From positions 160,001 to 224,000 of the forward strand of contig CAVUWD010000016.1 of NCBI GenBank assembly GCA_963745025.1: a DNA stretch of 64,000 nucleotides, written 5' to 3'. A program made the position numbers and the translations under genes. Within the stretch, counting starts at the first letter, position 1; each line of letters begins with the position of its first letter. Of the stretch, positions 1 to 64,000 are shown in pieces. The stretch is from an uncultured delta proteobacterium. Lineage in GTDB: Bacteria; Desulfobacterota; Binatia; JACPRU01. The notes under the pieces were generated by a model. That model ran no database searches, had not been told where the DNA came from, and was given only the letters and a program-made list of their open reading frames with translations.

Positions 1-2
1 CC

Positions 3-971
3 GCTCTCGCCCGCGATGGCGAAGTCGTCGCGCATCACCTGGCGCGGCACGCCGCCTTCGACCAGAATGGCTTTACCGCGCTGTCCACGGCGTTCCTCGA
101 GGATGGAGCGTTCGTCTTCGTGCCCGATGGAATCGAGCTCGAGGGACCGATCGAACTGGTGTTCGTCTCGAGCGGTGGCCGTGGCGAGGTGGTCGCGTAT
201 CCGCGCCTGCTCGTCGTCTGCGGCCGGCAAAGCCGCGCGGCGCTCGTCGAGCAGTACGTGGCCTCGGGAGACGGATCGACGCTGACGAACGCGGTCGGTG
301 AAGTCGTGCTCGGGGATGGCGCTCGCCTCGATCACGTGAGGATCGCCCGCGAAGGCGCGCGCGGCGCGCAAGTGGCAACGACGGAGGTCGTCCAGGGGCG
401 TGACAGCCGGTACCGATCTTCGGCGATCATGCTCGGTGCGGCGTTTCTGCGCCACACCCTGAACGTGACGCTCGGCGCCGAGGGTGCAGACTGCGTGCTC
501 GACGGCCTCTACCTGGCCGGAGGGGAAGATTTCGTCGACAATCACACGACCATCGACCATGCCGTGCCGCACGGCACGAGCCGGGAGCTCTACAAGGGTA
601 TCCTCGGCGGCAAGGCGAAGGCTGTATTCAACGGCAAGGTCATCGTCCGCGCGGACGCGCAGAAGTCGGACGCGCAGCAAACGAACAAGAATCTGCTGTT
701 GTCCGAGAGCGCCGAAATCGATACCAAGCCCGAGTTGCAGATCTTCGCCGACGACGTGAAATGCGCGCACGGCGCGGCCATCGGCCAGCTCGATCCCGAC
801 GCGCTCTTCTACCTGAAGAGCCGCGGAATCGGCGAGGCGACGGGCCGGCGCCTCCTGACCTATGGATTCGCCAACGAGGTGATCCAGCGGGTGCCGATCC
901 CGGAGCTCCGGCCGGTGCTCGAGCGTGCCTTCGTCGAGCGCCTCGAGCGGGATCTAGTGGGGGAGCGATGA
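3..971 (+). CDS. sufD: Fe-S cluster assembly protein SufD (5' truncated by window)
   Basis: Frame is open from the window start. Motifs VFNGKVIV, AQQTNKNLLLS, KPELQIFADDVKCAHGA, ALFYLKSRGI. Directly upstream of sufS. Confidence 0.95.
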   Translation, partial: ALARDGEVVAHHLARHAAFDQNGFTALSTAFLEDGAFVFVPDGIELEGPIELVFVSSGGRGEVVAYPRLLVVCGRQSRAALVEQYVASGDGSTLTNAVGEVVLGDGARLDHVRIAREGARGAQVATTEVVQGRDSRYRSSAIMLGAAFLRHTLNVTLGAEGADCVLDGLYLAGGEDFVDNHTTIDHAVPHGTSRELYKGILGGKAKAVFNGKVIVRADAQKSDAQQTNKNLLLSESAEIDTKPELQIFADDVKCAHGAAIGQLDPDALFYLKSRGIGEATGRRLLTYGFANEVIQRVPIPELRPVLERAFVERLERDLVGER

Positions 972-2230
972 GAGCCGTGCGTGGAACGAGCTCTGCGGTA
1001 GAGGCCGGAGCACGATTCGACGTCGAGCGAATCCGGCGAGATTTCCCGGTGCTGCAGCGCAAGGTGCACGGCAAGCCGCTCGTGTACCTCGACAATGCCG
1101 CGACCAGTCAAAAGCCGAAGGCGGTGATCGATACGCTGACGCGCTACTATTCCGAGTTCAACTCGAACATCCACCGCGGTATCCATCAACTGAGCGAAGA
1201 GGCCACGAGCGCATACGAGGACGCTCGCGCCAAGGTGAAGAGCTTCCTGAACGCGGCCGATGAGCGTGAGATCGTGTTCGTGCGCGGCACGACCGAGGCG
1301 ATCAACCTGGTCGCGCAGAGCTACGGCCGGGCGTTCGTCAAGCCCGGCGACGAGATCGTGATCACGGCGATGGAGCACCATTCGAACATCGTGCCGTGGC
1401 AGCTCCTCGGGGAGCAGACGGGCGCGCGGCTGCGCGTCGTGCCCATCAACGACGAAGGCGAGCTGCTGATCGACGAGCTCGAGCCGATGCTCACCGGCAA
1501 GACCCGGTTGATCGCCGTCGCTCACGTGTCGAACGCCCTCGGAACCGTCAATCCGGTCAAGCGGATCGCGAAGATCGCACACCGGCGCGGCATCCCCGTG
1601 CTCGTCGACGGAGCGCAAGCCGTGCCGCACATGAAGGTCGACGTCCAGGATCTCGACTGCGACTTCTACGCGTTCTCCGGCCACAAGATGTACGCGCCGA
1701 CCGGTATCGGCATCCTGTACGGCAAGTCCCGTTGGCTCGAGAAGATGCCGCCCTACCAGGGCGGCGGCAGCATGATCAGCCTGGTGACGTTCGAGAAGAC
1801 GCACTACAACGTGCCGCCTTACAGGTTCGAGGCGGGCACTCCCGACATCGCCGGCGGCATCGGCCTCGGTGCGGCGATCGACTATCTGAACGCCATCGAT
1901 CTCGAAGCGGCCGCCGCCTACGAGCAGGAAGTACTGGCCTATGGCACCGAGGTGCTCTCGGCGATCGAGGGACTGCGCCTAATCGGTCAGGCGAAGGCCA
2001 AGGCGAGCGTGCTCTCGTTCGTGCTCGAGGGCGTTCATCCGCACGACATCGGTACGATCCTCGATCGCGAGGGAGTGGCGATTCGTGCCGGCCATCACTG
2101 CGCGATGCCGGTCATGCAGCGCTTCGGCGTGCCGGCCACGGCGCGCGCATCCTTGGCCTTTTACAACACGAAGCAGGAAATGGACGCGCTCGGTCGCTCC
2201 ATCCGCAGGGTGAGAGAGGTGTTCTGCTGA
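968..2230 (+). CDS. sufS: Cysteine desulfurase SufS
   Basis: YLDNAATSQKP, SGHK PLP motif, RAGHHCA (group II). ATGA overlap with sufD. Confidence 0.96.
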   Translation: MRAVRGTSSAVEAGARFDVERIRRDFPVLQRKVHGKPLVYLDNAATSQKPKAVIDTLTRYYSEFNSNIHRGIHQLSEEATSAYEDARAKVKSFLNAADEREIVFVRGTTEAINLVAQSYGRAFVKPGDEIVITAMEHHSNIVPWQLLGEQTGARLRVVPINDEGELLIDELEPMLTGKTRLIAVAHVSNALGTVNPVKRIAKIAHRRGIPVLVDGAQAVPHMKVDVQDLDCDFYAFSGHKMYAPTGIGILYGKSRWLEKMPPYQGGGSMISLVTFEKTHYNVPPYRFEAGTPDIAGGIGLGAAIDYLNAIDLEAAAAYEQEVLAYGTEVLSAIEGLRLIGQAKAKASVLSFVLEGVHPHDIGTILDREGVAIRAGHHCAMPVMQRFGVPATARASLAFYNTKQEMDALGRSIRRVREVFC

Positions 2231-2676
2231 TGTCGGAGCTCACGGATCTCTACCAAGAGGTCATCCTCGACCACAACAAGAGGCCGCGCAACTACCAGAG
2301 ACTCGCGGACGCGAACCGTACCGCCGAGGGCTTCAATCCGCTCTGCGGCGACCAGCTCCAGCTCTACGTGAAGGTCGAGGGCGGCGTGATCCGCGACATC
2401 GGTTTCCAGGGGTCGGGCTGCGCGATCTCGAAGGCGTCCGCTTCGCTGATGACGTCGATGCTGAAGGGCAAGACGTGCGCCGAGGCCGACGAGCTCTTCG
2501 AGCGCTTCCATCGCTTGGTGGCGAGCGACGCGGTGGCGGATCCTGCGGAGCTCGGCAAGCTCAACGTCTTTTCGGGAGTCCGCGAGTTCCCCGCGCGCGT
2601 CAAGTGTGCCAGCCTCCCTTGGCACACGCTCCGCGCCGCGCTCGAGGAGAAAGCCGATCCCGTCACCACGGAATGA
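2230..2676 (+). CDS. sufU: SUF system NifU-family sulfur-transfer protein SufU
   Basis: LYQEVILDH, NPLCGD, GSGCAISKAS, RVKCA. Confidence 0.95.
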   Translation: MSELTDLYQEVILDHNKRPRNYQRLADANRTAEGFNPLCGDQLQLYVKVEGGVIRDIGFQGSGCAISKASASLMTSMLKGKTCAEADELFERFHRLVASDAVADPAELGKLNVFSGVREFPARVKCASLPWHTLRAALEEKADPVTTE

Positions 2677-2686
2677 GGATAGAGTC

Positions 2687-3244
2687 ATGTCACCGCACGA
2701 ATCGATCACGCTCAGCCGCGATTGCGAGGCGATTCAAATCCCGAGCGGCGCCAAGATGGTGCTGCCGGCCGGGACGATGGTGATGATCACGCAGTCGCTC
2801 GGCGACACCTACACGGTCACCACGGATCACGGCTACATGGTGCGGATCTCCGGCAAGGACGCCGACGCGATGGGCCTCGAGCGCGCGCCCGCGGCGCCGG
2901 TCGCCGCGACCGGGGCTCCGCAGGGAGCGGGAGACCTCGAGAAGCTCGTGTGGGAGCAGCTTCGCACCTGCTACGACCCGGAGATCCCCGTCAACATCGT
3001 CGACCTAGGCCTGATCTACGAGTGCACGGTCACGGCGCTCGAGGGCGGCGGTCACCGCGCGGAGGTCAAGCTCACGCTGACCGCGCCGGGCTGCGGCATG
3101 GGCGGCGTGCTCGCCGCGGACGCGCAGGCCAAGATCGGCGGGATCGCCGGCATCCGCGAGGCCAACGTCGAGGTCGTCTTCGAGCCGCCGTGGAATCCCG
3201 GCATGATGTCGGAAGCGGCGCGTCTCGAGCTCGGGATGATGTGA
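2687..3244 (+). CDS. sufT: Fe-S cluster assembly protein SufT (DUF59 with N-terminal extension)
   Basis: YDPEIPVNIVDLGLIY, TLTAPGCGMG, PPWNP..MSEAARLELG. Confidence 0.93.
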   Translation: MSPHESITLSRDCEAIQIPSGAKMVLPAGTMVMITQSLGDTYTVTTDHGYMVRISGKDADAMGLERAPAAPVAATGAPQGAGDLEKLVWEQLRTCYDPEIPVNIVDLGLIYECTVTALEGGGHRAEVKLTLTAPGCGMGGVLAADAQAKIGGIAGIREANVEVVFEPPWNPGMMSEAARLELGMM

Positions 3245-3247
3245 AAC

Positions 3248-3328
3248 GACGGCTATCGGCCACCGGCTTCCGGCTACCGATAACGACACCGGGGATTCTG
3301 TTGCGGTAGCCGGTAGTCGGTAGCCGTC
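3248..3328. repeat. Heptamer tandem-repeat palindrome (CGGCTAC)n...(GTAGCCG)n, copy 1; possible bidirectional terminator
   Basis: Left units cggctat cggccac cggcttc cggctac; right units gtagccg gtagtcg gtagccg. Lies between convergent sufT and MATE. Confidence 0.75.
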
Positions 3329-4660
3329 TTACTCGCGCCCCAGTAAAGCCCTGAGCCGCACGTACAGAATCGCGCTCGAGGCGACGTTGCCCGTCGCCAT
3401 GGCGAGAAAGATCGACCATACCGGCGCGCCGAGCGCCGCCAGACAAACGGCCGCGGTGACCACGATCGCGGTACGGGCCGCGACCAGTACCAGCGGAAAC
3501 ACCGCCCGTCCGAGCCCCTGGAACGTGAACGAGCAGGCCATCGACATGCCGAGAAAGGGATAGCTCGGCGCGAGGATCCGCAGGTAGATTCCGCCGGTCG
3601 CCAAGATCTCCGGCTCGCGGGTGAAGATCGCGAGCCAGAGCGCCGGCTTCCAGATCAGCAAGACCGACAACAGTGACAGCATGACGGTGACGAGCGCGAC
3701 GGCGCGCGAGACGAGCGCCGCCACGCGACGAAGATCGCCGGCGCCGGCGGCCAAGCCGACGAGTGTCAGCACCGCCGAGCCGACGCCGAAGGCGAGCGTG
3801 ATGATGAGGAAGTCGAGCCGCGTGCCGAGCCCGAAAGCGGCGATCTCATGGGTGCCGTAACGAGCGACGATGGCGGTGAGGAGTAACAGTCCGAGGTAAT
3901 TCGCGAGCGTCGCCAGCGAAGCCGGGATGCCGACGCGAAGGATGTCGCGCATCGGACGGGCAGAGAGCGGACGGGGAAAGAGGCTGGGTCGCACGATGCC
4001 TTGTCCGCCGAACACGAAGTACGCGCGCGGCAGCAACCCGACGAGCTGCCCGATGATCGTGGCCGCCGCCGCACCGGCCAGCCCGAGGCCGAATGAAAAC
4101 ATGAACAGCGGCACGAGCAGGATCTGCAGCGAGAGCGAGACGGTTGCACAGAGCGACGCCACTCGTACGTTGCCCTCGCCGCGCAGAATGCTGTCGAAGG
4201 TCGACACGGCGAAGCTGACGAGCACGCCGCTGAAGAGAACGCGCGCGAAGAGGATCGCGCCGTCGAGGACGGCGCCCGTCCCGCCCATCCAGCGAAACAG
4301 GATCGGCGCACCGCCGACGAAGAGCAGCGTGAGCACTGCCGAGAGGGCTCCGGTGAGCACGAACGCGTGCTCTGCGACTCGCTCGGCATCGCGCCCACGG
4401 CCGCCGCCGAGCGCCTGCGCGACCGCTGCGGAGACCCCGGCTCCGACGCCTCCTCCCATCATCGTCAGGACGATCAGGTGGACCGGGAAGACGAGCGAGA
4501 GCGCGGCAATCGCATCGGCGCCGAGACGCGAGACGAAGTAGGTATTCACCACGCCGGAGGTCGCGCCGAGCACCATCACCGCGGTGGTCGGTACGGCGAG
4601 GGCGGAGATCGCTCGCAGCGGCGGCAGCGTCAAGAGGCGCTCGGCGCGGCTCGACACCAC
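3329..4660 (-). CDS. MATE family efflux transporter
   Basis: About 12 hydrophobic segments; FVSRLGADAIAA, ILRGEG, FGLGLAGAAAAT, ILRVGIP. Start placed at GTG 4660; the rest of the 1137-aa ORF is an antisense shadow. Confidence 0.9.
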   Translation of the reverse strand: MVSSRAERLLTLPPLRAISALAVPTTAVMVLGATSGVVNTYFVSRLGADAIAALSLVFPVHLIVLTMMGGGVGAGVSAAVAQALGGGRGRDAERVAEHAFVLTGALSAVLTLLFVGGAPILFRWMGGTGAVLDGAILFARVLFSGVLVSFAVSTFDSILRGEGNVRVASLCATVSLSLQILLVPLFMFSFGLGLAGAAAATIIGQLVGLLPRAYFVFGGQGIVRPSLFPRPLSARPMRDILRVGIPASLATLANYLGLLLLTAIVARYGTHEIAAFGLGTRLDFLIITLAFGVGSAVLTLVGLAAGAGDLRRVAALVSRAVALVTVMLSLLSVLLIWKPALWLAIFTREPEILATGGIYLRILAPSYPFLGMSMACSFTFQGLGRAVFPLVLVAARTAIVVTAAVCLAALGAPVWSIFLAMATGNVASSAILYVRLRALLGRE

Positions 4661-4668
4661 GTTGCGGG

Positions 4669-4788
4669 TCAGGCGCCGAAGCTGCGCAGCTGCAGCCGCA
4701 GAAGCGAATCGAACGCGCGGTCCGGCAGCAGCCACTTGAGGCCGAGGAGAATGATCAACACGGATTTCGAGATCGCTGGGGCCGGCAT
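4669..4788 (-). CDS. Small 39-aa ORF (MPAPAISKSVLIILLGLKWLLPDRAFDSLLRLQLRSFGA)
   Basis: ATG preceded by GAGGA; stop 8 bp before the MATE start. Below the ORF-track cutoff. Confidence 0.4.
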   Translation of the reverse strand: MPAPAISKSVLIILLGLKWLLPDRAFDSLLRLQLRSFGA

Positions 4789-4939
4789 GAGAGTTTCCTC
4801 GCTGGCGATGGGGGCCGATCAATACAGTTACCGCACGTCCACGCAAGCGTCCGCGGGGGGATGCCTGCGGCGAGGGCGGGTTCATGATATGGTGCGTCAT
4901 TCCGCGGCACGATCGAGGCCCGCGCCGAGGAGGTGAACG

Positions 4940-6658
4940 ATGGCGAAGGACTTTTTCCATCCGGACATGGAGCGGTTCATCGATCATCGGTTCGACTGGG
5001 AGCGCTACCTTCGGCTGTCGGGCCGGGTGGGCAGCGTGGCCGACGAGGTCGACGCCTTCAAGATGATCCTGCGCACCGTCGGCGAGATCTGCGAGGACAT
5101 CGACGCCGATGCTCGCGATCACTGGCACGAGGAGGCGCGGCTCGCGCACGGAACCGTGGTGGTGCCCCCGCACATCGCGCAAGCCTATGAGAAGCTCCGC
5201 TCGGCCGGGCTCGTCTGCCTGACGCTCGATGCGGAGTACGGCGGTCAGAGCCTCGGCGTTCTGCTGAACTGCTTCTACCTCGAGATGGTCGCGCGCGCCG
5301 ATGCGAGCCTGATGACCATCGTCGGTCTGCAGACCGGGGTCGCGCACGACATCCAGCACTTCGGCTCCGCGGAGATCAAGGAGCGCTACCTGCCGCGCTT
5401 CGCCTCCGGAGAGCTCCAGGGCGCCATGGATCTCACCGAGCCGCAGGCGGGATCCGACCTCGGGGCCATTCGTACACGCGCGACCGAGGAGAACGGCCGC
5501 TACTTCGTCGACGGCGAGAAGATCTTCATCACCAACGGCGGCGCGCCGGTTCACCTCGTGCTCGCGCGCGACGCCGCCTCCTTCGAGCAGTCGAAGGGAA
5601 CGACCAGCGGCCTGTCGCTCCTTCTCTGTCCGACGACGCTCCCCGACGGCACGCCGAATCGGATCCACGTCACGCGCATCGAGACCAAGCTCGGGATTCA
5701 CGGAGCGCCGACGTGCGTGGTCGAGTTCGATCACGCCGAGGGCGTTCTGCTCGGAAGCGCGGGCGCCGGGTTTCACGCCATGCTCGAGCTCATGAACAAC
5801 GCGCGCCTCGGCGTCGCAGCGCAGGGGATCGGCATCGCGGAGGCCGCGTATCGCCAGGCCCGCGAGTATGCGGCCGCGCGCGTGCAGTTCGGCGCGCCGA
5901 TCGAGCAGCAACCGCTCGTCAAGTCGATGCTGGCGGCGATGGCGATCCACATCGCCGCGGCGCGCGCCTTGGTCTATCGAACTTGCGCGCTCATGGATCA
6001 GACCGAGGCGTTGCGGCGCCATCTTCGCAGCGAGGCCGGAGTGAAGGATCCCGAGCGACCGCGTCTCGCGAACGAGGTCGAGCAGAACACGCAGCTCGTC
6101 CGCTTCTTCACGCCGCTGTGCAAGTACTACGCGACCGAGATCTCGAGCCACGTGACCCGTCAAGCGATCCAGGTGCACGGGGGCATCGGCTACATGGCCG
6201 AGTCTCGCGTTGCCCACTGTCACTCGGACTCGATCATCACCACGATCTACGAAGGCACCTCCGAGATCCAGGCGAGCTTCGCGCTGAAGGAGATGAGCAA
6301 GGGGGCGCTGTTCGCGGCGCTCGACTCGGTTCATGGCGATCTCGACAAGCGGCGCGCGAGCTTCCCCGAGCTGGTCGACCTCGTCTGCAAGGGGATCGAT
6401 TGGATCCAGCAATCGGTTCCGGCGTTGATGGGCGACCCGCAGTATGCGCTGCTCAACGCCAAACGCGTGTGCGAGATGGTCATCGACGTCGTCGTCGCCG
6501 CCGAGTTGCTGCTTCAGGCCGAGGTCTCCGAGCAGCGACACGCGCTCGCCACGGCTTTCATCCGCCGTCAGATGTTGGCGGTCGAGCTCAACGCGCGCCG
6601 CATCTCGACGGGAGACGCGACCCGGATCCGCAACTACGATCGGATTCTCGGGCTTTGA
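4940..6658 (+). CDS. Acyl-CoA dehydrogenase family protein
   Basis: AMDLTEPQAGSD, GEKIFITNG, KLGIHG, QVHGGIGY, TIYEGTSEIQ. SD GGAGGT upstream. Confidence 0.95.
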   Translation: MAKDFFHPDMERFIDHRFDWERYLRLSGRVGSVADEVDAFKMILRTVGEICEDIDADARDHWHEEARLAHGTVVVPPHIAQAYEKLRSAGLVCLTLDAEYGGQSLGVLLNCFYLEMVARADASLMTIVGLQTGVAHDIQHFGSAEIKERYLPRFASGELQGAMDLTEPQAGSDLGAIRTRATEENGRYFVDGEKIFITNGGAPVHLVLARDAASFEQSKGTTSGLSLLLCPTTLPDGTPNRIHVTRIETKLGIHGAPTCVVEFDHAEGVLLGSAGAGFHAMLELMNNARLGVAAQGIGIAEAAYRQAREYAAARVQFGAPIEQQPLVKSMLAAMAIHIAAARALVYRTCALMDQTEALRRHLRSEAGVKDPERPRLANEVEQNTQLVRFFTPLCKYYATEISSHVTRQAIQVHGGIGYMAESRVAHCHSDSIITTIYEGTSEIQASFALKEMSKGALFAALDSVHGDLDKRRASFPELVDLVCKGIDWIQQSVPALMGDPQYALLNAKRVCEMVIDVVVAAELLLQAEVSEQRHALATAFIRRQMLAVELNARRISTGDATRIRNYDRILGL

Positions 6659-6669
6659 AGACGGCGACG

Positions 6670-7401
6670 ATGCGCGGAACGCTCTACGCCGGTACTTCGG
6701 GCTTCGCTTACAAGACGTGGAAGCCCGGTTTCTATCCGCCACGGCTCAAGAATCGCGACATGCTGCGCTACTACGCCGAGCGCCTTCCGTCGGTCGAGAT
6801 CAACAACACGTTCTATCGGATGCCGAGCGAGAAACTGCTCGCCGGCTGGCGCGATGAGACGGCCGAGAGCTTCGTGTTCACGCTCAAGGCTCCGCGACGG
6901 ATCACCCACATCGCGAGGCTGCGCGACGTCGCCGACCCCCTCGGCTATTTCCTGCAGAGCGCGCGCTCGCTCGGCCGGCGCCTTGGCTGCATCTTCTTTC
7001 AGTGCCCTCCATATCTTCGCTACGACGCAGCTCTGCTCGACAGCTTCCTCGCCGCGCTCCCCGACGACGGCCTGCGCTTCGCCATGGAGTTCCGCCATGC
7101 GAGCTGGGGCGATGGAGAGGCGCGCGCCAAGCTGGCGGCGCGGTCGATCGCTTGGTGTACGGTTGACGCGGAGGACGGCGCGCCCCGCGTGGAGCAAACG
7201 GCGCGCGATTTCGTCTATCTTCGGTTACGCAAGCCCGCCTACGACGAAGCCTCGCTCGCTTCGTGGGCCGACCACCTCGATGCGGTCCTCGATCACGGCG
7301 TCGATGTCTACGTCTATTTCAAGCACGAGGACGATCCGGCCGGCATCGAATATGCCCGCATCCTGCTCCGCCGCCTCGTGGTAGGATGGCAGGCACCATG
7401 A
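6670..7401 (+). CDS. DUF72 domain protein
   Basis: YAGTSGFAYKTW, VEINNTFYRMP, FTLKAPRRITH, FQCPP, MEFRH, YLRLR. Confidence 0.9.
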   Translation: MRGTLYAGTSGFAYKTWKPGFYPPRLKNRDMLRYYAERLPSVEINNTFYRMPSEKLLAGWRDETAESFVFTLKAPRRITHIARLRDVADPLGYFLQSARSLGRRLGCIFFQCPPYLRYDAALLDSFLAALPDDGLRFAMEFRHASWGDGEARAKLAARSIAWCTVDAEDGAPRVEQTARDFVYLRLRKPAYDEASLASWADHLDAVLDHGVDVYVYFKHEDDPAGIEYARILLRRLVVGWQAP

Positions 7402-8573
7402 AGTGGTCCTCCACCGTCTCGACCGAGCCCGACCTCGAGGATGCGATCGTAGAAGCGGTCTCGCGTGTCCGGCAGGTTCTCGGTCAGCCGCCAGACCTGG
7501 CGGCCGTGTTCGTCTCGGAGCACCACCGTAGCGGCTACGATGCATTACCCGGGGAGCTTGTCAGGCGCCTGGGCGCGCGGGTGGTCATCGGCTGCTCCGC
7601 GGGCGGCGTGATCGGCGGCGGACGGGAGGTCGAGCAGAAGCCCGGCGTGTCGCTCACGGCAGCGGTTCTGCCGGGTGTGGAGCTTGCGGGCTTTCACGTT
7701 GCGGATGTCGAAGAGCTCACCCAGCCGGCATGGCGGCGACAACTCGATCAGCTGAGCACCGCGCCAGATTTCTTGCTCCTCGCCGATCCCTTCACGTTCG
7801 ACGTCGAGACGCTCATCCGCGGCCTCGACGCAGGGTTTCCGGCCAGCGCGAAGGTGGGTGGGCTCGCCAGCGGCGGGCACCAGCCCGGCGAGAACGTGCT
7901 TTACCTGAGCGGCAAAGCGCACCGTGCCGGGTGTGTAGGCGTGGCGCTTGCGGGCGACGTCCGCGTCGACACGCTGGTCGCGCAGGGCTGTCGACCGATC
8001 GGCGAGCCGATGTTCGTGACGCGCCGTCAGGGTAACGTGATCTTCGGCCTCGACGGCCGGACGCCTCTCGAGGTGCTGCAGGGGATCTATGCAGGGCTCG
8101 ATCGACGAGACCAGGAACGCTTCCGGCACTCGCTCTTCGTCGGGCTCGTGATGCGCGAGAAGAGCGAGGTCTATCGGCAGGGGGATTTCCTGATCCGCAA
8201 CATCGTCGGCCTCGATGCCGAGCGGGGGACGCTCGCGGTCGGTGCGGTTGTGAGCGAGAGCACGATCGTGCAGTTCCATCTGCGCGACGCCGCGACCTCG
8301 GCGGCAGACCTCGAGGACATCCTCTCTCAGCTGGCTCCCGAGCAGCGCAGCGCGACGCGTGGCTCGCTGCTGTTCTCCTGCCTCGGGCGGGGCCGGCATC
8401 TCTACGGGCGCGCCGACCACGATACCGACGCGTTCCGACGCCACCTGGGCGACGTACCGCTCGGCGGTTTTTTCTGCAACGGAGAGATCGGACCCGTGCA
8501 CGGCACCACGTTCCTGCACGGCTACACGAGCTCGTTCGGACTGTTTCGGTCCCGGGACCGCGGATCGCGCTGA
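7398..8573 (+). CDS. FIST signal-transduction domain protein
   Basis: IGCSAGGVIG, LLLADPF, GGLASGG, VAQGCRPIG, LLFSCLGRG, GFFCNGEIGP, LHGYT. Confidence 0.92.
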   Translation: MKWSSTVSTEPDLEDAIVEAVSRVRQVLGQPPDLAAVFVSEHHRSGYDALPGELVRRLGARVVIGCSAGGVIGGGREVEQKPGVSLTAAVLPGVELAGFHVADVEELTQPAWRRQLDQLSTAPDFLLLADPFTFDVETLIRGLDAGFPASAKVGGLASGGHQPGENVLYLSGKAHRAGCVGVALAGDVRVDTLVAQGCRPIGEPMFVTRRQGNVIFGLDGRTPLEVLQGIYAGLDRRDQERFRHSLFVGLVMREKSEVYRQGDFLIRNIVGLDAERGTLAVGAVVSESTIVQFHLRDAATSAADLEDILSQLAPEQRSATRGSLLFSCLGRGRHLYGRADHDTDAFRRHLGDVPLGGFFCNGEIGPVHGTTFLHGYTSSFGLFRSRDRGSR

Positions 8574-8600
8574 AGAGCGGATTCGGGCGACAGGTAAAGG

Positions 8601-8666
8601 GACGGCTACCGGCTACCGCAAGAGACTTCGCGAAGTCTTTGCCGGAAGCCGGAAGCAGAAAGCCGT
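8601..8666. repeat. Heptamer tandem-repeat palindrome, copy 2
   Basis: gacggctaccggctacc ... ggaagccggaagcagaaagccgt around a perfect 16-bp palindrome agacttcgcgaagtct (8623-8638). Confidence 0.7.
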
Positions 8667-8703
8667 TCTGTTGCCCGAAGCCCACAAATGCCGCCCAAAG
8701 GGA

Positions 8704-8752
8704 TTGACTGGCACCGAGGCAAGGGCTAATAACCAATTGAAAATGAATTTCA
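8704..8752 (+). promoter_or_regulatory. Sigma70-like promoter plus Fur-like box
   Basis: TTGACT(8704)-17bp-TAATAA. TGAAAATGAATTTCA (8738-8752) matches the 7-1-7 Fur consensus TGATAATnATTATCA at 11/14 positions and lies ahead of an iron permease. Confidence 0.75.
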
Positions 8753-10005
8753 CTATCTCAGGGCGCGCGGGACGATGGGCTCCGGTCCACCGGCTCTTGC
8801 TCGCCGCCGCGCTCACCTTCACGGGTGCAGTCGGGCCATCCGTGGCGCTCGCCGCGCCCGAGTCGCCGGCGGCGGGCCAGGCTCTGCGATCGATCATCGA
8901 GCGCTATTCGGTGGAGGACGCGAAGCAGGCGAAGCAAGCGGCTGCAGATGTCTTCTTCGAGTTCGAGGGATCGACGCTCGACCGCGATCTCGCGGCGCGT
9001 GCCCCCGCGCTCTATCGCCAGCTGGAAGGCGAGTGGATGCGTCTATTGGCGGCCATGGACGGCGGGCGTTCCGAGGAGCAGGTGCGGGCGCAGGGCGAGC
9101 AGGTTCTCGCGCTCCTCGAGCGCGGCGGCGCCCAGGCTGCCGACGGCGGCGGCAGCGTCTTCGTCGATTCGCTGCTCATCATCCTGCGCGAGGGGTTCGA
9201 GGCGATTCTCATCGTGTCGGCCCTCGCCGCGTATCTCGTGCGCATCGGCGAACGGTCGCGCGCGCCGTATCTCTACGGCGGAGCGGCGCTCGCCGTCGGC
9301 GCGAGCGTCCTCCTCTGGATTGCGGCGCGCAGCGTTCTCGTGCTCTCCGGCGCGGAGCGGGATGCGCTCGAAGGCTGGACGATTCTGCTCGCCACCGGTG
9401 TTCTCTTCTGGGTCTCGTACTGGCTCGTGTCGAAGGCCGAGGCCGATCGCTGGCAGGCGTTCGTCAAGAGCCGAGTCGACCGCGCCGTCGGACGAGGGGC
9501 GCTCTTCGGCCTGGCCTTCCTCTCGTTCGTGGTCGTGTTCCGTGAGGGGCTCGAGACCGTGCTGTTCTACGAAGCGGTTGCCGCGCGTACTCGGGATGCC
9601 TCGGACCAGTCGTTGCTCGTCGCGGGATTCGTCACGGGCTGCGGGGCCCTCGCGGCTCTCTCTGTGCTGTTTCAGAAGCTGGGACCGCGCATCCCGATGC
9701 GCGCCTTCTTCAACGTCACCGGCGGGCTTCTCTACTTCATGGCGTTTCGCTTCGCGGGCGCCGGCGTCCGCGAGTTGCAGGAGGCCGGTGTTCTAGGGCA
9801 GACGCCGCTCGATTTCGTGCCCGAGTCGAGAGCGCTCGCGCAGTGGCTCGGTCTCTTTCCTTATCTCGAGCCGCTCGCCCTCCAGGGCGTGCTCGTCGTT
9901 CTGGCTCTGTTCGCCTTCTTCCAAACGTGGCGCCGCCGTCGTGTTCCTGCCGCCGCCGCGCCGCCGGCAGTCGAGCAGCAGCGCGCCGTGGCCGGCCGCC
10001 GCTGA
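8743..10005 (+). CDS. FTR1/EfeU family iron permease with N-terminal periplasmic helical domain
   Basis: Two RExxE motifs (REGFE, REGLE), about 7 TM segments, signal peptide ending VALA. Start uncertain. Confidence 0.92.
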   Translation: MNFTISGRAGRWAPVHRLLLAAALTFTGAVGPSVALAAPESPAAGQALRSIIERYSVEDAKQAKQAAADVFFEFEGSTLDRDLAARAPALYRQLEGEWMRLLAAMDGGRSEEQVRAQGEQVLALLERGGAQAADGGGSVFVDSLLIILREGFEAILIVSALAAYLVRIGERSRAPYLYGGAALAVGASVLLWIAARSVLVLSGAERDALEGWTILLATGVLFWVSYWLVSKAEADRWQAFVKSRVDRAVGRGALFGLAFLSFVVVFREGLETVLFYEAVAARTRDASDQSLLVAGFVTGCGALAALSVLFQKLGPRIPMRAFFNVTGGLLYFMAFRFAGAGVRELQEAGVLGQTPLDFVPESRALAQWLGLFPYLEPLALQGVLVVLALFAFFQTWRRRRVPAAAAPPAVEQQRAVAGRR

Positions 10006-10020
10006 TGAAAAAGCGCCGCT

Positions 10021-10046
10021 GAAAAAAGAGACCGGATCTCTTTTTC
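10021..10046. terminator. Probable bidirectional terminator between convergent FTR1 and CDF genes
   Basis: gaaaaaagaga-ccgga-tctctttttc inverted repeat. Confidence 0.55.
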
Positions 10047-10063
10047 GTCGGCGTGAGCCGTTT

Positions 10064-10975
10064 TCACGCGTGGTCTGTCGTTTCGCAGGTGGTTTCCGGC
10101 CCCCATTCGACCTGGATCGTCGCGTGGTCGATGCCGGCCGCTTCCTTGAGGAGCTTCTGCACCGCTCGTAGCACCTCGCCGCGCGGGCTCTCCTGGGCGG
10201 CGCGGATGTGCACCGTCGCCGAGTGCAATCCCGACGTGAGCGTCCAAAAGTGCAGATCGTGAAGCTCGACGACGCCGGGAACGGCGAGTATCCTTTGGCG
10301 GACTTCCGTGAGATCGACCTCGCGCGGCGTGCCCTCGAGCAGGATGTGTGCCGATTGGCGGAGAAGGGTTACCATCCGCGGCAACACCAGGCAGCCGATT
10401 CCCGCAGACACCAACGGATCGACCCAGAACCAGCGCGTGACGCTCATCAATATCGCGGCAAGCGCGACTCCGAGCGCCCCGAGCGCGTCGCTCAGCACCT
10501 CGAGGTACGCCGCCTTCAAGTTGAGGCTATGCTCGCTTCCTTCGTGCAAGAGCGCGACCGACACGACGTTGGCGGCGAGCCCGGCGACGGCGACGGCCGT
10601 CATCAGGCTGGTATGGATCTCGGGCGGCGCGAGCAGCCTCATGTAGGCCTCGTAGAAGAGGAACCCGGTCACGATCAAGAGCAGCTCCGCATTGACGAAC
10701 GCCGCGAGGATCTCCGCGCGATACAGCCCGAAGGTGTATTTCTTGGTCGGCACGACCTCGGCGAGCGTCATCGCGCCGTAGGCGAGTATCAGCGCCGCAA
10801 CGTCGGCGAACAGGTGGGTCGCATCGGCGAGCAGCGCGAGGCTGCCGGAGGCGAGCCCGCCGGCGATCTCGATCACGAGGAAGACGAGAACCAACACGAG
10901 CACGCCGCGCAGGCGGCGCTTGTGGAATTCCCGGTTCCTTCCCCGTTCGGCGTCGTGCGGTTGCACTGCGATCAT
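10064..10975 (-). CDS. czcD: Cation diffusion facilitator (CzcD/ZitB-like)
   Basis: SLALLADATH, YTFGLYRAEILAAFVN, SLNLKAAYLEVLSD, ILLEGTP, HDLHFW, HATIQVE. Confidence 0.92.
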   Translation of the reverse strand: MIAVQPHDAERGRNREFHKRRLRGVLVLVLVFLVIEIAGGLASGSLALLADATHLFADVAALILAYGAMTLAEVVPTKKYTFGLYRAEILAAFVNAELLLIVTGFLFYEAYMRLLAPPEIHTSLMTAVAVAGLAANVVSVALLHEGSEHSLNLKAAYLEVLSDALGALGVALAAILMSVTRWFWVDPLVSAGIGCLVLPRMVTLLRQSAHILLEGTPREVDLTEVRQRILAVPGVVELHDLHFWTLTSGLHSATVHIRAAQESPRGEVLRAVQKLLKEAAGIDHATIQVEWGPETTCETTDHA

Positions 10976-11069
10976 CCTGTGCGATCTCGCGAAACTTGCC
11001 AAGCGTCACTCGCTCGGCGGGGGCCGCGATCTACGCAGCAGCGCGAGCCTCTGCTACGATCCTCCACGG

Positions 11070-11741
11070 GTGATCCGTCTCTACCATGTCTCCAAGGTCT
11101 ATCCGCCGCGGTTCACCGCGTTGAGCGACGTCTCGCTCGCGATCGAGCCCGGCGAATTCGTGTTCCTGACGGGCCCGAGCGGGGCGGGCAAGACGACCCT
11201 GCTTCGGCTGCTGCTCGGCGCCGAGACGCCGACCGTGGGACAGGTCGTGATCGGTGGCAGGAACCTGGTGCGCCTCGGGCGCCGGGGGATCGCCAAGTTG
11301 CGCCGCTCGACGGGAATGGTGTTCCAGGACGCCAAGCTGCTTCCCGGGCTCCCAGTGCTCGACAACGTCGCATTGCCCGCCGAGGCGGCGGGCGAATCAT
11401 CGAAGGAGGCGCGCCGCAAGGCATTTGCGCTGCTCCGTGACCTCGGATTGAAGGACTTGGTGCGCCGCTACCCGCGTTCCTTGTCGGGGGGAGAGCAGCA
11501 GCGAGTGGCGCTCGCGCGTGCGCTCGTCAACGAGCCTGGGTTACTCCTCGCCGACGAGCCGACCGGCAACTTGGACGAAGAGTCGGCGCGCCGGGTCGTG
11601 GAGCTCATGGTGCGCGCCCATTCCGGAGGGGCGACGGTCGTGCTCGCAACACACGACCCGCAGCTACTGGGTGCGGTGTCCGGTCGGCAGATCACGCTGC
11701 GAGCGGGACACTTGGTCGACGGTGGGGCCGCGGCCGAATGA
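11070..11741 (+). CDS. ftsE: Cell division ATP-binding protein FtsE
   Basis: [37 protein letters not shown]; adjacent to ftsX. Confidence 0.92.
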   Translation: MIRLYHVSKVYPPRFTALSDVSLAIEPGEFVFLTGPSGAGKTTLLRLLLGAETPTVGQVVIGGRNLVRLGRRGIAKLRRSTGMVFQDAKLLPGLPVLDNVALPAEAAGESSKEARRKAFALLRDLGLKDLVRRYPRSLSGGEQQRVALARALVNEPGLLLADEPTGNLDEESARRVVELMVRAHSGGATVVLATHDPQLLGAVSGRQITLRAGHLVDGGAAAE

Positions 11742-12649
11742 GACGGTTCCACCCCTTCTATTTCGTCCGTCGCGCGCTCGCCAACCTGCGCGGCGCCCCG
11801 CGGCCCGCCGCGGTCACCGCTTCGACGATCGCGATCGCGATCTTCCTGTTTGGTGCGTTCTGGCTCTTCGGCGAGAACCTCTACCGTACGCTGGTCGGCT
11901 GGGCGGGGGAGGGAGATCCCCTGGTCGTCTACGCGAAGCGAGGCCTGCCGCCGGCGACGACCGAGGCGCTCGCCCGCCAGATCCAGACGCAGCCGGAGGT
12001 GGCGCGGGTGCGCGTGATTCCCCCCGCGGAGGGGCTGAAGGATCTCCGCCGCACGCTCGGCAGCGACGCCGACGTTCTCGAAGGAATCGATGCCGAGGTG
12101 CTGCCGGCCATCGTCTCGGTCGGGCTGCGCCGAACGACGCTCGACCCGACGGTCACGGAGCTGCTCGCCGCCCGCATCCGGCACTTCGAAGGCGTGGAGA
12201 CGGTCGATTCGCAGGTCGCGTGGATCGAGCGCTTCGCCAAGCTCGGCCGCTGGCTCATGTGGGTGGGCTTCGGCTGGGCCCTGATCCTTGGCTTCGGCGC
12301 GTTGCTGGTGATCGGGAACTCGGCGCGCTTGGCGGCGCTGACCCGCAAGGAGGAGATCGAGGTCCTGCGGCTCGTTGGAGCGTCGGAAGCCTTCATCGTT
12401 GTGCCGTTCTTCATCGAGGGTGCGATCCAGGGACTGGCCGGATCGCTGCTCGGGACGGGCGCGCTCGCGGCGGCGTTCTTCGCGCTCGAGCGATCCCTCG
12501 AGGATGGCTCGCTTCTCCCCTTGTTCACACCCTCGCTCGCGTTTCTCGAGCCGCGTTTGATCGGCGTTCTGCTCACGGCCGGGCCGCTTCTCGGAGCAAT
12601 CGGCAGCGCCGGCTCGGCGCGCCGCTACCTCCGCGGGGTGGAGCTGTGA
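11738..12649 (+). CDS. ftsX: Cell division permease FtsX
   Basis: EIEVLRLVGAS..FIVVPFFIEG, 4-TM layout. Confidence 0.92.
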   Translation: MRRFHPFYFVRRALANLRGAPRPAAVTASTIAIAIFLFGAFWLFGENLYRTLVGWAGEGDPLVVYAKRGLPPATTEALARQIQTQPEVARVRVIPPAEGLKDLRRTLGSDADVLEGIDAEVLPAIVSVGLRRTTLDPTVTELLAARIRHFEGVETVDSQVAWIERFAKLGRWLMWVGFGWALILGFGALLVIGNSARLAALTRKEEIEVLRLVGASEAFIVVPFFIEGAIQGLAGSLLGTGALAAAFFALERSLEDGSLLPLFTPSLAFLEPRLIGVLLTAGPLLGAIGSAGSARRYLRGVEL

Positions 12650-13758
12650 GGCCTGCTCGCGGGCTCTGGCTGCCGACACTCGCGACGCTCTCGGTAGCGA
12701 CCGCGATCGGCGCCGGAGACTCCGCCGATCGCCTGAAGGAAGTCGAGCAAGAAATCCAGCGGACCGAGGAAGAGGCGAAATCCATCGAAGCGCAAGCAGA
12801 AGGGGTGCTCGGCGAGATCGATACCGTCGATCGCTCGATCAGCGACCACGCGCGGCGCCTGCGCGATCTGACCACCGAGATCCGCGCGGCCCAGGCGCGC
12901 ATGGATGCCGTCGAACGCACGATTGCCAAGCTCGACGCCGAGGAACCGCGCCTGCACGCACGCTTCGTCGCGCGAGCCCGGGGTCTCTATCGTCTGCGCC
13001 AGCGAGGGCTCGCACCAATCGTCTTCCAAGCGCCGCGCGATTGGGGCGAGGCCACTCGCTACCAGCGAAGCCTCGAAGCGGTGCTCGCATACGACCACGC
13101 GCTCGCAGCGGAGCTGCGCCGCAATCGTGGCGAGGCGGCCGCCGCCCGGGAGCAGGCGGCTTCCGAAGCGGCGACGCTCGCGGCACGCCGCAAGGACAGC
13201 GCTCGGGAGCTCGAATCCCTCCGTGCCGAGCGGGCCAAGAAGCAAACGATACTCGCGTCGCTGCGAGGCGAAGGGCAGAAGCGCACGCGTCTTCTCGACG
13301 AGCTCAAATCCTCGGCGGAGAAGCTTCGGGAGCTGATCGAAAAAGAGGAAGCGTCAAAGACGCCGCCGTTCGAACCTCCCGCGGGTTCGGCCGTGCACAT
13401 GCGGTTCCCGATCCGCTCGGTGGGCGAGGCGGTCACCTCGGTCCGTAACGGCGTCGAGATCCGGGCTGCGGCAGGGACGTCGATTCAGGCGGTGAAAGCC
13501 GGACGCGTGGTCTTTGCCGGCTGGTTTGCCGGCTACGGCAAAATGGTGATTCTCGATCACGGCGACCATCTCTACACGGTGTACGGCTACGCGGAGAGTC
13601 TGCTCGTCGAGGCCGGCCGGGTCGTCGACGCCGGCGATCTCATCGCCACCGTCGGCGTGACCGGACCCGTCATCGCGCCGAGCCTCTACTTCGAGATTCG
13701 CGACCACGGCGTGCCGCGCGACCCGGCCTCCTACATCCCCGCGCTCGCACGGAAGTGA
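12646..13758 (+). CDS. envC: Murein hydrolase activator EnvC (coiled coil plus degenerate M23)
   Basis: Signal peptide, long coiled coil, GRVVFAGWFAGYGKMVILDHG, LYFEIR; zinc ligands absent (RNGVE, YGY). Confidence 0.88.
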   Translation: MRPARGLWLPTLATLSVATAIGAGDSADRLKEVEQEIQRTEEEAKSIEAQAEGVLGEIDTVDRSISDHARRLRDLTTEIRAAQARMDAVERTIAKLDAEEPRLHARFVARARGLYRLRQRGLAPIVFQAPRDWGEATRYQRSLEAVLAYDHALAAELRRNRGEAAAAREQAASEAATLAARRKDSARELESLRAERAKKQTILASLRGEGQKRTRLLDELKSSAEKLRELIEKEEASKTPPFEPPAGSAVHMRFPIRSVGEAVTSVRNGVEIRAAAGTSIQAVKAGRVVFAGWFAGYGKMVILDHGDHLYTVYGYAESLLVEAGRVVDAGDLIATVGVTGPVIAPSLYFEIRDHGVPRDPASYIPALARK

Positions 13759-13795
13759 GCGCAGTCGTCCTCACTCTCACGGGGCAGTGTAACGT

Positions 13796-14035
13796 CTCAG
13801 TCTCGGGTGCGAGCGCTCGAAATTCCTGATGCGCTGGATCTTCCGGTCGGCCCGTGCTCGGGTCGACCGGAAGATCCAGGCACCGCGCGGAAGCGCGGAA
13901 GGCAATAGACCAACTCGCGGGTTATTACCTCCCGCGCTCCGCGCGGTTGCGGTCGGTTGTGATCGACCCGAATACGGGCCGATCACAACCGACCGCGCTC
14001 TTCGTTGTCCCGAAGCACTCGCGGCGAAGACTGAG
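13796..14035. repeat. Three-hairpin cloverleaf palindromic element, copy A
   Basis: Closing IR ctcagtct/agactgag; hairpins at 13834-13879, 13882-13947 and 13949-13996. Homologous to 27320-27572. Confidence 0.9.
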
Positions 14036-14059
14036 CTCTCACCGAGCGTCACCATCGCG

Positions 14060-14088
14060 TTGACTGGCTGCGGACCCTCGGTTAAGAC
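14060..14088 (+). promoter_or_regulatory. Putative sigma70 promoter of lysS (near-leaderless)
   Basis: TTGACT-17bp-TAAGAC; ATG 9 bp downstream with no SD. Confidence 0.5.
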
Positions 14089-14097
14089 AACGGCCCA

Positions 14098-15582
14098 ATG
14101 CCCGATTCCGCCAGTGATCTGCTGGTCGCGCGCCGGCGGAAGCTCGAGGCGCTGCGTGCACGCGGCGGTGTTGCCTTTCCGAACGATTTCGTCCCCGATC
14201 GGACGACCGGCGAGGCACGCACGCGCTTCGGCGATGTGAGCGCCGAGCGTCTGGCGGATGCGAAAGAGACGGTGCGCCTCGCGGGACGCATCGTCGGCAT
14301 GCGCGACTTCGGCAAGGCGGCATTCTTTCACTTGCAAGATCGCAGTGGCCGGCTGCAGGTCTACGTCAAGCGCGAAGAGCTCGGCGAGGAAGGATTCGCG
14401 GTCTACCGGCACTGCGACGTCGGCGACGTCGTCGGTGTGGAAGGCGAGCTCTTTCGCACGCGAACCGGGGAGCTGACCCTGCTCGCGCGCCGCTTCCGAA
14501 TCCTCACCAAGTCGCTTCGGCCGCTTCCCGAGAAGTGGCACGGTCTCGCCGACACCGAGATCCGCTATCGGCAGCGCTACCTCGACCTGATCGCCAACCC
14601 GCAAGCCGCCGAGGTCTTCCGCAAGCGTGCCGCGATCATGCAGAAGATTCGCGACTACTTCGCCGCACGCGATTTCATCGAGGTCGAGACGCCGATGATG
14701 CAGCTCACCGCCGGGGGCGCCGCGGCCCGGCCCTTCGTCACCCACCACAATGCGCTGGATCTCGATCTCTACCTGCGCATCGCACCCGAGCTGTATCTGA
14801 AGCGTCTCGTGGTCGGCGGATTCGAGCGCGTCTTCGAGCTCTCCAGGGTGTTTCGCAACGAAGGCGTGTCGACGCAGCACAATCCCGAGTTCACGCTCCT
14901 CGAGTTCTACATGGCGTATGCGGATTACCACAGGCTCATGGAGATCACCGAAGAGCTCTTCTGCGAGCTCGCGCGGGAAGCGGCCGGCGGTCTCCGACTG
15001 CCGTGGGGAAAGCACGAGATCGATCTCACGCCCCCCTGGAAGCGGCTCACGCTGCGCCAGGCGGTGCGCAGCCACGCCGGAGCTCGTGACGCGGACCTCG
15101 CCTCGGAAGCGTCGCTACGGGCGTTTGCCGCGGGTCGGGGCCTGGCGCTCGACAAGAGCTGGGGCGCGGGCAGGATTCTTCTCGAGCTCTTCGAGGCCTT
15201 CGCCGAAGACAAGCTCGTCTCGCCGACCTTCGTGTTGGGATATCCGGTGGAGGTCTCACCTCTTGCGCGGCGCAATCCGGACGACCCCGAGATCACGGAC
15301 CGCTTCGAGCTCTACATCGCCGGACGGGAGATGGCGAACGCGTTTTCCGAGCTGAACGATCCCGACGACCAGCGCCGCCGTTTCGAAGCCCAGGCACGCG
15401 CCAAGGCCGCTGGCGACGAGGAGGCGCAGGAGATGGATGAGGACTTCGTGCTCGCGCTCGAGCACGCCATGCCGCCGACCGCGGGAGAAGGCGTGGGGGT
15501 CGATCGATTGGTGATGATGCTCACCAATCAGTCGTCGATCCGCGACGTGATCCTCTTTCCGCTGCTTCGCCCGCCTGCCTGA
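14098..15582 (+). CDS. lysS: Lysine--tRNA ligase (class II)
   Basis: LPEKWHGL, YRQRYLDL, EVETPMM, LRIAPELYLKRL, FRNEG, HNPEFT, IRDVILFP. Confidence 0.98.
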   Translation: MPDSASDLLVARRRKLEALRARGGVAFPNDFVPDRTTGEARTRFGDVSAERLADAKETVRLAGRIVGMRDFGKAAFFHLQDRSGRLQVYVKREELGEEGFAVYRHCDVGDVVGVEGELFRTRTGELTLLARRFRILTKSLRPLPEKWHGLADTEIRYRQRYLDLIANPQAAEVFRKRAAIMQKIRDYFAARDFIEVETPMMQLTAGGAAARPFVTHHNALDLDLYLRIAPELYLKRLVVGGFERVFELSRVFRNEGVSTQHNPEFTLLEFYMAYADYHRLMEITEELFCELAREAAGGLRLPWGKHEIDLTPPWKRLTLRQAVRSHAGARDADLASEASLRAFAAGRGLALDKSWGAGRILLELFEAFAEDKLVSPTFVLGYPVEVSPLARRNPDDPEITDRFELYIAGREMANAFSELNDPDDQRRRFEAQARAKAAGDEEAQEMDEDFVLALEHAMPPTAGEGVGVDRLVMMLTNQSSIRDVILFPLLRPPA

Positions 15583-15592
15583 GCCGCTTTCC

Positions 15593-16855
15593 GTGCGGTA
15601 CGAGCTGTTCATCAGCCTGCGCTACCTCCGCGCGAAGCGCCGAGAGGCGTTCATCAGCCTGATCACGCTGATCTCGATCCTCGGCGTGACGATCAGCGTG
15701 ACGACGCTCGACATCGCGCTGTCGGTGACCACCGGCTTCGAAAACGATTTGCGAAACCGGATCCTCGGCTTCACGCCGCACGTGATCGTCACCAGCTACG
15801 GCGGGCCGATCGCGGATCCGGCAAAGGTGATGGGCCCGATCCTGCGCACGCCCGGCGTGGTGGCGGCTGCTCCGTACGTGTACGTGCAGGCCATGGTCTC
15901 CTACGGCAGCGCCGTCACCGGCGTTTTCATCCGCGGCGTCGAGCCCGAGCGGGCGCACGCGGTGGTCGACGTGAAGCGCTTCCTGCGCAGCGGCAGCTTC
16001 GACGAGATGGGCAAGCCGCACGACGTGACGATCCACGAACAAGGGGAGGAGAGGCGGGTGGCGCTGTCCGGCGTGGTCATCGGCGTCGAGCTCGCCAAGC
16101 AGCTCGGCGTCAGCGAGGGCAGCGCGGTCACGGTCATTCTGCCCGTGGGTACGCCCTCCTCGCTCGGGATGGTTCCGCGCATCAAGCGCTTCGCGGTCGT
16201 CGGCCTCTTCGACTCGGGGATGGCCGAGTTCGATTCGAGCCTCATGTATATGGCGCTTGCCGACGCGCAGGGCTTGGTCGGCCTGAAGGACGCCGTCACG
16301 GGAGTGGAAGTCCGCACGGAGCGAATCGACCAAGCCGCGGAAGTCGCCGCGCGGATCGCAAAGAGCGGACTCGGATTTCCCTACGAAGCGCGGGATTGGA
16401 TGCAGATGAACCGCAACGTGTTCATCGCGCTGCGGTTGGAGAAGCTCGTCTATTTTCTCGTGCTCTCGCTCATGCTCGTGGTTGCGGGCTTCTCCATTCT
16501 CGCGACGTTGATCATGGTCGTGATGGAGAAGCGAAAAGACATCGCGATTTTGAAGTCGATGGGGGCCACGGACGGCTCGGTGGCGCGAATCTTCGTCTTC
16601 AAGGGGTTGGTGATCGGGCTCATCGGTACGGTTCTCGGTAACATCGGCGGTCTCGGCCTCTCCTGGTTGATCTCCCGATACAAGCTCCCGCTGCCGCACG
16701 GGGTGTTCTTCACCGAGACCGTGCCCGTCGAGATCGTTCCCGCCTACTTCGTGGCGGTGACCGTCGCGGCGTTCGTGGTCTGCTTGTTCGTCACGGCCTA
16801 TCCGGCGTCACGTGCGGCGCGCGTCGCCCCCGTGGACGTCATTCGCTATGAATGA
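15593..16855 (+). CDS. lolC: Lipoprotein-releasing ABC permease LolC/E
   Basis: [42 protein letters not shown]...RYE. Confidence 0.93.
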
Positions 16856-17576
16856 GGAGCTTGCTTCGGCGGCGGTCGGCGAGCCGCTCGTGTACGTCGA
16901 TGGGCTCGTCAAGCACTTCAGCGACGTCGGGCGGGTCGTGCGCGTGCTCGAGGGGGTGCATCTCGAGGTACAGCCAGCCGAGAAGATCGCCATCGTCGGC
17001 GAGTCGGGCGTGGGTAAATCGACGTTGCTGCACATCCTCGGGGCGCTCGACCGGCCGACCGCCGGGGTCGTGCGCTATGGCGGCGCCGACCTTCAGTCGC
17101 TCACGCCACGGGCGCTCGCCGCCTTCCGCAACCGCGACATCGGTTTCGTCTTCCAGTTCCACCACTTGATGGCGGATCTCACCGCCGAGGAGAACGTCAT
17201 GATGCCGGCGCTGATCGCCGGTCTGAGCTGGGATCGCGCTCGCCAAGAGGCGCGCGCCATCCTCGAGCGCGTGGGCCTCGCCGATCGGCTCGCGCACAAG
17301 CCTGGTGAGCTTTCCGGGGGCGAGCAGCAGCGGGTGTCGGTCGCGCGGGCGGTCGTGCGGTCCCCTCGGGCGCTCCTCGCCGACGAGCCCACGGGGAACC
17401 TCGATCCTGCCACGGGCGAGGAGGTCCAGCGCCTGCTGATCGAGCTCAACCGTGAGCGCGGCGTGGCGCTCGTCGTCGTCACCCACAATCCACGGCTCGC
17501 CGCGGCGATGGATCGCGTACTCCGTCTGCACGGCGGCCGCCTCGAGGCGGTTCGCGATCTCGGAGCACGGGTTTGA
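16848..17576 (+). CDS. lolD: Lipoprotein-releasing ABC ATPase LolD
   Basis: [39 protein letters not shown]. Confidence 0.94.
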
Positions 17577-17662
17577 AGACCAGACGCCCGCCGCACGTCG
17601 AAGGGCCGTGCTGTACACCCCGCAAACCATCTGATACCACGGCGCAATTTCGTGAATTCCAC

Positions 17663-19993
17663 ATGACCGTCTGCAGGTTCCTGCTCTTCTGGGTGCTGGC
17701 GCTCGCGTCGTCAGGGGCTGCCGGGGAAGCGCCAATCGAGGCCATTTCGGTCACCGGCAACAGCCGCGTCGAGCAATCGGCGATCCGCGTCCGCATCAAG
17801 AGCCCGATCGGCAAGCCGCCCGACCCCGCCCTCATCGAGCAGGACGTACGCTCGATCTACGCCATGGGTTTTTTCGAGGACGTACGAGCGTCGGTCGAGG
17901 ACGGCGACGGCAGACGCACGCTCACGTTCCACGTGGTCGAGCGGCCGATGATCAAAGAGATCAAGCTCGAGGGCAACAAGAAGATCAAAGACGACGATCT
18001 GCAGATCGCGCTGAAGGTTCGGCCGCACACGTTGCTCGACGTCGAGAAGATCCAGCGAGGCATGGAGGAAGCCAAGAAGCTCTACGACCAGAAGGGCTAC
18101 AAGGACGCCGCGATCACCTTCAAGACCTCCGAGCCGGTGGGGGGAGAGGTCACGCTTACCTTCCATGTCGTCGAGGGTAAGGTCGTCCGCATCCGGCACA
18201 TCATCTTCGAGGGCAACAAGGAGTTCTCGGCGCGTGAACTGCGCCGCATCATGCAGACGAAGCAGGCGTGGTTCCTCTCCGTGCTGACCGGTGCCGGCAA
18301 CCTCGATCCCGAGGTGCTGAAGACCGACGTCGAGCGGTTGACCGCCTTCTACTACGACAGCGGACACGTGAACGTGAAAGTCGACGAGCCGCAGGTCGAG
18401 CGCAAGGAAGACGGGCTCGATGTGACGATCCGCATCGAAGAGGGCGCTCAGTACGTGGTCGGGCCGGTGAAGTTCGCCGGGGACATCGTGGGTGACCCGG
18501 ACGTCACCATGGCGCACCTCGAGATGAAGAGCGGAGATGTGTTCCGCGCGAGCCGGCTCCGCAAGGATATCCTCTTTCTCACCGAATCCTACGGCGATCT
18601 CGGCTTCGCCTTCGTCAACGTCGAGCCGCTCACCGAAGTGGATCCCGACAAGAAGCAGGTCGGGCTCACCTACAAGATCGACAAGGGCCCCGTGGTCTAT
18701 TTCGATCGCATCGAGATCACCGGCAACACCAAGACCAAGGACGAGGTGATCCGTCGCGAGCTGAACGTTCAGGAGCAGCAGCTCTTCCGCGGCAGCGATC
18801 TGAAGACGAGCCGGGCCCGCGTGCAGCGCCTGGCTCTCTTCCAGGAAGTGAACATGACGACCCAGCGCGCGGATCAGCCGGACAAGATCGATCTGCTGGT
18901 CGACGTCAAGGAGTCGCAAACCGGTGCGTTCACCGCCGGTGCGGGGTTCAGCACGGCCGACCAATTCCTGTTCAACGTGCGGCTCTCCGAGAACAACCTG
19001 TTCGGAACCGGCGACCGGGTGGTGCTCAACGCGGACGTCGGCTCGCAGCGGCGGAACTTCACCCTCGACTACACCAACCCCTACAGCTTCGACACCTACT
19101 TCACCTCGATCTTCTCGGCGTTCAACTACCTTACCGAATTCGACGACTTCGACCGTGGCGGCACCGGCTTCTCGATCGAGGCACTCTATCCATTCACCGC
19201 GCTCGGCGTGCGCCGGGTGCCGTTCGTCGGCGCCTCGCTCGACGAGGTGCGCTTCGGCATGCGCTACAGACTCGACGATACGGACATCAGCAACGTCTCG
19301 AGCTTTTTCCGCGTGCCGAGCATCGACGCCGAGGAAGGCAAAATGCTGGTGAGCAGCGTGATTCCCACGCTCGTGCGCAACACCCTGAACCATCCCTTCG
19401 ATCCGACCGACGGCTCGATCCAGGACATGTCGGTGCAATTCGCCGGCATCGGCGCGGGGGCGGGTTACTTAATCGTCGAGGGGCGAGGGCGCTGGTTCTA
19501 TCCCTTCTACAAGAGCCCGACGTTCGGCACTTTCGTGCTCTCGCATGGGACTCGCGTCGGTTGGGGCGTCGGCCAGGAAGACCGTAGCGGAAAGGAAATT
19601 CCGCTGTTCGAGCGGTTCTTCCCCGGTGGCATCAACTCGGTGCGCGGCTACGAAGCTCGCACGCTCGGCCCCCGCGAGCCGGTGTTCGACCCAGAGAACA
19701 ACATCGTCGACACCACTCCGGTCGGAGGCAGCACGCAGCTGATCTTCAACAACGAGCTGATCTTTCCGATCTTCGAGCAACTCGGGCTGCGCGGCGTGCT
19801 CTTCTTCGACCTCGGTAACGCCTGGCGGCACGACCAGGGAATCCCCTTGAGCGATTTGCGCAAATCCGTGGGATGGGGCGTCCGCTGGCTGTCGCCGATC
19901 GGTCCGCTGCGCATCGAACTCGGATATCCGCTGCAGAAGAAGGCGAACGAGAAGAGCAGCGTCTTTCAGTTCTCGTTCGGCGCCCCCCTATAG
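17663..19993 (+). CDS. bamA: Outer membrane protein assembly factor BamA
   Basis: POTRA repeats (GNTKTKDEVIRRE), SVRGY, W.SPIGP, terminal FQFSFG. Confidence 0.96.
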   Translation: MTVCRFLLFWVLALASSGAAGEAPIEAISVTGNSRVEQSAIRVRIKSPIGKPPDPALIEQDVRSIYAMGFFEDVRASVEDGDGRRTLTFHVVERPMIKEIKLEGNKKIKDDDLQIALKVRPHTLLDVEKIQRGMEEAKKLYDQKGYKDAAITFKTSEPVGGEVTLTFHVVEGKVVRIRHIIFEGNKEFSARELRRIMQTKQAWFLSVLTGAGNLDPEVLKTDVERLTAFYYDSGHVNVKVDEPQVERKEDGLDVTIRIEEGAQYVVGPVKFAGDIVGDPDVTMAHLEMKSGDVFRASRLRKDILFLTESYGDLGFAFVNVEPLTEVDPDKKQVGLTYKIDKGPVVYFDRIEITGNTKTKDEVIRRELNVQEQQLFRGSDLKTSRARVQRLALFQEVNMTTQRADQPDKIDLLVDVKESQTGAFTAGAGFSTADQFLFNVRLSENNLFGTGDRVVLNADVGSQRRNFTLDYTNPYSFDTYFTSIFSAFNYLTEFDDFDRGGTGFSIEALYPFTALGVRRVPFVGASLDEVRFGMRYRLDDTDISNVSSFFRVPSIDAEEGKMLVSSVIPTLVRNTLNHPFDPTDGSIQDMSVQFAGIGAGAGYLIVEGRGRWFYPFYKSPTFGTFVLSHGTRVGWGVGQEDRSGKEIPLFERFFPGGINSVRGYEARTLGPREPVFDPENNIVDTTPVGGSTQLIFNNELIFPIFEQLGLRGVLFFDLGNAWRHDQGIPLSDLRKSVGWGVRWLSPIGPLRIELGYPLQKKANEKSSVFQFSFGAPL

Positions 19994-20021
19994 ATCCCGA
20001 ATGTTTCTCGAGGAGGTTTGA

Positions 20022-20558
20022 ATGAAGCGATGGATTCTACCGTTTGCGATTCTGCTGCTCGCGGCGCCCCTGGTCCGGGCCGAGGAGCTGAAGCTCGCCA
20101 CCGTCGACATGCAGCGAGCGCTGAACGAGTGCGACGCCGGAAAGAAAGCGAAGGAGGACTTCAAGAGCCAGGTCGACAAGCTGCAGGCCGACCTGAACAA
20201 GCAGAAGACGGACATCGAGAAGATCAAGGAAGACGTCGAGAAGAAGGGGATGGTGCTGAAAGAGGACGAGCGCAAGAACATCGAGCGCGACTACCAGAGG
20301 CGCCTGCGCGACTTCCAGCGGACCTACAAGGACTCGCAGGCCGAGCTGCAGCAACGCGACAACGAGCTCACCTCCGAGATCCTACGCCAGCTCCAAGAGG
20401 TGATCGCCGAATACGGCGCCAAGCAGGGCTACACGCTGGTCCTGGAGGCCTCCAACACCGGGGCGGTGCTCTACAACTCGCGCTCGGTCGACATCACGGA
20501 TCTGGTGATTCAGGAGTACAATTCCAGGCGCAAGGGCGCGACGGCCAAGACGAAGTGA
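20022..20558 (+). CDS. skp: Periplasmic chaperone Skp/OmpH
   Basis: Signal peptide, KLATVDMQ, coiled coil, VLY..VDITD; follows bamA; SD GGAGGT. Confidence 0.93.
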   Translation: MKRWILPFAILLLAAPLVRAEELKLATVDMQRALNECDAGKKAKEDFKSQVDKLQADLNKQKTDIEKIKEDVEKKGMVLKEDERKNIERDYQRRLRDFQRTYKDSQAELQQRDNELTSEILRQLQEVIAEYGAKQGYTLVLEASNTGAVLYNSRSVDITDLVIQEYNSRRKGATAKTK

Positions 20559-20571
20559 AGCAACGCTGACG

Positions 20572-21024
20572 GTGCGACTCGACTATCCAGACATCATCCG
20601 ACGATTGCCGCACCGCTATCCCTTCCTGCTCGTCGATCGCGTGATCGAGCTTACGGACGGACGGCGCCTGGTGGCGATCAAGAACGTGACCGCCAACGAG
20701 CCCTTCTTCGGTGGGCACTTTCCCGGGCGTCCGATCATGCCCGGGGTATTGATTTGCGAGGCGCTGGCGCAGGCGGGGGGGCTGCTCGCCAGCTGCTCGA
20801 GCGACGGCCTGCCCGCGGGGAGGGGGATCGTGCTCGCCGGCCTCGAGCACGTGCGCTTCCGCCGGCGGGTGGTCCCTGGAGATCAGCTACGGCTGGAGGT
20901 CGAGCTCGTGCACAAGCGCCGTCCGCTCTGGAAGATGAAGGGACGGGCACTCGTCGACGGAAACGTAGCCACCGAAGCCGAATTCCTCACCATGGAAGTC
21001 GACAGCTCCGAGATGGGATTCTGA
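20572..21024 (+). CDS. fabZ: 3-hydroxyacyl-ACP dehydratase
   Basis: LPHRYPFLLVDRV, KNVTANEPFF.GHFP..PIMPGVL. Confidence 0.96.
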   Translation: MRLDYPDIIRRLPHRYPFLLVDRVIELTDGRRLVAIKNVTANEPFFGGHFPGRPIMPGVLICEALAQAGGLLASCSSDGLPAGRGIVLAGLEHVRFRRRVVPGDQLRLEVELVHKRRPLWKMKGRALVDGNVATEAEFLTMEVDSSEMGF

Positions 21025-21026
21025 GC

Positions 21027-21842
21027 GTGTCGATTCATCCCAAAGCGATCATCGCGCCGGGGGCGGATCTCGCCGGGGATGTCGAGATCGGTCCCTACGC
21101 GGTGATCGGCCCCGAGGTGCGGATCGGCCGCGGCACGAAGGTGGGCGCTCACGCGGTGATCGAAGGCCGCACGACCATCGGCGAGCGTAACCGCGTCTTC
21201 CAGTTCGCCGCGCTCGGCGCGATTCCTCAGGATCTGAAGTATCACGGCGAGCTGACGACGCTCGTCATCGGCAACGAGAACCAGATCCGCGAGTTCACGA
21301 CCCTGCACATCGGCACCGAGGGGGGTGGGGGCGTGACCTCGGTCGGGGACCGCAACCTGTTCATGAACTTCTCGCACGTTGCGCATGATTGTCACATCGG
21401 CAACCGCGTGATCTTCGCCAACGGCGCCACGCTCGCGGGACACGTGGTCGTCGAGGATCACGTGATCGTCGGCGGCCTCGCGGCCGTTCATCAGTTCGTG
21501 CGGCTCGGCGAATCGTCGATGCTCGGCGGCGGCGCGATGGTCGCGCAGGACGTGCCGCCGTTCTGCGTCGTGCAGGGCGACCGGGCCGGTCTCGTGGGAC
21601 TCAACGTCGAGGGGTTGCGCCGCCGCGGCTTCTCCGATGACGAGGTGCGCGCGCTGCGCGTCGCCTACCGTACGCTCTTCCGCTCGGGCCTGACCGTGCG
21701 CGACGCGATCCGGAAGATGCGCGAGGAGCACGCCCTGGGGGTGGCCGCCGAACGGTTGCTGCAGTTCGTCGAGAGCTCGAAGCGGGGAATCTGCCGACTC
21801 CGCGGCGAGGCCGGGGATGACGCGGACCCCGAGTCGTTGTGA
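21027..21842 (+). CDS. lpxA: Acyl-ACP--UDP-GlcNAc acyltransferase LpxA
   Basis: Hexapeptide repeats, PQDLKY, SHVAHDC, TLAGHV, HQF, QDVPPF, GLRRRGF. Confidence 0.96.
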   Translation: MSIHPKAIIAPGADLAGDVEIGPYAVIGPEVRIGRGTKVGAHAVIEGRTTIGERNRVFQFAALGAIPQDLKYHGELTTLVIGNENQIREFTTLHIGTEGGGGVTSVGDRNLFMNFSHVAHDCHIGNRVIFANGATLAGHVVVEDHVIVGGLAAVHQFVRLGESSMLGGGAMVAQDVPPFCVVQGDRAGLVGLNVEGLRRRGFSDDEVRALRVAYRTLFRSGLTVRDAIRKMREEHALGVAAERLLQFVESSKRGICRLRGEAGDDADPESL

Positions 21843-21844
21843 AA

Positions 21845-21920
21845 GGCTACGGGCTTCGGGCTACGGCCTACAGGAAAGGCTCAGGGAGTCTTTGCCCGTA
21901 GCCCGAAGTCTGTAGCCGTC
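21845..21920. repeat. Heptamer tandem-repeat palindrome, copy 3
   Basis: ggctacg ggcttcg ggctacg gcctaca ... cccgtag cccgaag tctgtag ccgtc, between lpxA and lpxI. Confidence 0.7.
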
Positions 21921-21922
21921 GT

Positions 21923-22756
21923 ATGAACGAACCCATCGGCCTCATCGCCGGCAACGGACGCTTTCCGTTGATTTTCGCCGAGACGGCGAAGCGGGAAGGC
22001 GTGCGCGTGATCGCCGTCGCGCACCGCGGCGAGACCGACCCGGCGCTCGACGGCATGGCCGAAGCGGTCACCTGGGTGCGGGTCGGGGAGCTCGGCAAGA
22101 TGATTCGCGCGCTGCGCGACGCCGGCGTGCGCCGGGCGGTGATGGCGGGCGGGCTCTCCAAGGCCGGTGTGTTTCGCGGCGGCCGCCCGGATCTTCGTGG
22201 CGCCATGTTCCTCGCACGGATACGAAGCTTTCGTGACGACACCCTGCTGCGCGGCATCGCCGGCGAGTTCGAGAGCGACGGCATCGAGATCGTTCCTTCG
22301 ACGACGTTCCTGTCGACGATCGTCACTCACGAGGGTGTGCTCGGGCGGCACGGGCCGAAGCAGCGCGAGTGGGCCGACGTGGCCTACGGCTTTCGCGTCG
22401 CCAAGGAAGTCGGCCGCTTCGACGTCGGGCAGAGCGTCGTGGTACGCGGGGGCGTGGCGCTGGCGATCGAGGGCATGGAGGGTACCGACGCGTGCATTCG
22501 CCGCGGCGGGGAGCTCGGACACGGCGGTGTCGTCGTGATCAAGGTCTCGAAGCCCGGGCAAGACCTGCGCTTCGACGTCCCGGCCGTCGGACCGCGCACG
22601 ATCGAGGCGATGACCGAGGTGAAGGCGCGCGTTCTGGCTCTCGAGGCCGAACGCACGATCCTGCTCGACCGCGCGGAGCTGCTCGCCAGCGCCGATCGCG
22701 CAGGGATCGCCGTCCTCGGCGTGAGCGAGGCGAGCCTGCGGGAGCGTGCGTCGTGA
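21923..22756 (+). CDS. lpxI: UDP-2,3-diacylglucosamine diphosphatase LpxI
   Basis: IGLIAGNGRFP, DVGQSVVV, AIEGMEGTD, KP.QDLRFDVPAVG. Confidence 0.93.
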   Translation: MNEPIGLIAGNGRFPLIFAETAKREGVRVIAVAHRGETDPALDGMAEAVTWVRVGELGKMIRALRDAGVRRAVMAGGLSKAGVFRGGRPDLRGAMFLARIRSFRDDTLLRGIAGEFESDGIEIVPSTTFLSTIVTHEGVLGRHGPKQREWADVAYGFRVAKEVGRFDVGQSVVVRGGVALAIEGMEGTDACIRRGGELGHGGVVVIKVSKPGQDLRFDVPAVGPRTIEAMTEVKARVLALEAERTILLDRAELLASADRAGIAVLGVSEASLRERAS

Positions 22757-23700
22757 GAACGCGCGTTGCCGTCGTCGGGGTCGGCTACCTCGGTCGGTTC
22801 CACGCCGAAAAATACGCGGCCGAGCCGGGGGTCGAGCTCGTCGGCGTGGTCGACAGCGACACCGAGCGTGCCCGCGAGGTGGCGGCTCGCTTCGGCTGTC
22901 GAGCCTTCTCCGACGCCCGCGAGCTCTACGGCCTGGTCGATTGCGCGAGCGTCGTGGTGCCGACGCCGCTCCACCGCGACGTCGGGACGGGGCTCCTCGA
23001 GGCCGGCATCGACGTGCTCGTCGAGAAGCCGATCGCCGCCACGCTCGAGGAGGCGCGGGCGCTCGTGCGCGTCGCCGAGGAGCGGGGTCGGATCCTCCAG
23101 GTCGGACATCTCGAGCGCTTCAACCCGGCGATGCGCGCGGTCGCCGAGGTGCTGACGCGCCCGCGGTTTCTCGAGTGCCATCGCCTCGCGCCGTTCGTCG
23201 AGCGCGGCACCGACGTGGACGTGGTGCTCGATCTCATGATCCACGATCTCGACGTGATCCTCAGCATGATGACGAGCCCCGTGGCGGCGGTCGAGGCGGT
23301 GGGGGTTCCGGTGATCACGAGCTCGCCCGACATCGCCAACGCGCGGATCCGCTTCGCCGACGGCGCGATCGCCAACGTCACGGCGAGTCGCGTGTCGTTC
23401 AAGCGCGAGCGCAAGCTGCGCATCTTTCAGCACGACACCTACATCTCCCTCGACTACGGCGAGAAGCGCCTGCGCATCTGCCGTCGCGGCCAGGCGCCGC
23501 CCGGCGGACTCGCTCCGATCGAGGTCGAGGAACGCATCGTCGAGGGGGAGGACGCGCTCGCCGAAGAGATCCGCGCCTTTCTCGCCGCCGTGCGCACGCG
23601 CCAGGCGCCGCTGGTGAGCGGTCGCGAGGGGTTGCGAGCGGTCGAGCTCGCCTATCAGGTTCGCGAGCGCGTCGAGGACGAGATACGGCGCTCGCGATGA
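22753..23700 (+). CDS. gnnA: Gfo/Idh/MocA oxidoreductase, GnnA-like UDP-GlcNAc 3-dehydrogenase
   Basis: VAVVGVGYLGRFHAEKY, VEKP, QVGHLERFNP, DVVLDLMIHDLD; position between lpxA and lpxB. Confidence 0.82.
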   Translation: MRTRVAVVGVGYLGRFHAEKYAAEPGVELVGVVDSDTERAREVAARFGCRAFSDARELYGLVDCASVVVPTPLHRDVGTGLLEAGIDVLVEKPIAATLEEARALVRVAEERGRILQVGHLERFNPAMRAVAEVLTRPRFLECHRLAPFVERGTDVDVVLDLMIHDLDVILSMMTSPVAAVEAVGVPVITSSPDIANARIRFADGAIANVTASRVSFKRERKLRIFQHDTYISLDYGEKRLRICRRGQAPPGGLAPIEVEERIVEGEDALAEEIRAFLAAVRTRQAPLVSGREGLRAVELAYQVRERVEDEIRRSR

Positions 23701-24878
23701 GCGTCGAAAGGCGTCTGCTCGCCGCGGAGGAGGCCGGCACTCCCTCGTCGCGCGTGATGCTCGTTGCGGGCGAGGCTTCGGGTGATCTGCACGCGGCCGG
23801 GCTCGTCGCGGCGATGCGGCGGCGGGCGCCGGGAATCCAGATCTGGGGAATCGCCGGAGGCGAGGCGCGCTCCCAGGGGATGGTCACCGCGGTCGACATC
23901 GCCGAGATCGCCACCTTCGGCCTCACCGAGGTCGCCGAGAAGGGGCGCGCACTCTGGCGCAGTTACCGGATGCTCCGCCGTGAGATCTACGAGCGTCCGC
24001 CACGGCTTCTGGTGCTGATCGATTTTCCGGAGTTCAATCTCGCGCTCGCGGCGGTCGCCAAGCGGCGCGGGGTGCCGGTCTTCTACTACGTGAGCCCGCA
24101 GGTCTGGGCGTGGAGGCGCGGGCGCGTTCGCAAGATTCTTCGCCGGGTCGACCGGCTCGCGGTCCTCTTTCCCTTCGAGCCCGCGGCGTATGGAAACGCC
24201 CCGAAGGTCGTCTTCGTCGGTCACCCGCTACTCGATCGGGTGCGGGCGACGGCGAGCCGAGAGGAGACGCTCGCGCGGCACGGCCTGGATGCCGCGAAGC
24301 GGTTGGTCGTGCTTCTGCCGGGCAGCCGGCGGCGGGAGATCGAGCGCCTCCTGCCCGAAATGGCGGGCGCCGCCGAGCGGCTCGCCAGGCGTCGCCCGCT
24401 CGAGTTCGCGGTCGTTCTCGCGCCGACGCTGCCGCGCACGCTCGCGGAGTCGCTGACCGCCGGCTGCGGCGTGCCGCTTCCCCTGGTCGAGAGCGATGCC
24501 TATAACCTGATCGCCGCTGCGGATCTGGTGTTGACGGCCTCGGGCACGGCGACGCTCGAGGTCGCGCTCCTCGAGCGGCCGATGGTGATCATGTATCGAG
24601 CCTCGCCACTGACCTTTGCCGTTGCCCGCGCCCTCGTCGACGTCCCGTGGATCGGCATGCCGAATCTGATCGCCGGCCGAGCCATCGTGCCCGAGCTGAT
24701 TCAAGGTCGGGCGCGCGCCGCGGAGATCGCGCGCGAGGCGGAGGCCATCCTCTCGGACCCGGCACGCACGCGAGTGATGCAGGCGGATCTCGCTGCCGTT
24801 CGTGCGTCGCTCGGCTCGGGAGGCGCCGCCGAGCGTGCCGCGGGGCTCGCCTTGGCTCTGATGGGAGCGGGGACGTGA
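23697..24878 (+). CDS. lpxB: Lipid-A-disaccharide synthase
   Basis: AGEASGDLH, IDFPEFN, YVSPQVWAWR, LFPFE, LLPGSR, SGTATLE. Confidence 0.96.
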   Translation: MSVERRLLAAEEAGTPSSRVMLVAGEASGDLHAAGLVAAMRRRAPGIQIWGIAGGEARSQGMVTAVDIAEIATFGLTEVAEKGRALWRSYRMLRREIYERPPRLLVLIDFPEFNLALAAVAKRRGVPVFYYVSPQVWAWRRGRVRKILRRVDRLAVLFPFEPAAYGNAPKVVFVGHPLLDRVRATASREETLARHGLDAAKRLVVLLPGSRRREIERLLPEMAGAAERLARRRPLEFAVVLAPTLPRTLAESLTAGCGVPLPLVESDAYNLIAAADLVLTASGTATLEVALLERPMVIMYRASPLTFAVARALVDVPWIGMPNLIAGRAIVPELIQGRARAAEIAREAEAILSDPARTRVMQADLAAVRASLGSGGAAERAAGLALALMGAGT

Positions 24879-26623
24879 AACTCTACCGCCGCCTGCTCGG
24901 CTACCTGCGGCCATACGTCTGGCCCCGCTTCACGCTGGCCGTGATCTGCATGGTGTTCTACAGCTCCACGAACGGCGTGATGCCGTATCTCGTGCGCAGC
25001 GTCTTCGACGACGTCTTCTTGCAGAAGAAGGAGTGGGCGCTGCGCGTGCTGCCGGTTGCGATCGTCACCGTCTTTCTGTTTCGCGCCGTGATGAGCTTCA
25101 ACCAGAGCTATCTGATGGAGTGGATCGGGCAGCACGTGATCGCCGACATCCGCAGTCAGCTGAACGCGCACTTCCAGCGCCTGTCGCTCTCGTTCTACAA
25201 CCGCACGCCGACCGGTACGCTGCTCTCGCGCATGACCAACGACGTCGAGCTCATGCGCAGCGCGCTCACGGATGCGGTCGCGTCGGTGATGAAAGACCTG
25301 ACGTCGCTCCTGGTGCTGCTCGCGGTCGCGTTTTTCATGGATTGGACGCTCGCGCTGATCGCCTTCGTCGCGTTCCCGCTCACGGTGCTGCCGATCTTGC
25401 GATTGTCACGGCGCTTGCGGAGGGTCACCCGCAAGGGTCAGGTGACGCTCGGCAACCTGGCGACGCTGCTCCAGGAGACGATTCAGGGGAACCGCGTCGT
25501 CAAGGCCTTCGGCATGGAGGACTACGAAATCCGCCGCTTCGATGCGGAGAGCGAGCGGCTCGTCGGGCTGTACATGAGGGCGGCACGCATCAAGGCCTTC
25601 ACCACGCCGATGATGGAAGTGCTCGCCTCGTTCGGCATCGCCGGAGTCGTCTGGTACGGCGGCTCGAGCGTGATGGCCGGTGGGCGCACGCCCGGCTCGT
25701 TCATGGCCTTTCTCACGGCGATGCTGCTGCTCTACGATCCGTTCAAGGGTCTGACCAAGACCAACAACGTCGTGCAGCAGGGACTGGCGGGGGCGAGCCG
25801 CATCTTCGAGATGCTCGACCAAGCGAGCGACGTGGTGGAACGGCCCACGGCGACCGCTCTGCAGGGCTTTCGCGAGGGCATCCGCCTCGAAGACGTGACC
25901 TTCCGTTACGAGGCGGAGCCGGTGCTCCGCGAGGTGAACCTGGAGATTCGCCGTGGCGAGGCCGTCGCGCTGGTCGGCCGCAGCGGCTCGGGCAAGAGCA
26001 CGCTGGCGGATCTGATTCCACGCTTCTACGACGTCACAGGAGGTCGGATCACGGTCGACGGACGGGATGTGCGCGACCTGACGCTGGCATCGCTTCGTGC
26101 CGAGATCGCGATCGTCACGCAGTTCACCTTTCTCTTCAACGACACCGTGCGAACCAACATCGCCTACGGCGACGTCGGCACCTCGCTGGAGCGGATCGAA
26201 GCCGCGGCGCGCGCCGCCAACGCGCACGACTTCATTTGCGAGCTGCCGCAGGGCTACGACACGGTGATCGGTGAGCTAGGCGTCAAGCTTTCCGGAGGGC
26301 AGCGCCAGCGCGTGGCGATCGCACGCGCTCTCCTCAAGAACGTGCCGATCCTGATCCTCGACGAGGCGACCTCGGCTCTCGATAACGAGTCCGAGCGGCT
26401 GGTCCAAGAGGCGATCGAACGGCTGATGGCGGGTCGCACGACGCTGGTCATCGCCCACCGCCTCTCGACCATCCGCAACGCCGACCGGATCGCGGTTCTC
26501 GACCGCGGGCGCATCATCGAGGAAGGGACGCATGCGGAGCTCCTCGATCGCGGCGGCGAGTATCGCCGGCTCTACGACATGCAGTTCCGCGACGAGCCCC
26601 GCGCCGCGGTGGCCGGGGAATGA
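24875..26623 (+). CDS. msbA: Lipid A flippase MsbA
   Basis: YRRLLGYLRPY, ABC TM domain, GRSGSGKST, LSGGQRQR, LDEATSALD. Confidence 0.93.
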   Translation: MKLYRRLLGYLRPYVWPRFTLAVICMVFYSSTNGVMPYLVRSVFDDVFLQKKEWALRVLPVAIVTVFLFRAVMSFNQSYLMEWIGQHVIADIRSQLNAHFQRLSLSFYNRTPTGTLLSRMTNDVELMRSALTDAVASVMKDLTSLLVLLAVAFFMDWTLALIAFVAFPLTVLPILRLSRRLRRVTRKGQVTLGNLATLLQETIQGNRVVKAFGMEDYEIRRFDAESERLVGLYMRAARIKAFTTPMMEVLASFGIAGVVWYGGSSVMAGGRTPGSFMAFLTAMLLLYDPFKGLTKTNNVVQQGLAGASRIFEMLDQASDVVERPTATALQGFREGIRLEDVTFRYEAEPVLREVNLEIRRGEAVALVGRSGSGKSTLADLIPRFYDVTGGRITVDGRDVRDLTLASLRAEIAIVTQFTFLFNDTVRTNIAYGDVGTSLERIEAAARAANAHDFICELPQGYDTVIGELGVKLSGGQRQRVAIARALLKNVPILILDEATSALDNESERLVQEAIERLMAGRTTLVIAHRLSTIRNADRIAVLDRGRIIEEGTHAELLDRGGEYRRLYDMQFRDEPRAAVAGE

Positions 26624-27294
26624 AGGGAAGCCGCCGTGCGCGGATTCGGGTTGCGTTTCTTGGGTTCGCCGCCCGCTGCCTCTACGGGCTGGTCAAGAAC
26701 ACCGTGCGCCCGGTGGTGGGTCCGGACGCTCGCGAGGTGCTCGCGGCCTTCGAGAAGAACGAGCGCGTCGTGATCGCGTTCTGGCACGGTCAACTGGCGA
26801 TGCTGCAGGCGGCGTACCGCGGTCGCGGTGCCGGGATTTGCGTTCAAGTGAGCCATCACAGCGACGGTGAGATCATCACCCGTGCCGTCCGTCCGTTCGG
26901 CATCCGCGCGGCGCGCGGCTCGGCCACGCGCGGCGGACTGGCGAGCGTGCGCGAGATGCTCGAAGCGCATCGCCAGGGCTACGACCTGGCTCTCGCGCCC
27001 GATGGCCCGCGCGGTCCGATTCACCGTGCCAAGCCAGGAGCGATCCGGCTCGCGCAAGCGACGGGGGCGCGTCTTTTTCCCGTGGCGTGCGCTCCACGAC
27101 GGGCATTGGTGTTCCGAAGCTGGGACCGCTTCATTGTGCCGCTGCCGTTCACGCGGGTTTATTACGTCGTCGGGACGCCGCTGTCGGTTCCGCACGGCGT
27201 CGATGCGGAAGCGATCGAACGCGCGAGACGGACTCTTGAAGAGGAGCTCTGCCGCGCCACCTTGGAAGCCGAGCGGCGCGCCGGGCGGCGGTGA
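26620..27294 (+). CDS. lpxJ: DUF374 lysophospholipid acyltransferase (LpxJ-like)
   Basis: AFWHG, S.HSDGE, RGSATRGG, APDGPRGP, SWDRF.VPLPF. Confidence 0.85.
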   Translation: MKGSRRARIRVAFLGFAARCLYGLVKNTVRPVVGPDAREVLAAFEKNERVVIAFWHGQLAMLQAAYRGRGAGICVQVSHHSDGEIITRAVRPFGIRAARGSATRGGLASVREMLEAHRQGYDLALAPDGPRGPIHRAKPGAIRLAQATGARLFPVACAPRRALVFRSWDRFIVPLPFTRVYYVVGTPLSVPHGVDAEAIERARRTLEEELCRATLEAERRAGRR

Positions 27295-27319
27295 TGAGGA
27301 CCGAGGCATCGTCACGTTC

Positions 27320-27572
27320 GCATCCCCTCACTCTTTGCCTCGAGCGCTCGAGATTCCGAAAGCGCTGGATTCTCCGGTCGGCCCGTACACGGGTCGACCG
27401 GAAAATCCAGCCACCGCGCGGAGCGCGGAACGCAATAACCCGCGAGTTGGTCTATTGCCTTCCGCGCTCTGCGCGGTTGCGGTCGGTTGTGATCGACCCG
27501 AGTACGGACCGATCACAACCGACCGCGCTCTCCGCCGTTTCGATTCATTCGAGGCGAAAACTGAGGGGATGC
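27320..27572. repeat. Three-hairpin cloverleaf palindromic element, copy B (middle hairpin inverted)
   Basis: Closing IR gcatcccctca/tgaggggatgc; hairpins at 27365-27410, 27413-27477 and 27479-27526. Confidence 0.9.
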
Positions 27573-27618
27573 CCACCCTCGTGCGTTTCGGGTGCGGCCG
27601 CGAGGCTGCGCTGAGGAC

Positions 27619-28857
27619 ATGTACGCGCTCTACAACCTACTGCTCGCGGTGCCTGGGCTCGCGGTGGCCCCGGCGCTCCGGCTGCCGCGCTTCCGTGCGC
27701 ATCGGGAGCGGCTCGGAGTGTATGCGCCCGAGCTCCTCGAGCGAGTGCGCGGGCGGAAGGTGCTGTGGCTTCACAACGCCTCGATCGGAGAGCTCAAGGC
27801 GTCTCGACCGCTTCTGCGCCGCCTCCGTGAGGAGCTCGTCGAGTGGCGAATCGTCCTCTCCACGACGAGCATCACGGGGCGCGACCTGGCACGAGAGCTG
27901 GCCGAGGCGGACGGTGCGGTGCTGCTGCCGCTCGACTTCCCGGCATCCGTCGAGCGTGCCGTCGATGCGATCGCGCCTTCGCTCTTCGTGTTCACCGAAA
28001 CCGAGATCTGGCCGAACTTGCTGCGCGCGCTTCGCCGGCGGGGCGTTCCCGCCGTGCTCCTCTCCGGACGCGTGTCGCCTCGCTCGTTCCGTCGCTACCT
28101 CTGGATTCGTTCCTTTCTGCGGCGCGTGCTGCAAGACGTGGCGTTGTTGGGCATGCAGAGCGAGGCGGAGGCGGAGCGCATTCGCGCGCTCGGCGCGCCG
28201 CCGGAGCGCGTGCGGGTCACGGGCAGCTTGAAGCTCGAGGCGATCGCCGAGCCGCGGGCGCTGGCGATCGACAGTCCGCCGGGATTCCTCTGGATCGCGG
28301 CCTCGACGCACGCCGGCGAGGAAGATGTCTGCGCGCGCGTGTTCGGTCGGTTGCGCGAGCGGTTCGCCGGGCTCCGGCTGCTGCTGGCTCCTCGGCATCT
28401 CGAGCGGTTGCCGGCGGTGGAAAGCCTCCTGCGCGCGCAAGGGCTCGATTTCATCCGACGCACGGATCTGCGCGAGAACCGTTGGACGGGCGAGCCTCCG
28501 GTGTTGCTGCTCGACACGCTCGGAGAGCTCGCCGGCCTCTACGCGGGAGCCGCCGCGGCATTCGTCGGCGGCACGCTCGCTCGCGTGGGTGGGCACAATC
28601 TCCTCGAGCCGGCCCGAGTCGGTGTGCCGGTGCTCTACGGACCGCACGTGGAGAACGTCGCGGCGCTCGCCGACGTGCTCGATTCGAGCGGCGGCGGATT
28701 CCGCGTCGCCGACGAAGCGGATCTCGCCGCGAAGCTCGAGGCGCTGCTCGACGATCCCGAGCTCTGCGCGCGTACGGGACGCGCGGCGCAGGCAACGGTT
28801 GCATCGGTCGGAAGCGTCGAGGCGAGTCTGCGCGCCGCGCTCGAATGTCTGGCGTGA
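27619..28857 (+). CDS. waaA: Kdo transferase WaaA
   Basis: WLHNASIGE, ETEIWPN, AASTHAGEE, APRHLER, LDTLGEL, GGHNLLEPA. Confidence 0.95.
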   Translation: MYALYNLLLAVPGLAVAPALRLPRFRAHRERLGVYAPELLERVRGRKVLWLHNASIGELKASRPLLRRLREELVEWRIVLSTTSITGRDLARELAEADGAVLLPLDFPASVERAVDAIAPSLFVFTETEIWPNLLRALRRRGVPAVLLSGRVSPRSFRRYLWIRSFLRRVLQDVALLGMQSEAEAERIRALGAPPERVRVTGSLKLEAIAEPRALAIDSPPGFLWIAASTHAGEEDVCARVFGRLRERFAGLRLLLAPRHLERLPAVESLLRAQGLDFIRRTDLRENRWTGEPPVLLLDTLGELAGLYAGAAAAFVGGTLARVGGHNLLEPARVGVPVLYGPHVENVAALADVLDSSGGGFRVADEADLAAKLEALLDDPELCARTGRAAQATVASVGSVEASLRAALECLA

Positions 28858-28871
28858 CCGAGGGGGGATCG

Positions 28872-29993
28872 ATGCGGCGAGCGATCGAGCGCGCCTGGAA
28901 GCGGCAAGGAATCGAGGGACGCGCGATCCGCCTGGCACTTCTGCCCGCCTCGGCGCTGTTCTCGGTGGCCGTGCGGCTGCGTGCGCTCGCCTACCGGTGG
29001 CACCTGCGCAGCCGCCATGCGCTTCCTGCGGCGGTGGTCTCGGTCGGCAACCTTTCGGTCGGTGGCACCGGGAAGACGCCGACGGCGCTGTGGCTGGCCG
29101 AGAGCCTGCAGCAGCGCGGCTATTGCGTGGCGATCCTATCGCGGGGTTACGGCGGCGAGGCGCGCGTGCCGACCGTGGTCGGAGCGGCTCCGATAGCAGG
29201 GATCGCCGCGTCGACGGATGTGCGGGTCGTCGGGGACGAGAACGTCGTCCTCGCGCGACGCTTCTCGGGGCCGGTCGTGGTCGCACGGCGCCGGGCGGAG
29301 GCGGGTGCCCTCGCCTGCCGGGAGCTCGGCGCGGACGTACTCGTGCTCGATGACGGATTCCAGCACCTGGCGCTGCGCCGCGACTTCGACCTCGTCTGCG
29401 TGCGCCCGTCCGCGGCCGGCGACGATCGCGTTCTGCCCGCGGGCCGGCTGCGCGAGCCGCCCGCGGCGCTCGGTCGAGCGCACGCCGCCCTCATCACCAA
29501 GGGGGGGACCGACGAACGCGTCCATCCCGCGCTCGAGCGCCATCTGGCAAACATCCCGACGTATCGCGGAGAGCTGCGGGCCGTGACCCTGTTGACGCCC
29601 GACTCGGGCGAATGGCGCGAGCGGCCGATGGGCGTCTTGGCGGCGCGGAAGGCCCTCGGCGTCTCCGGCCTGGCCGATCCACAGCCGTTCTACCGCATGC
29701 TCCACGACTGGGAAGCCAGACTCCAGGACTTCCTGGAGTTCGCCGATCATCACGTTTACACTCTCGACGACTGGAAAAGGATCGCCCACCGCAGCCGGGA
29801 GCTCGATTTGGTGGTGACGACGGAGAAGGATCTGGTGAAGCTCGAACGATTTCCGTTCGCGAAGGACAAACTGGTGGCCGTACGGGTGTCGATGCACGTC
29901 GAGAACGGCGCTCAGCTCGTCGATTCCGTCGTCGCGGCAATCGAGCGACGGCGTGCCGAGCTCGCGGCCGACCGCGAGACGAGACGTCGGTGA
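28872..29993 (+). CDS. lpxK: Tetraacyldisaccharide 4'-kinase
   Basis: [44 protein letters not shown]. Alternative start at 28845. Confidence 0.95.
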
Positions 29994-30952
29994 AGTGCCT
30001 GGTCACCGGCGCGGCCGGCTTCATCGGCTCGCATCTCGCCGCGCGCCTCGCCGAGCTCGGCCACGAGATCGTCGGCGTCGACTGCTTCCTCGACTACTAC
30101 CCGCGCACGGTGAAGGAGCGAAATCTCCGATCGCTCGGCGAGCGGCCGAACGTCCGGTTCCTCGAGCAGGATCTGTCGCGTGTCGAGCTCGCACCGCTCC
30201 TCGCGGGCGTGGATTGGGTCTTCCACCAAGCCGCGCAGGCCGGGGTGCGGGCGAGCTGGGGGCGCGACTTCGAGATCTACGCGCTCCACAACGTGCTTGC
30301 CACACAGCGCCTGCTTGAAGCCGCGCGGAACGCGAAGGTCCGTCGCTTCGTCTATGCGTCGTCCTCTTCGGTATACGGGGACACGACCGACCTGCCGATG
30401 CGCGAGCAGAGCCTTCCCCGCCCGATCTCGCCCTACGGCGTGACCAAGCTCGCGGCCGAGCACCTCTGCTGGCTCTACTGGCGGAGCTACGGGCTGCCGA
30501 CCGTATCGCTCCGCTACTTCACGGTCTACGGCCCCCGCCAGCGTCCTGACATGGCGTTTCACCGCTTTCTCAAGGGGGCGCTCCGCGGCGAAGAGATCAC
30601 GCTCTACGACGACGGTGAGCAGACCCGCGACTTCACGTTCGTGTCCGACGTGGTGGCGGCCAACCTCGCCGCGGCGGAGCGAGGCGAGGGTGGCGACGTG
30701 TTCAACATCGGCGGCGGCTCGGAGGTCAGCATCAACCACGTGCTCGAGACGATCGAACGGCTCTGCGGCCGCACTCTCCGCGTGCGGCGCGGAGGGCGGC
30801 AAAAGGGGGACGTTCGGCACACGGCCGCCGACTGCAGCCGCGCGCGAGCGGCGCTCGGCTTCCAGCCCGGCATCGCGCTCCCGGAGGGGCTTCGTCGCGA
30901 GTGGGAATGGATCCAGGAGGAGTATGATGGGCATCAGCCAAGAGCTGCTTGA
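29990..30952 (+). CDS. NAD-dependent nucleotide-sugar epimerase (UDP-glucuronate epimerase-like)
   Basis: TGAAGFIG, AAQAGVR, ASSSSVYG, YGVTK, YFTVYGPRQRPDMA. Confidence 0.92.
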   Translation: MKCLVTGAAGFIGSHLAARLAELGHEIVGVDCFLDYYPRTVKERNLRSLGERPNVRFLEQDLSRVELAPLLAGVDWVFHQAAQAGVRASWGRDFEIYALHNVLATQRLLEAARNAKVRRFVYASSSSVYGDTTDLPMREQSLPRPISPYGVTKLAAEHLCWLYWRSYGLPTVSLRYFTVYGPRQRPDMAFHRFLKGALRGEEITLYDDGEQTRDFTFVSDVVAANLAAAERGEGGDVFNIGGGSEVSINHVLETIERLCGRTLRVRRGGRQKGDVRHTAADCSRARAALGFQPGIALPEGLRREWEWIQEEYDGHQPRAA

Positions 30953-31097
30953 AATTCTCGCCTGCCCCAAGTGCAAGGGCGACCTCGAACTCAACCCGAA
31001 GCAGGACGGGCTCGTCTGCAAGGCATGCAAGCTCCTCTACCGCATCGAGGACGACATCCCGATTATGCTGATCGACGAGGCCGTGAAGCTCGAGTGA
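30927..31097 (+). CDS. Trm112/YcaR family protein
   Basis: LLEILACPKCKG.L...LVC...Y.I.DDIPIMLIDEA; typical lpxK neighbour. Confidence 0.92.
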   Translation: MGISQELLEILACPKCKGDLELNPKQDGLVCKACKLLYRIEDDIPIMLIDEAVKLE

Positions 31098-32119
31098 GCG
31101 AGACGCAGGTCCCCGAAAGCCGCTCGGCCGCCAGCGGGCGCGCGCCGTTTACGGAGTGGCATGGCGCCGTCGAGCGTTTGAACGTGGAGACCTGTGAGGC
31201 CGCCGAGCTCGCCTTTGGGCGCGGGGAGACGGCCGGCGTGCGGGAGTTTCTCTGGGATCCGATGCGCGCGTTCGTCGTCACCGCGCTCCGCAGGGGGCTG
31301 TCGCAGGCCGTGCTCGACGGGTACTGGAGGCTCGCCCGCGCCGCGAAGCTCTGGGAAACCGAAATGCGCTGGCGGAAGCGGCATCTGGAAAGCTTCGAGC
31401 AGGGGGCCGTGTCGGGGATCGCCCGCCGGGAGTGGCGGGACTCGCTCGAACGCCTGCTCGGCGCCGAGGGCGCCGCCGACCGCATCGCCGGTGGACGGGG
31501 CACGGCGCGGCGGATTACGACCGACCAAGGGACGGTGATCGTACGTCGCTACCGCCGCGGCGGTGCGATGCGCTGGCTCGGCCAGAGCTACTTCGGCTTT
31601 CGGTCGCGCCCGTTTCGCGAGTTTCGGGTGTTGCTTTGCGCCCGTCGCCGTGGTCTGCCGGTACCCGACGCGATCGCCGCCGTGGTGGAGCGGAGGTTCG
31701 GGCTCGTCTACCGCGGCCATCTGCTGATGCGCGAGATCGGCGGCAGCGTGCCGATCCTCGACTTTCTGCGCAGCCATCCCGGCGCCGACGCCGTCCCTCT
31801 GCTGGCGCGTGGCCTGCGAGAGCTCCACGACGCGGGCCTGTGGCATCCGGACCTGAATCTCGGAAACGTTCTGGTGGTCGCGCGTTCGTATGGAGCGAGT
31901 CTCGCCTTCGTAGACCTGGACCGCGCACGGCTGGCCGACCGCCCGCTCGGCATCGCCGCACGGCGGCGAAGCCTCCACCGCCTGCGGCGATCGGCGGCGA
32001 AGCTCGATCCCGCCGGTCGTCTGCTCGGTGCGCCCGCGCTCGGTCGTCTCGAGGAGATCTACTGGCGGCTCGACCCGGCGAGCGGCGCGCGCGCGGAGGA
32101 GCCGCGTGGCGTCGACTGA
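31094..32119 (+). CDS. kdkA: Kdo kinase KdkA-like, with ~90-aa N-terminal extension
   Basis: GGRG, VRRYRRGG, RPFREF, LPVP, HPDLNLGN, VDLD, L.RLRRS..K. Confidence 0.8.
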   Translation: MSETQVPESRSAASGRAPFTEWHGAVERLNVETCEAAELAFGRGETAGVREFLWDPMRAFVVTALRRGLSQAVLDGYWRLARAAKLWETEMRWRKRHLESFEQGAVSGIARREWRDSLERLLGAEGAADRIAGGRGTARRITTDQGTVIVRRYRRGGAMRWLGQSYFGFRSRPFREFRVLLCARRRGLPVPDAIAAVVERRFGLVYRGHLLMREIGGSVPILDFLRSHPGADAVPLLARGLRELHDAGLWHPDLNLGNVLVVARSYGASLAFVDLDRARLADRPLGIAARRRSLHRLRRSAAKLDPAGRLLGAPALGRLEEIYWRLDPASGARAEEPRGVD

Positions 32120-33140
32120 GCGCTCGCCCGGGCGGATTCTCATCGTGCTGCTCGGCGCCATCGGCGACGTCGTCCGGGCGATGCCGCTTGCCATGCGCCT
32201 GCGGCGCGGTCTTCCCGAGTCGCGGATCACCTGGGCGGTGGAGCCCTCGGCGGCGCCGCTTCTCGATCGGCACCCCGCGATCGACGAGCGGCTGATCTTC
32301 CGGCGGGACCTCGGCGTGGGCGCGTTCGCGCAGTTTCTCGCCGACGTTCGGCGCCGGCGCTTCGACCTGTCGCTCGATCTGCAGAGACACCTGAAGAGCG
32401 GCGTCGTCAGCCGGGTGAGTGGCGCCACGGTGCGCGTCGGCTTTCACCGCTCGAACACCAAGGAAGCGAACTGGATCTTCAACAGCGAGACGATCCCGCC
32501 GCAGTCGCACTGGTCGAGCAAGCTGCGTCAATACCTGGCCTTTGCCGACCATCTCGGACTGCCCGAATCGCCGGTGGAGTTCGGTCTCTCGCTCGCTCGC
32601 GAGGAGGCGGCGCGCGTCGAGGAACTTCTTCGAGAGGTGCGAGGCCCCTTCGTGACGGCCTTCGTCGGATCGACCTGGGAGAGCCGATGGTGGATGGCCG
32701 AGCGGACCGCCGCGGTCCTCGACGCCGTGCGCGCCCGCTTTGGGCTCTCGGCGGTCGTCGTCGGCGCGCCCGGCGGGGAGGCGGCATTCGCCGCGGACGT
32801 CCAGCGTGCTGCGTCCGGCGACGTCACGAATCTCGCCGGTCGGACGACGCTTCGCGACCTGATCGGCATCTTGGGCCGCGCGCGGATCGCCTTCGGGCCC
32901 GATTCCGGGCCGATGCACATGGCGGCGGCACTCGGTACGCCGGTGGTATCGCTTTGGGGGGCGACGAGCCCGCTGCGCTCGGCACCCTACGGCGCCGAAG
33001 ATCTGGCGCTCGTCGGGCCGGTCGCCTGTCATCCCTGTTACCTTCGCCGCTGTCCCGTAGGCCGGCTCTGCATGCAGCAAATCACCGTCGAGCCGGTGCT
33101 CGCCGCGATCGGAAGCGGGCTCGCACGGAGGGCGGCGTGA
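32106..33140 (+). CDS. GT9 LPS heptosyltransferase (WaaC/WaaF-like)
   Basis: ILIVLLGAIGDVV, DLQ..LKS, NLAGRTTL, DSGPMHMAAALGTP. Confidence 0.92.
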   Translation: MASTERSPGRILIVLLGAIGDVVRAMPLAMRLRRGLPESRITWAVEPSAAPLLDRHPAIDERLIFRRDLGVGAFAQFLADVRRRRFDLSLDLQRHLKSGVVSRVSGATVRVGFHRSNTKEANWIFNSETIPPQSHWSSKLRQYLAFADHLGLPESPVEFGLSLAREEAARVEELLREVRGPFVTAFVGSTWESRWWMAERTAAVLDAVRARFGLSAVVVGAPGGEAAFAADVQRAASGDVTNLAGRTTLRDLIGILGRARIAFGPDSGPMHMAAALGTPVVSLWGATSPLRSAPYGAEDLALVGPVACHPCYLRRCPVGRLCMQQITVEPVLAAIGSGLARRAA

Positions 33141-34063
33141 CGGTTTTCGCGCTCGGCGTGCTCGCCCACGACGAGGAAGGGTCGATCGAGCGGATGTTGA
33201 CGAGCGTCGTGCGGCAGTCGCTCTGGCGTCGGCTGCCTCCGGAGCAGCGACAGATCGTCGTCTATGCCAATGGCTGTAGCGATGCGACCGCCGAGCGGGC
33301 GCGCCGCTTCGGTACGACGTGCGCCGAACTCGCGGTCGTCGAGACCTCGGAGAAGGGTAAATCGCAGGGCTGGAACGTGCTCCACCGTCACCTCCGTCGC
33401 GATGCCGAATGGTGGTTCTTCGCCGACGCCGACGTGATTCTTCACTGGCGGGCCGTCGAGCGACTCTTCGACGCCGCGCGCGCGCACCCCGAGGCGGCCG
33501 TGCTGTCGTCGACGCTGGTGAGCACCGCGCGATTCGTCCCGGTTGCCTACCGTGGCTTTCTCGAAGCGGCGCGCGTCGAATCGGAGCGGCTCAAAGATCC
33601 GCGTCGAATGGTCTCGGCGCGCTTCTATGCGATCCGCCGCAGCGTCGCCGAGGGCATCCGTCTGCCGCCCGGGTTGCTGAACGAGGATCTCTATCTCACG
33701 CGGCTGCTCGGCTCGGATCGCATCTGGCGGAGCCGAGACGCGCGCGTCTTCGCGCGCGAGCCGAGCCGGCTCGGGGAGATCGTGCGCTATCAAGTGCGAA
33801 CCCGCATCGGCTCGTTCCAAGCGCGGCAGATTTCCGGGCCGCGCGTCGACTCGAACAAGTCGGTGAGCGCCATGACGGAGCGAACGCGCAGCTACCGCCG
33901 GCTGTCGTGGAAGGCGAAGCTCGGCAAGCTCGGCTGGATCCCCCTGAAGCTCTACGTGGAGTGGCGGGCGCGCCGCCTGCGTCCCGAGTCCCTCGGGGAA
34001 AGCTTCTGGATGAAGATCGACTCCGCGAAGCTCGAGCCGAAGCGCGAGCGGGGCAAGTCGTGA
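33137..34063 (+). CDS. Glycosyltransferase family 2
   Basis: AHDEE, ANGCSDAT, GKS..WN, DAD, NEDL. Confidence 0.85.
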   Translation: MTVFALGVLAHDEEGSIERMLTSVVRQSLWRRLPPEQRQIVVYANGCSDATAERARRFGTTCAELAVVETSEKGKSQGWNVLHRHLRRDAEWWFFADADVILHWRAVERLFDAARAHPEAAVLSSTLVSTARFVPVAYRGFLEAARVESERLKDPRRMVSARFYAIRRSVAEGIRLPPGLLNEDLYLTRLLGSDRIWRSRDARVFAREPSRLGEIVRYQVRTRIGSFQARQISGPRVDSNKSVSAMTERTRSYRRLSWKAKLGKLGWIPLKLYVEWRARRLRPESLGESFWMKIDSAKLEPKRERGKS

Positions 34064-34866
34064 ACGCGGTGATCGCCGCCGGGCTTCGCGGAACGCCGCT
34101 AGGGGCGGCGCTGGCGGCCCCGGACCGCCTGCTCGACGCGCCGGGCGCCCGCTTCGTGAAGGATCACCGGCGAACCGCGGTGGCGGCGACGACGATCGCC
34201 GGACGCGAGATCTTCGTCAAGCGATTCAAGCCCTACGCCTGGTACCGACGGCTCGAGTGGATGTTTGCGCCGACGCCCGCCCGGCGATGCTGGCAGCGAT
34301 CGGCGGAGCTCGAGCGGGCCGGCTTCCGGGTGGCGCCGGCGCTCGCGCTCGCCGAGACGCGCTCGTGCGGTCTTCCTGCGGATTGCTATTTCGTGACGGC
34401 GAGCCTCGACGGCGCGGAACCCGCGGGGCGCTTCTGGCGGGAGCGCGCGCCCCGGCTGCCGAGCCGCGAGCGCCGCCGAATTCTGGTCGCGCTGGCGTGC
34501 GAGCTCCGCCGCTTCCACGACGCGGGCTTCTACAGCGGCGACGCCAACGCGGACAACTTCTTGGTGCGCCTCTCCGCGGCGGACGAGCCGGAGTTCTTCC
34601 TCCTCGACCTCGAGAACGTGCGCCGGCCGGGGCAGGTGTCTCGCCGCCGGCGCGTCAAGAATCTCGTCCAGCTCCAGCGTCCCATTCGCGCAGACGTGAG
34701 GAGGATCGACCGCCTGCGCTTCCTGCGCGTGTACGCCGGCCAGCCGCTTCGGGAGCTGCGCGGTTGGCTCGGAGCCATCGAGTCGCTCGATGCCCAGAAG
34801 GAAGCGGAGTATCAGGCCCGCCGCGGTCGCCGTCAACCGGCCGCGCCCGATTCGTCTACCCGATAG
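34060..34866 (+). CDS. LPS kinase (WaaP/InaA family)
   Basis: FVKRF, FHDAGFYSGD.NADNFLV, LLDLE, NLVQL, DRLRFL..Y. Confidence 0.82.
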   Translation: MNAVIAAGLRGTPLGAALAAPDRLLDAPGARFVKDHRRTAVAATTIAGREIFVKRFKPYAWYRRLEWMFAPTPARRCWQRSAELERAGFRVAPALALAETRSCGLPADCYFVTASLDGAEPAGRFWRERAPRLPSRERRRILVALACELRRFHDAGFYSGDANADNFLVRLSAADEPEFFLLDLENVRRPGQVSRRRRVKNLVQLQRPIRADVRRIDRLRFLRVYAGQPLRELRGWLGAIESLDAQKEAEYQARRGRRQPAAPDSSTR

Positions 34867-35822
34867 ACACCCGCGGACGAGATCGCGACGGTCGTGACGG
34901 TCGCGCGGCAGGTCTCGGGCTCGACCTCGATCTCGAGGTCGACCGTCTTGCCCCTCCACGGGGTCAGATCGACCTCGACATCGCGGGACGGCCAGCGGTC
35001 GAAGAGCGAGGGCGACAGACGCGTCTCGACGACGTCTCGGCTCGCCGCGCCGTCGCGGATACGCAACGTGGCGATGGCGGGTGCTTGCGCGGGAGTGAGC
35101 AGCGAGACCCGATAACGAAGGACCCCTTCGAGCGGGACACGCAGGTGGCGGCCGATCACCGCGGGACCGGTGATGACTAGCGCCGCGGGCTCCGAGCGCG
35201 TCGCTTGCGTCCGGTGCACGCGAGGGTGCGGAGGCAAACCCCGGCCACGCAGCGGAAGACACAGCGGTCCGATCAAGATCGAGTGGTACTCGGCGGCGAA
35301 GCGTCGCGGTTCGGCACCGTCGGCGCGGCCTTCGAGCCGGCTGTGGCGGAAGGTGAGGCGGTTTTCACCGCGGCGAAGGAGGCTCGCCGGGGCGACGAAG
35401 CGGTACTCGAGGAAGATTGGCTCGGCCGTGAAGCTCGACACCGCGTGACCGTTTACGAGCACCGTGATCGTCTGCGGGATCGCGCCGGCAAACGCGGAGA
35501 GCTTGACGAGGAATTGTTGATCGACGACCGCGAGAACCTCAAACGCGACGTTCGCCTCGAGCTCCGTGGCCCATACGAACGTCAGTCCCGACGACGGGTC
35601 GTATTCGTCGACCGACCAGCCGTCGAGGAGAGGGCGGCGGCTGCCGGCGCCGAAGACGATTCGCCGCGTCTCGGCGATCTCGGTAAGGTCCCGGCCCGAG
35701 GTCAGGTCGAGGATTGGCGCGCGCCGCGGTGTGGCGAAACTGGACTGCTGGCAGGACACGGCGCCGAGCAGCGCGAGCAGGAGCGCGCCGCTCGAAACCG
35801 CGGATCGGCCGCGGGGCTTCAT
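34833..35822 (-). CDS. Hypothetical lipoprotein (beta-sandwich-like)
   Basis: Lipobox GAVSC after a hydrophobic stretch; GWS..E..F.W; VDLTPWRGK.V.L. Confidence 0.7.
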   Translation of the reverse strand: MKPRGRSAVSSGALLLALLGAVSCQQSSFATPRRAPILDLTSGRDLTEIAETRRIVFGAGSRRPLLDGWSVDEYDPSSGLTFVWATELEANVAFEVLAVVDQQFLVKLSAFAGAIPQTITVLVNGHAVSSFTAEPIFLEYRFVAPASLLRRGENRLTFRHSRLEGRADGAEPRRFAAEYHSILIGPLCLPLRGRGLPPHPRVHRTQATRSEPAALVITGPAVIGRHLRVPLEGVLRYRVSLLTPAQAPAIATLRIRDGAASRDVVETRLSPSLFDRWPSRDVEVDLTPWRGKTVDLEIEVEPETCRATVTTVAISSAGVYRVDESGAAG

Positions 35823-35828
35823 TCCGCT

Positions 35829-35888
35829 CGGTTAGCGGACCCGCTCGGGCAAGTCAAAATTGCCTTTCCCGAGGATCCCTCGTATACG
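35829..35888. promoter_or_regulatory. Back-to-back putative sigma70 promoters, near-leaderless
   Basis: Plus strand: TTGCCT(35860)-17-TATACG, GTG 7 bp later. Minus strand: TTGACT-17-TAACCG, ATG 6 bp later. Confidence 0.5.
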
Positions 35889-35895
35889 TGCGCGG

Positions 35896-38814
35896 GTGGC
35901 GGGTGACAGGGAGGAGGCCGCTCGTCCACGAGAGCGGGCGACGCACGCCGCGCTCGTGCTCTTGGCGGGCGGGCTGGCGGCGGTCGTCTATACCTACCCG
36001 CTTGTCCTCCATTTTGCCGAGGCGATTCCCTACGGCTGCGGGGTGAGCCGCGAGCGCCGCGTGCAGGGCCTCGTGCACGGCGATCAGCTTCAGTTCCTCT
36101 ATTTCCTTTCCGTCACCGACGACATGGTTCGCGGCCGCGCACCGTGGTTCCAGGACCCCTACGAGTTCAGCGCGCCGCAGCCTTCGAAGCGCAGGAGCTT
36201 CTTCTTCTTGCCGTTTTCCCTGCTGTTCTCCGCCCTCGCTCCACTCGGTCAGGCGGCGGCCTACAACCTTCTCGTGCTGGCATCGTTTCCCGCCACCGCG
36301 CTCTCCACCTTCCTGCTCGCACGCCGCTTCGGGGCCGACGGCGGCGGCGCCGCAGTCGCTGCGGCCGCGGTCACCCTGCTGCCGTATCGCTTGGTGAGCC
36401 TCGCGGGTGGTCATCCGACGGGTATCGCCTTCTTCCTGTTGCCGCTCGCGATCTATTTCCTGGAGGTGGCGTGGCAGGGGTCGAGTCGGTGGGCCGCGCT
36501 TGGCGGGGGTCTTTGCCTCGTCTGTCTGGCGCTCAACGAGCCGCACTTCGTCTATTTCTTCGCCTTCTTGTTCCCGCTCTGGCTGCTCTACGCGATCTGG
36601 GGTCTCGAGCCGACTCGGCGCGCGCAAGCGAGGGGCACGGTGTGCGGCTGGCTCGCCTTGTCGGCGCTCGGGCCCTCCGCGGCCTTCGCCGTGTTCGCTG
36701 CCCGGCTCGGCACCAACTGGGGACCGGCGGCGCTGCTGCTCCTCTTCATCGTGGTTCTGGCCCTGCTCTCTATGGCGTGGCGCGTGACCGCGGAGATTCG
36801 AGCGCGGTCCGGCGAGGTGGCGTGGGCCGAGGAAGCACGGTCGTATTCCCCTCTCGCGCTGCTCGTCCTCTACGCGGGTCAGCTGGGCCTCGGCCTGCCT
36901 CATCTCGGCATCGTCGTTTTCGGCGCGGCGACCCTGCTGGCGATCGCGCTCAAGTTGCCGGTCGCTCGTGCCGCGGTGAAGGTCGCCGGCGCGTCGGCAG
37001 AGCGCTGGCGGGCGCTTTGGCCGTTCGCCTTGGGATTGGTCGTCGCGGCCTTGCTGCTCCTGCAGTTCAAGAGCTCCTTCATCGATCCCTCCGGTCACGG
37101 CGCCGGACGATCCCTCGATGAAATCATGCTCTTCGCGCCGCGGCCAAGCGATTTTTTCGAGCGGTCGAGTACCGTGCTGACGCACCAGCTCTACCCCGGC
37201 GTCGTCGTGGTGGCGCTGGCGATCGCCGCTCTCGCCAGGCGCGAGGGGCGAGTGCTCGTGGCCGTCGCGCTCGGCTTCGCGGCGCTCGCGCTCGGCCCGA
37301 ACGCGCCGCAATGGTTGCCGCTCTATCACGCCGCCGCCCGGTTGATCCCGTTCTTCGCGATCATCCGCCAACCCGCCAAGTTCTTCGCGGTGAGCGCCAT
37401 CGCGCTCGGGCTTGCCGCCGGCATCGGCACCGCGGTGGCGACCGAGAAGATCGGTGGGCGTTGGCGGACGGCGCTCGCCTGTGCGGCGCTCGGCGCGGTT
37501 CTCTTCGACTTCTCGAGCCTGCTGCCGTTCGGCGTTTCCCGCCTGCCGAGCGACAATCGCGCCTATGCCGCGGTTGCGGAGCGAGCCCGGGGCTCGAATC
37601 TCCTCGAGCTGACGCTCTGGCCGGGCGACAGCGCCTACTCGTCGATCTACCAGTACTGGGCGACCCGCACGCGCGTGCCGACCGTGAACGGCTACAGCCC
37701 GACGGCTCCACGCGACTACGTCGAACGGGTCGCTCGCCCGCTGGAATCGATGAACCTGGGCGAGCTCACCGAGGATCAGCATCGCTTGCTCGACGATCTC
37801 GAGGTGCGCCTCGTGACGGTTCACCGCGACACCTACCCGGCGCAGGCGTTTGCGTATTCCTATCGCTTCACGCTCGCCGCGATGCACCAGAACCCAAATC
37901 TGCGTCCCGTTGCCGAAGACGACGGCGTCTACCTGTTCGAGCGGGTCGGCGGACCATACCGGCCGTGGGCCGGCTCGGCGCCTTGGCCGATGGGTGTCTT
38001 TTACGAGGCGGAGAACTTGAAGGTCGGTGACGGCGAGCGCCTGGAGGATCCGTCGGCTTCGGGTGGTGCGCTGGTCCGCGGCCGGTCCGACGCGAAGCTT
38101 CCGGCCGTCTACGGTCCGTACCGAGGCTTCCCGGCGGGCGTCTACGAAGCCCGTTTCCGCGCGCGCGGCAGCGGACGCGTGGAGGTGTCCTCCGACCTCG
38201 GCAAGAGCCAGCTCGCCGTTGCCACCGTCGAACGAGACGCGTGGAGCGAGCTTCCCGTCGTGTTTGCGATCGACCATCCAAAGACGCTCGAGTTCCGGGC
38301 CTGGGCGGCGTCCGCCGCTGGCAGCTCGCTCGACGTGGACTGGGTGCTCGTCCGCAAGCTTGCCGGGCCCGAAGAGCGCGAGACCGGTCCGCGGCGCTTC
38401 GAAGCCGAGGACCTGCCCGCGCTTTACGGAGTCGATTACGAGTCGGCCGAGGCCTCGGGCCACGCCTACGCCTCGGTCGTCGAGTATCCCCCCGGGGTCG
38501 TCGTCCGCGATGGACCCTATCGGATCTTCGGGCCCGGACGGGTCGGCGTCGCCGTGCGATCCCGCGGCGGTCCGTTGCGCTTGCGCGTGGAGGCTGCCGA
38601 CGGCCGGCGGTTCGCTGAGACCGAAATCCCAGCACGACGCTCGTGGACCACGGCGGAGACATCCGTCGAGCTTCCCGACCGCGCGATCCTCTGCACGCGA
38701 CTTCTCTCCGCCGGTGCGAAAGCGGACGTGGATTACGTCGAGATCACCGAGCGAGAAGAGCCGTCACCTTCCGAACGACCCACGGGAACTGCGGATGGCG
38801 GGGGGAGGCCGTGA
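35896..38814 (+). CDS. Large polytopic GT-C/YfhO-like membrane protein with C-terminal carbohydrate-binding-like modules
   Basis: YTYPL, GD, AYNLL..SF, many TM segments, VNGYS, two YEAE/FEAE...ASG modules. Confidence 0.75.
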   Translation: MAGDREEAARPRERATHAALVLLAGGLAAVVYTYPLVLHFAEAIPYGCGVSRERRVQGLVHGDQLQFLYFLSVTDDMVRGRAPWFQDPYEFSAPQPSKRRSFFFLPFSLLFSALAPLGQAAAYNLLVLASFPATALSTFLLARRFGADGGGAAVAAAAVTLLPYRLVSLAGGHPTGIAFFLLPLAIYFLEVAWQGSSRWAALGGGLCLVCLALNEPHFVYFFAFLFPLWLLYAIWGLEPTRRAQARGTVCGWLALSALGPSAAFAVFAARLGTNWGPAALLLLFIVVLALLSMAWRVTAEIRARSGEVAWAEEARSYSPLALLVLYAGQLGLGLPHLGIVVFGAATLLAIALKLPVARAAVKVAGASAERWRALWPFALGLVVAALLLLQFKSSFIDPSGHGAGRSLDEIMLFAPRPSDFFERSSTVLTHQLYPGVVVVALAIAALARREGRVLVAVALGFAALALGPNAPQWLPLYHAAARLIPFFAIIRQPAKFFAVSAIALGLAAGIGTAVATEKIGGRWRTALACAALGAVLFDFSSLLPFGVSRLPSDNRAYAAVAERARGSNLLELTLWPGDSAYSSIYQYWATRTRVPTVNGYSPTAPRDYVERVARPLESMNLGELTEDQHRLLDDLEVRLVTVHRDTYPAQAFAYSYRFTLAAMHQNPNLRPVAEDDGVYLFERVGGPYRPWAGSAPWPMGVFYEAENLKVGDGERLEDPSASGGALVRGRSDAKLPAVYGPYRGFPAGVYEARFRARGSGRVEVSSDLGKSQLAVATVERDAWSELPVVFAIDHPKTLEFRAWAASAAGSSLDVDWVLVRKLAGPEERETGPRRFEAEDLPALYGVDYESAEASGHAYASVVEYPPGVVVRDGPYRIFGPGRVGVAVRSRGGPLRLRVEAADGRRFAETEIPARRSWTTAETSVELPDRAILCTRLLSAGAKADVDYVEITEREEPSPSERPTGTADGGGRP

Positions 38815-41290
38815 GGTCTACGAAGCGTGCCCGACGCGACGTCGAGAACAGAAAGATGCGATCCGTGAGGCTCGCACCTAGGAGCCCCTGATCCGACCAG
38901 AGGAGCCGGCTCGGCCGGGGCACGAGCGTCTCGGGCTCGCTCCAGGAGGCGCCGTCGAGCGACGTGCGTGCGACGAGGCCGCGCGGAAAGCTCGATGCCG
39001 CGTCGGCGTGCTCGACGACGATCCCGCCGAGCGGCTGAACGGCGCCGAGATCGACGAGGGCTCGCTCGTCGCCCGCGTCATAACGCGTGATCGCCGAGAC
39101 GAGGCGCGGCCATCGGTCGGTGTCGAGGCGAAGGCCGGTGGCGAGAAGCTCGTCGCCGAGCGGCGTGATTTCGCCCGCGACCGCACCGATGCGAGGATCG
39201 CTCCCCGAGGCGAGCACGGCGGTCCGCGCGACGAGCGCCCGGTCCCGCAACTCGACGAGCGAGGCGTCCCGCAGATGTTCGAACCGTCGAATGAGGTCGC
39301 CCTGCCAATGACGTACGGCGCCGGGGAGGCGGGCCGCCGCCACCGGATCCGCGAACAGGCGTCCGGGGCCGGGCGGCGGCGGGGGAGGCATCGCGTCGGC
39401 GCGCTTTCCCGGTGCCCGCACGACGAGCTCCGCGATGCTCCACGCATAGCGAGGGTCGCTCCCGAGCTCCGTCAGGCGTACGAAGCGAGCTCGCAGCGGC
39501 AAGAAGCGAGCGACCACCCAGCCGTCATAGCTCGGCAGCGGGCGCCCGCGTGCCCACGAGCAAGGTCCCCAGTACACGTCCACCTCCGCGGCCCTCGTCC
39601 AGCTCTGGCCATCGAGGGAAACTTCGACGCGCAGCCCGCGCGGCGTGTCGGAGGCGTATCGCGGCAGAAACGCTACTTCGGCGACGTCGTACGCCGCGCC
39701 GAGGTCGGCCTTGAACCACATGCCCGGCCGCTGCGGCGCGAGCGTCGTCCAACGGGTCGTTCCGTCGCGGTCGAAGGCCAAGACGGCGTCGATCGCGTTG
39801 TCGCTGGCGGTGGCGGCGACGATGGGGAGCTCCGCCACTCCCTCGACCCCCGGCTCGATCGCGTAGAACAGCTCGAAGCCCTCGACGCGTTCCTTGCGGT
39901 AGCGCGCCGATGCCAAACGGAGCATGCCCTCGAAGGCGGCGGCACGCAGCGGCTGGTGAAAGAGGAAGGCCGCGCGCTCGGCTCCGTCGGCGCGGTCGAG
40001 GTACGCGGTGCTGCGATCGTCGAACGGATTGGCGAATACAATCTCTTCCCGCGCGTCGAACGTGAAGCGCGCGCCATCCCAGTAGTCGTCGGTATACACG
40101 ACGTGGAACCCGAGGTCGTCGAGCGCGTGAAAGATGCGGCTCTCCTGCGCGCGATCTTCCTGGTAGTGGCGCAGCGCCGCCGGATCGAGGACGTTGGCTT
40201 TGAGGAACGACGGCACCGCCTGCAGCGCGAGCAGCAGGAAGCCGAGAGCAATGCCCGCTCGGCCGAGGCTGACGACGAGGAGCGCGGGAGCGATCGCCAG
40301 CACCGTGTAGAGCGGAACCAGATACCGCTGCGTGTCGGCGCCGGAGAAGGGAGACGGCAGATACACGGCGAAGAGCATTGCCGCAACGAGGAGCAGGAGG
40401 CGCGCCCCGCGGCGCGGGCGTGGCGGCGAGGAGCCGAGTGCCATCGAGACGGTTGTCGCGAGGGCGCCGAGCTGAATCGGCAGCAGCAGCCACCCGAGCA
40501 CTGGCACGGTCGGCATCGAGCCGCCGTCGAAGCGAATCCCGAGCACGATCGGCAGGCGATAGAGGAGCAGGCGGGAGAGGCGGTGTCCGAAGCGCGGCGC
40601 CCGCGGCGCGGCGACGAGGAACGTTGCGAAGTGAGACTGGAACGTGCCGTACCAGAAAGGAGCGCTGCCGATGAAGAACGGGCCGGCGGACCAGACGACG
40701 GCCCGCGCGAGCAGCCGCGGACGCTCGACGGCCCAGAAGAGAACGATCGCCGCGCCATAGACGACGGTGTTGAAGTGTGTCCAGAACGACAGCCCGAGCG
40801 CGAGACCGACGCCGACGAGGGCGTGTCGCTCCTCGCGGGCGGTTTCGGCGTTCGCCGCACGCAGCGCGAGATACGACGCGAGCGTGCCGAGCGCGAGGCT
40901 TTCGGCGTACGCGCCGCGCGCCACGACGACGGTCCAGACGAGATAGATCGGCGGGAAGCAGGCGAAGGCGAGGGCCCAGAGCCCGCAGGACCGCCCGGCG
41001 GCCTCGCGGGCGAACAGGTACGCGGAGAGCGCGAAGAGCATGGAAAACAGCACCGGCGAGAGGTTCAGGGCGAAGCGGGTCGGGCCGAAGAGGAGCATCA
41101 GCGGAGCCGCCACGAACGACTCGATCGTCCCCATGTACAGGTAGCCCCACTGGAAGATGGACAGCTCTCCGCGCAGGATGTGCATGGCCATCAACCCGAA
41201 GATCGCCTGGTCGGCGTCGAGCGACGGCGTGGCGAGGTAGAGAAGTCGCAGGCCGAGGCCCGCGGCGAGAAGCAGGAGCACCGCGGCCAT
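38744..41290 (-). CDS. ArnT/PMT-like GT-C glycosyltransferase with F5/8 type C (discoidin) domains
   Basis: DADQAIFGLMA.HI, YMGTIES, about 11 TM segments, AFDRD..TRWTT..PQ.PG.W..DLG, SLDG.SW twice. Confidence 0.82.
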   Translation of the reverse strand: MAAVLLLLAAGLGLRLLYLATPSLDADQAIFGLMAMHILRGELSIFQWGYLYMGTIESFVAAPLMLLFGPTRFALNLSPVLFSMLFALSAYLFAREAAGRSCGLWALAFACFPPIYLVWTVVVARGAYAESLALGTLASYLALRAANAETAREERHALVGVGLALGLSFWTHFNTVVYGAAIVLFWAVERPRLLARAVVWSAGPFFIGSAPFWYGTFQSHFATFLVAAPRAPRFGHRLSRLLLYRLPIVLGIRFDGGSMPTVPVLGWLLLPIQLGALATTVSMALGSSPPRPRRGARLLLLVAAMLFAVYLPSPFSGADTQRYLVPLYTVLAIAPALLVVSLGRAGIALGFLLLALQAVPSFLKANVLDPAALRHYQEDRAQESRIFHALDDLGFHVVYTDDYWDGARFTFDAREEIVFANPFDDRSTAYLDRADGAERAAFLFHQPLRAAAFEGMLRLASARYRKERVEGFELFYAIEPGVEGVAELPIVAATASDNAIDAVLAFDRDGTTRWTTLAPQRPGMWFKADLGAAYDVAEVAFLPRYASDTPRGLRVEVSLDGQSWTRAAEVDVYWGPCSWARGRPLPSYDGWVVARFLPLRARFVRLTELGSDPRYAWSIAELVVRAPGKRADAMPPPPPPGPGRLFADPVAAARLPGAVRHWQGDLIRRFEHLRDASLVELRDRALVARTAVLASGSDPRIGAVAGEITPLGDELLATGLRLDTDRWPRLVSAITRYDAGDERALVDLGAVQPLGGIVVEHADAASSFPRGLVARTSLDGASWSEPETLVPRPSRLLWSDQGLLGASLTDRIFLFSTSRRARFVDLTASPRHPQFPWVVRKVTALLAR

Positions 41291-42135
41291 CAGCTCGCCG
41301 GCGCCGCCTCGATCAGCCACCCGCCGCCTTCGCCGGCGGGACACGTCCGGTCGTAGATCGGGCCGAGCAGGCGGGCGAGGAACGCGGCGACCGGGCGCCG
41401 CAGCCGCGGGGAGAGCGTCCAGCGGCCGAGCAACCGCTTCCAGACCATGGCCGGCACGGCGAGGGGATAACCGAGGTCGTTCACCGCCATCACGCTCCGC
41501 GGCAGGTAGCTCTCGTGTCGGACGATCCGCAAGCCGGCGGCGCGCAGCAGCTCACTCCACTCGTCCATCGGCAGGCAGTGGAGGTTCTTCTGCAGGCGGA
41601 CGTTCACCAGGTTCTCGTACCACCGAGAAGGGCCGTGCAGGCCGAGCCGCTCGAGCAGCCGCGCGTGAAAGAGCAGCTTGCCGTAGAGAGGGCTCGGCAC
41701 CGAGAACCAGAAGCGGCCGTCGGCTCGCAGCACGCGGCGGATCTCGGCAAGAGTCGCGGGAAGATCACCGAGGTGCTCGAGCACGGAGTTGCTGATCACG
41801 CTGGCGAAGACGGCGGTGCGAAACGGCAGACGGGCGGCGTCGGCGGCGGTGAGCGAGCGGTAGATGTGACGTGCCCGGGCGATCGCGAGCTCGGCGGGGT
41901 CGCGATCCATGCCGACGGCCAGCGTGCGCAGGAAGGTACGCTCCGCGAACAGGCCGTCGCCGCAGCCGACGTCGAGGACCGGCTCGGAGATCGGCAGCGC
42001 CCCGAGCCAGCGAGCCTCGATCGCGCGCTCGAGCGCGAGTGAGATCGGGGCGGCGCGCAGGTAGGACTCGAGGTGATTCACGATCGGAGTTGTAGGGGCT
42101 TGTACCAGCGTTCTGCGGGTGAATCGATGCGCCAC
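41290..42135 (-). CDS. Class I SAM-dependent methyltransferase
   Basis: VLDVGCGDG, DAARLPF, SNSVLEH, RRVLRADG. Start may be 42081. Confidence 0.88.
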   Translation of the reverse strand: MAHRFTRRTLVQAPTTPIVNHLESYLRAAPISLALERAIEARWLGALPISEPVLDVGCGDGLFAERTFLRTLAVGMDRDPAELAIARARHIYRSLTAADAARLPFRTAVFASVISNSVLEHLGDLPATLAEIRRVLRADGRFWFSVPSPLYGKLLFHARLLERLGLHGPSRWYENLVNVRLQKNLHCLPMDEWSELLRAAGLRIVRHESYLPRSVMAVNDLGYPLAVPAMVWKRLLGRWTLSPRLRRPVAAFLARLLGPIYDRTCPAGEGGGWLIEAAPAS

Positions 42136-42141
42136 CGGCGG

Positions 42142-42894
42142 TCACGCCGGCTTCGGCCGGCGGCGCAGCGCCAGGCGGACGACCGCACGGGTGTACTGCA
42201 CGAGCGTGCGCAGGAACTTCGTCTTGCTCTCGCCCGCGCTGCGCGACGGATAGTAGACGGGCACTTCGAGGATCGTCGAGCCGCGCGCCAGCGATTCGAC
42301 GAGCAGGCGAATGAAGTAATCGCCGTAGCCCTCGAAGACGTCGTCGAGATCGAGCGCCAGGATCGACTCGCGGCGCGCCGCGAAGAAGCCGCTCAGGTGA
42401 TCCTGCAGCTTGGTGCCGAGCAGAAGCCGGCAGAAGAAGTTGAAGAGGAAGGAAAGCCGGTAGCGGCCGTGCTCCTCCATGCCGCCGCCGACCGTGAAAC
42501 GGGAGCCGGTGACGAGGTCGTAGTAGCGAAGGAAGTCGATCATCTGCGGGACCATCTCCGGCTGATGATTGAAGTCGGTGTCCATCACCACGACGACCTC
42601 GCCGCGCGCCTCCTCGATTCCGCGGCGGACCGCGGTCGCGAGGCCGCGGGCGTCCGTGCGCCGGATGACTCGGACGTTGCCGCCGCATCCCGCCGCGATC
42701 TCCGCCGTGCCGTCGGGGCTGTCGTCGTCGACGACGACGATCTCGAGATCGCGCGTCGCGTGTGCGGCATCGCGTACGGCGGCGATCAGGTTGGCGATGT
42801 TGCCGCTCTCGTTGTACGTCGGCAGCACCACGGAGAGCCGCGGTTGCCAGTCGAAGGCGGGAGTCGCCCTAGGTGAGTAGGTCGGCGAGCGCAT
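42142..42894 (-). CDS. Polyprenol-monophosphate glycosyltransferase (DPM1/ArnC-like GT2)
   Basis: VVLPTYNE, VVDDDSPDGT, RGLATA, MDTDFNHQP, GSRF, D.LSGFF, R..GESK. Confidence 0.9.
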   Translation of the reverse strand: MRSPTYSPRATPAFDWQPRLSVVLPTYNESGNIANLIAAVRDAAHATRDLEIVVVDDDSPDGTAEIAAGCGGNVRVIRRTDARGLATAVRRGIEEARGEVVVVMDTDFNHQPEMVPQMIDFLRYYDLVTGSRFTVGGGMEEHGRYRLSFLFNFFCRLLLGTKLQDHLSGFFAARRESILALDLDDVFEGYGDYFIRLLVESLARGSTILEVPVYYPSRSAGESKTKFLRTLVQYTRAVVRLALRRRPKPA

Positions 42895-43984
42895 CGCAGA
42901 TGAATCGGATCTGGCTGCGGGCGAGGAGCGGCCCGGAGGGCAGGTTGAGACCGCGCGCGCCGAGCTCGGCGGCGACGGGATAGCGCCGACCGTCACGGTA
43001 GGGAGGAAGCTCGGGGATCGGCACGAAGAACGGCCGCCAGTCGATGCCACGCTCGAGCAGGTGGCGGCCGAGCGTCGCACGATCGACCGCCGCGTCCCGG
43101 CCGAGCACGACGCTGAACATCCAGTGGACGTTCTCGCTGCGCGGCATCTCGAGCGGCATCTCGAGCGGCAGACCGGCAAGGCCGGCACGGTACCAGGCGG
43201 CGATGCGGCGCTTGCGCTCGAGGATCTCGGGGAAGCGGTCGAGCTGGGCGAGCCCGAGCGCCGCTTGCAGCGTGGTCATGCGGTAATTGAAGCCGATCTC
43301 GCCGTGGTAGTAGCGCTGGTTCGGCGACATCGCGTGATCGCGCAGCAGACGTAGCCGCGCGGCGAGCGCAGCGCTCGAGGTGAGCACCATCCCGCCCTCG
43401 CCGGTCGTGACCATCTTGTTGCCGTAGAAGCTGAAGCAGGAGGCGGCGCCGAATGCGCCGACGGGGCGCCCGCCATAGCGTGCGCCGTGCGCTTCCGCCG
43501 CATCCTCGACGAGGTGGAGCCGGGCCCTCCGCGCAATCGCGCGAAGCCGGGCCATGTCGGCCGGCTGGCCGTAGAGATGGACCGCGATGATCGCCCGCGT
43601 GCGGCGCGTGATCTTGGCCTCGACGGCGCTCGGATCGAGGTTCCAGGTCCCGCGGTCGGCATCGGCGAACACCGGCGTCGCTCCCGCATAGTGCACCGCG
43701 TTCGCCGTGGCGATGAACGTGAGCGCCGGTACGATCACCTCGTCGCCGGGGCCGATTCCGAGCGCGGCGAGCGCGAGATGGAGCGCGGTCGTGCCGTTGC
43801 TCGTGGCGACGCCGAAGCGCCGGTCGCAGAGCGCGGCGAAGCGCCCCTCGAACTCGCGAATCTCCTCGCCGATCGAAGAGATCCAGCCGCTCTTCACGCA
43901 GCGCGTGACGCGCTCGAGCTCGCCTCTCCCGATCCAAGGCTCGTAAACGGGAATGAACGACCGCGCTTTCTTCGCGGCCTTCAC
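42869..43984 (-). CDS. DegT/DnrJ/EryC1/StrS aminotransferase (perosamine synthase-like)
   Basis: SGWISS, SNGTTALH, TFIATANA, VHLYG, EDAAEAHG, SFYGNK..TTGEGG, GFNYRM. Confidence 0.93.
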   Translation of the reverse strand: MKAAKKARSFIPVYEPWIGRGELERVTRCVKSGWISSIGEEIREFEGRFAALCDRRFGVATSNGTTALHLALAALGIGPGDEVIVPALTFIATANAVHYAGATPVFADADRGTWNLDPSAVEAKITRRTRAIIAVHLYGQPADMARLRAIARRARLHLVEDAAEAHGARYGGRPVGAFGAASCFSFYGNKMVTTGEGGMVLTSSAALAARLRLLRDHAMSPNQRYYHGEIGFNYRMTTLQAALGLAQLDRFPEILERKRRIAAWYRAGLAGLPLEMPLEMPRSENVHWMFSVVLGRDAAVDRATLGRHLLERGIDWRPFFVPIPELPPYRDGRRYPVAAELGARGLNLPSGPLLARSQIRFICDALADLLT

Positions 43985-44008
43985 TCGACGCTCCTCACCG
44001 CCACGGTT

Positions 44009-45023
44009 TTATCCTCGACGTCCAGCTGAAAGAGCGGCACGGTCCGCGCCCCCCACCACGCCGAACCTGCCTAGACGAACGTGCCGCTTGTTTCTAGGCA
44101 CCCAGACGCCGATCGTCGCTTCGTACGAAGCATTCGGGAAATCGGCGGGTATGGAGATCTGACGCACGTCCTTGACGATCTCTTCGGGAAGCCAACGCTT
44201 CGTCGTGTGCAGCGCCTTCGGAAGATGGTCGTCTTTGAGGAGCCGGCCGTCACCCCGGAGCCGAAGGTACGCGGCGTAGTCCTCGTCCATGGTTCGCATC
44301 GCCTGCCAGTAGTAAGTGATCTCCACGCGGCGCGGACCGAGGGCCCGCCAGCCGTACCCGAGGAGCCTCAGATCGCGTCCGAACCGCCAATCGACGCGGA
44401 CCGCGGGCCGGAAACGCTCGGCCTCGATGCGCTCGATTTCGCGAAGCTTCTCCCATTCACCGAGGGATCGATACAGGCGGCGGAGCTCAACGAGGGGCCC
44501 ATCGCTTTCAGGTTCGCGAGCGCTTTGCAAGCGCAGGCGTCGCTCCGCGAGCGCCGGCGACGCAGGGTCGCCGAACTCGGGAAGGCGCAGCGCCGCGCCC
44601 ATGGGCAGCATCACCGGACGGATCGGCAGGCGCCAATCGTGAAGCAGCAGGTAGACGCCGACGACGGCGAAGTATGGAAACACGAGCCAGTTCGTCCAGA
44701 ACGCGAGACCGGCGACGAAGGCGATGGCGAGGAGGCACTTTCGCTCGACGGCCGGCGCCAGATCGTCGTGGGTGACCCGCAACGCGAGCCAGAGGAGGAT
44801 CGTTCCGAAGGCGAGCGTCTCGGGATAGTCGCCGCGCGGCATGATCTGTTGGTACTGGACGTAGGGCGGCGCAAACGCGAGCAGCCAGGCGGCGATCGCG
44901 CCCGCAAGCGGCCCGCCGCAGCGGCGCGTCACCAGGTAGAGGGCGACGGCAAAGAGCACGTACCAGGGAAGCAGCCCCATCGACAGCGTCGCGTCGCTCA
45001 CGCCGAAGAGCGCGAAGACCGCA
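44009..45023 (-). pseudogene. Internally deleted GT-C glycosyltransferase remnant
   Basis: Begins within a TM region (AVFALFGVSDATL) and lacks the N-terminal catalytic loop. After MLPMGAA it jumps straight to a C-terminal soluble domain (LRLLGY..YYWQA). Confidence 0.65.
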
Positions 45024-47430
45024 CGGGATCGAGTGTGGCATCGAGCGGCCTCACGGGAGTGAAACGCTGCGAGCGGAGCGCCTCGAGGGCATTCTTCGTT
45101 TCTTCGTCACGGGCGCTCGCCAACGCGCGATCCACGCAGCGCGACGCCGCGTCGCCGCTCTGCGCGCAGGCCAGGAACTCGCGCTCCGCGAGCTCTTCGA
45201 GTCCCAGGCGTTCGTAGAGAAGCGCGTGCGAGCTGCTCGGCGAGAGTCCGATGAAGCCGTTGATCCAAAGCGCGCGCGCGAAGCGATCGCTGAAATCGGG
45301 ATTGTCGGGGTTCGCGCGCATCGCGCGCAGATAGTCGCTCATCACCTCGCTCCACGGAGTCGAGTCGGCGTCCGGTGCGAAGCGCGCGTGGATCGAGTGA
45401 TAATTGATGCCGATGAATCCTCGCCGCTCGGCGAGCAGGCCCTGGCGAAAGTCCACCATGCCGGCGTCGCTCGCGGGAAGGTCGGCGGCGCGGATGAAGA
45501 TCTCCGCGACCGACCAGTTCCATGCGACGGTCGGCTCGAGCAAGCGCACCCGCACGTGGCGCGCCTCGGCGGGCGCGAAGTAGAACGAGGCGCGTCCGTT
45601 GTCGTCGTGCTTCGGGTGGCCGTTCCACCAGTACCAAGAAGGCGCCACCAGTCGCTGGCGCTCCGTCCAGCTCGTGCCGTCGAGCGAGGTCTCGATCACG
45701 GCGGCTCCCGGCGCGTCGCGAATGCGGACGCCGCTCAACAAATGCACTTCCTCGACGCGGTGGGTTTCACCGAGATCCACCGCGATCCAGTCGCCCTTCT
45801 CGCCGCTCCGGTTGGTCGACCACACGCTGAGCGGGTTCCGATCGGCGATGGCGGCAAGGCTCTCGGGAGCGACGCTCGCGGCGAGCCGCCAGCCGCGCGG
45901 CGGCAGCCAGCCGCCGGAGAGGGCCGGCGGCTCGAAGTGGTAGAAGATCACGTAGGGGCCGGCCTCGGCACGGCGGTAGCGGCCGTCGAGCACGCGAAGC
46001 GAGCGCGCCAGATCGTCCGGCGAGGGGGTCTGCAGGATCTTGTGTGCCACGATCGCGGGAGCGGCGGCGTCGTCGACCGCGTCGAGATACGGCTGATAGG
46101 GAATTCCGTAGTAATCCGAGACGATGATCCGCTCGCGCGAGGCGAGCGTCAGCGGCAGCGAAATGCGATCGTGGGCGTAGGCGCGGGTGATACCGAGACG
46201 GTCGAGCTCCGCGACGCCGGTTCGCGCGCCTTTGCCCTCGATCGGCTTGCCCCACTCCGCGTAGTGCCGGCGATCGTTGACGCCGGGAACGATCAGCAGC
46301 GTGAGCAGCGCGAAGGCAGCGGCCGACGAGCGGCGCGCGAGTGTCGCCACCGCTCCGCCGACGAGGATCGGGATCGCGAAGCACATGGGGATCAGGTAGC
46401 GCGAGAAGCCTGCGCTCACACCCCAGTGGCTCTTCGAGTAGAGCACGGCGGTCGTCGCCACGAGCGCGAGCAACATGCCCGCGCCGATCCGGATCTCGGG
46501 CCTCTCCTTGTGGGCGCGCAGCAACTCCCACACGCCGAAGAGGACCAGCGCGACGAACGCGATTTGTCCGTAGCGAAGCCAGGGAGGCGCGCCGACCGCG
46601 CTCGTCCAGAACTGCGTGTTTGCTGCCATCAGGCTGCCGATCGATTCCCAGAAGCCCTCGAGCGAGGTCGTGAGCGGCCTCTCAGAATAATCGGCCGAAA
46701 TGAAATTTCGCAGCACGATCCAGTGGAAGGTCGCGTTCCAGGCGACGAGCGGTGCGGCACCGACGAGAACGCCGAGCGCGAGACGCCAGGCATCGGCGCG
46801 GAAGAAGGCGAGCCGCTGCCGGGCGAGAAAGGCCAACAGCACCGCCGCAGCGAAACATAGGCCGAGCTGGTGACACCAGATCGAGGCGCCAAGGCTCACT
46901 CCGGCGAGCCACGTCCAACGCCGATGATCCGGGCGATCGACGATCGCGACGAGCGCCGCGACGCAGCCGACTCCGCCGAGCGTCACGAAGAGCGCGTAGG
47001 AGTTGACGTCGTAGAACGGGAAATACGCAGGCGCGAGTGCGAGGTAGGCCAGGGCCGCTAGGCCGGCGACCGATCCCCAGAGACGGCGAGCGAAAAGATA
47101 GACGGCGATCGTGCCGACGAAGTTCAGCCCGACGCTCACCCAGCTGTAGGTGAGGATCGGATCGCGGTGGAGCGCGTAGAACGGCGCGAGCAGGTATGAG
47201 AAAACGGTCCCGTGGTAGGGCTCGCTCCAGTTCATCACCGGAGTCTCGCCGCGCAGGATCGCTAACGCCTCGAGCCCCATCGGTGCGCGCTCGTACTGGA
47301 TCTCCTCGAAGTAGGGCGAATAGATCATCGCCACCCGAGAAGCGGCTACGGCGACGAAGGCCGCACCGGTGAGGACGAGCCCGAAATGCCGCCGATCCCC
47401 CACACGACCATCTCGCGACAAGTTCGTCAT
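44998..47430 (-). CDS. GT-C glycosyltransferase with discoidin and TPR-like regions, probably C-terminally truncated
   Basis: YERAPMGLEA, PYHGT, TM block, ADRN..SVWST, W..VDLG, SLDGTSW. Ends just after RFTPVRPLDATL. Confidence 0.78.
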   Translation of the reverse strand: MTNLSRDGRVGDRRHFGLVLTGAAFVAVAASRVAMIYSPYFEEIQYERAPMGLEALAILRGETPVMNWSEPYHGTVFSYLLAPFYALHRDPILTYSWVSVGLNFVGTIAVYLFARRLWGSVAGLAALAYLALAPAYFPFYDVNSYALFVTLGGVGCVAALVAIVDRPDHRRWTWLAGVSLGASIWCHQLGLCFAAAVLLAFLARQRLAFFRADAWRLALGVLVGAAPLVAWNATFHWIVLRNFISADYSERPLTTSLEGFWESIGSLMAANTQFWTSAVGAPPWLRYGQIAFVALVLFGVWELLRAHKERPEIRIGAGMLLALVATTAVLYSKSHWGVSAGFSRYLIPMCFAIPILVGGAVATLARRSSAAAFALLTLLIVPGVNDRRHYAEWGKPIEGKGARTGVAELDRLGITRAYAHDRISLPLTLASRERIIVSDYYGIPYQPYLDAVDDAAAPAIVAHKILQTPSPDDLARSLRVLDGRYRRAEAGPYVIFYHFEPPALSGGWLPPRGWRLAASVAPESLAAIADRNPLSVWSTNRSGEKGDWIAVDLGETHRVEEVHLLSGVRIRDAPGAAVIETSLDGTSWTERQRLVAPSWYWWNGHPKHDDNGRASFYFAPAEARHVRVRLLEPTVAWNWSVAEIFIRAADLPASDAGMVDFRQGLLAERRGFIGINYHSIHARFAPDADSTPWSEVMSDYLRAMRANPDNPDFSDRFARALWINGFIGLSPSSSHALLYERLGLEELAEREFLACAQSGDAASRCVDRALASARDEETKNALEALRSQRFTPVRPLDATLDPVRSSRSSA

Positions 47431-47484
47431 TTCCCGGCGCGTCCTAGAAGACCGAAAAGCCCCCGGCCGTCAACCGGCGTCGTT

Positions 47485-47678
47485 AGCCTTGAAACGAAAA
47501 TGATTTCGGCCGAGAAGCGTGCCGAGCCCGCACCCGACTGCGACGCGTCGCGTCGCGCCAGATGAGCCGCGGGGCCGTCTTTGGAGGCGCGCGAGACACC
47601 TAGGAAGAAGCTCGTGGCGGCCAAGTCGGGTGCGGGCTCGGCACGCTCTACGGGTCCAAGTATTTTCGCTTCAAGGCT
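47485..47678. repeat. 194-bp long-hairpin (MITE/REP-like) element
   Basis: Perfect 24-bp IR at 47516-47539/47624-47647, plus outer IRs agccttgaa/ttcaaggct and cgaaaat/attttcg. Confidence 0.8.
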
Positions 47679-47876
47679 GGGAGGCTGCGTCACGGATCGC
47701 TTTCGTTGGTCGCGATCCCGGCTCCGGCCGTGCCGACTACCGAGCCCGCCCTTGATTCCATCTGGGCGGGGTGCAAGAAGGCGCTGCCTTGACGACCCCC
47801 TTTTGTGAAAAATCCGCAAACGCGATCGGCAGCGGGCTTCCTGGCGTGATGGGGGGAGCTCCGAGGATGGAGGAAG

Positions 47877-48596
47877 GTGGATAGAGTCTGGTGGCTCGTC
47901 GCCTGTGGTCTGACGTTCTCGGTTGCGGCGTGCGGAGGTGGCGGGGGCGGTGGCGGAAGCTCGAGCGGCATCGGGCTCGAGGACCTGAACCAGGATGGCC
48001 GGGTCGCGGTGCTCTGCTTCGGGGATAGCATCACGCGCGGCGTGGGAGATGGCCCGACTGCCGAGTCCTTGCCGCCTTCGCCGGCGGGCTACCCGGAGAG
48101 GCTCCAGCCGCTGCTGGCACCGCGGACCGACCTGCCGCTGGTAGTGATCGACGATGGCGAGCCGGGGGAGCGGACACCGGATGGCCTGGTGCGGCTACGT
48201 CGCGATCTCGAGATCAACAGCCCCGACTACACGATCCTCCTCGAGGGGACGAACGACGTCGAGGACGGTCGCGCCGATGTCGCCCTCGCCAACATCCAGC
48301 GGATGATCGATTCGGTTTTCCAGCAAGGCGGAATGCCGCTGCTCGGCACGATCACCCCGACCTGCTGCAATCACAAGAACATGCTGCCCGAGCCCGCCGT
48401 GCGGTTCTACAACGACCGGCTGCGCGCGATCGCCGCGAACGACTCGATCCCGCTCGTCGACTTCTACGCGGCCTTGGCCGGCGGCCCCGAGGCGTCCTAC
48501 GATTCCACGATCGGCTTCATCCACGTCCCCGAGGGGCTTCACCCGACGCCCGCGGGCTACGATCTCATGGCCGTGACCGCACAAAAGATCTTCTAG
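47877..48596 (+). CDS. SGNH/GDSL hydrolase lipoprotein
   Basis: Lipobox VAAC, Gly linker, FGDS, EGTND, EGLHP. Confidence 0.9.
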   Translation: MDRVWWLVACGLTFSVAACGGGGGGGGSSSGIGLEDLNQDGRVAVLCFGDSITRGVGDGPTAESLPPSPAGYPERLQPLLAPRTDLPLVVIDDGEPGERTPDGLVRLRRDLEINSPDYTILLEGTNDVEDGRADVALANIQRMIDSVFQQGGMPLLGTITPTCCNHKNMLPEPAVRFYNDRLRAIAANDSIPLVDFYAALAGGPEASYDSTIGFIHVPEGLHPTPAGYDLMAVTAQKIF

Positions 48597-48684
48597 GGAA
48601 GGGGGAACGTTGTAGCCGCTGCGAACCGCCGCCGGTAGGAGCCGTGGCAGTTGCCAGCGGTTACAACGTCTCTCCTTTGCCCTA
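48594..48684. terminator. Long imperfect hairpin between convergent SGNH genes
   Basis: taggg/cccta and acgttgtagccgctg/cagcggttacaacgt arms. Confidence 0.6.
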
Positions 48685-49896
48685 CTGCTTCGCCACGTCG
48701 ATCAGGAAGGGATAGAGGAGGTCGGCTACCACGTCGTGGCCGAAAGAATTGAGGTGCTGGTCGTGCTTCCAGAAGACCTTGCGGCGGCCGATCTTCGCGA
48801 GCGGCGGTCCGAGCTCGGCGAGCGGCACGTGGTGCGACTTCGCCCAGCCGCGCACCCAGCGGTCGGGACGGTCGTAGTCGAAGGCGGGATCCTTGGACTC
48901 CGTCCAGAGGATGGCCGGAGCGAGGTCGCCGATCGCCTGCGGGCCCGAGAGGCCCGCCAGCACGAACCGGGCGCCGAGCATTCTCGCTTCGTGGCGGGCC
49001 ACCTCGAGAAGCTTACCCGTGCGCTCGAAAGCCGCCTGCCATTCGGGCGTCAACGGGTTGCGGTAGACGCCGAGCTCGGGACTCATGAGATCGGCCGGTG
49101 AGATCGTGCGATCGAAGCGATCGAGGTGCTCGGCGTAGTACTCGGTGGCCGCCTCGGCGATCAGGCCATTCAGCCGCGAGCGCGGCACGATCATGAGCTT
49201 CTGGAAGAATTCGAGCTTCCGCGGAGCGACCTTGCCGATGTACCGAACGCCGAACTCGGAGGCCTCGCGGAACGTCGCCGGATCGTTCTCCATGAAGTCG
49301 TTGCCGCAGAAGAAGAGCAGCAGAACGACGTCCGGCTTGTAGACCGGCCCGTACGTTCGGAGCCATTCGATCTCGGCCTCCTGCGCGCTTCGGCCCTGGC
49401 CGAACGCGATCACCTGGTAGGAGCCGCGGCCGAGAGGGTCCTCTTTCGCGAGGCGGGCCTCGAGGCGCTTGTGAAACGTCTTTTCTAGGGGGACCTCCCA
49501 TGCCGCGACGTAGGAGTCGCCGAGCACCATGATCCGGTAGGTGCTCACCGAAGGGCGCTCGGGGGCGTAGTCGCGGTCGTGGAAACCGAGATCGTTGAGG
49601 GTGACCGGCGTGGCGTAGTCCTCGACGGCACCCGGCATGTAACCGAGGTAGAGGAACTGGCTGTTGCGGCCGAGCTGGTATGTTGCGCGCACCTTGTCGG
49701 ACAGGAGCACGGGCATGCGGAAGCCTGTGAGCCGAAGCGCCGCTTCGGCGGCGAACGCCGAGAATCCCAGCGCGAGCAGGGCCAGCGCGAGACCCGTTGC
49801 GACGCGCCGGCCGCCGGCGAAGCGCCCCGCCGAAGCTCTTCGCGGTCGCAGCGATGCGGGATCGTCCCCAACCTTCGGTGGCGCCGCGGTGCTCAT
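48682..49896 (-). CDS. Membrane-anchored SGNH hydrolase/acetyltransferase-like protein
   Basis: N-terminal TM (AEAALR), NDLGFHD, VLGDS, GND, DQHLN..GH. Confidence 0.85.
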   Translation of the reverse strand: MSTAAPPKVGDDPASLRPRRASAGRFAGGRRVATGLALALLALGFSAFAAEAALRLTGFRMPVLLSDKVRATYQLGRNSQFLYLGYMPGAVEDYATPVTLNDLGFHDRDYAPERPSVSTYRIMVLGDSYVAAWEVPLEKTFHKRLEARLAKEDPLGRGSYQVIAFGQGRSAQEAEIEWLRTYGPVYKPDVVLLLFFCGNDFMENDPATFREASEFGVRYIGKVAPRKLEFFQKLMIVPRSRLNGLIAEAATEYYAEHLDRFDRTISPADLMSPELGVYRNPLTPEWQAAFERTGKLLEVARHEARMLGARFVLAGLSGPQAIGDLAPAILWTESKDPAFDYDRPDRWVRGWAKSHHVPLAELGPPLAKIGRRKVFWKHDQHLNSFGHDVVADLLYPFLIDVAKQ

Positions 49897-50120
49897 TCCG
49901 GTCAAGGCGTGGTGAGGAAACGGCGTGGAGAGCCGAACTTCGGCGGTCGTCCTCCGGCGCGGGTCATCTCCCTTGTCGCCATGCGGTTTCTACGTAATAT
50001 GATACGTAGCACGCGGATTCGAACGTAGAAACATCGGGCCGGCGGAATCGCTGGCATGGATCAGCTGCAAATTTGACGCTCCCCGGCGATTCGAGGAAAC
50101 AGCCGTTACGTAACTTGTCG

Positions 50121-51656
50121 ATGACGAAGAGGCACCTATGGGTCCTCGGGGGGCTCCTGCTGGCTGCAGCAGGGTTCCGCTTCTGGGGCCTCTGGTGGGG
50201 CGCACCCGAGCGGATCGATCTCCATCCCGACGAGATCGAGCACGTGATGAGCCACGCGCTCGCGGTCTCGCTCGCCGACCCCGATCCGAAATTCCTGAAC
50301 TATCCCTCATTCCTGATGTACCTCATCGCGATCACGAACGGCCTGCTCGTGCGCCTCGGCCTCGTCAGCGCGCCGTGGCAGTCGTACATCGTCGCCCGGT
50401 CGATCGTCGCTGCGTTCGGCACGGCCACGGTTGCGGCCGCCTACTGGCTGGCGAGCGGGATGACGGGCTCGCTGCTTGCCGCGACGCTCGCCGGGCTTTG
50501 GACCGCTCTCCTGCCGCTCCACGTCTGGGAGAGCCACTTCGCGGTGACGGACGTGGTCATGACGTTCTGGATCCTGGTCGCCCTCGCGTGCTCGGTCCGA
50601 ATGCTGCGCCGGACCGGCGTTCGGGACTACATGGTCGCCGGCGCCGCAATCGGTCTGGCGATCGCCAGCAAGTATACGGCGGCGCTCGTCGGCCTCTCGC
50701 CGCTCGCGGCCTCGCTGCTCGCGCCGCGGCCGGTGGCGACCCTCGTCGCGGGCCTCGCGGCCCTCGGGCTGACGGCGCTCGTTTTCGCCTTCGCCGCCAC
50801 GCCGTTCAGCTTTCTCCACTTCAGCCAGTTTCGCGAGGCGATGGCCTTCGAATACCAGCACGTCCACAGCCTGCACTACGGCTTCGGTCTGCCGGCGGTC
50901 GGCTGGCAGTACCACAAGTACGTCTACGAGCTCTTCGCCGGCTTCCCGTTCAGCATGGGGTTCGCGCTCTACGCGAGCGCGGCGGTCGGAACGGTCTGGG
51001 CGCTCGCGCGGCTTCGCCGGGAGTTCGTCCCCGTGATCGCCTTTGCGGTCCCGTTCTTCGCGATCCTCGGTGACTGGCCGTTCAAGCCGTTGCGCTACCA
51101 GCTGCCGGTGCTGATCGTCGGGGCGATCTTCGCGGGGATCTGGCAGGCCGCGTGGCTCGAGAGCGCTTCGCGCGCGTGTCGGGTGGCCTCGGCCGTCGCC
51201 GTCGGCACGACCTTCGTCTACACGGCGCTCTTCACGTTCCAGACGACCGATCGGCTGCGTCACGACACGCGCATCGAAGCGGCACGCTGGCTCGACCAGA
51301 CGCTGAAGCCGGGCGAGCGCCTGCTCCTCTGCGGCTACAGCCCCTACCTGGCGATTCCTACCGACCCGCGGATCCTGGTGGAGGCCGACAACGAGGTGGT
51401 GATCAGTAAGCTCGGCGGGCGCACGGACTTTGATCTCGTCGAGATCACCTCGATGCACTACTGGCGGCACGAGCGCCATCGTCACCCCGCGTTCCTACCC
51501 GCCTACCAGCACCTGCGGGAGGGCCGGACGCCGCTTCACCTCGTCAAGACCTTCGACGCCGACTTCCTGAATCGCGATCTCTATCGCCGCCTCGACCCGA
51601 TGTTCGCCGGGTACTTCATCTCGCCGACCCTCGAGTTCTATGCGCGGACTCGGTAG
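50121..51656 (+). CDS. GT39/PMT-like membrane glycosyltransferase
   Basis: RFWGL.WG, HPDE, P.FLNYPS, ESHFAVTD, ASKY, RY.LP, DTR..A..W. Confidence 0.85.
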   Translation: MTKRHLWVLGGLLLAAAGFRFWGLWWGAPERIDLHPDEIEHVMSHALAVSLADPDPKFLNYPSFLMYLIAITNGLLVRLGLVSAPWQSYIVARSIVAAFGTATVAAAYWLASGMTGSLLAATLAGLWTALLPLHVWESHFAVTDVVMTFWILVALACSVRMLRRTGVRDYMVAGAAIGLAIASKYTAALVGLSPLAASLLAPRPVATLVAGLAALGLTALVFAFAATPFSFLHFSQFREAMAFEYQHVHSLHYGFGLPAVGWQYHKYVYELFAGFPFSMGFALYASAAVGTVWALARLRREFVPVIAFAVPFFAILGDWPFKPLRYQLPVLIVGAIFAGIWQAAWLESASRACRVASAVAVGTTFVYTALFTFQTTDRLRHDTRIEAARWLDQTLKPGERLLLCGYSPYLAIPTDPRILVEADNEVVISKLGGRTDFDLVEITSMHYWRHERHRHPAFLPAYQHLREGRTPLHLVKTFDADFLNRDLYRRLDPMFAGYFISPTLEFYARTR

Positions 51657-51658
51657 CA

Positions 51659-51713
51659 GGTCATTTTGGCGATCGGTGTCTTTTTCACCAACCGTTCAGA
51701 TCCCAAAATGACC
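51659..51713. terminator. Stem-loop directly after the GT39 gene
   Basis: Perfect 11-bp IR ggtcattttgg/ccaaaatgacc with inner gatc and ggtg/cacc pairs. Confidence 0.55.
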
Positions 51714-51800
51714 CACAGCCGCGGACTCCTAGGGATTGAATTCCGTGTTCTCCTTCCGCAGCTTGGCGAGGTGCTCCGCTGGCGAGCGATAGCGTACCTG

Positions 51801-52796
51801 ATGGCGGCGGCGGCGCTCGGCCTCGCCGTCGCGACCGCGGTGCATTTCGGCCCGCGGCTCTACTATCGCGTGGTGCCGCCGAAGAAACACGGCCACCCGA
51901 TCGGGGAGGCCGAGGCGGCAGCGTTCGCGGAGGCCGCCAAACGATTCTCGGGACGCATCGTCTGGTCTTCGAATCGATCCGGCAACCACGAAATATATCT
52001 CGTGGACTTGCGCGGCGGAGCCCCGGTGCTCGAACGGCTGACCGACGATCCGCACGTCGACAGCTTTCCGCGCTTCTCTCCCGACGGCTCGAAGATCGTC
52101 TTCAATCGCAGCCGAGAGCCGTGGGTCTCGGACCGAAACCCCGAGCCTTGGGACGTCTGGATCATGGACGGGGGCGGCCGCAAGCCGCGGCGGCTCGCCG
52201 AGCGGGGCTTCCATGCGAGCTTCACGCCGGACGGGCGCGCCGTCGTCTTCGCGCGCGATGCCCAGGTCGTGCGTCATGCGCTCGGCGACGACCACGAGGA
52301 CGTGCTGGTCGATGCCGGGAAGACGCTCGGCGGCTGGGGGCAGGAGCCGGACTTGCGGGATCAGCGCCTGGCCGTCACCATCCGCGGCGCGGTGTTCGGC
52401 GCCTTCGGCATCTACGATCTCGGGGCGCGCAAGTTCACGGCGTTTCCCGGCGATTCCTGCCAGATCGCCTGGTGGCCGGGCGAGGAGCGATTGATCTGGA
52501 TCGAGGGCCATCAGGGAAACGGCGGTACCCGCGTCGCCTGGGGACCGAGCGACGGTAAGCGGGTCGAGACGCTGATCGATCTTCCGGGGAAATACAGCCA
52601 CGAATACTTCCCGCGCTTGAGCCGCGACGGGAAGTGGCTCGTGTGGGCCGCCTCGGCGGGAGACCACGAGCCCGGCCGCGCGGACTACGAGATCTTTCTC
52701 TGGAAGGTCGGCGAGCCTCGCGAGCAGGCGCTGCGACTCACCTATCACACCGGCAACGACCAATGGCCGGACATCGTGCCGAGCGCCCGGCAATGA
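51801..52796 (+). CDS. TolB-like PD40/beta-propeller protein
   Basis: IVWSSNRSGNHEIY, PRFSPDGSKIVF, SFTPDG, PRLSRDGKWLVW. Start uncertain (may be upstream, 51708). Confidence 0.82.
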   Translation: MAAAALGLAVATAVHFGPRLYYRVVPPKKHGHPIGEAEAAAFAEAAKRFSGRIVWSSNRSGNHEIYLVDLRGGAPVLERLTDDPHVDSFPRFSPDGSKIVFNRSREPWVSDRNPEPWDVWIMDGGGRKPRRLAERGFHASFTPDGRAVVFARDAQVVRHALGDDHEDVLVDAGKTLGGWGQEPDLRDQRLAVTIRGAVFGAFGIYDLGARKFTAFPGDSCQIAWWPGEERLIWIEGHQGNGGTRVAWGPSDGKRVETLIDLPGKYSHEYFPRLSRDGKWLVWAASAGDHEPGRADYEIFLWKVGEPREQALRLTYHTGNDQWPDIVPSARQ

Positions 52797-52812
52797 CGTC
52801 GCGGGACGACGA

Positions 52813-54000
52813 ATGAGGCTTCTCTGGATCGCCCCGCAGGCGTTCTACAGCGCTCGCGGCACGCCGATGAACGTGCGCCGTCTCGCCGAAGCGATCGCGA
52901 CCGCCGGCCATTCCATCGATCTCGTCACCTACGGCTTCGGCGATGACGTTCCGCTGCCGCCGAGCGTCCGCATCGTGCGCGCGGGACGATTGCCATTCGT
53001 TAGCCACGTGCCGATCGGGCCGTCGCTCGTGAAGATCCTGCTCGACGTCCGGGTCTTTCTCCGCGCCTTGCGGCTGTTTCGCTCGCCGCAACCGCGCTAC
53101 GACGCGATCCAGGGATTCGAGGAAGGGGCCTGGATCGCGGCCGCGCTATCGCGCCTCTTCGCCGTGCCGTTCGTCTACGACATGGACTCCGACATCGAGG
53201 CGCAGCTCCGCGAGTCACGGCTCCTTCGCTGGGTGGTGCCGCTGGCGCGGCGGATCGATCGCTCGGCCGTGCGTGACTCGATTGCGGTGCTGACGGTCTG
53301 CGCGACGCTGAGCGAGCGGGTGCAACGGCTGGCGCCGGGAAAACCGGTGTTCCAGATCGAGGATGCGCCGAACGTGATCGCGTTCGGCGATCGGCAGGCT
53401 GCGCGCCGCGAGGTCGAGCGCCGGTGGCAGCTCCCCCGCGGTCCGCTGATCGTCTACACGGGAAACCTGGAACCGTACCAAGGCGTCGATCTGCTCGTCC
53501 GCGCCGCCGCGGCGGTCTCGGTGGAACGGCGCGATGCCGTGTTCCTGATCGTCGGCGGCAACGACGCGCAGGTGAGGCGGCTTCGCGAGCTCGCTCGCGA
53601 GGTCGGCGCCGCGGATCGAGTGGTCCTGCTCGGCGAGCGGCCCGAGACGGAGATGCCCATGTTTCTGGCCAGCGCCGACGTGCTCGTCTCGCCGCGCAGC
53701 CTCGGCACCAACACGCCGCTGAAGCTCTATGCCTATCTGATGTCGGGGTGTCCCGTGGTGGTGACGGATCGGCCCGTGCACACCCAGGTGTTGTCCGCCG
53801 AGGAAGCCGTGCTCGCGTCGGCGACGCCGGAGGGGCTTGCGGAGGCGATTCTCGAAGTGCTCCGCGATCCCGAGCGCGGCGCGAGGATCGCCCGAAACGC
53901 CCTCGGGCTCGTGGCCACGCGCTATTCCCCCGCCGCCTTTGCCGACAAGGCACGCGCCTTCGCCACGACGATCGAGTCGCTGGTGGCGGAGCGTAAGTAG
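52813..54000 (+). CDS. Glycosyltransferase family 4
   Basis: APQAFY..RGTP, YTGNLEPYQGVDLL, ADVLVSPR..GTNTPLKLY.Y. Confidence 0.92.
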   Translation: MRLLWIAPQAFYSARGTPMNVRRLAEAIATAGHSIDLVTYGFGDDVPLPPSVRIVRAGRLPFVSHVPIGPSLVKILLDVRVFLRALRLFRSPQPRYDAIQGFEEGAWIAAALSRLFAVPFVYDMDSDIEAQLRESRLLRWVVPLARRIDRSAVRDSIAVLTVCATLSERVQRLAPGKPVFQIEDAPNVIAFGDRQAARREVERRWQLPRGPLIVYTGNLEPYQGVDLLVRAAAAVSVERRDAVFLIVGGNDAQVRRLRELAREVGAADRVVLLGERPETEMPMFLASADVLVSPRSLGTNTPLKLYAYLMSGCPVVVTDRPVHTQVLSAEEAVLASATPEGLAEAILEVLRDPERGARIARNALGLVATRYSPAAFADKARAFATTIESLVAERK

Positions 54001-54007
54001 GCGCACG

Positions 54008-55666
54008 ATGGAGCGCGACCTCCGCAAGCTGTCGGCCGGCCGCTTCGACGTCGCGGTCGTGGGCGGTGGCATCTACGGTGTGTGTATCGCCCGCGATGCG
54101 GCGCTACGCGGCCTCGCGGTCGCGCTCGTCGAGAAGGAAGACTTCGGCGGGGCGACATCGGCGAACAGCCACAAGATCGTTCATGGGGGGTTGCGCTACC
54201 TGCAGCACGGGGATCTCCGTCGCCTGCGGGAGTCGATTCACGAGCGGTCGGTGCTTCTGCGGATTGCCCCCCATCTGGTTCGGCCGCAAGCGTTCCTGAT
54301 GCCGACGTACGGTCATGGGCTTCGCGGCCGTGAGGCGCTGTTCGTCGCGCTCAAGCTGAACGATCTCCTGAGCCTCGACCGCAATCGAGCGCTCGAGCCG
54401 TCCCGGCGGATTCCTCCCGCGCGGATCGTGTCGAGGAGCGAGTGCCTGCGGCTCGTGCCGGGCATTCCGGAGCAGGGACTCACCGGCGGGGCGCTCTGGT
54501 ACGACGGCTTGATGCTGAATTCGGAGCGTCTGCTCTTGGCGATCCTGCGCTCGGCGATCGAGGCCGGAGCAGAGGCGCTCAACTACGCGGAAGCGACCGA
54601 GGTTCTGGTCAGCGGTGGTCGTGCCGAGGGACTCCGGGTTCGCGACGCCTTGGCGGGAGATACGTTCGAGCTTCGCGCTCGCGTCATCGTCAACGCGACC
54701 GGCCCCTGGTCCGTCGAGGGCTTGGGCGGCCGCGCGTCTCCGCCGCAGAAGCGTACGATTCGCCTCGCCAAGGCGATGAATCTCGTGACGCGCTCGATCC
54801 TCGGCGAGCATGCGATCGGCGTCGCTCGGCGCTTTCGCGACGCGAGCGGGGCGGTGCAGCGCGATCGACGGCTCTTCTTCTTCGTGCCATGGCACGACCG
54901 GACGCTCATCGGCACGACCTATCTGCCATACGACGGAGCGCCGGATGGCTTCGCGGTCACGGAGCCGGAGATCGAGCGGTTCTTGGACGAGGTCAACTCG
55001 GCGTATCCGCCGGCGCGGCTGTCACGCGCCGACGTGTGCTTCGTGCACGGCGGTCTGGTGCCGGCGGCTGGCGGCGGCGAAGCGGCCGCCGAGGTCGAGT
55101 TGGCGACGCGCTACCAGATCCGCGATCATGCCGAGGAGGGGCTCGATCGTATGATCACGGTGACGGGGGTGAAGTACACGACCGCGCGCGGCGTCGCCGA
55201 AACGGTCGTCGACCGCGTGTCTTCCAAGCTCGGCACGGAAGGCCCGCGCTCGCGGAGCGCCCAGCTCCCGGTTTGGGGCGGGGACGTCGAGCGAGTCGAG
55301 GATTACGTCGCTCGCGAGACCGCGGCGCCGCTTCCGGGAGTGACGGCGCGGACGGTCCGGCGCCTGATCACCCACTACGGCTCGCGCTATCGAGACGTGA
55401 TCGAGGAGGCCGGCGGAGATAGCCGCCGGCTCGCGCCGATCGCCGATGGGACGGACGTCACCGGCGCCGAGGTGATGTTCGCGGTTCGCCGCGAGATGGC
55501 CGCGAAGCTCGCCGACGTCGTGTTCCGGCGCACCGACCTCGGCTCCGCCGGCCACCCGGGGGAGGTCGCGTTGGCGGCCGCAGCCGCGCTCGTCGCGAGA
55601 GATCTCGGCTGGGACGAGGCTCGGGTCGCCAGCGAGATCGCCGAGGTGAGGCAACGTTTTCCGTGA
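54008..55666 (+). CDS. FAD-dependent glycerol-3-phosphate dehydrogenase-like oxidoreductase
   Basis: VVGGGIYG..IARDAA.RGL, DFGGATS.NS.KIVHGGLRYL, NATGPW, IGTT, G.KYTTAR, RRT.LG. Confidence 0.88.
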   Translation: MERDLRKLSAGRFDVAVVGGGIYGVCIARDAALRGLAVALVEKEDFGGATSANSHKIVHGGLRYLQHGDLRRLRESIHERSVLLRIAPHLVRPQAFLMPTYGHGLRGREALFVALKLNDLLSLDRNRALEPSRRIPPARIVSRSECLRLVPGIPEQGLTGGALWYDGLMLNSERLLLAILRSAIEAGAEALNYAEATEVLVSGGRAEGLRVRDALAGDTFELRARVIVNATGPWSVEGLGGRASPPQKRTIRLAKAMNLVTRSILGEHAIGVARRFRDASGAVQRDRRLFFFVPWHDRTLIGTTYLPYDGAPDGFAVTEPEIERFLDEVNSAYPPARLSRADVCFVHGGLVPAAGGGEAAAEVELATRYQIRDHAEEGLDRMITVTGVKYTTARGVAETVVDRVSSKLGTEGPRSRSAQLPVWGGDVERVEDYVARETAAPLPGVTARTVRRLITHYGSRYRDVIEEAGGDSRRLAPIADGTDVTGAEVMFAVRREMAAKLADVVFRRTDLGSAGHPGEVALAAAAALVARDLGWDEARVASEIAEVRQRFP

Positions 55667-56478
55667 GCGCTTCTCCACCTCGCCGGAACCCCGCTCCCGA
55701 AAACGCCTGGGCGCTTCGGCTCTTCGACAAGTCGATCCTCAAGCAGGCGAAGTACCGAGCGCTCGTCCGCCATGTCGGCGACACCACCGACAAGGACTGC
55801 CTCGATCTCGGCTCCGACAACGGCGTCATCAGCTACCTGCTTCGCGCACGCGGGGGGCGCTGGTCGAGTGCGGATCTCTCCGAAAAGGCGGTCGCCTCGA
55901 TCCGCAGCCTCGTCGGCTCGAACGTCTACCGCATCGATGGAGCCCGCATGTGCATGCCGTTCGCCGACGCCTCCTTCGATCTGGTGGTGATCATCGATTT
56001 CCTCGAGCACGTCCGCGACGATGCCGGCTGCGTGGCGGAGATCGCGCGCATCCTGCGGCCGGGCGGGGATCTCGTCGTCAACACGCCGCATGCCAAGCGG
56101 CGGAGCCTGCTGCGCGCGCTGCGCGACCGGCTCGGTCTCACCGACGAGTGGCACGGTCACGTCCGGCCCGGCTACACGCGCGACGAATTGCGAGCGCTCC
56201 TTGGCGGCCGCTTCGCGATCGAGAGCTCCGCGACCTACTCGAAGGTCTTCTCCGAAGCTCTCGATGTGGCGCTCAACTACGCGTATCTGCGGAGCCGCCC
56301 GGTGGGAGACGACCGTGCGAAGGGCACCGTCGTCACGGCGGCGGATCTGGAAAAGAGCGCGCGCCAGTTCCGCCTGCTCGCCAGGCTGCATCCGCTGCTC
56401 TGGCTCTGGGCGAAGCTCGACTTCCTCTGCGCCGGCGCGCAGGGCTACTACCTGATCGCCAAAGCGCGAAAGATCTAG
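55663..56478 (+). CDS. Class I SAM-dependent methyltransferase
   Basis: CLDLGSDNG, PFADASFD, DFLEHV, ILRPGG, GHVRPGY. Confidence 0.88.
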   Translation: MSASPPRRNPAPENAWALRLFDKSILKQAKYRALVRHVGDTTDKDCLDLGSDNGVISYLLRARGGRWSSADLSEKAVASIRSLVGSNVYRIDGARMCMPFADASFDLVVIIDFLEHVRDDAGCVAEIARILRPGGDLVVNTPHAKRRSLLRALRDRLGLTDEWHGHVRPGYTRDELRALLGGRFAIESSATYSKVFSEALDVALNYAYLRSRPVGDDRAKGTVVTAADLEKSARQFRLLARLHPLLWLWAKLDFLCAGAQGYYLIAKARKI

Positions 56479-56664
56479 CGGGGTGCAAGCGATGAATCGC
56501 CAGAGCGGATACCGGTCTCTCCCGGTCGGGGACGGACACGTCGAACGGCGCCCGCCTGTGCAGAATGGACGGCTCGGCCGCCTGATCGGGGGAGGAGCGT
56601 GCGGCATGGATCGCTCCCGTTGGTCGCGACATACTTCGGCCGAGCATCCGACCGAGGTCGCCTG

Positions 56665-57393
56665 ATGGGCGGCGGGTTTCCGGAGACCGCTGACGTCGAG
56701 ACCGCCTCGGAAGACTACGCCCGGCGGTTTGCCGGCCCGGTCGGCGCATGGTTTCTGGAGCTTCAAGCCCGATCCACTCTCGAGCTCCTGAGCCCGCTCG
56801 GACGTGGCGCGCGCCTTCTCGACGTCGGCGGCGGCCACGCACAGCTCACGCCTGCGCTCGTCGACGCTGGATACGATGTGACGGTCGTCGGCAGCGCGCC
56901 GGCGTGCGCCGAGCGCCTGTCCGCTTGGCTCGCGAGCGGATGCTGCCGGTTCGAGGTCGGCAACGTCATCGACCTGCCCTACGCCGACCGCTCGTTCGAT
57001 GCCGTGTTGTGTTTTCGATTGTTGCCGCACGTCTCGGCCTGGCAGGCTCTCCTCCGTCAGCTTTGTCGGGTCGCTCGGCGATCGGTCGTCGTCGACTACC
57101 CGTCGTCCCGAAGCGTCAACGTGCTCTCCGGCGGTCTCTTCGCCGCCAAGAAGCGCTTCGAGGGCAACACGCGGCCGTTCGTGCAATACCGCCCGGTCGA
57201 GATCGAGCGGGCGCTTCTGGTCCACGGTTTCCGCGTGACGGCTTCGCGCCCGCAGTTCCTTTGGCCGATGGTGCTCCACCGCATGATCGGCCGCGTCGGC
57301 GTGTCGAAGGCACTCGAGGCTCCCGGGCGCGCAACCGGCCTCTTGCGGCTCCTCGGCTCGCCGGTCATCGTCCGCGCCGAGCGGGTGAATTGA
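56665..57393 (+). CDS. Class I SAM-dependent methyltransferase
   Basis: LLDVGGGHAQ, LPYADRSFD, FRLLPHV. Confidence 0.88.
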   Translation: MGGGFPETADVETASEDYARRFAGPVGAWFLELQARSTLELLSPLGRGARLLDVGGGHAQLTPALVDAGYDVTVVGSAPACAERLSAWLASGCCRFEVGNVIDLPYADRSFDAVLCFRLLPHVSAWQALLRQLCRVARRSVVVDYPSSRSVNVLSGGLFAAKKRFEGNTRPFVQYRPVEIERALLVHGFRVTASRPQFLWPMVLHRMIGRVGVSKALEAPGRATGLLRLLGSPVIVRAERVN

Positions 57394-57418
57394 CAGCCCG
57401 CCGGGGCCGCGGTACCAG
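57390..57418 (+). promoter_or_regulatory. Putative sigma70 promoter
   Basis: Perfect TTGACA-17bp-TACCAG; ATG 9 bp downstream. Confidence 0.5.
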
Positions 57419-57427
57419 GCACGCCCC

Positions 57428-58411
57428 ATGCGCGTGCTGATCACCGGAGGGACCGGCTTCACGGGCAGCCATGCCGTGCGCCGCCATCTCGCGCGCGGCC
57501 ACTCGGTCCGCGTCCTCGACAACCACAAGGGCGTGTTCTTCGACGAGCTCTCCGGCGCTGGCGCGGAAATCCAGCTCGGCTCGGTCGCCGACCGTGAAGC
57601 CGTTCGCAAGGCGGTCGAGAACGTGGAGCTCGTCCATCACATCGCCGCCGCCTTCCGCGAGATCAACGTACCGAAGAGCGTCTACAAGAGCGTCAACGTC
57701 GACGGCACGCGGTTCGTCGCGGAGGAGGCGCTGCGGGCGGGCGCGCGGCGTGTCGTCTACTGCTCGACCGAGGGCGTGCACGGGCACGTGGTCGATCCGC
57801 CGGCGAACGAGGAAGCGCCGATCGCCCCCGAGGACTACTACCAACAGACCAAGTGGGAGGGCGAGATTGCGTTCCGGGAGGTGATGGGGCGGGGGCTCGA
57901 CGGCGTGATCCTGCGGCCGACGGGGATCTACGGCCCCGGAGATCCGGCGCGGTTTCTCATGCTCTTCCGCATGGTGAAGCGCGGTCACTTCTTCATCGTC
58001 GGCGACGGACGCGCGCAATATCACCCGCTCTACATCGACAACCTCTGCGACGCGTTCGAGCTGGCGGCCGAGAAGGCCGAGGCGCGCGGTGAGACGTTCC
58101 TCATCGCCGACGATCGCTCCTTGTCGTGGAACGAGCTGATTCCGTTGGTGGCGAAGACGCTCGGCATCGACGTCAAGATCCACTATCTCCCGCTCGGACC
58201 AGTCTGGCTCGGGGCGGCGCTCTGCGAGGCCGCGTGTTGGCCCTTCGGCATCACGCCGCCGCTCTTTCGTCGTCGCGCCGAGATGTTCTCGCACATGCGC
58301 GCATTCGACATCTCCAAGGCCCGGCGCATGCTCGGCTACGAGCCGAAGGTGCCCCTCGAAGAAGGGCTCGCGCGCACGTGCGCCTGGTACCGCGCGCACG
58401 GGTATCTCTGA
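57428..58411 (+). CDS. NAD-dependent epimerase/dehydratase
   Basis: TGGTGFTG, YQQTK, RPTGIYGPGD. Confidence 0.92.
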   Translation: MRVLITGGTGFTGSHAVRRHLARGHSVRVLDNHKGVFFDELSGAGAEIQLGSVADREAVRKAVENVELVHHIAAAFREINVPKSVYKSVNVDGTRFVAEEALRAGARRVVYCSTEGVHGHVVDPPANEEAPIAPEDYYQQTKWEGEIAFREVMGRGLDGVILRPTGIYGPGDPARFLMLFRMVKRGHFFIVGDGRAQYHPLYIDNLCDAFELAAEKAEARGETFLIADDRSLSWNELIPLVAKTLGIDVKIHYLPLGPVWLGAALCEAACWPFGITPPLFRRRAEMFSHMRAFDISKARRMLGYEPKVPLEEGLARTCAWYRAHGYL

Positions 58412-58444
58412 TCGGTCGCCTCGTGTATCGTACCGCCTCAGTTT

Positions 58445-60358
58445 ATGTGCGGCATCGTCGGAATCGTCGAGCCTGACAACCGGCCGGTGGATCGGGTCAC
58501 GCTCGGCGCGATGTGCCGGACGATGCTGCATCGCGGGCCCGACGGCGCCGGCATTCACGTGGACGGTTCGATCGGCCTCGCCATGCAGCGCCTGGCGATC
58601 ATCGATCTCGCGGGCGGCTCCCAGCCGATGTCGAACGAGGGCTGCCCGCGCGCCCGGGGGGAGAGCTGGATCGTCTACAACGGAGAGGTCTACAACCACG
58701 CGATCCTTCGCCGCGAGCTCGAAGCACTCGGCCATCGATTCCGCACCCGCTGCGACACCGAAGCCATCCTCCACGCCTACGAGGAGTGGGGTGAGCGCGC
58801 GGTCGAGCGTCTGAACGGCATGTTCGGCTTCGCGATCTGGGACGGGGCTCGCCGCGAACTCTTTCTCGCGCGCGACCGTCTCGGCATCAAGCCGCTCTAC
58901 TACTCGTGGAGCGGCGGTCGGCTGGTATTCGCCTCGGAGATCAAGGCGATCCTCGAAGACCCGAGCGTCGAGCGCGCGGTCGATCCTCAGGCCGTCTTCG
59001 ACTACGTGGGTTACGAGTTCGTCCCGGGCCCGCGCACGATGTTCGCCGGCATCCACAAGCTTCAGCCGGGGCACACGATGACGCTCCGCGACGGGCGGAC
59101 CACCACCCGTCAGTACTGGGACCTGAGCTTCCGTCCCGTCGAGCTCGCGTGGGAGGACGCCAAGCGGCGCATCCTCGAGCTGCTGCAGAAGTCCGTCGAG
59201 CGGCGCTTGATGAGCGACGTGCCGCTCGGAGTGTTCCTCTCCGGCGGCGTCGACTCGTCGAGCGTGCTCGCCATGATGAGCCGTCTCACCGACCAGAAAA
59301 TCCGCACGTTCACGATCGGCTACGACGATCCGTCGTTCAGCGAGATCGAGTACGCGCGGGCGGTCGCCAAGCGCTTCGACACCGCGCACACAGAGGTCAT
59401 GATCCGGCCGGTCCGGCCCGAGGACATCGAGCGGGGCGTGTGGCATCTCGACGAGCCGATGACCGATCTTTCGGCGATTCCGCTGATGCTGCTCTGCGAG
59501 CGCGTTCGCCAGGACGTGATCGTCTGTCTCTCGGGAGAGGGTGGCGACGAGGTCTTCGTCGGCTACGACCGGTTCCGCGCCAGCCGTTTCAGCGCCCGCT
59601 ATTACGAGCGCCTGCCTCGGCGGCTGCGCCGCCGTTTGATCGAACCCCTGGTGCGGCGGCTTCCGGACCAGGAGCAGAAGAAGGGCGCGGTCAACGTCGT
59701 CAAGCGCTTCGTCGACGGAGCGAGCTTGGATCCGGCCGGCGAGCACATGCGCTGGCAGTATTTCCTCTCGGTTGATCTCGCTTCCGCGCTCTTCCGACGC
59801 GAGGCCCTCGATCGGGTCGACGCCGACCCCTTCCGGCTCGTCGGCGAATGGGCGAGCCAGTGCCCGTCCGGCGAGCGGCTCGACCGCGAGGTCTACGTGG
59901 ATCTCAAGATGACGATGGCGGACAGCGTGCTCATGAAGGTCGACAAGATGAGCATGGCGAGCTCGCTCGAGGTCCGCGTGCCGTTTCTCGATCACGAGCT
60001 CGTGGAGTTCGCGACCGGGCTCCCGCCCGAGTGGAGGATGCGCGGCTTCGAGACCAAGACGATCCTCAAGGAGGCGATGCTCGAGTACCTTCCTCGGGAG
60101 ATCCTCTACCGCAAGAAGCAGGGCTACAGCCTGCCGATCAAGAATTGGCTACGCAACGAGCTGCGCGATTATGCCCGTCACGAGATCGAGCGCAGCGAGC
60201 TCGTTCGCGAGGTCTTCGAGCCGGCGGCGATCGAGCGCGTCTGGGGGGAGCACCTCGCGCGGCGGCACAACCACAACCATTTGCTCTGGGCGCTACTCAA
60301 CCTCGCCCTCTGGCACCGCCGGTTCTTCAGCGGCGGGCGAGCCGTCGCGGCCGCGTGA
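58445..60358 (+). CDS. asnB: Asparagine synthase-like glutamine amidotransferase (glycan amidation type)
   Basis: MCGI, HRGPD, RLAIIDL, YNGEVYN, ARDRLGIKPLY, LSGGVDSS, SGEGGDE, KVDKMSMA, RVPFLDH. Confidence 0.94.
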   Translation: MCGIVGIVEPDNRPVDRVTLGAMCRTMLHRGPDGAGIHVDGSIGLAMQRLAIIDLAGGSQPMSNEGCPRARGESWIVYNGEVYNHAILRRELEALGHRFRTRCDTEAILHAYEEWGERAVERLNGMFGFAIWDGARRELFLARDRLGIKPLYYSWSGGRLVFASEIKAILEDPSVERAVDPQAVFDYVGYEFVPGPRTMFAGIHKLQPGHTMTLRDGRTTTRQYWDLSFRPVELAWEDAKRRILELLQKSVERRLMSDVPLGVFLSGGVDSSSVLAMMSRLTDQKIRTFTIGYDDPSFSEIEYARAVAKRFDTAHTEVMIRPVRPEDIERGVWHLDEPMTDLSAIPLMLLCERVRQDVIVCLSGEGGDEVFVGYDRFRASRFSARYYERLPRRLRRRLIEPLVRRLPDQEQKKGAVNVVKRFVDGASLDPAGEHMRWQYFLSVDLASALFRREALDRVDADPFRLVGEWASQCPSGERLDREVYVDLKMTMADSVLMKVDKMSMASSLEVRVPFLDHELVEFATGLPPEWRMRGFETKTILKEAMLEYLPREILYRKKQGYSLPIKNWLRNELRDYARHEIERSELVREVFEPAAIERVWGEHLARRHNHNHLLWALLNLALWHRRFFSGGRAVAAA

Positions 60359-61317
60359 CTCGGAAGACCGCCTGGCTCTTCGTTCGGCTCGGCGTCAGCG
60401 CGGCTCTGATCGGCTGGCTGCTTCGCCGCGTCGATGCGTACGCCGTGGCCGAGCAGATCGGCTCCATCGGCTTCGCCAACCTCCTGGTGATTCTCGCCCT
60501 CCAGTTTCTCAACACCGGCCTCAAGTCCTACAAATGGCAGCGACTCCTCGCCGCGGACGGCATCGACTTGTCGCATTCGACCGCGTTCGCGTCCTATCTG
60601 GTTTCGTCCTTCTTCAGCTTGTTTCTGCCCACCGCGATCGGCGGGGATGCGGTGCGCGCGGTCGATGTGGCCCGGCGGAGCGGAAGGAGAGTGGCGACCG
60701 CCACGTCCGTCATCGCCGACCGCGTGCTCGGTTTTGCCGCCATCGGCCTGGTCGGTCTGACCGCGCTGGCGGCGGGATCCGCAGCCGTCCTCGCGCCGCG
60801 ACTGCGATGGAGCGGCGCGGTTCTCTACGCGGGCGTTCTCGTGGCGAGCGCCGCGCTGTTCGCCGGCTGGCCGCTGCGGCTGCTGGAGGCGCTCGGATTC
60901 GCCCGTTTGCGGCGTCTCGACCGGCTAGCGCGCAGCGCCGCGGCCTCTCTCGGCGCGTACCGGCGCAACGGCCGGCTCGCCGAGCTCACGGCCCTCTCGA
61001 TCGCCGCCCAGGCGATCGTCGTGGTGGCCGTGTACGTGATCGGCCGCTCGCTCACGATCGCCGTGCCGCTCTCGTACTTCTTCGTCATCGTACCGCTCAT
61101 CGGCCTCGTCGAGTCGGTGCCCGTGTCGATCTACGGGATCGGGCTGCGCGACGTCTCCTACGTGTACCTCCTCGGCCTCGTCGGCGTCTCGCAGGCGGAG
61201 TCGTTGTCGCTTTCGGTCCTCTACGTGATACTGACCGTCGTCTACGCGCTCTTCGGCGGCGTGGTGTTCGCGCTGCGAGGGTCCGCGACACCGGCCCTGG
61301 CGAGGAAGGACGGATGA
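60355..61317 (+). CDS. Lysylphosphatidylglycerol-synthase TM/flippase-like (UPF0104) membrane protein
   Basis: KWQRLL, FLPTAIGGDAVR, DRVLG, PVSIYGIGLRD. Confidence 0.88.
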   Translation: MTRKTAWLFVRLGVSAALIGWLLRRVDAYAVAEQIGSIGFANLLVILALQFLNTGLKSYKWQRLLAADGIDLSHSTAFASYLVSSFFSLFLPTAIGGDAVRAVDVARRSGRRVATATSVIADRVLGFAAIGLVGLTALAAGSAAVLAPRLRWSGAVLYAGVLVASAALFAGWPLRLLEALGFARLRRLDRLARSAAASLGAYRRNGRLAELTALSIAAQAIVVVAVYVIGRSLTIAVPLSYFFVIVPLIGLVESVPVSIYGIGLRDVSYVYLLGLVGVSQAESLSLSVLYVILTVVYALFGGVVFALRGSATPALARKDG

Positions 61318-62054
61318 GCGGGGGTACGAAATTCCAGGAGTCTCTGCTCGAGCGCGGATCGTCGCGCGCCGAGCAGTATCGCGACGCCGTGGTCGGCGCC
61401 GAGAGCGGTTGGCTCGGCCTCGCCTATTACGAGCTGGTGACCGCGATCTTCGGCGGCGCGCCCGGGGCTCTCGGCCTGGCGCTGCGCGGCGCTCTCTACC
61501 GGCCGCTCTTCGGGCGGCTCGGCCGCGGCGTCGTGCTCGGGCGAGGGCTCGTGCTGCGTCATCCGCGGCGCATCGCGATCGGAGACCGGGCGCTCGTCGA
61601 CGACGACTGCGTGCTCGACGCGCGCGGCGCGGCCGAGGGCCTGACGATCGGCGAGGGGACGCTGGTCAGCCGCGGCACGATTCTCTCGTGCAAAGAGGGT
61701 CCGATCACCGTGGGGGCGCGCGCGAATTTGGGCTGGCGCTGCGTGGTGAGCTCGGTGGGCGGCGTGGTCATCGAAGAGGCGGCGCTTTTCGCCGGCGGCT
61801 GCTACGTGGGCGGAGGGCGCTACCATCTCGACGATCGCGACCGCTCGATCGCCTCGCAGGGCAGCTTTTCCAAGGGTCCCGTGCACGTCGGCCGCGGATC
61901 CTGGATCGGGGCCCATGCGGTGATCCTGGACGGCGTGCGGGTGGGCGACGGCGCGGTGGTCGCCGCAGGGGCCGTCGTCGCCGATGACGTGCCGCCGTTC
62001 ACGATCGTCGGCGGCGTGCCGGCCCGGGTCATCCGTGAGCGTGGCGGCGGCTGA
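61314..62054 (+). CDS. Hexapeptide-repeat acyltransferase
   Basis: LRHP.RI.IG, SWIGAHAVILDGVRVGDGAVVAAGAVV, GGVPARVI. Confidence 0.9.
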   Translation: MSGGTKFQESLLERGSSRAEQYRDAVVGAESGWLGLAYYELVTAIFGGAPGALGLALRGALYRPLFGRLGRGVVLGRGLVLRHPRRIAIGDRALVDDDCVLDARGAAEGLTIGEGTLVSRGTILSCKEGPITVGARANLGWRCVVSSVGGVVIEEAALFAGGCYVGGGRYHLDDRDRSIASQGSFSKGPVHVGRGSWIGAHAVILDGVRVGDGAVVAAGAVVADDVPPFTIVGGVPARVIRERGGG

Positions 62055-63036
62055 GGCCGAGGGCGGAAGCCGCGGCTGGCTGAGGCCTCTCGCCTCGGTC
62101 GCGCTCACCGCCGCGCTCTGCTTCGTGCTCCTGCGCAGGGTCGACCTTCACGAGCTCGTCGACTGGCTCGCGCGCGTCGACCGGCGCTACTACGCCGGCT
62201 ACGTGGCGCTGTCGATGGCGGGGCTGCTCGCCCGCTCGTTTCGCTATCATCTGCTGATCGGGCGCTGGGTCGGCTTCGGGCCGCTCGTGCTGGTGACGGC
62301 TGCGCGGAATTTCCTCGTCGACTTGCTGCCCGCCCGACTCGGCTCGCTGAGCTACGTCTACCTGCTCACGAGACGCTTCGAGGTCCCGCTCGACCCGGTG
62401 CTGTCGTCCTTCGTTCTGACCTTTCTCTACGACTTGCTCGCCATGACGCTGCTTCTCGGCGTAGCGCTCGTCCTCGAGCTCGGCCGTTTCGCAGCGAGCG
62501 CCGCGCTCGGCGCCGTGACGACGATCTTCGCGATCATGGTCGTGTTGATGTTTGCGCGCCTGGTGCCGACCCTGCGCTTCGCTGCGACCCACCTCCACGC
62601 GCGGCCGCGGACCCGAAACATCGCCGCGCGACTCGATGAGGTCGCGCGCGAGGTCGAGCGAACCGGCGGAGCGCGGCAGACGGTCGCGCTGACCGCGCTC
62701 TCGTTCCTCATCCGCCTGCTCAAGTTCGCCGCCTATTGGGCGTTGCTCCTCGGAGTCGTGCGCGAGCATGGGCTCACCGCCGCGGATCTGCCGTTCTGGA
62801 AGGTCTTCCTCGGCATCGCCGGCGCCGAGCTGTCGGCGACGTTGCCGATTCACGGGATCGCCGGGTTCGGGACCTATGAAACGGCGTGGGCGCTCGGTTT
62901 CGCCAGGCTCGGCTATTCTGCCCGGGTTGCGATCCTCTCCGGCTTCGCGACGCACCTGCTGTCGCAACTCTACGACTATTCGGTCGGGCTCGTCGCGCTG
63001 GCGATCGCGCTCGCGTGGTCGCAGAAATTGAAATGA
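62035..63036 (+). CDS. Second UPF0104/flippase-like membrane protein
   Basis: RSFRY, LLPARLGSLSY, LPIHGIAGFGTYE. Confidence 0.82.
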   Translation: MSVAAAEAEGGSRGWLRPLASVALTAALCFVLLRRVDLHELVDWLARVDRRYYAGYVALSMAGLLARSFRYHLLIGRWVGFGPLVLVTAARNFLVDLLPARLGSLSYVYLLTRRFEVPLDPVLSSFVLTFLYDLLAMTLLLGVALVLELGRFAASAALGAVTTIFAIMVVLMFARLVPTLRFAATHLHARPRTRNIAARLDEVAREVERTGGARQTVALTALSFLIRLLKFAAYWALLLGVVREHGLTAADLPFWKVFLGIAGAELSATLPIHGIAGFGTYETAWALGFARLGYSARVAILSGFATHLLSQLYDYSVGLVALAIALAWSQKLK

Positions 63037-64000
63037 GCCCGCGCGCGCTCGTGACCGGGGCGGGTGGATTCCTCGGCTCCCATCTGGTGGAGGGGCTGCT
63101 CGGCGACGGGTGTGCGGTGCGCGCGCTGGCCCGGCCGACGAACGTCCCTCGCTGGCTGGCCGATCGCGGCGCCGAGATCGTCGTCGGTGACGTGACTGTT
63201 CGCGAGACGCAGGCGGCGGCGTGCCAGGGCTGCCAGGTCGTGGTTCATGCCGCGAGCCTGGTGACGGAGGTCGCCGTGCCCGACTCCGAATACTTCCGGG
63301 TGAATGCCGAGGCCTCGGAGGCACTCGCTCGGTCGGCCGCCCGTGCCGGTGTGAAGCGCTTCGTGTTCGTGAGCTCGACCAGCGTGCATCGCCCGAATTC
63401 GGGAAGGCCGCTCGACGAGAATACCGCGCTCGAGCCCCAAGATGCTTACGGCGGATCGAAGGCGGAGGCGGAGCGTCGGCTCGCCGCGGTCGCGGCCGAG
63501 ACGGGGCTCACGCTCGTCGTCGTACGGCCGTCGCGAATCTACGGTCCGCGCGACGCATCCCTCGGACGGGTCTTCCGCGCGATCGACCAGGGGCGATTCT
63601 GGCGGATCGGACCTTGCAGCGCGGAGGTGGACTTCGTCTACGTGAGCGACGTCGTCACGGCGCTTTGCCGCGCGGCCACGTGCGGCATCGGGGTCTATCT
63701 GGTCGGCGGCCCGGAGCGGGTGACCCTCGAGCGTTTCTTCACCGAGGTCGCCGCGGCGCTCGGGCGCCGTCTGCCGCGGCTTCGCCTGCCGCTTCGCCCC
63801 GCCATGCTCGCGGCCGGCGTCATCGCGCGGGCGTATACCGCCGTCGGGCGCGAGCCCCCTGTGGCCCCGAAGCGCTTCGCGTTCTTCCGCAACAGCCGCG
63901 TGGTGGCTGCCTCGCGGGCACGCATGGACCTCGGTTACGCTCCCACGGTTCACCTCCGCGAAGGAATCGCGCGCACCGCCGAGTGGTACCGCGAGTCGCG
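63033..64000 (+). CDS. NAD-dependent epimerase/dehydratase (3' truncated by window)
   Basis: MSPRALVTGAGGFLG, FVFVSS, YGGSK, RPSRIYGP; frame is open to the window end. Confidence 0.88.
   Translation, partial: MSPRALVTGAGGFLGSHLVEGLLGDGCAVRALARPTNVPRWLADRGAEIVVGDVTVRETQAAACQGCQVVVHAASLVTEVAVPDSEYFRVNAEASEALARSAARAGVKRFVFVSSTSVHRPNSGRPLDENTALEPQDAYGGSKAEAERRLAAVAAETGLTLVVVRPSRIYGPRDASLGRVFRAIDQGRFWRIGPCSAEVDFVYVSDVVTALCRAATCGIGVYLVGGPERVTLERFFTEVAAALGRRLPRLRLPLRPAMLAAGVIARAYTAVGREPPVAPKRFAFFRNSRVVAASRARMDLGYAPTVHLREGIARTAEWYRES

Follow-up and report, generated by a model that had tools for sequence, protein, structure and literature searches.

A family of MITEs with IS66-type ends and a hairpin-rich interior in an uncultured GC-rich bacterium

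The Correia and Chunjie elements are among the described bacterial miniature elements (MITEs), and the transposition mechanism of the IS66 family of insertion sequences (IS) is poorly known. For QMITE2 of Coxiella and bacterial MITEs more generally, a review describes small, non-coding, multi-copy and intergenic sequences with terminal inverted repeats (TIRs) and direct repeats of 7–9 bp, which are predicted to fold very stably through pairing of the TIRs (PMC10969869). Within the IS66 family, ISDge4 of the ISBst12 group is reported with the TIRs GTGACTACTCAGCA and GTAACTGCTCAGCA and direct repeats of 8 bp (PMC12898284), and the same length is listed for the direct repeats of ISPpa5a and ISPpa7 (PMC3281130). 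The titles and abstracts of the literature searched, a body of text separate from ISfinder and TnPedia, describe no IS66-derived MITE, and in passages of related papers IS66 elements are listed apart from MITEs or IS66 is left out. A further point of comparison is provided by REP/BIME sequences and REPINs, which are dispersed intergenic palindromes in mosaic combinations and in either orientation.

The element analyzed here is of an ordinary kind, a MITE, with an unusually hairpin-rich interior. Its termini of the GTAA/GTGA...CTCAG type and its 8-bp direct repeat resemble those of IS of the ISBst12 group such as ISDge4 (PMC12898284), but it lacks a transposase, is 254 bp long and has only its 15 terminal nt in common with a partner IS. 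In contrast to a MITE with a single long stem, the interior of this one is built of three separate long perfect hairpins in a GC-rich (66%) host, and copies differ from one another by loss, duplication or flipping of these modules. It resembles REP/BIME sequences and REPINs in its dispersed palindromes, but differs from them in having TIRs and 8-bp target-site duplications (TSDs) and in the lack of association with a RAYT gene. Taken as a whole, the element is very probably a MITE whose ends are recognized by an IS66-family DDE transposase acting in trans.

Two members of the family, copies A and B, and no others occur in the window, the 64,000-nt stretch analyzed, which is contig C16:160001-224000 of assembly G000 (5.65 Mb, 20 contigs, 66% GC; 92.65% complete, 7.6% contamination). 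A preliminary description of the window had reported two homologous inserts, each with three abutting hairpins and an outer stem, and the minimum-energy folds of both copies have precisely this form. Against 200 dinucleotide shuffles per copy, none of which folded as well, copy A reached -166.8 kcal/mol (shuffle mean -100; z -13.3) and copy B -178.2 kcal/mol (shuffle mean -97; z -15.9). The hairpin sizes and the 1–2-nt spacing given there were borne out (46/66/48 nt in copy A, with gaps of 2 nt between H1 and H2 and 1 nt between H2 and H3), the outer-stem words that it quoted are present and co-vary between the copies, and the neighboring genes are the pairs it named, M23/EnvC-like–LysS and DUF374–WaaA. 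Its boundaries hold for copy B (27320-27572), while those for copy A (13796-14035) were slightly too narrow when judged by the termini (Table 1). The two copies align end to end with the exception of the H2 center, where they are reverse complements of one another. The nearest relatives of the window's LysS (61% similarity) belong to Candidatus Binatia and 'Deltaproteobacteria' MAGs.

Table 1. Coordinates of the two window copies, their parts and neighboring genes (window positions) and of the IS copies elsewhere in G000 (contig positions)
Feature	Position	Strand	Remarks
MITE copy A	13789-14042	.	254 bp; envC-like/lysS spacer; nhmmer model 2-251 of 253; ends from TIR scan
Copy A left TIR	13789-13803	+	GTAACGTCTCAGTCT; 1 mismatch to GTAANGCCTCAGTCT; IS end = GTAAGGCCTCAGTCT
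Copy A H1	13834-13879	.	46 nt; 21-bp stem, 4-nt loop; core TCGGCCCG-N4-CGGGTCGA
Copy A H2	13882-13947	.	66 nt; central nested palindrome; loop in common orientation
Copy A H3	13949-13996	.	48 nt; 22-bp stem; core = reverse complement of H1 core
Copy A right TIR	14028-14042	-	degenerate, 3 mismatches
MITE copy B	27320-27572	.	253 bp; DUF374 (lpxJ-like)/waaA spacer; nhmmer match
Copy B left TIR	27320-27334	+	variant GCATCCCCTCACTCT; right end has same variant
Copy B H1	27365-27410	.	located by eye
Copy B H2	27413-27477	.	65 nt; located by eye; center reverse-complemented (flip) relative to copy A
Copy B H3	27479-27526	.	located by eye
Copy B right TIR	27558-27572	-	reverse complement = GCATCCCCTCAGTTT
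Copy B target duplication, left, eroded	27312-27319	.	partner 27573-27580; 6/8 with end wobble
M23 peptidase, EnvC-like	11518-13758	+	upstream of copy A
Lysine-tRNA ligase LysS	14098-15582	+	downstream of copy A
DUF374 protein	26620-27294	+	upstream of copy B
Kdo transferase WaaA	27592-28857	+	downstream of copy B; start conserved with G001 = ATG at 27619
1,882-bp IS copies (n = 3)	C19:80230-82111; C6:484414-486295; C6:486304-488185		100% identical; C6 = tandem pair

What closes the cloverleaf as an outer stem is the terminal inverted repeat GTAAYGCCTCAGTCT, whose two copies pair with one another in a single-strand fold. Both ends co-vary because one transposase must recognize both, and the closing helix itself need not be under selection. 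The TIRs are 15–21 bp in length, and many full copies start with GTAAYGCCTCAGTCTT and finish with its reverse complement; members of a second subfamily start with GTGATGCCTCAGTCTTCGCC and end in ...GGGTCAC. Allowing at most one mismatch, the 15-mer GTAANGCCTCAGTCT has 48 matches in the genome (26 and 22 by strand), compared to 0 on the one strand of the reversed genome used as a control. Inward-facing TIR pairs 60–3000 bp apart numbered 32, nine of which are bounded on the outside by identical 8-mers (seven MITEs and two IS copies), and the outside 8-mers of three further MITE pairs agree at 7/8 positions. Among the 34 near-full-length elements, with ±3 nt allowed in the placement of the ends, 15 have a TSD matching at 7/8 positions or better, against 1/34 in an offset control, and the other 19 match at 3–6 positions. 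All complete copies of subfamily 2 (7/7) have a TSD of 6–8/8 if a small wobble is allowed. Such duplications would arise from insertion at an 8-bp staggered cut.

In both window copies the ends are variant and the duplications are eroded (3/8 for copy A and 5–6/8 for copy B). Copy B has the variant GCATCCCCTCA at both of its ends, and part of the TIR divergence reflects subfamilies, which differ in their TIR variants and have their hairpins in common. For copy A, a 7-nt direct repeat, CTCTCAC, was considered as the TSD and dropped, as the canonical length of 254 bp sets the right end at 14042; with that end, the extra 8 nt at 13781-13788 fit an eroded duplication.

The family extends far beyond the window. 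A blastn search of G000 with copies A and B returned 341 HSPs at 85 loci, and a search by five separate modules produced 66 clusters, 32 of which contain both H1 and H3. With nhmmer and a model built from eight copies, 103 non-overlapping matches resolve into 93 elements or fragments on 17 of the 20 contigs, with 34 near full length. Full-length copies measure 243–278 bp, too short to encode a transposase. Almost all of the elements (91/93) lie outside crude ORF calls, and their tandem, convergent and divergent contexts (58/18/15) are proportioned much as in the background (1528/460/439), a rough comparison given that the ORF caller covers 58% of the genome. The preliminary description had called the sequence a dispersed non-autonomous mobile element, and the copy number, the TIRs and TSDs and the insertions that are absent from a congener establish this. 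It had not recognized the architecture as a named type, yet size, TIRs, TSDs, copy number, empty sites and a matching IS identify the element as a MITE.

A search of G000 for PF03050 (DDE_Tnp_IS66) returned three identical genes and one fragment; within the window there is no IS66- or Y1-family match, the two families checked, in keeping with the earlier remark that no transposase is present there. The three genes reside in the 1,882-bp IS copies, which have perfect 19-bp TIRs, GTAAGGCCTCAGTCTCCGT, and 8-bp duplications, AACGATCG and CTTCTGGA. The IS ORF, for a transposase of 468–490 aa, matches PF03050 and zf-IS66 and scores 218.5 bits against NF033517 (NCBIfam 'IS66 family transposase', cut-off 180). 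MITE and IS ends agree at 14/15 terminal bases, and at 20/21 in the MITE copy at C11:478235. Beyond the 15 terminal nt no homology was found between the MITE interior and the IS, and since only these terminal bases are common to both, the MITE is not a simple deletion derivative of the IS. The contigs that bear the IS, C6 and C19, carry MITE copies too. G000 thus combines a MITE family whose ends are of the IS66 type (ISBst12-like) with an IS that matches them, and from this correspondence of sequence the transposase acting in trans would be that of the 1,882-bp IS of G000 or of a close relative. Because the IS copies are identical and the MITE copies are 80–91% alike, most of the MITE insertions are older than the IS copies now present. 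A well-defined pair, a MITE and an IS66-family IS that agree in their ends and in the 8-bp length of their duplications, is hereby documented in an uncultured GC-rich bacterium.

Several details of the IS66-like sequences were recorded alongside. On C6 (484414-488185) two identical IS copies lie head to tail and are spaced by exactly 8 bp (CTTCTGGA), with the same 8-mer after the second copy, an arrangement that looks like insertion immediately beside an existing copy. Upstream of the transposase, a 105-aa ORF (L033:684-1001, on C19) that begins just past an AT-rich palindrome with a 9-bp stem has a borderline match to DUF6788 (27.0 bits, cut-off 27.2), and a second small upstream ORF has no family match. 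The partial IS66-like fragment at C2:71435 was rejected as a partner, as it has neither a matching TIR nor clear inverted repeats. In JACQEO01, a groundwater 'Deltaproteobacteria' MAG, 10 contigs (L162–L171) have the 19-nt IS end ~120 nt from their termini, the pattern seen when a multi-copy IS breaks up an assembly.

The insertions are polymorphic between congeners. None of the 10 insertions of G000 that were examined (A, B and eight others, drawn from three regions) is present at the orthologous place in the sister species G001, and the family marks recent genome change. At site A, the G001 flanks are contiguous but for 17 nt, and local alignments assign G000 262 extra bases (13781-14042), equal to 254 + 8. 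At site B, the G001 flanks abut and a single copy of the target, TCATCCTG, is present, while G000 has 259–261 extra bases (27315-27573 absent from G001), corresponding to 253 + 8. At six of the eight further sites, 42–77 unaligned bases in G001 stand against 237–743 in G000. Of the remaining two elements, one is at the edge of a 1,450-bp stretch specific to G000 and the other is replaced in G001 by 305 bp without a match to the MITE model.

Among 41 genomes searched, G000 included, MITE matches occur only in G000, G001 (27 matches), G005, which represents another genus of the same family (two matches), and G040 (one weak match of 33 nt). Elements with the same TIR, 8-bp TSD and hairpins occur in G001. 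In G005 the copies share this TIR and have a duplication of 8 bp (TGCGATCT), and the stems of their hairpins differ in sequence. An IS with these ends was not found in G001 (82% complete), though it has MITE copies of its own; the nearest IS66-family transposase in that assembly is 31–32% identical and is without a matching TIR. IS copies are often missing from MAGs. The exact H1-core pattern had 0 matches in a wider contig collection, from which the genome itself and its near relatives may be left out. It should be noted that G005 carries a related hairpin MITE (C308, ~7062-7312) in its own envC-like/lysS spacer, where none is present in the congener G001. This copy resembles the other G005 copies and is thus most likely an independent insertion, which suggests recurrent insertion into the same spacer.

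The interior of the element follows a distinct symmetry. The 20-nt consensus cores of H1, TCGGCCCGTACTCGGGTCGA, and of H3 are exact reverse complements of each other, and with inverted H1 and H3 cores, a self-symmetric H2 and TIRs the whole element is two-fold symmetric. Three long palindromes in this arrangement suggest a fold-back origin, in which one end and a subterminal hairpin would have been folded back to yield the element. The counterpart of a conserved G·T in H1 (pair 17/30) is a conserved A·C in H3 (pair 18/31), an asymmetry that gives each hairpin a direction. The order H1 core–H2–H3 core is recognized by motif in 25/93 elements, and others lose, duplicate or flip modules. Of the 47 elements that have an H2 loop, 7 carry it flipped, including copy B and a G001 copy. 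By eye, a flip of H3 was confirmed only for C11:74151; at C19:113092 an apparent H1 core at the H3 position, returned by a regular expression, was discarded as a flip because it is explained by two point changes instead.

The hairpins appear to be kept better than the ends. In 26 aligned copies, which were picked through a hairpin-rich query, divergence from the consensus is 7% for the hairpins and 21–30% for the TIR 14-mers, and mean pairwise identity, subject to the same hairpin-biased selection, is 0.90 for H1, 0.92 for H3 and 0.83 for H2 against 0.58–0.70 for ends and linkers. Ends that are less conserved than hairpins are unlike the prediction of a plain MITE model, although the copies were chosen by a hairpin-dominated query. 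In the same alignment, RNAalifold predicts 58 pairs, nine of which have compensatory double changes, and among distinct H1 (n = 17) and H3 (n = 23) sequences there are 11 compensated cells each, next to 16 and 26 that are uncompensated. Template switching at quasi-palindromes can yield compensation in stems without selection. Such switching would account for the compensated stems and flipped loops, but not alone for the slower divergence; intrastrand template switching and/or selection on master copies may have both made and kept the perfect stems and the flipped loops. The compensated stems, flipped loops and loss or duplication of modules provide a natural data set on the dynamics of palindromes.

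Other explanations of the cloverleaf have to be weighed against a MITE mobilized by an IS66-family transposase. HUH/RAYT elements make no 8-bp target duplications. The preliminary description had proposed a REPIN or REP-type element that a RAYT or other HUH (Y1) transposase would move in the form of folded single-stranded DNA, and the long perfect palindromes and two PF01797 (Y1_Tnp) matches in G000 (C13:188500-188823 and C11:419866-420189) would suit that mechanism, but it is contradicted by the 8-bp TSDs and by DDE-type TIRs that match an IS66-family IS. Neither Y1-like gene adjoins a copy of the element: the nearest members are ~5.3 and 5.7 kb from the gene on C11 and ~27 kb from that on C13, all more than 5 kb away. 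Nor is the hairpin core dispersed above chance apart from the TIR-bounded family, as MITE elements account for 98 of its 122 matches and the other 24 stand against 16 chance matches in the reversed genome. We consider transposition by a Y1 enzyme extremely improbable. At 342 and 398 aa, the open frames that contain the two Y1_Tnp matches (IS200/RAYT-like) are of unusual length for the family. A family of structured non-coding RNA genes, the other proposal made earlier, would make the cloverleaf a functional RNA fold, and the high stability of copies A and B and the compensatory changes in 9/58 consensus pairs count in its favor. However, the fold is without strand information, since the palindromes form as well on one strand as on the other, the intergenic contexts of the copies resemble the background, and the TIRs, TSDs and empty sites are those of transposition. 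No Rfam family matches the window at gathering thresholds, and at a permissive E-value the element returns only generic miRNA-hairpin models (19–29 bits against cut-offs of 45–150). A scan of 13600-14200, around copy A, identified 0 promoters and 0 terminators. An RNA gene family is accordingly a very improbable reading of these data.

A third possibility is compatible with a MITE mobilized by an IS66-family transposase and holds that the three hairpins are functional cargo under selection, either because transposition needs them as subterminal binding or cruciform sites or because the host makes use of the RNA or DNA structure, as in mRNA processing or stabilization of the REP/BIME kind. The lower divergence and higher identity of the hairpins relative to the ends, the compensated changes at several stem positions, the three-hairpin layout with other stem sequences in another genus, and hairpins that are common to subfamilies whose TIR variants differ all point in this direction. 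Against it, the ascertainment bias of a hairpin-dominated query may inflate the difference in divergence, compensation may arise by template switching, and many members that lack one or two hairpins, e.g., forms of 147 bp and 199 bp, still have TIRs and TSDs. Functional cargo is on balance unlikely. In a more specific and still less probable version, the three-hairpin core would be a functional module of its own, retained in different subfamilies and genera as the ends recognized by the transposase diverge, with H1 and H3 serving as subterminal sites of opposite orientation and H2 as a flippable center. If so, the module could fold into a cruciform or four-way structure in the DNA that transposition in the IS66 family (ISBst12 group) requires, or alternatively serve as an RNA processing or insulating signal that the host exploits inside operons.

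A MITE with IS66-type ends removes the apparent oddity of the locus, for the 'four-way junction' is a MITE drawn as a single-strand fold and the co-varying outer stem consists of its predicted transposase-binding ends. What is left as a curiosity is the modular, flip-prone, hairpin-rich interior, apparently conserved above the ends. Copies A and B are also of interest for their placement inside the spacers of essential gene pairs (envC-like/lysS and DUF374/waaA) without an obvious terminator. Both spacers lie between genes on the same strand and are ~60–80 nt long in G001, and with such short same-strand spacers the two copies are probably co-transcribed with their neighbors. Among public sequencing runs none contained more than 0.30 of the words sampled; three of them and one RNA run yielded short contig pieces that did not span the element, and the absence of RNA reads on it carries no information about expression. 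Copies in operon spacers, A and B included, would in this way place long double-stranded RNA segments in mRNA. Elsewhere in the family, two copies of subfamily 2 (C5:173246-173511 and C16:85416-85684) contain the same extra palindrome of ~30 nt (...GGTGCTGTCCTAAGGACAGCACC...) within the H2 loop.

Follow-up and report, generated by a model that had tools for sequence, protein, structure and literature searches.

The 64-kb stretch of DNA analysed here (the window) contains two copies, A and B, of a repeat of about 250 bp. Each copy carries three hairpins (H1, H2 and H3), and the middle one reads in opposite directions in the two copies. How did one hairpin come to be inverted between repeats whose other parts keep their orientation, and does the inversion serve any purpose? 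A first-pass annotation of the window had offered two answers: that the element propagates through a nicked-hairpin or strand-displacement intermediate, or that H2 is an invertible micro-switch placed upstream of lysS and waaA.

Copies A and B differ by an exact inversion of a hairpin tip

A script check bore out the exact reverse complementarity that had been claimed for H2 (13893-13926 against 27434-27467) and lengthened the match by one base, to 35 rather than 34 nt. Outside this stretch the two copies are co-oriented, with a mean column identity of 88% over 241 columns, and in the copy alignment their mismatches concentrate in the H2 tip. With this tip masked, copy B scored 187.4 bits against the family profile in the forward orientation versus 55.1 bits in reverse, in agreement with the annotation's statement that H1, H3 and the surroundings keep their orientation. 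Aligned with each other, the two tips scored 24 when one was reverse-complemented and 7 in the forward direction. Chance as the source of the match is ruled out by 35 exact bases within a co-oriented repeat.

As single-stranded DNA, each copy folds into a closing stem and three tandem hairpins. The predicted folding energies are -99.7 kcal/mol for copy A and -100.5 kcal/mol for copy B (z = -14.1 and -14.3), and 0 of 200 shuffles were as stable. H2 has an outer stem (CCGCGCG/CGCGCGG) and an inner stem (GCGCGGAAGGCAATA/TATTGCCTTCCGCGC) with a small internal loop between them, and ends in a tip, which reads ATAGACC-loop-GGGTTAT in "A" tips and ATAACCC-loop-TGGTCTAT in "B" tips. The annotation had described an asymmetric core in H2. 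An asymmetric tip does exist, but only about 15 nt (GACCAACTCGCGGGT in A, ACCCGCGAGTTGGTC in B) and the stem mismatch positions are truly asymmetric, most of the 34-nt stretch being palindromic inner stem that is identical in either reading direction. The C/C stem mismatch of copy B is the mirror image of an arm combination with AAGGC on the left and GCGTT on the right; these arm variants each occur separately in A-type relatives, and both together in no A-type copy.

In both copies the H1 and H3 tips are reverse complements of each other over 20 nt (TCGGCCCGTACTCGGGTCGA in H1). Loop variants also match across the two hairpins, with GATT in H1 of one sub-family and AATC in H3 of another copy, which suggests that the H1/H3 tip module has been exchanged or flipped between them.

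Table 1. Coordinates of the two MITE copies and their hairpins in the window
Feature	Position	Strand	Description
MITE copy A, ~254 bp	13789..14042	+	nhmmer match C16:173797-174019, 220 bits
Copy A ends			left GTAACGTCTCAGTCT; right ...AAGACTGAG, then diverged terminus
Copy A hairpin H1	13834..13879	+	21-bp stem, loop TGCT
Copy A hairpin H2	13883..13946	+	long bipartite stem, A-type tip
Copy A inverted-match stretch	13892..13926	+	reverse complement of 27434-27468; core GACCAACTCGCGGGT
Copy A hairpin H3	13949..13996	+	loop AATA; 20-nt tip reverse-complementary to H1 tip module
MITE copy B, 253 bp	27320..27572	+	terminal inverted repeat GCATCCCCTCACTCTTTGCCTCGA / TCGAGGCGAAAACTGAGGGGATGC
Copy B hairpin H1	27365..27410	+	loop TACA; co-oriented with copy A
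Copy B hairpin H2	27414..27476	+	B-type tip
Copy B inverted segment	27434..27468	+	35 nt, reverse complement of 13892-13926; core ACCCGCGAGTTGGTC
Copy B hairpin H3	27479..27526	+	loop AGTA; co-oriented with copy A

The repeat is a non-autonomous element of IS66 family type

BLAST and an nhmmer profile search of the genome to which the window belongs (G000; 5.65 Mb, 20 contigs, ~66% G+C) located the repeat at 100 non-overlapping loci, nearly full-length at 57 of these; within the window, copies A and B are the only ones. As this assembly is 92.65% complete with 7.6% contamination, all copy counts are minimum values, and a few contigs possibly belong to another organism. (The seven other family-level genomes are 65-84% complete.) Among 80 loci from the matches listed (88 stretches), the element was present in at least 4, all from one MAG. 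The hairpin-tip motif had 99 matches inside element loci and 55 outside, the latter chance-like, GC-rich and without the characteristic loops; hairpin tips are essentially confined to element loci.

The ends of the element, GTAATGCCTCAGTCTTCGC and its inverted complement, are alike in 16 of 19 bases to the ends, GTAAGGCCTCAGTCTCCGT, of a 1885-bp insertion sequence (IS) in the same genome; the outermost bases of copies A and B have themselves diverged from the family ends. Three full copies of the IS are present, among them C19:80227-82111 and within C6:484411-488185. Its open reading frame (ORF), for a transposase of 468-490 amino acids, carries DDE_Tnp_IS66 (131 bits) and zf-IS66, and a fourth, partial DDE_Tnp_IS66 match (78.6 bits) lies on contig C2. 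The IS copies at these two places are flanked by an 8-bp duplication (AACGATCG). An exact direct repeat of at least 8 nt likewise flanks 16 of 40 full-length copies of the shorter element (for example, GGCGGGAG, GATCGTCC and TTCCCTCCG), compared with a mean of 1.7 of 40 when the flanks of different copies were paired; copies A and B are without a clear target duplication (7 nt and 6 nt).

Inverted repeats starting with GTAA and 8-bp duplications are typical of the IS66 family, which includes a single-ORF, ISBst12-like group. The element shares with IS66-family ISs and MITEs its GTAA-type termini, 8-9-bp target duplications, small non-coding size and presence/absence polymorphism. It differs from the IS in its three-hairpin interior, which is without similarity to the IS beyond the ~19 terminal bases. 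The IS66-like ends and target duplications, together with the empty sites described below, indicate that the element is a ~250-bp non-autonomous MITE of IS66 family type, and we infer from the similarity of the ends that it is mobilised in trans by an IS66-family transposase. REP/BIME, ERIC, Correia and RIME sequences are also short, GC-rich, hairpin-forming, intergenic and multi-copy repeats, and the MITE resembles them in each of these respects. It is set apart from them by its IS66-like ends and target duplications, by tips that occur essentially inside the element only, and by the outcome of an Rfam scan of the whole 64-kb window, which returned no family match.

Two features of the IS copies themselves were also observed. 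At C6:484411-488185, two 1885-bp copies lie head to tail with 8 bp (CTTCTGGA) between them and the same 8 bp after the second; this pair is a tandem dimer with a common target duplication. Inside the C19 copy, upstream of the transposase, is a 105-amino-acid ORF (L060:684-1001) whose DUF6788 score of 27.0 bits falls just below the 27.2 cut-off, and which is a candidate small accessory gene for ISs of this group.

Both tip orientations are present across the genome

The element is quasi-palindromic overall, the H1 tip being the reverse complement of the H3 tip, so the orientation of each copy had to be checked before its H2 tip could be scored. Orientation was taken as secure at a margin of at least 50 bits with the tip masked. 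Among the 39 full-length copies that were securely oriented, 31 carry an A tip and 8 a B tip, and all 8 B copies prefer their assigned orientation by 50-135 bits. Before this filter, the 57 near-full copies comprised 35 A, 8 B and 14 others, the last with the tip either of another kind or deleted, or with a large insertion. The four A copies that were dropped belong to one sub-family, and their margins did not reach 40 bits; also excluded from the tally was a ninth B copy, C2:3461-3739, which is split by an insertion. A second apparent "exact flip/flop pair", with C8:197664 and C2:199053 on one side and C11:92733 and C8:223543 on the other, did not stand up: its 82-nt exact reverse-complement match runs into H1, which indicates that two truncated copies had been given the wrong orientation by nhmmer, and they were excluded.

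The annotation had asked that H2 be scored in all genomic copies and had named a balanced mix of orientations as support for a mechanistic flip/flop. The inversion turns out not to be a one-off, being present in 8 of 39 copies, but the mix is not balanced: the ratio is 31:8 and clusters by sub-family. Independent flips of H1 and H3 in other copies, also raised there, do occur. Among 70 H1 tips, a TACT-like loop is present in 67, the loop is palindromic and so not orientable in 2, and a single tip is flipped (C12:80446); among 69 H3 tips, two are flipped, namely those of C11:74156 and, relative to its sister copy C11:92733, of C8:223543. Each of these flipped H1 and H3 tips, once reverse-complemented, matches the tip of its sub-family exactly or with one mismatch. 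In a genome of the same genus (G001), 12 H2 tips could be scored by eye, as 8 A, 3 B and 1 other, and B tips of type CTCGGCGCTGG are found in several G000 copies as well as in 3 G001 copies.

Further variation was seen among the hairpins. In C12:80446-80665, the H1 and H2 tips are both inverted relative to the sub-family, with H3 and the hairpin order unchanged. One sub-family of ~8-10 copies (e.g., C11:88104, C16:566015, C18:2221 and C19:140299) has a non-palindromic H2 tip, AATACCCAAGGCGCGGCTCGAACCG, in a single orientation by eye; in another the H2 tip is deleted, leaving GCGGAATGCGGCTC. C5:173267-173509 and C16:85422-85664 have an identical 31-nt addition in the H2 tip, consisting of a perfect 10-bp hairpin (GGTGCTGTCC-TAAG-GGACAGCACC) and flanked by an 11-nt direct repeat (GTGTCGAGGGT), which looks like a template-switch-type or nested-insertion event that has since been copied.

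H2 has been inverted repeatedly

We built a maximum-likelihood tree of the 57 copies with the H2 tip excluded and placed the A and B states on it. Five A/B changes are needed, of which at least 4 are forced by well-supported branches; this tree of 250-bp repeats is weak, as it does not resolve 26 of its 54 inner branches, and any recombination between copies would make the number of changes too high. An approximately unbiased (AU) test rejects the 8 B copies as a single clade (p = 0.003). At least 4-5 independent inversions of H2 are required, and a single origin is rejected. The state is also partly inherited, as only 12 of 500 label shuffles required as few changes.

Copy B falls in an unresolved group with A-type copies that have the same loop, AACTCGCG, and its tip, when reverse-complemented, matches 31 of 33 bases of the tip of an A-type copy of its own group, C16:732793. 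One B copy, C11:414192, is placed in the main clade and has a tip like the B tips of another clade (30 of 34 bases to C12:80446), and reverse-complementing that tip does not yield the tips of the A-type copies that the tree groups with it. The foreign-like tip of C11:414192 means that exchange between copies also takes place or inflates the count.

Insertion sites are polymorphic and orientation is kept at two fixed loci

Copy A is flanked by an M23 peptidase gene (11518-13758) and lysS (14098-15582). Copy B sits in a row msbA-DUF374-waaA, with the DUF374 gene (26620-27294) on one side and the Kdo-transferase gene, waaA (27592-28857), on the other. The names lysS and waaA given in the annotation hold, by NCBIfam for lysS (646 bits; cut-off, 427.6) and by Pfam for the Kdo transferase. 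There is no recombinase among the named immediate neighbours (M23 peptidase, lysS, msbA, DUF374 and waaA). By a rough GC3-based ORF filter, 54 of the 57 copies are intergenic. Relative to the neighbouring genes, the same rough filter placed 20 of the 57 copies as same/same, 12 as opposite/opposite and 9 and 8 as the two mixed arrangements, with a neighbour not found for the remaining 8. The presence of copies in every arrangement argues against a directional regulatory role.

The site between DUF374 and waaA is empty in G001, where the two flanks abut, and in L151, an 88%-identical metagenome relative. L150, an independent 13.5-kb metagenome contig whose DUF374 protein is 97% identical, has the element at the same site and in the same B orientation; it is joined there to the unique DUF374 flank and differs from copy B by several single-nucleotide polymorphisms (SNPs), one of them in the loop. 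(L150 and L151 were the two compared among 20 metagenome loci, the rest being at most 79% identical.) The shared B state in an independent contig indicates that copy B is not an artefact of this assembly and that the state is stable between strains. The proposal of a directional site upstream of lysS and waaA fares poorly on these data, given the lack of a consistent copy arrangement and the empty DUF374-waaA site in G001 and L151.

Ten G001 insertions could be mapped to G000 by both flanks; 7 of these sites are empty in G000 and 3 are filled. Of the filled sites L042, L046 and L054, the first two were aligned. This yielded one clear insertion common to both genomes (L042 / C13:2397xx), at which the H2 orientation is kept; the members of the pair L046 / C11:1191xx are too different to interpret. 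In public sequencing runs, at best 0.35 of the sampled words matched. Four runs were mapped, giving only short Logan contigs, and none of these joined an H2 tip to a unique flank. Three joints that appeared to connect opposite strands (27405/27420/27421 to 27468/27474; one contig each in X1, X3 and X2) were rejected as contigs of other copies or organisms.

Tip inversion is probably mediated by the hairpin's own inverted repeats

We favor, as the likely explanation, a rare inversion of the tip mediated by its flanking inverted repeats, through template switching or recombination between the arms, with the resulting state inherited through transposition. H2 presents a ~25-bp imperfect stem around the ~15-nt asymmetric tip, across which a replicating polymerase would switch template and then switch back; equivalently, the two arms would recombine. 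Either event would invert the segment between the stem arms and preserve its length and the stem, only the tip and the stem mismatches being mirrored. Such a flip would be rare and apparently neutral (neutrality is an assumption), and a flipped copy that transposed would pass its state on, allowing both orientations to coexist in the family. The inversions lie within the arms, keep their length, recur, are inherited and are commonest in H2, whose stem is the longest and whose loop is the largest of the three; this is the signature of inverted-repeat-mediated spacer inversion. The data show how the element is built, its signs of mobility, the exactness of the inversion, its recurrence and its stability at one locus; we infer the molecular mechanism, the neutrality and the identity of the mobilising transposase. 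The annotation's alternative of an inversion between inverted repeats is thus upheld as a true inversion bounded by stem arms (35 nt), but not as a programmed switch.

Minute inversions in plastid hairpins were reportedly described by Kelchner and Wendel in 1996. Minute or small inversions are reportedly common in plastid DNA hairpins (PMC6342102), and template switching is given as a cause of inverted-repeat spacer inversion in PMC8604942, with short template switching and inversion of hairpin loops or inverted-repeat spacers treated also in PMC5453318. Template switching is further described, in PMC8794818, as yielding both instantaneous compensatory changes and loop inversions in hairpins. 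The MITE hairpins agree with template-switch loop inversion in that the segment is bounded by stem arms, length and stem are kept, and homoplasy and many compensatory double changes are present: 97.2% of stem cells are paired, and double changes occur in 22 of 51 pairs versus 4-9 in slid controls. They differ in that the inversions are seen across ~60 paralogous copies of a bacterial mobile element in one genome rather than among orthologues, and in their length, at least 29-35 nt including the inner stem compared with the mostly 4-nt loops of the rRNA inversions in PMC8794818. A literature search, mostly at abstract level, found no published description of such loop inversion in bacterial MITEs.

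A reversed tip could also be acquired from another copy. In ectopic gene conversion, a copy in the opposite orientation would pair through the near-palindromic arms and donate its tip, with no inversion in place. The ~100 copies lie on both strands, their stem arms are common to the copies and nearly palindromic, and exchange fits the foreign-like tip of C11:414192 better than an in-place flip does; the occurrence of one tip module in H1 and, reverse-complemented, in H3, with the matching loops GATT and AATC, likewise suggests exchange. However, the tip of copy B is the reverse complement of its own group's A tips, for which an in-place flip suffices, and no donor with a longer diagnostic tract was found. 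We regard conversion as unlikely; template switching, arm-to-arm recombination and conversion by an opposite copy would leave much the same trace in sequence. Flipping could instead accompany transposition itself, with a strand switch at H2 during copy-out synthesis producing a flipped daughter, so that orientation changes at insertion. Several DDE families use replicative copy-out, most insertions are recent, as the 7 empty sites of 10 attest, and orientation is stable at fixed loci (L150 versus the window, and the insertion common to G000 and G001). Yet a change at insertion and one after insertion would look alike and the fixed loci compared number two, and we consider this route improbable. 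The compensatory pattern of the stems could, instead of template switching, mean selection for structure and hence function. That the MITE is selected for its DNA or RNA structure, with the H2 tip a directional binding site toggled in living cells, strikes us as quite improbable; if true, each insertion would be a tiny heritable two-state element beside host genes. In a milder version, the flip may be made by the IS66-type copy-out reaction itself, and would then report on a transposition pathway that is still poorly understood.

Three further explanations conflict with the placement of the hairpin inside the element, with its IS66-type termini and target duplications, and with the clade-linked 31:8 ratio, the empty sites and the independent contig. 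In a programmed micro-switch, H2 would be an invertible protein-binding site flipped by a recombinase to regulate neighbouring genes such as waaA or lysS, and the tip is indeed asymmetric and flanked by inverted repeats, with both states present in the genome. Two strains have the same state at locus B, however, and relatives lack the element there; the copies have no consistent orientation relative to neighbouring genes; H1 and H3, with their 4-nt loops, flip too; and known invertible segments are generally far longer than the 15-35 nt at issue. A switch of this kind seems very unlikely. In the flip/flop of adeno-associated virus (AAV), terminal hairpins of a linear single-stranded genome invert at every round, the two forms arise in roughly equal proportions, and the inversion takes in all of the B-C arm region. 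The MITE resembles AAV and parvovirus inverted terminal repeats formally, as an imperfect palindrome in two mutually reverse-complementary configurations, and hairpin-loop priming in models of parvovirus replication is mentioned in PMC8794818. But H2 is internal to a chromosomal element and not at the terminus of a linear replicon; the inverted-repeat ends and 8-9-bp target duplications, shared with the IS66-family relative, are typical of DDE-transposase insertion; the orientation is heritable, with the same B state in two strains, and clusters by clade; and the tip alone inverts, not a whole multi-arm palindrome. The nicked-hairpin or strand-displacement propagation proposed for the element, with flip/flop isomers made in every round, is accordingly hard to credit. 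An assembly artefact, in which the palindromic stem was threaded wrongly or two copies were mixed, is just as implausible. The element is repetitive and breaks short-read metagenome contigs, but L150, with its SNPs, independently joins the B orientation to the unique DUF374 flank, B-type copies occur at 8 loci in G000 and 3 in G001, and perfect arm stretches of at most ~15 nt should be shorter than the usual assembly words.

Implications for hairpin-bearing repeats

Under the favored reading, the apparent flip/flop is a neat but commonplace kind of mutation in an IS66-type MITE whose host is an uncultured bacterium of soil or sediment. IS66-type MITEs and hairpin-loop inversion are both known already; our literature search, mostly at abstract level, brought up neither this element nor any count of flips over the paralogous hairpins of a bacterial MITE. 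With ~60 paralogous copies of three hairpins in one genome, the family amounts to a natural experiment in which loop inversions can be counted directly: at least 4-5 events in 39 copies for the long-stem H2, compared with 1 flipped tip in 70 for H1 and 2 in 69 for H3, whose loops are short. Such counts can be compared with the compensatory changes in the stems; for RNA hairpins, a connection between the two has been proposed. For annotators, paralogous repeats may differ by exact micro-inversions that alignment programs score as clusters of substitutions, and quasi-palindromic elements are easily mis-oriented, giving false flips, as did the two provisional ones here.

At the locus of copy B, the MITE places ~250 bp of strongly structured DNA between DUF374 and waaA (26620-28857), two genes that in forms without the element are separated by ~20 bp (G001) or nearly abut (L151). 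The insertion could possibly affect co-transcription of DUF374 and waaA.
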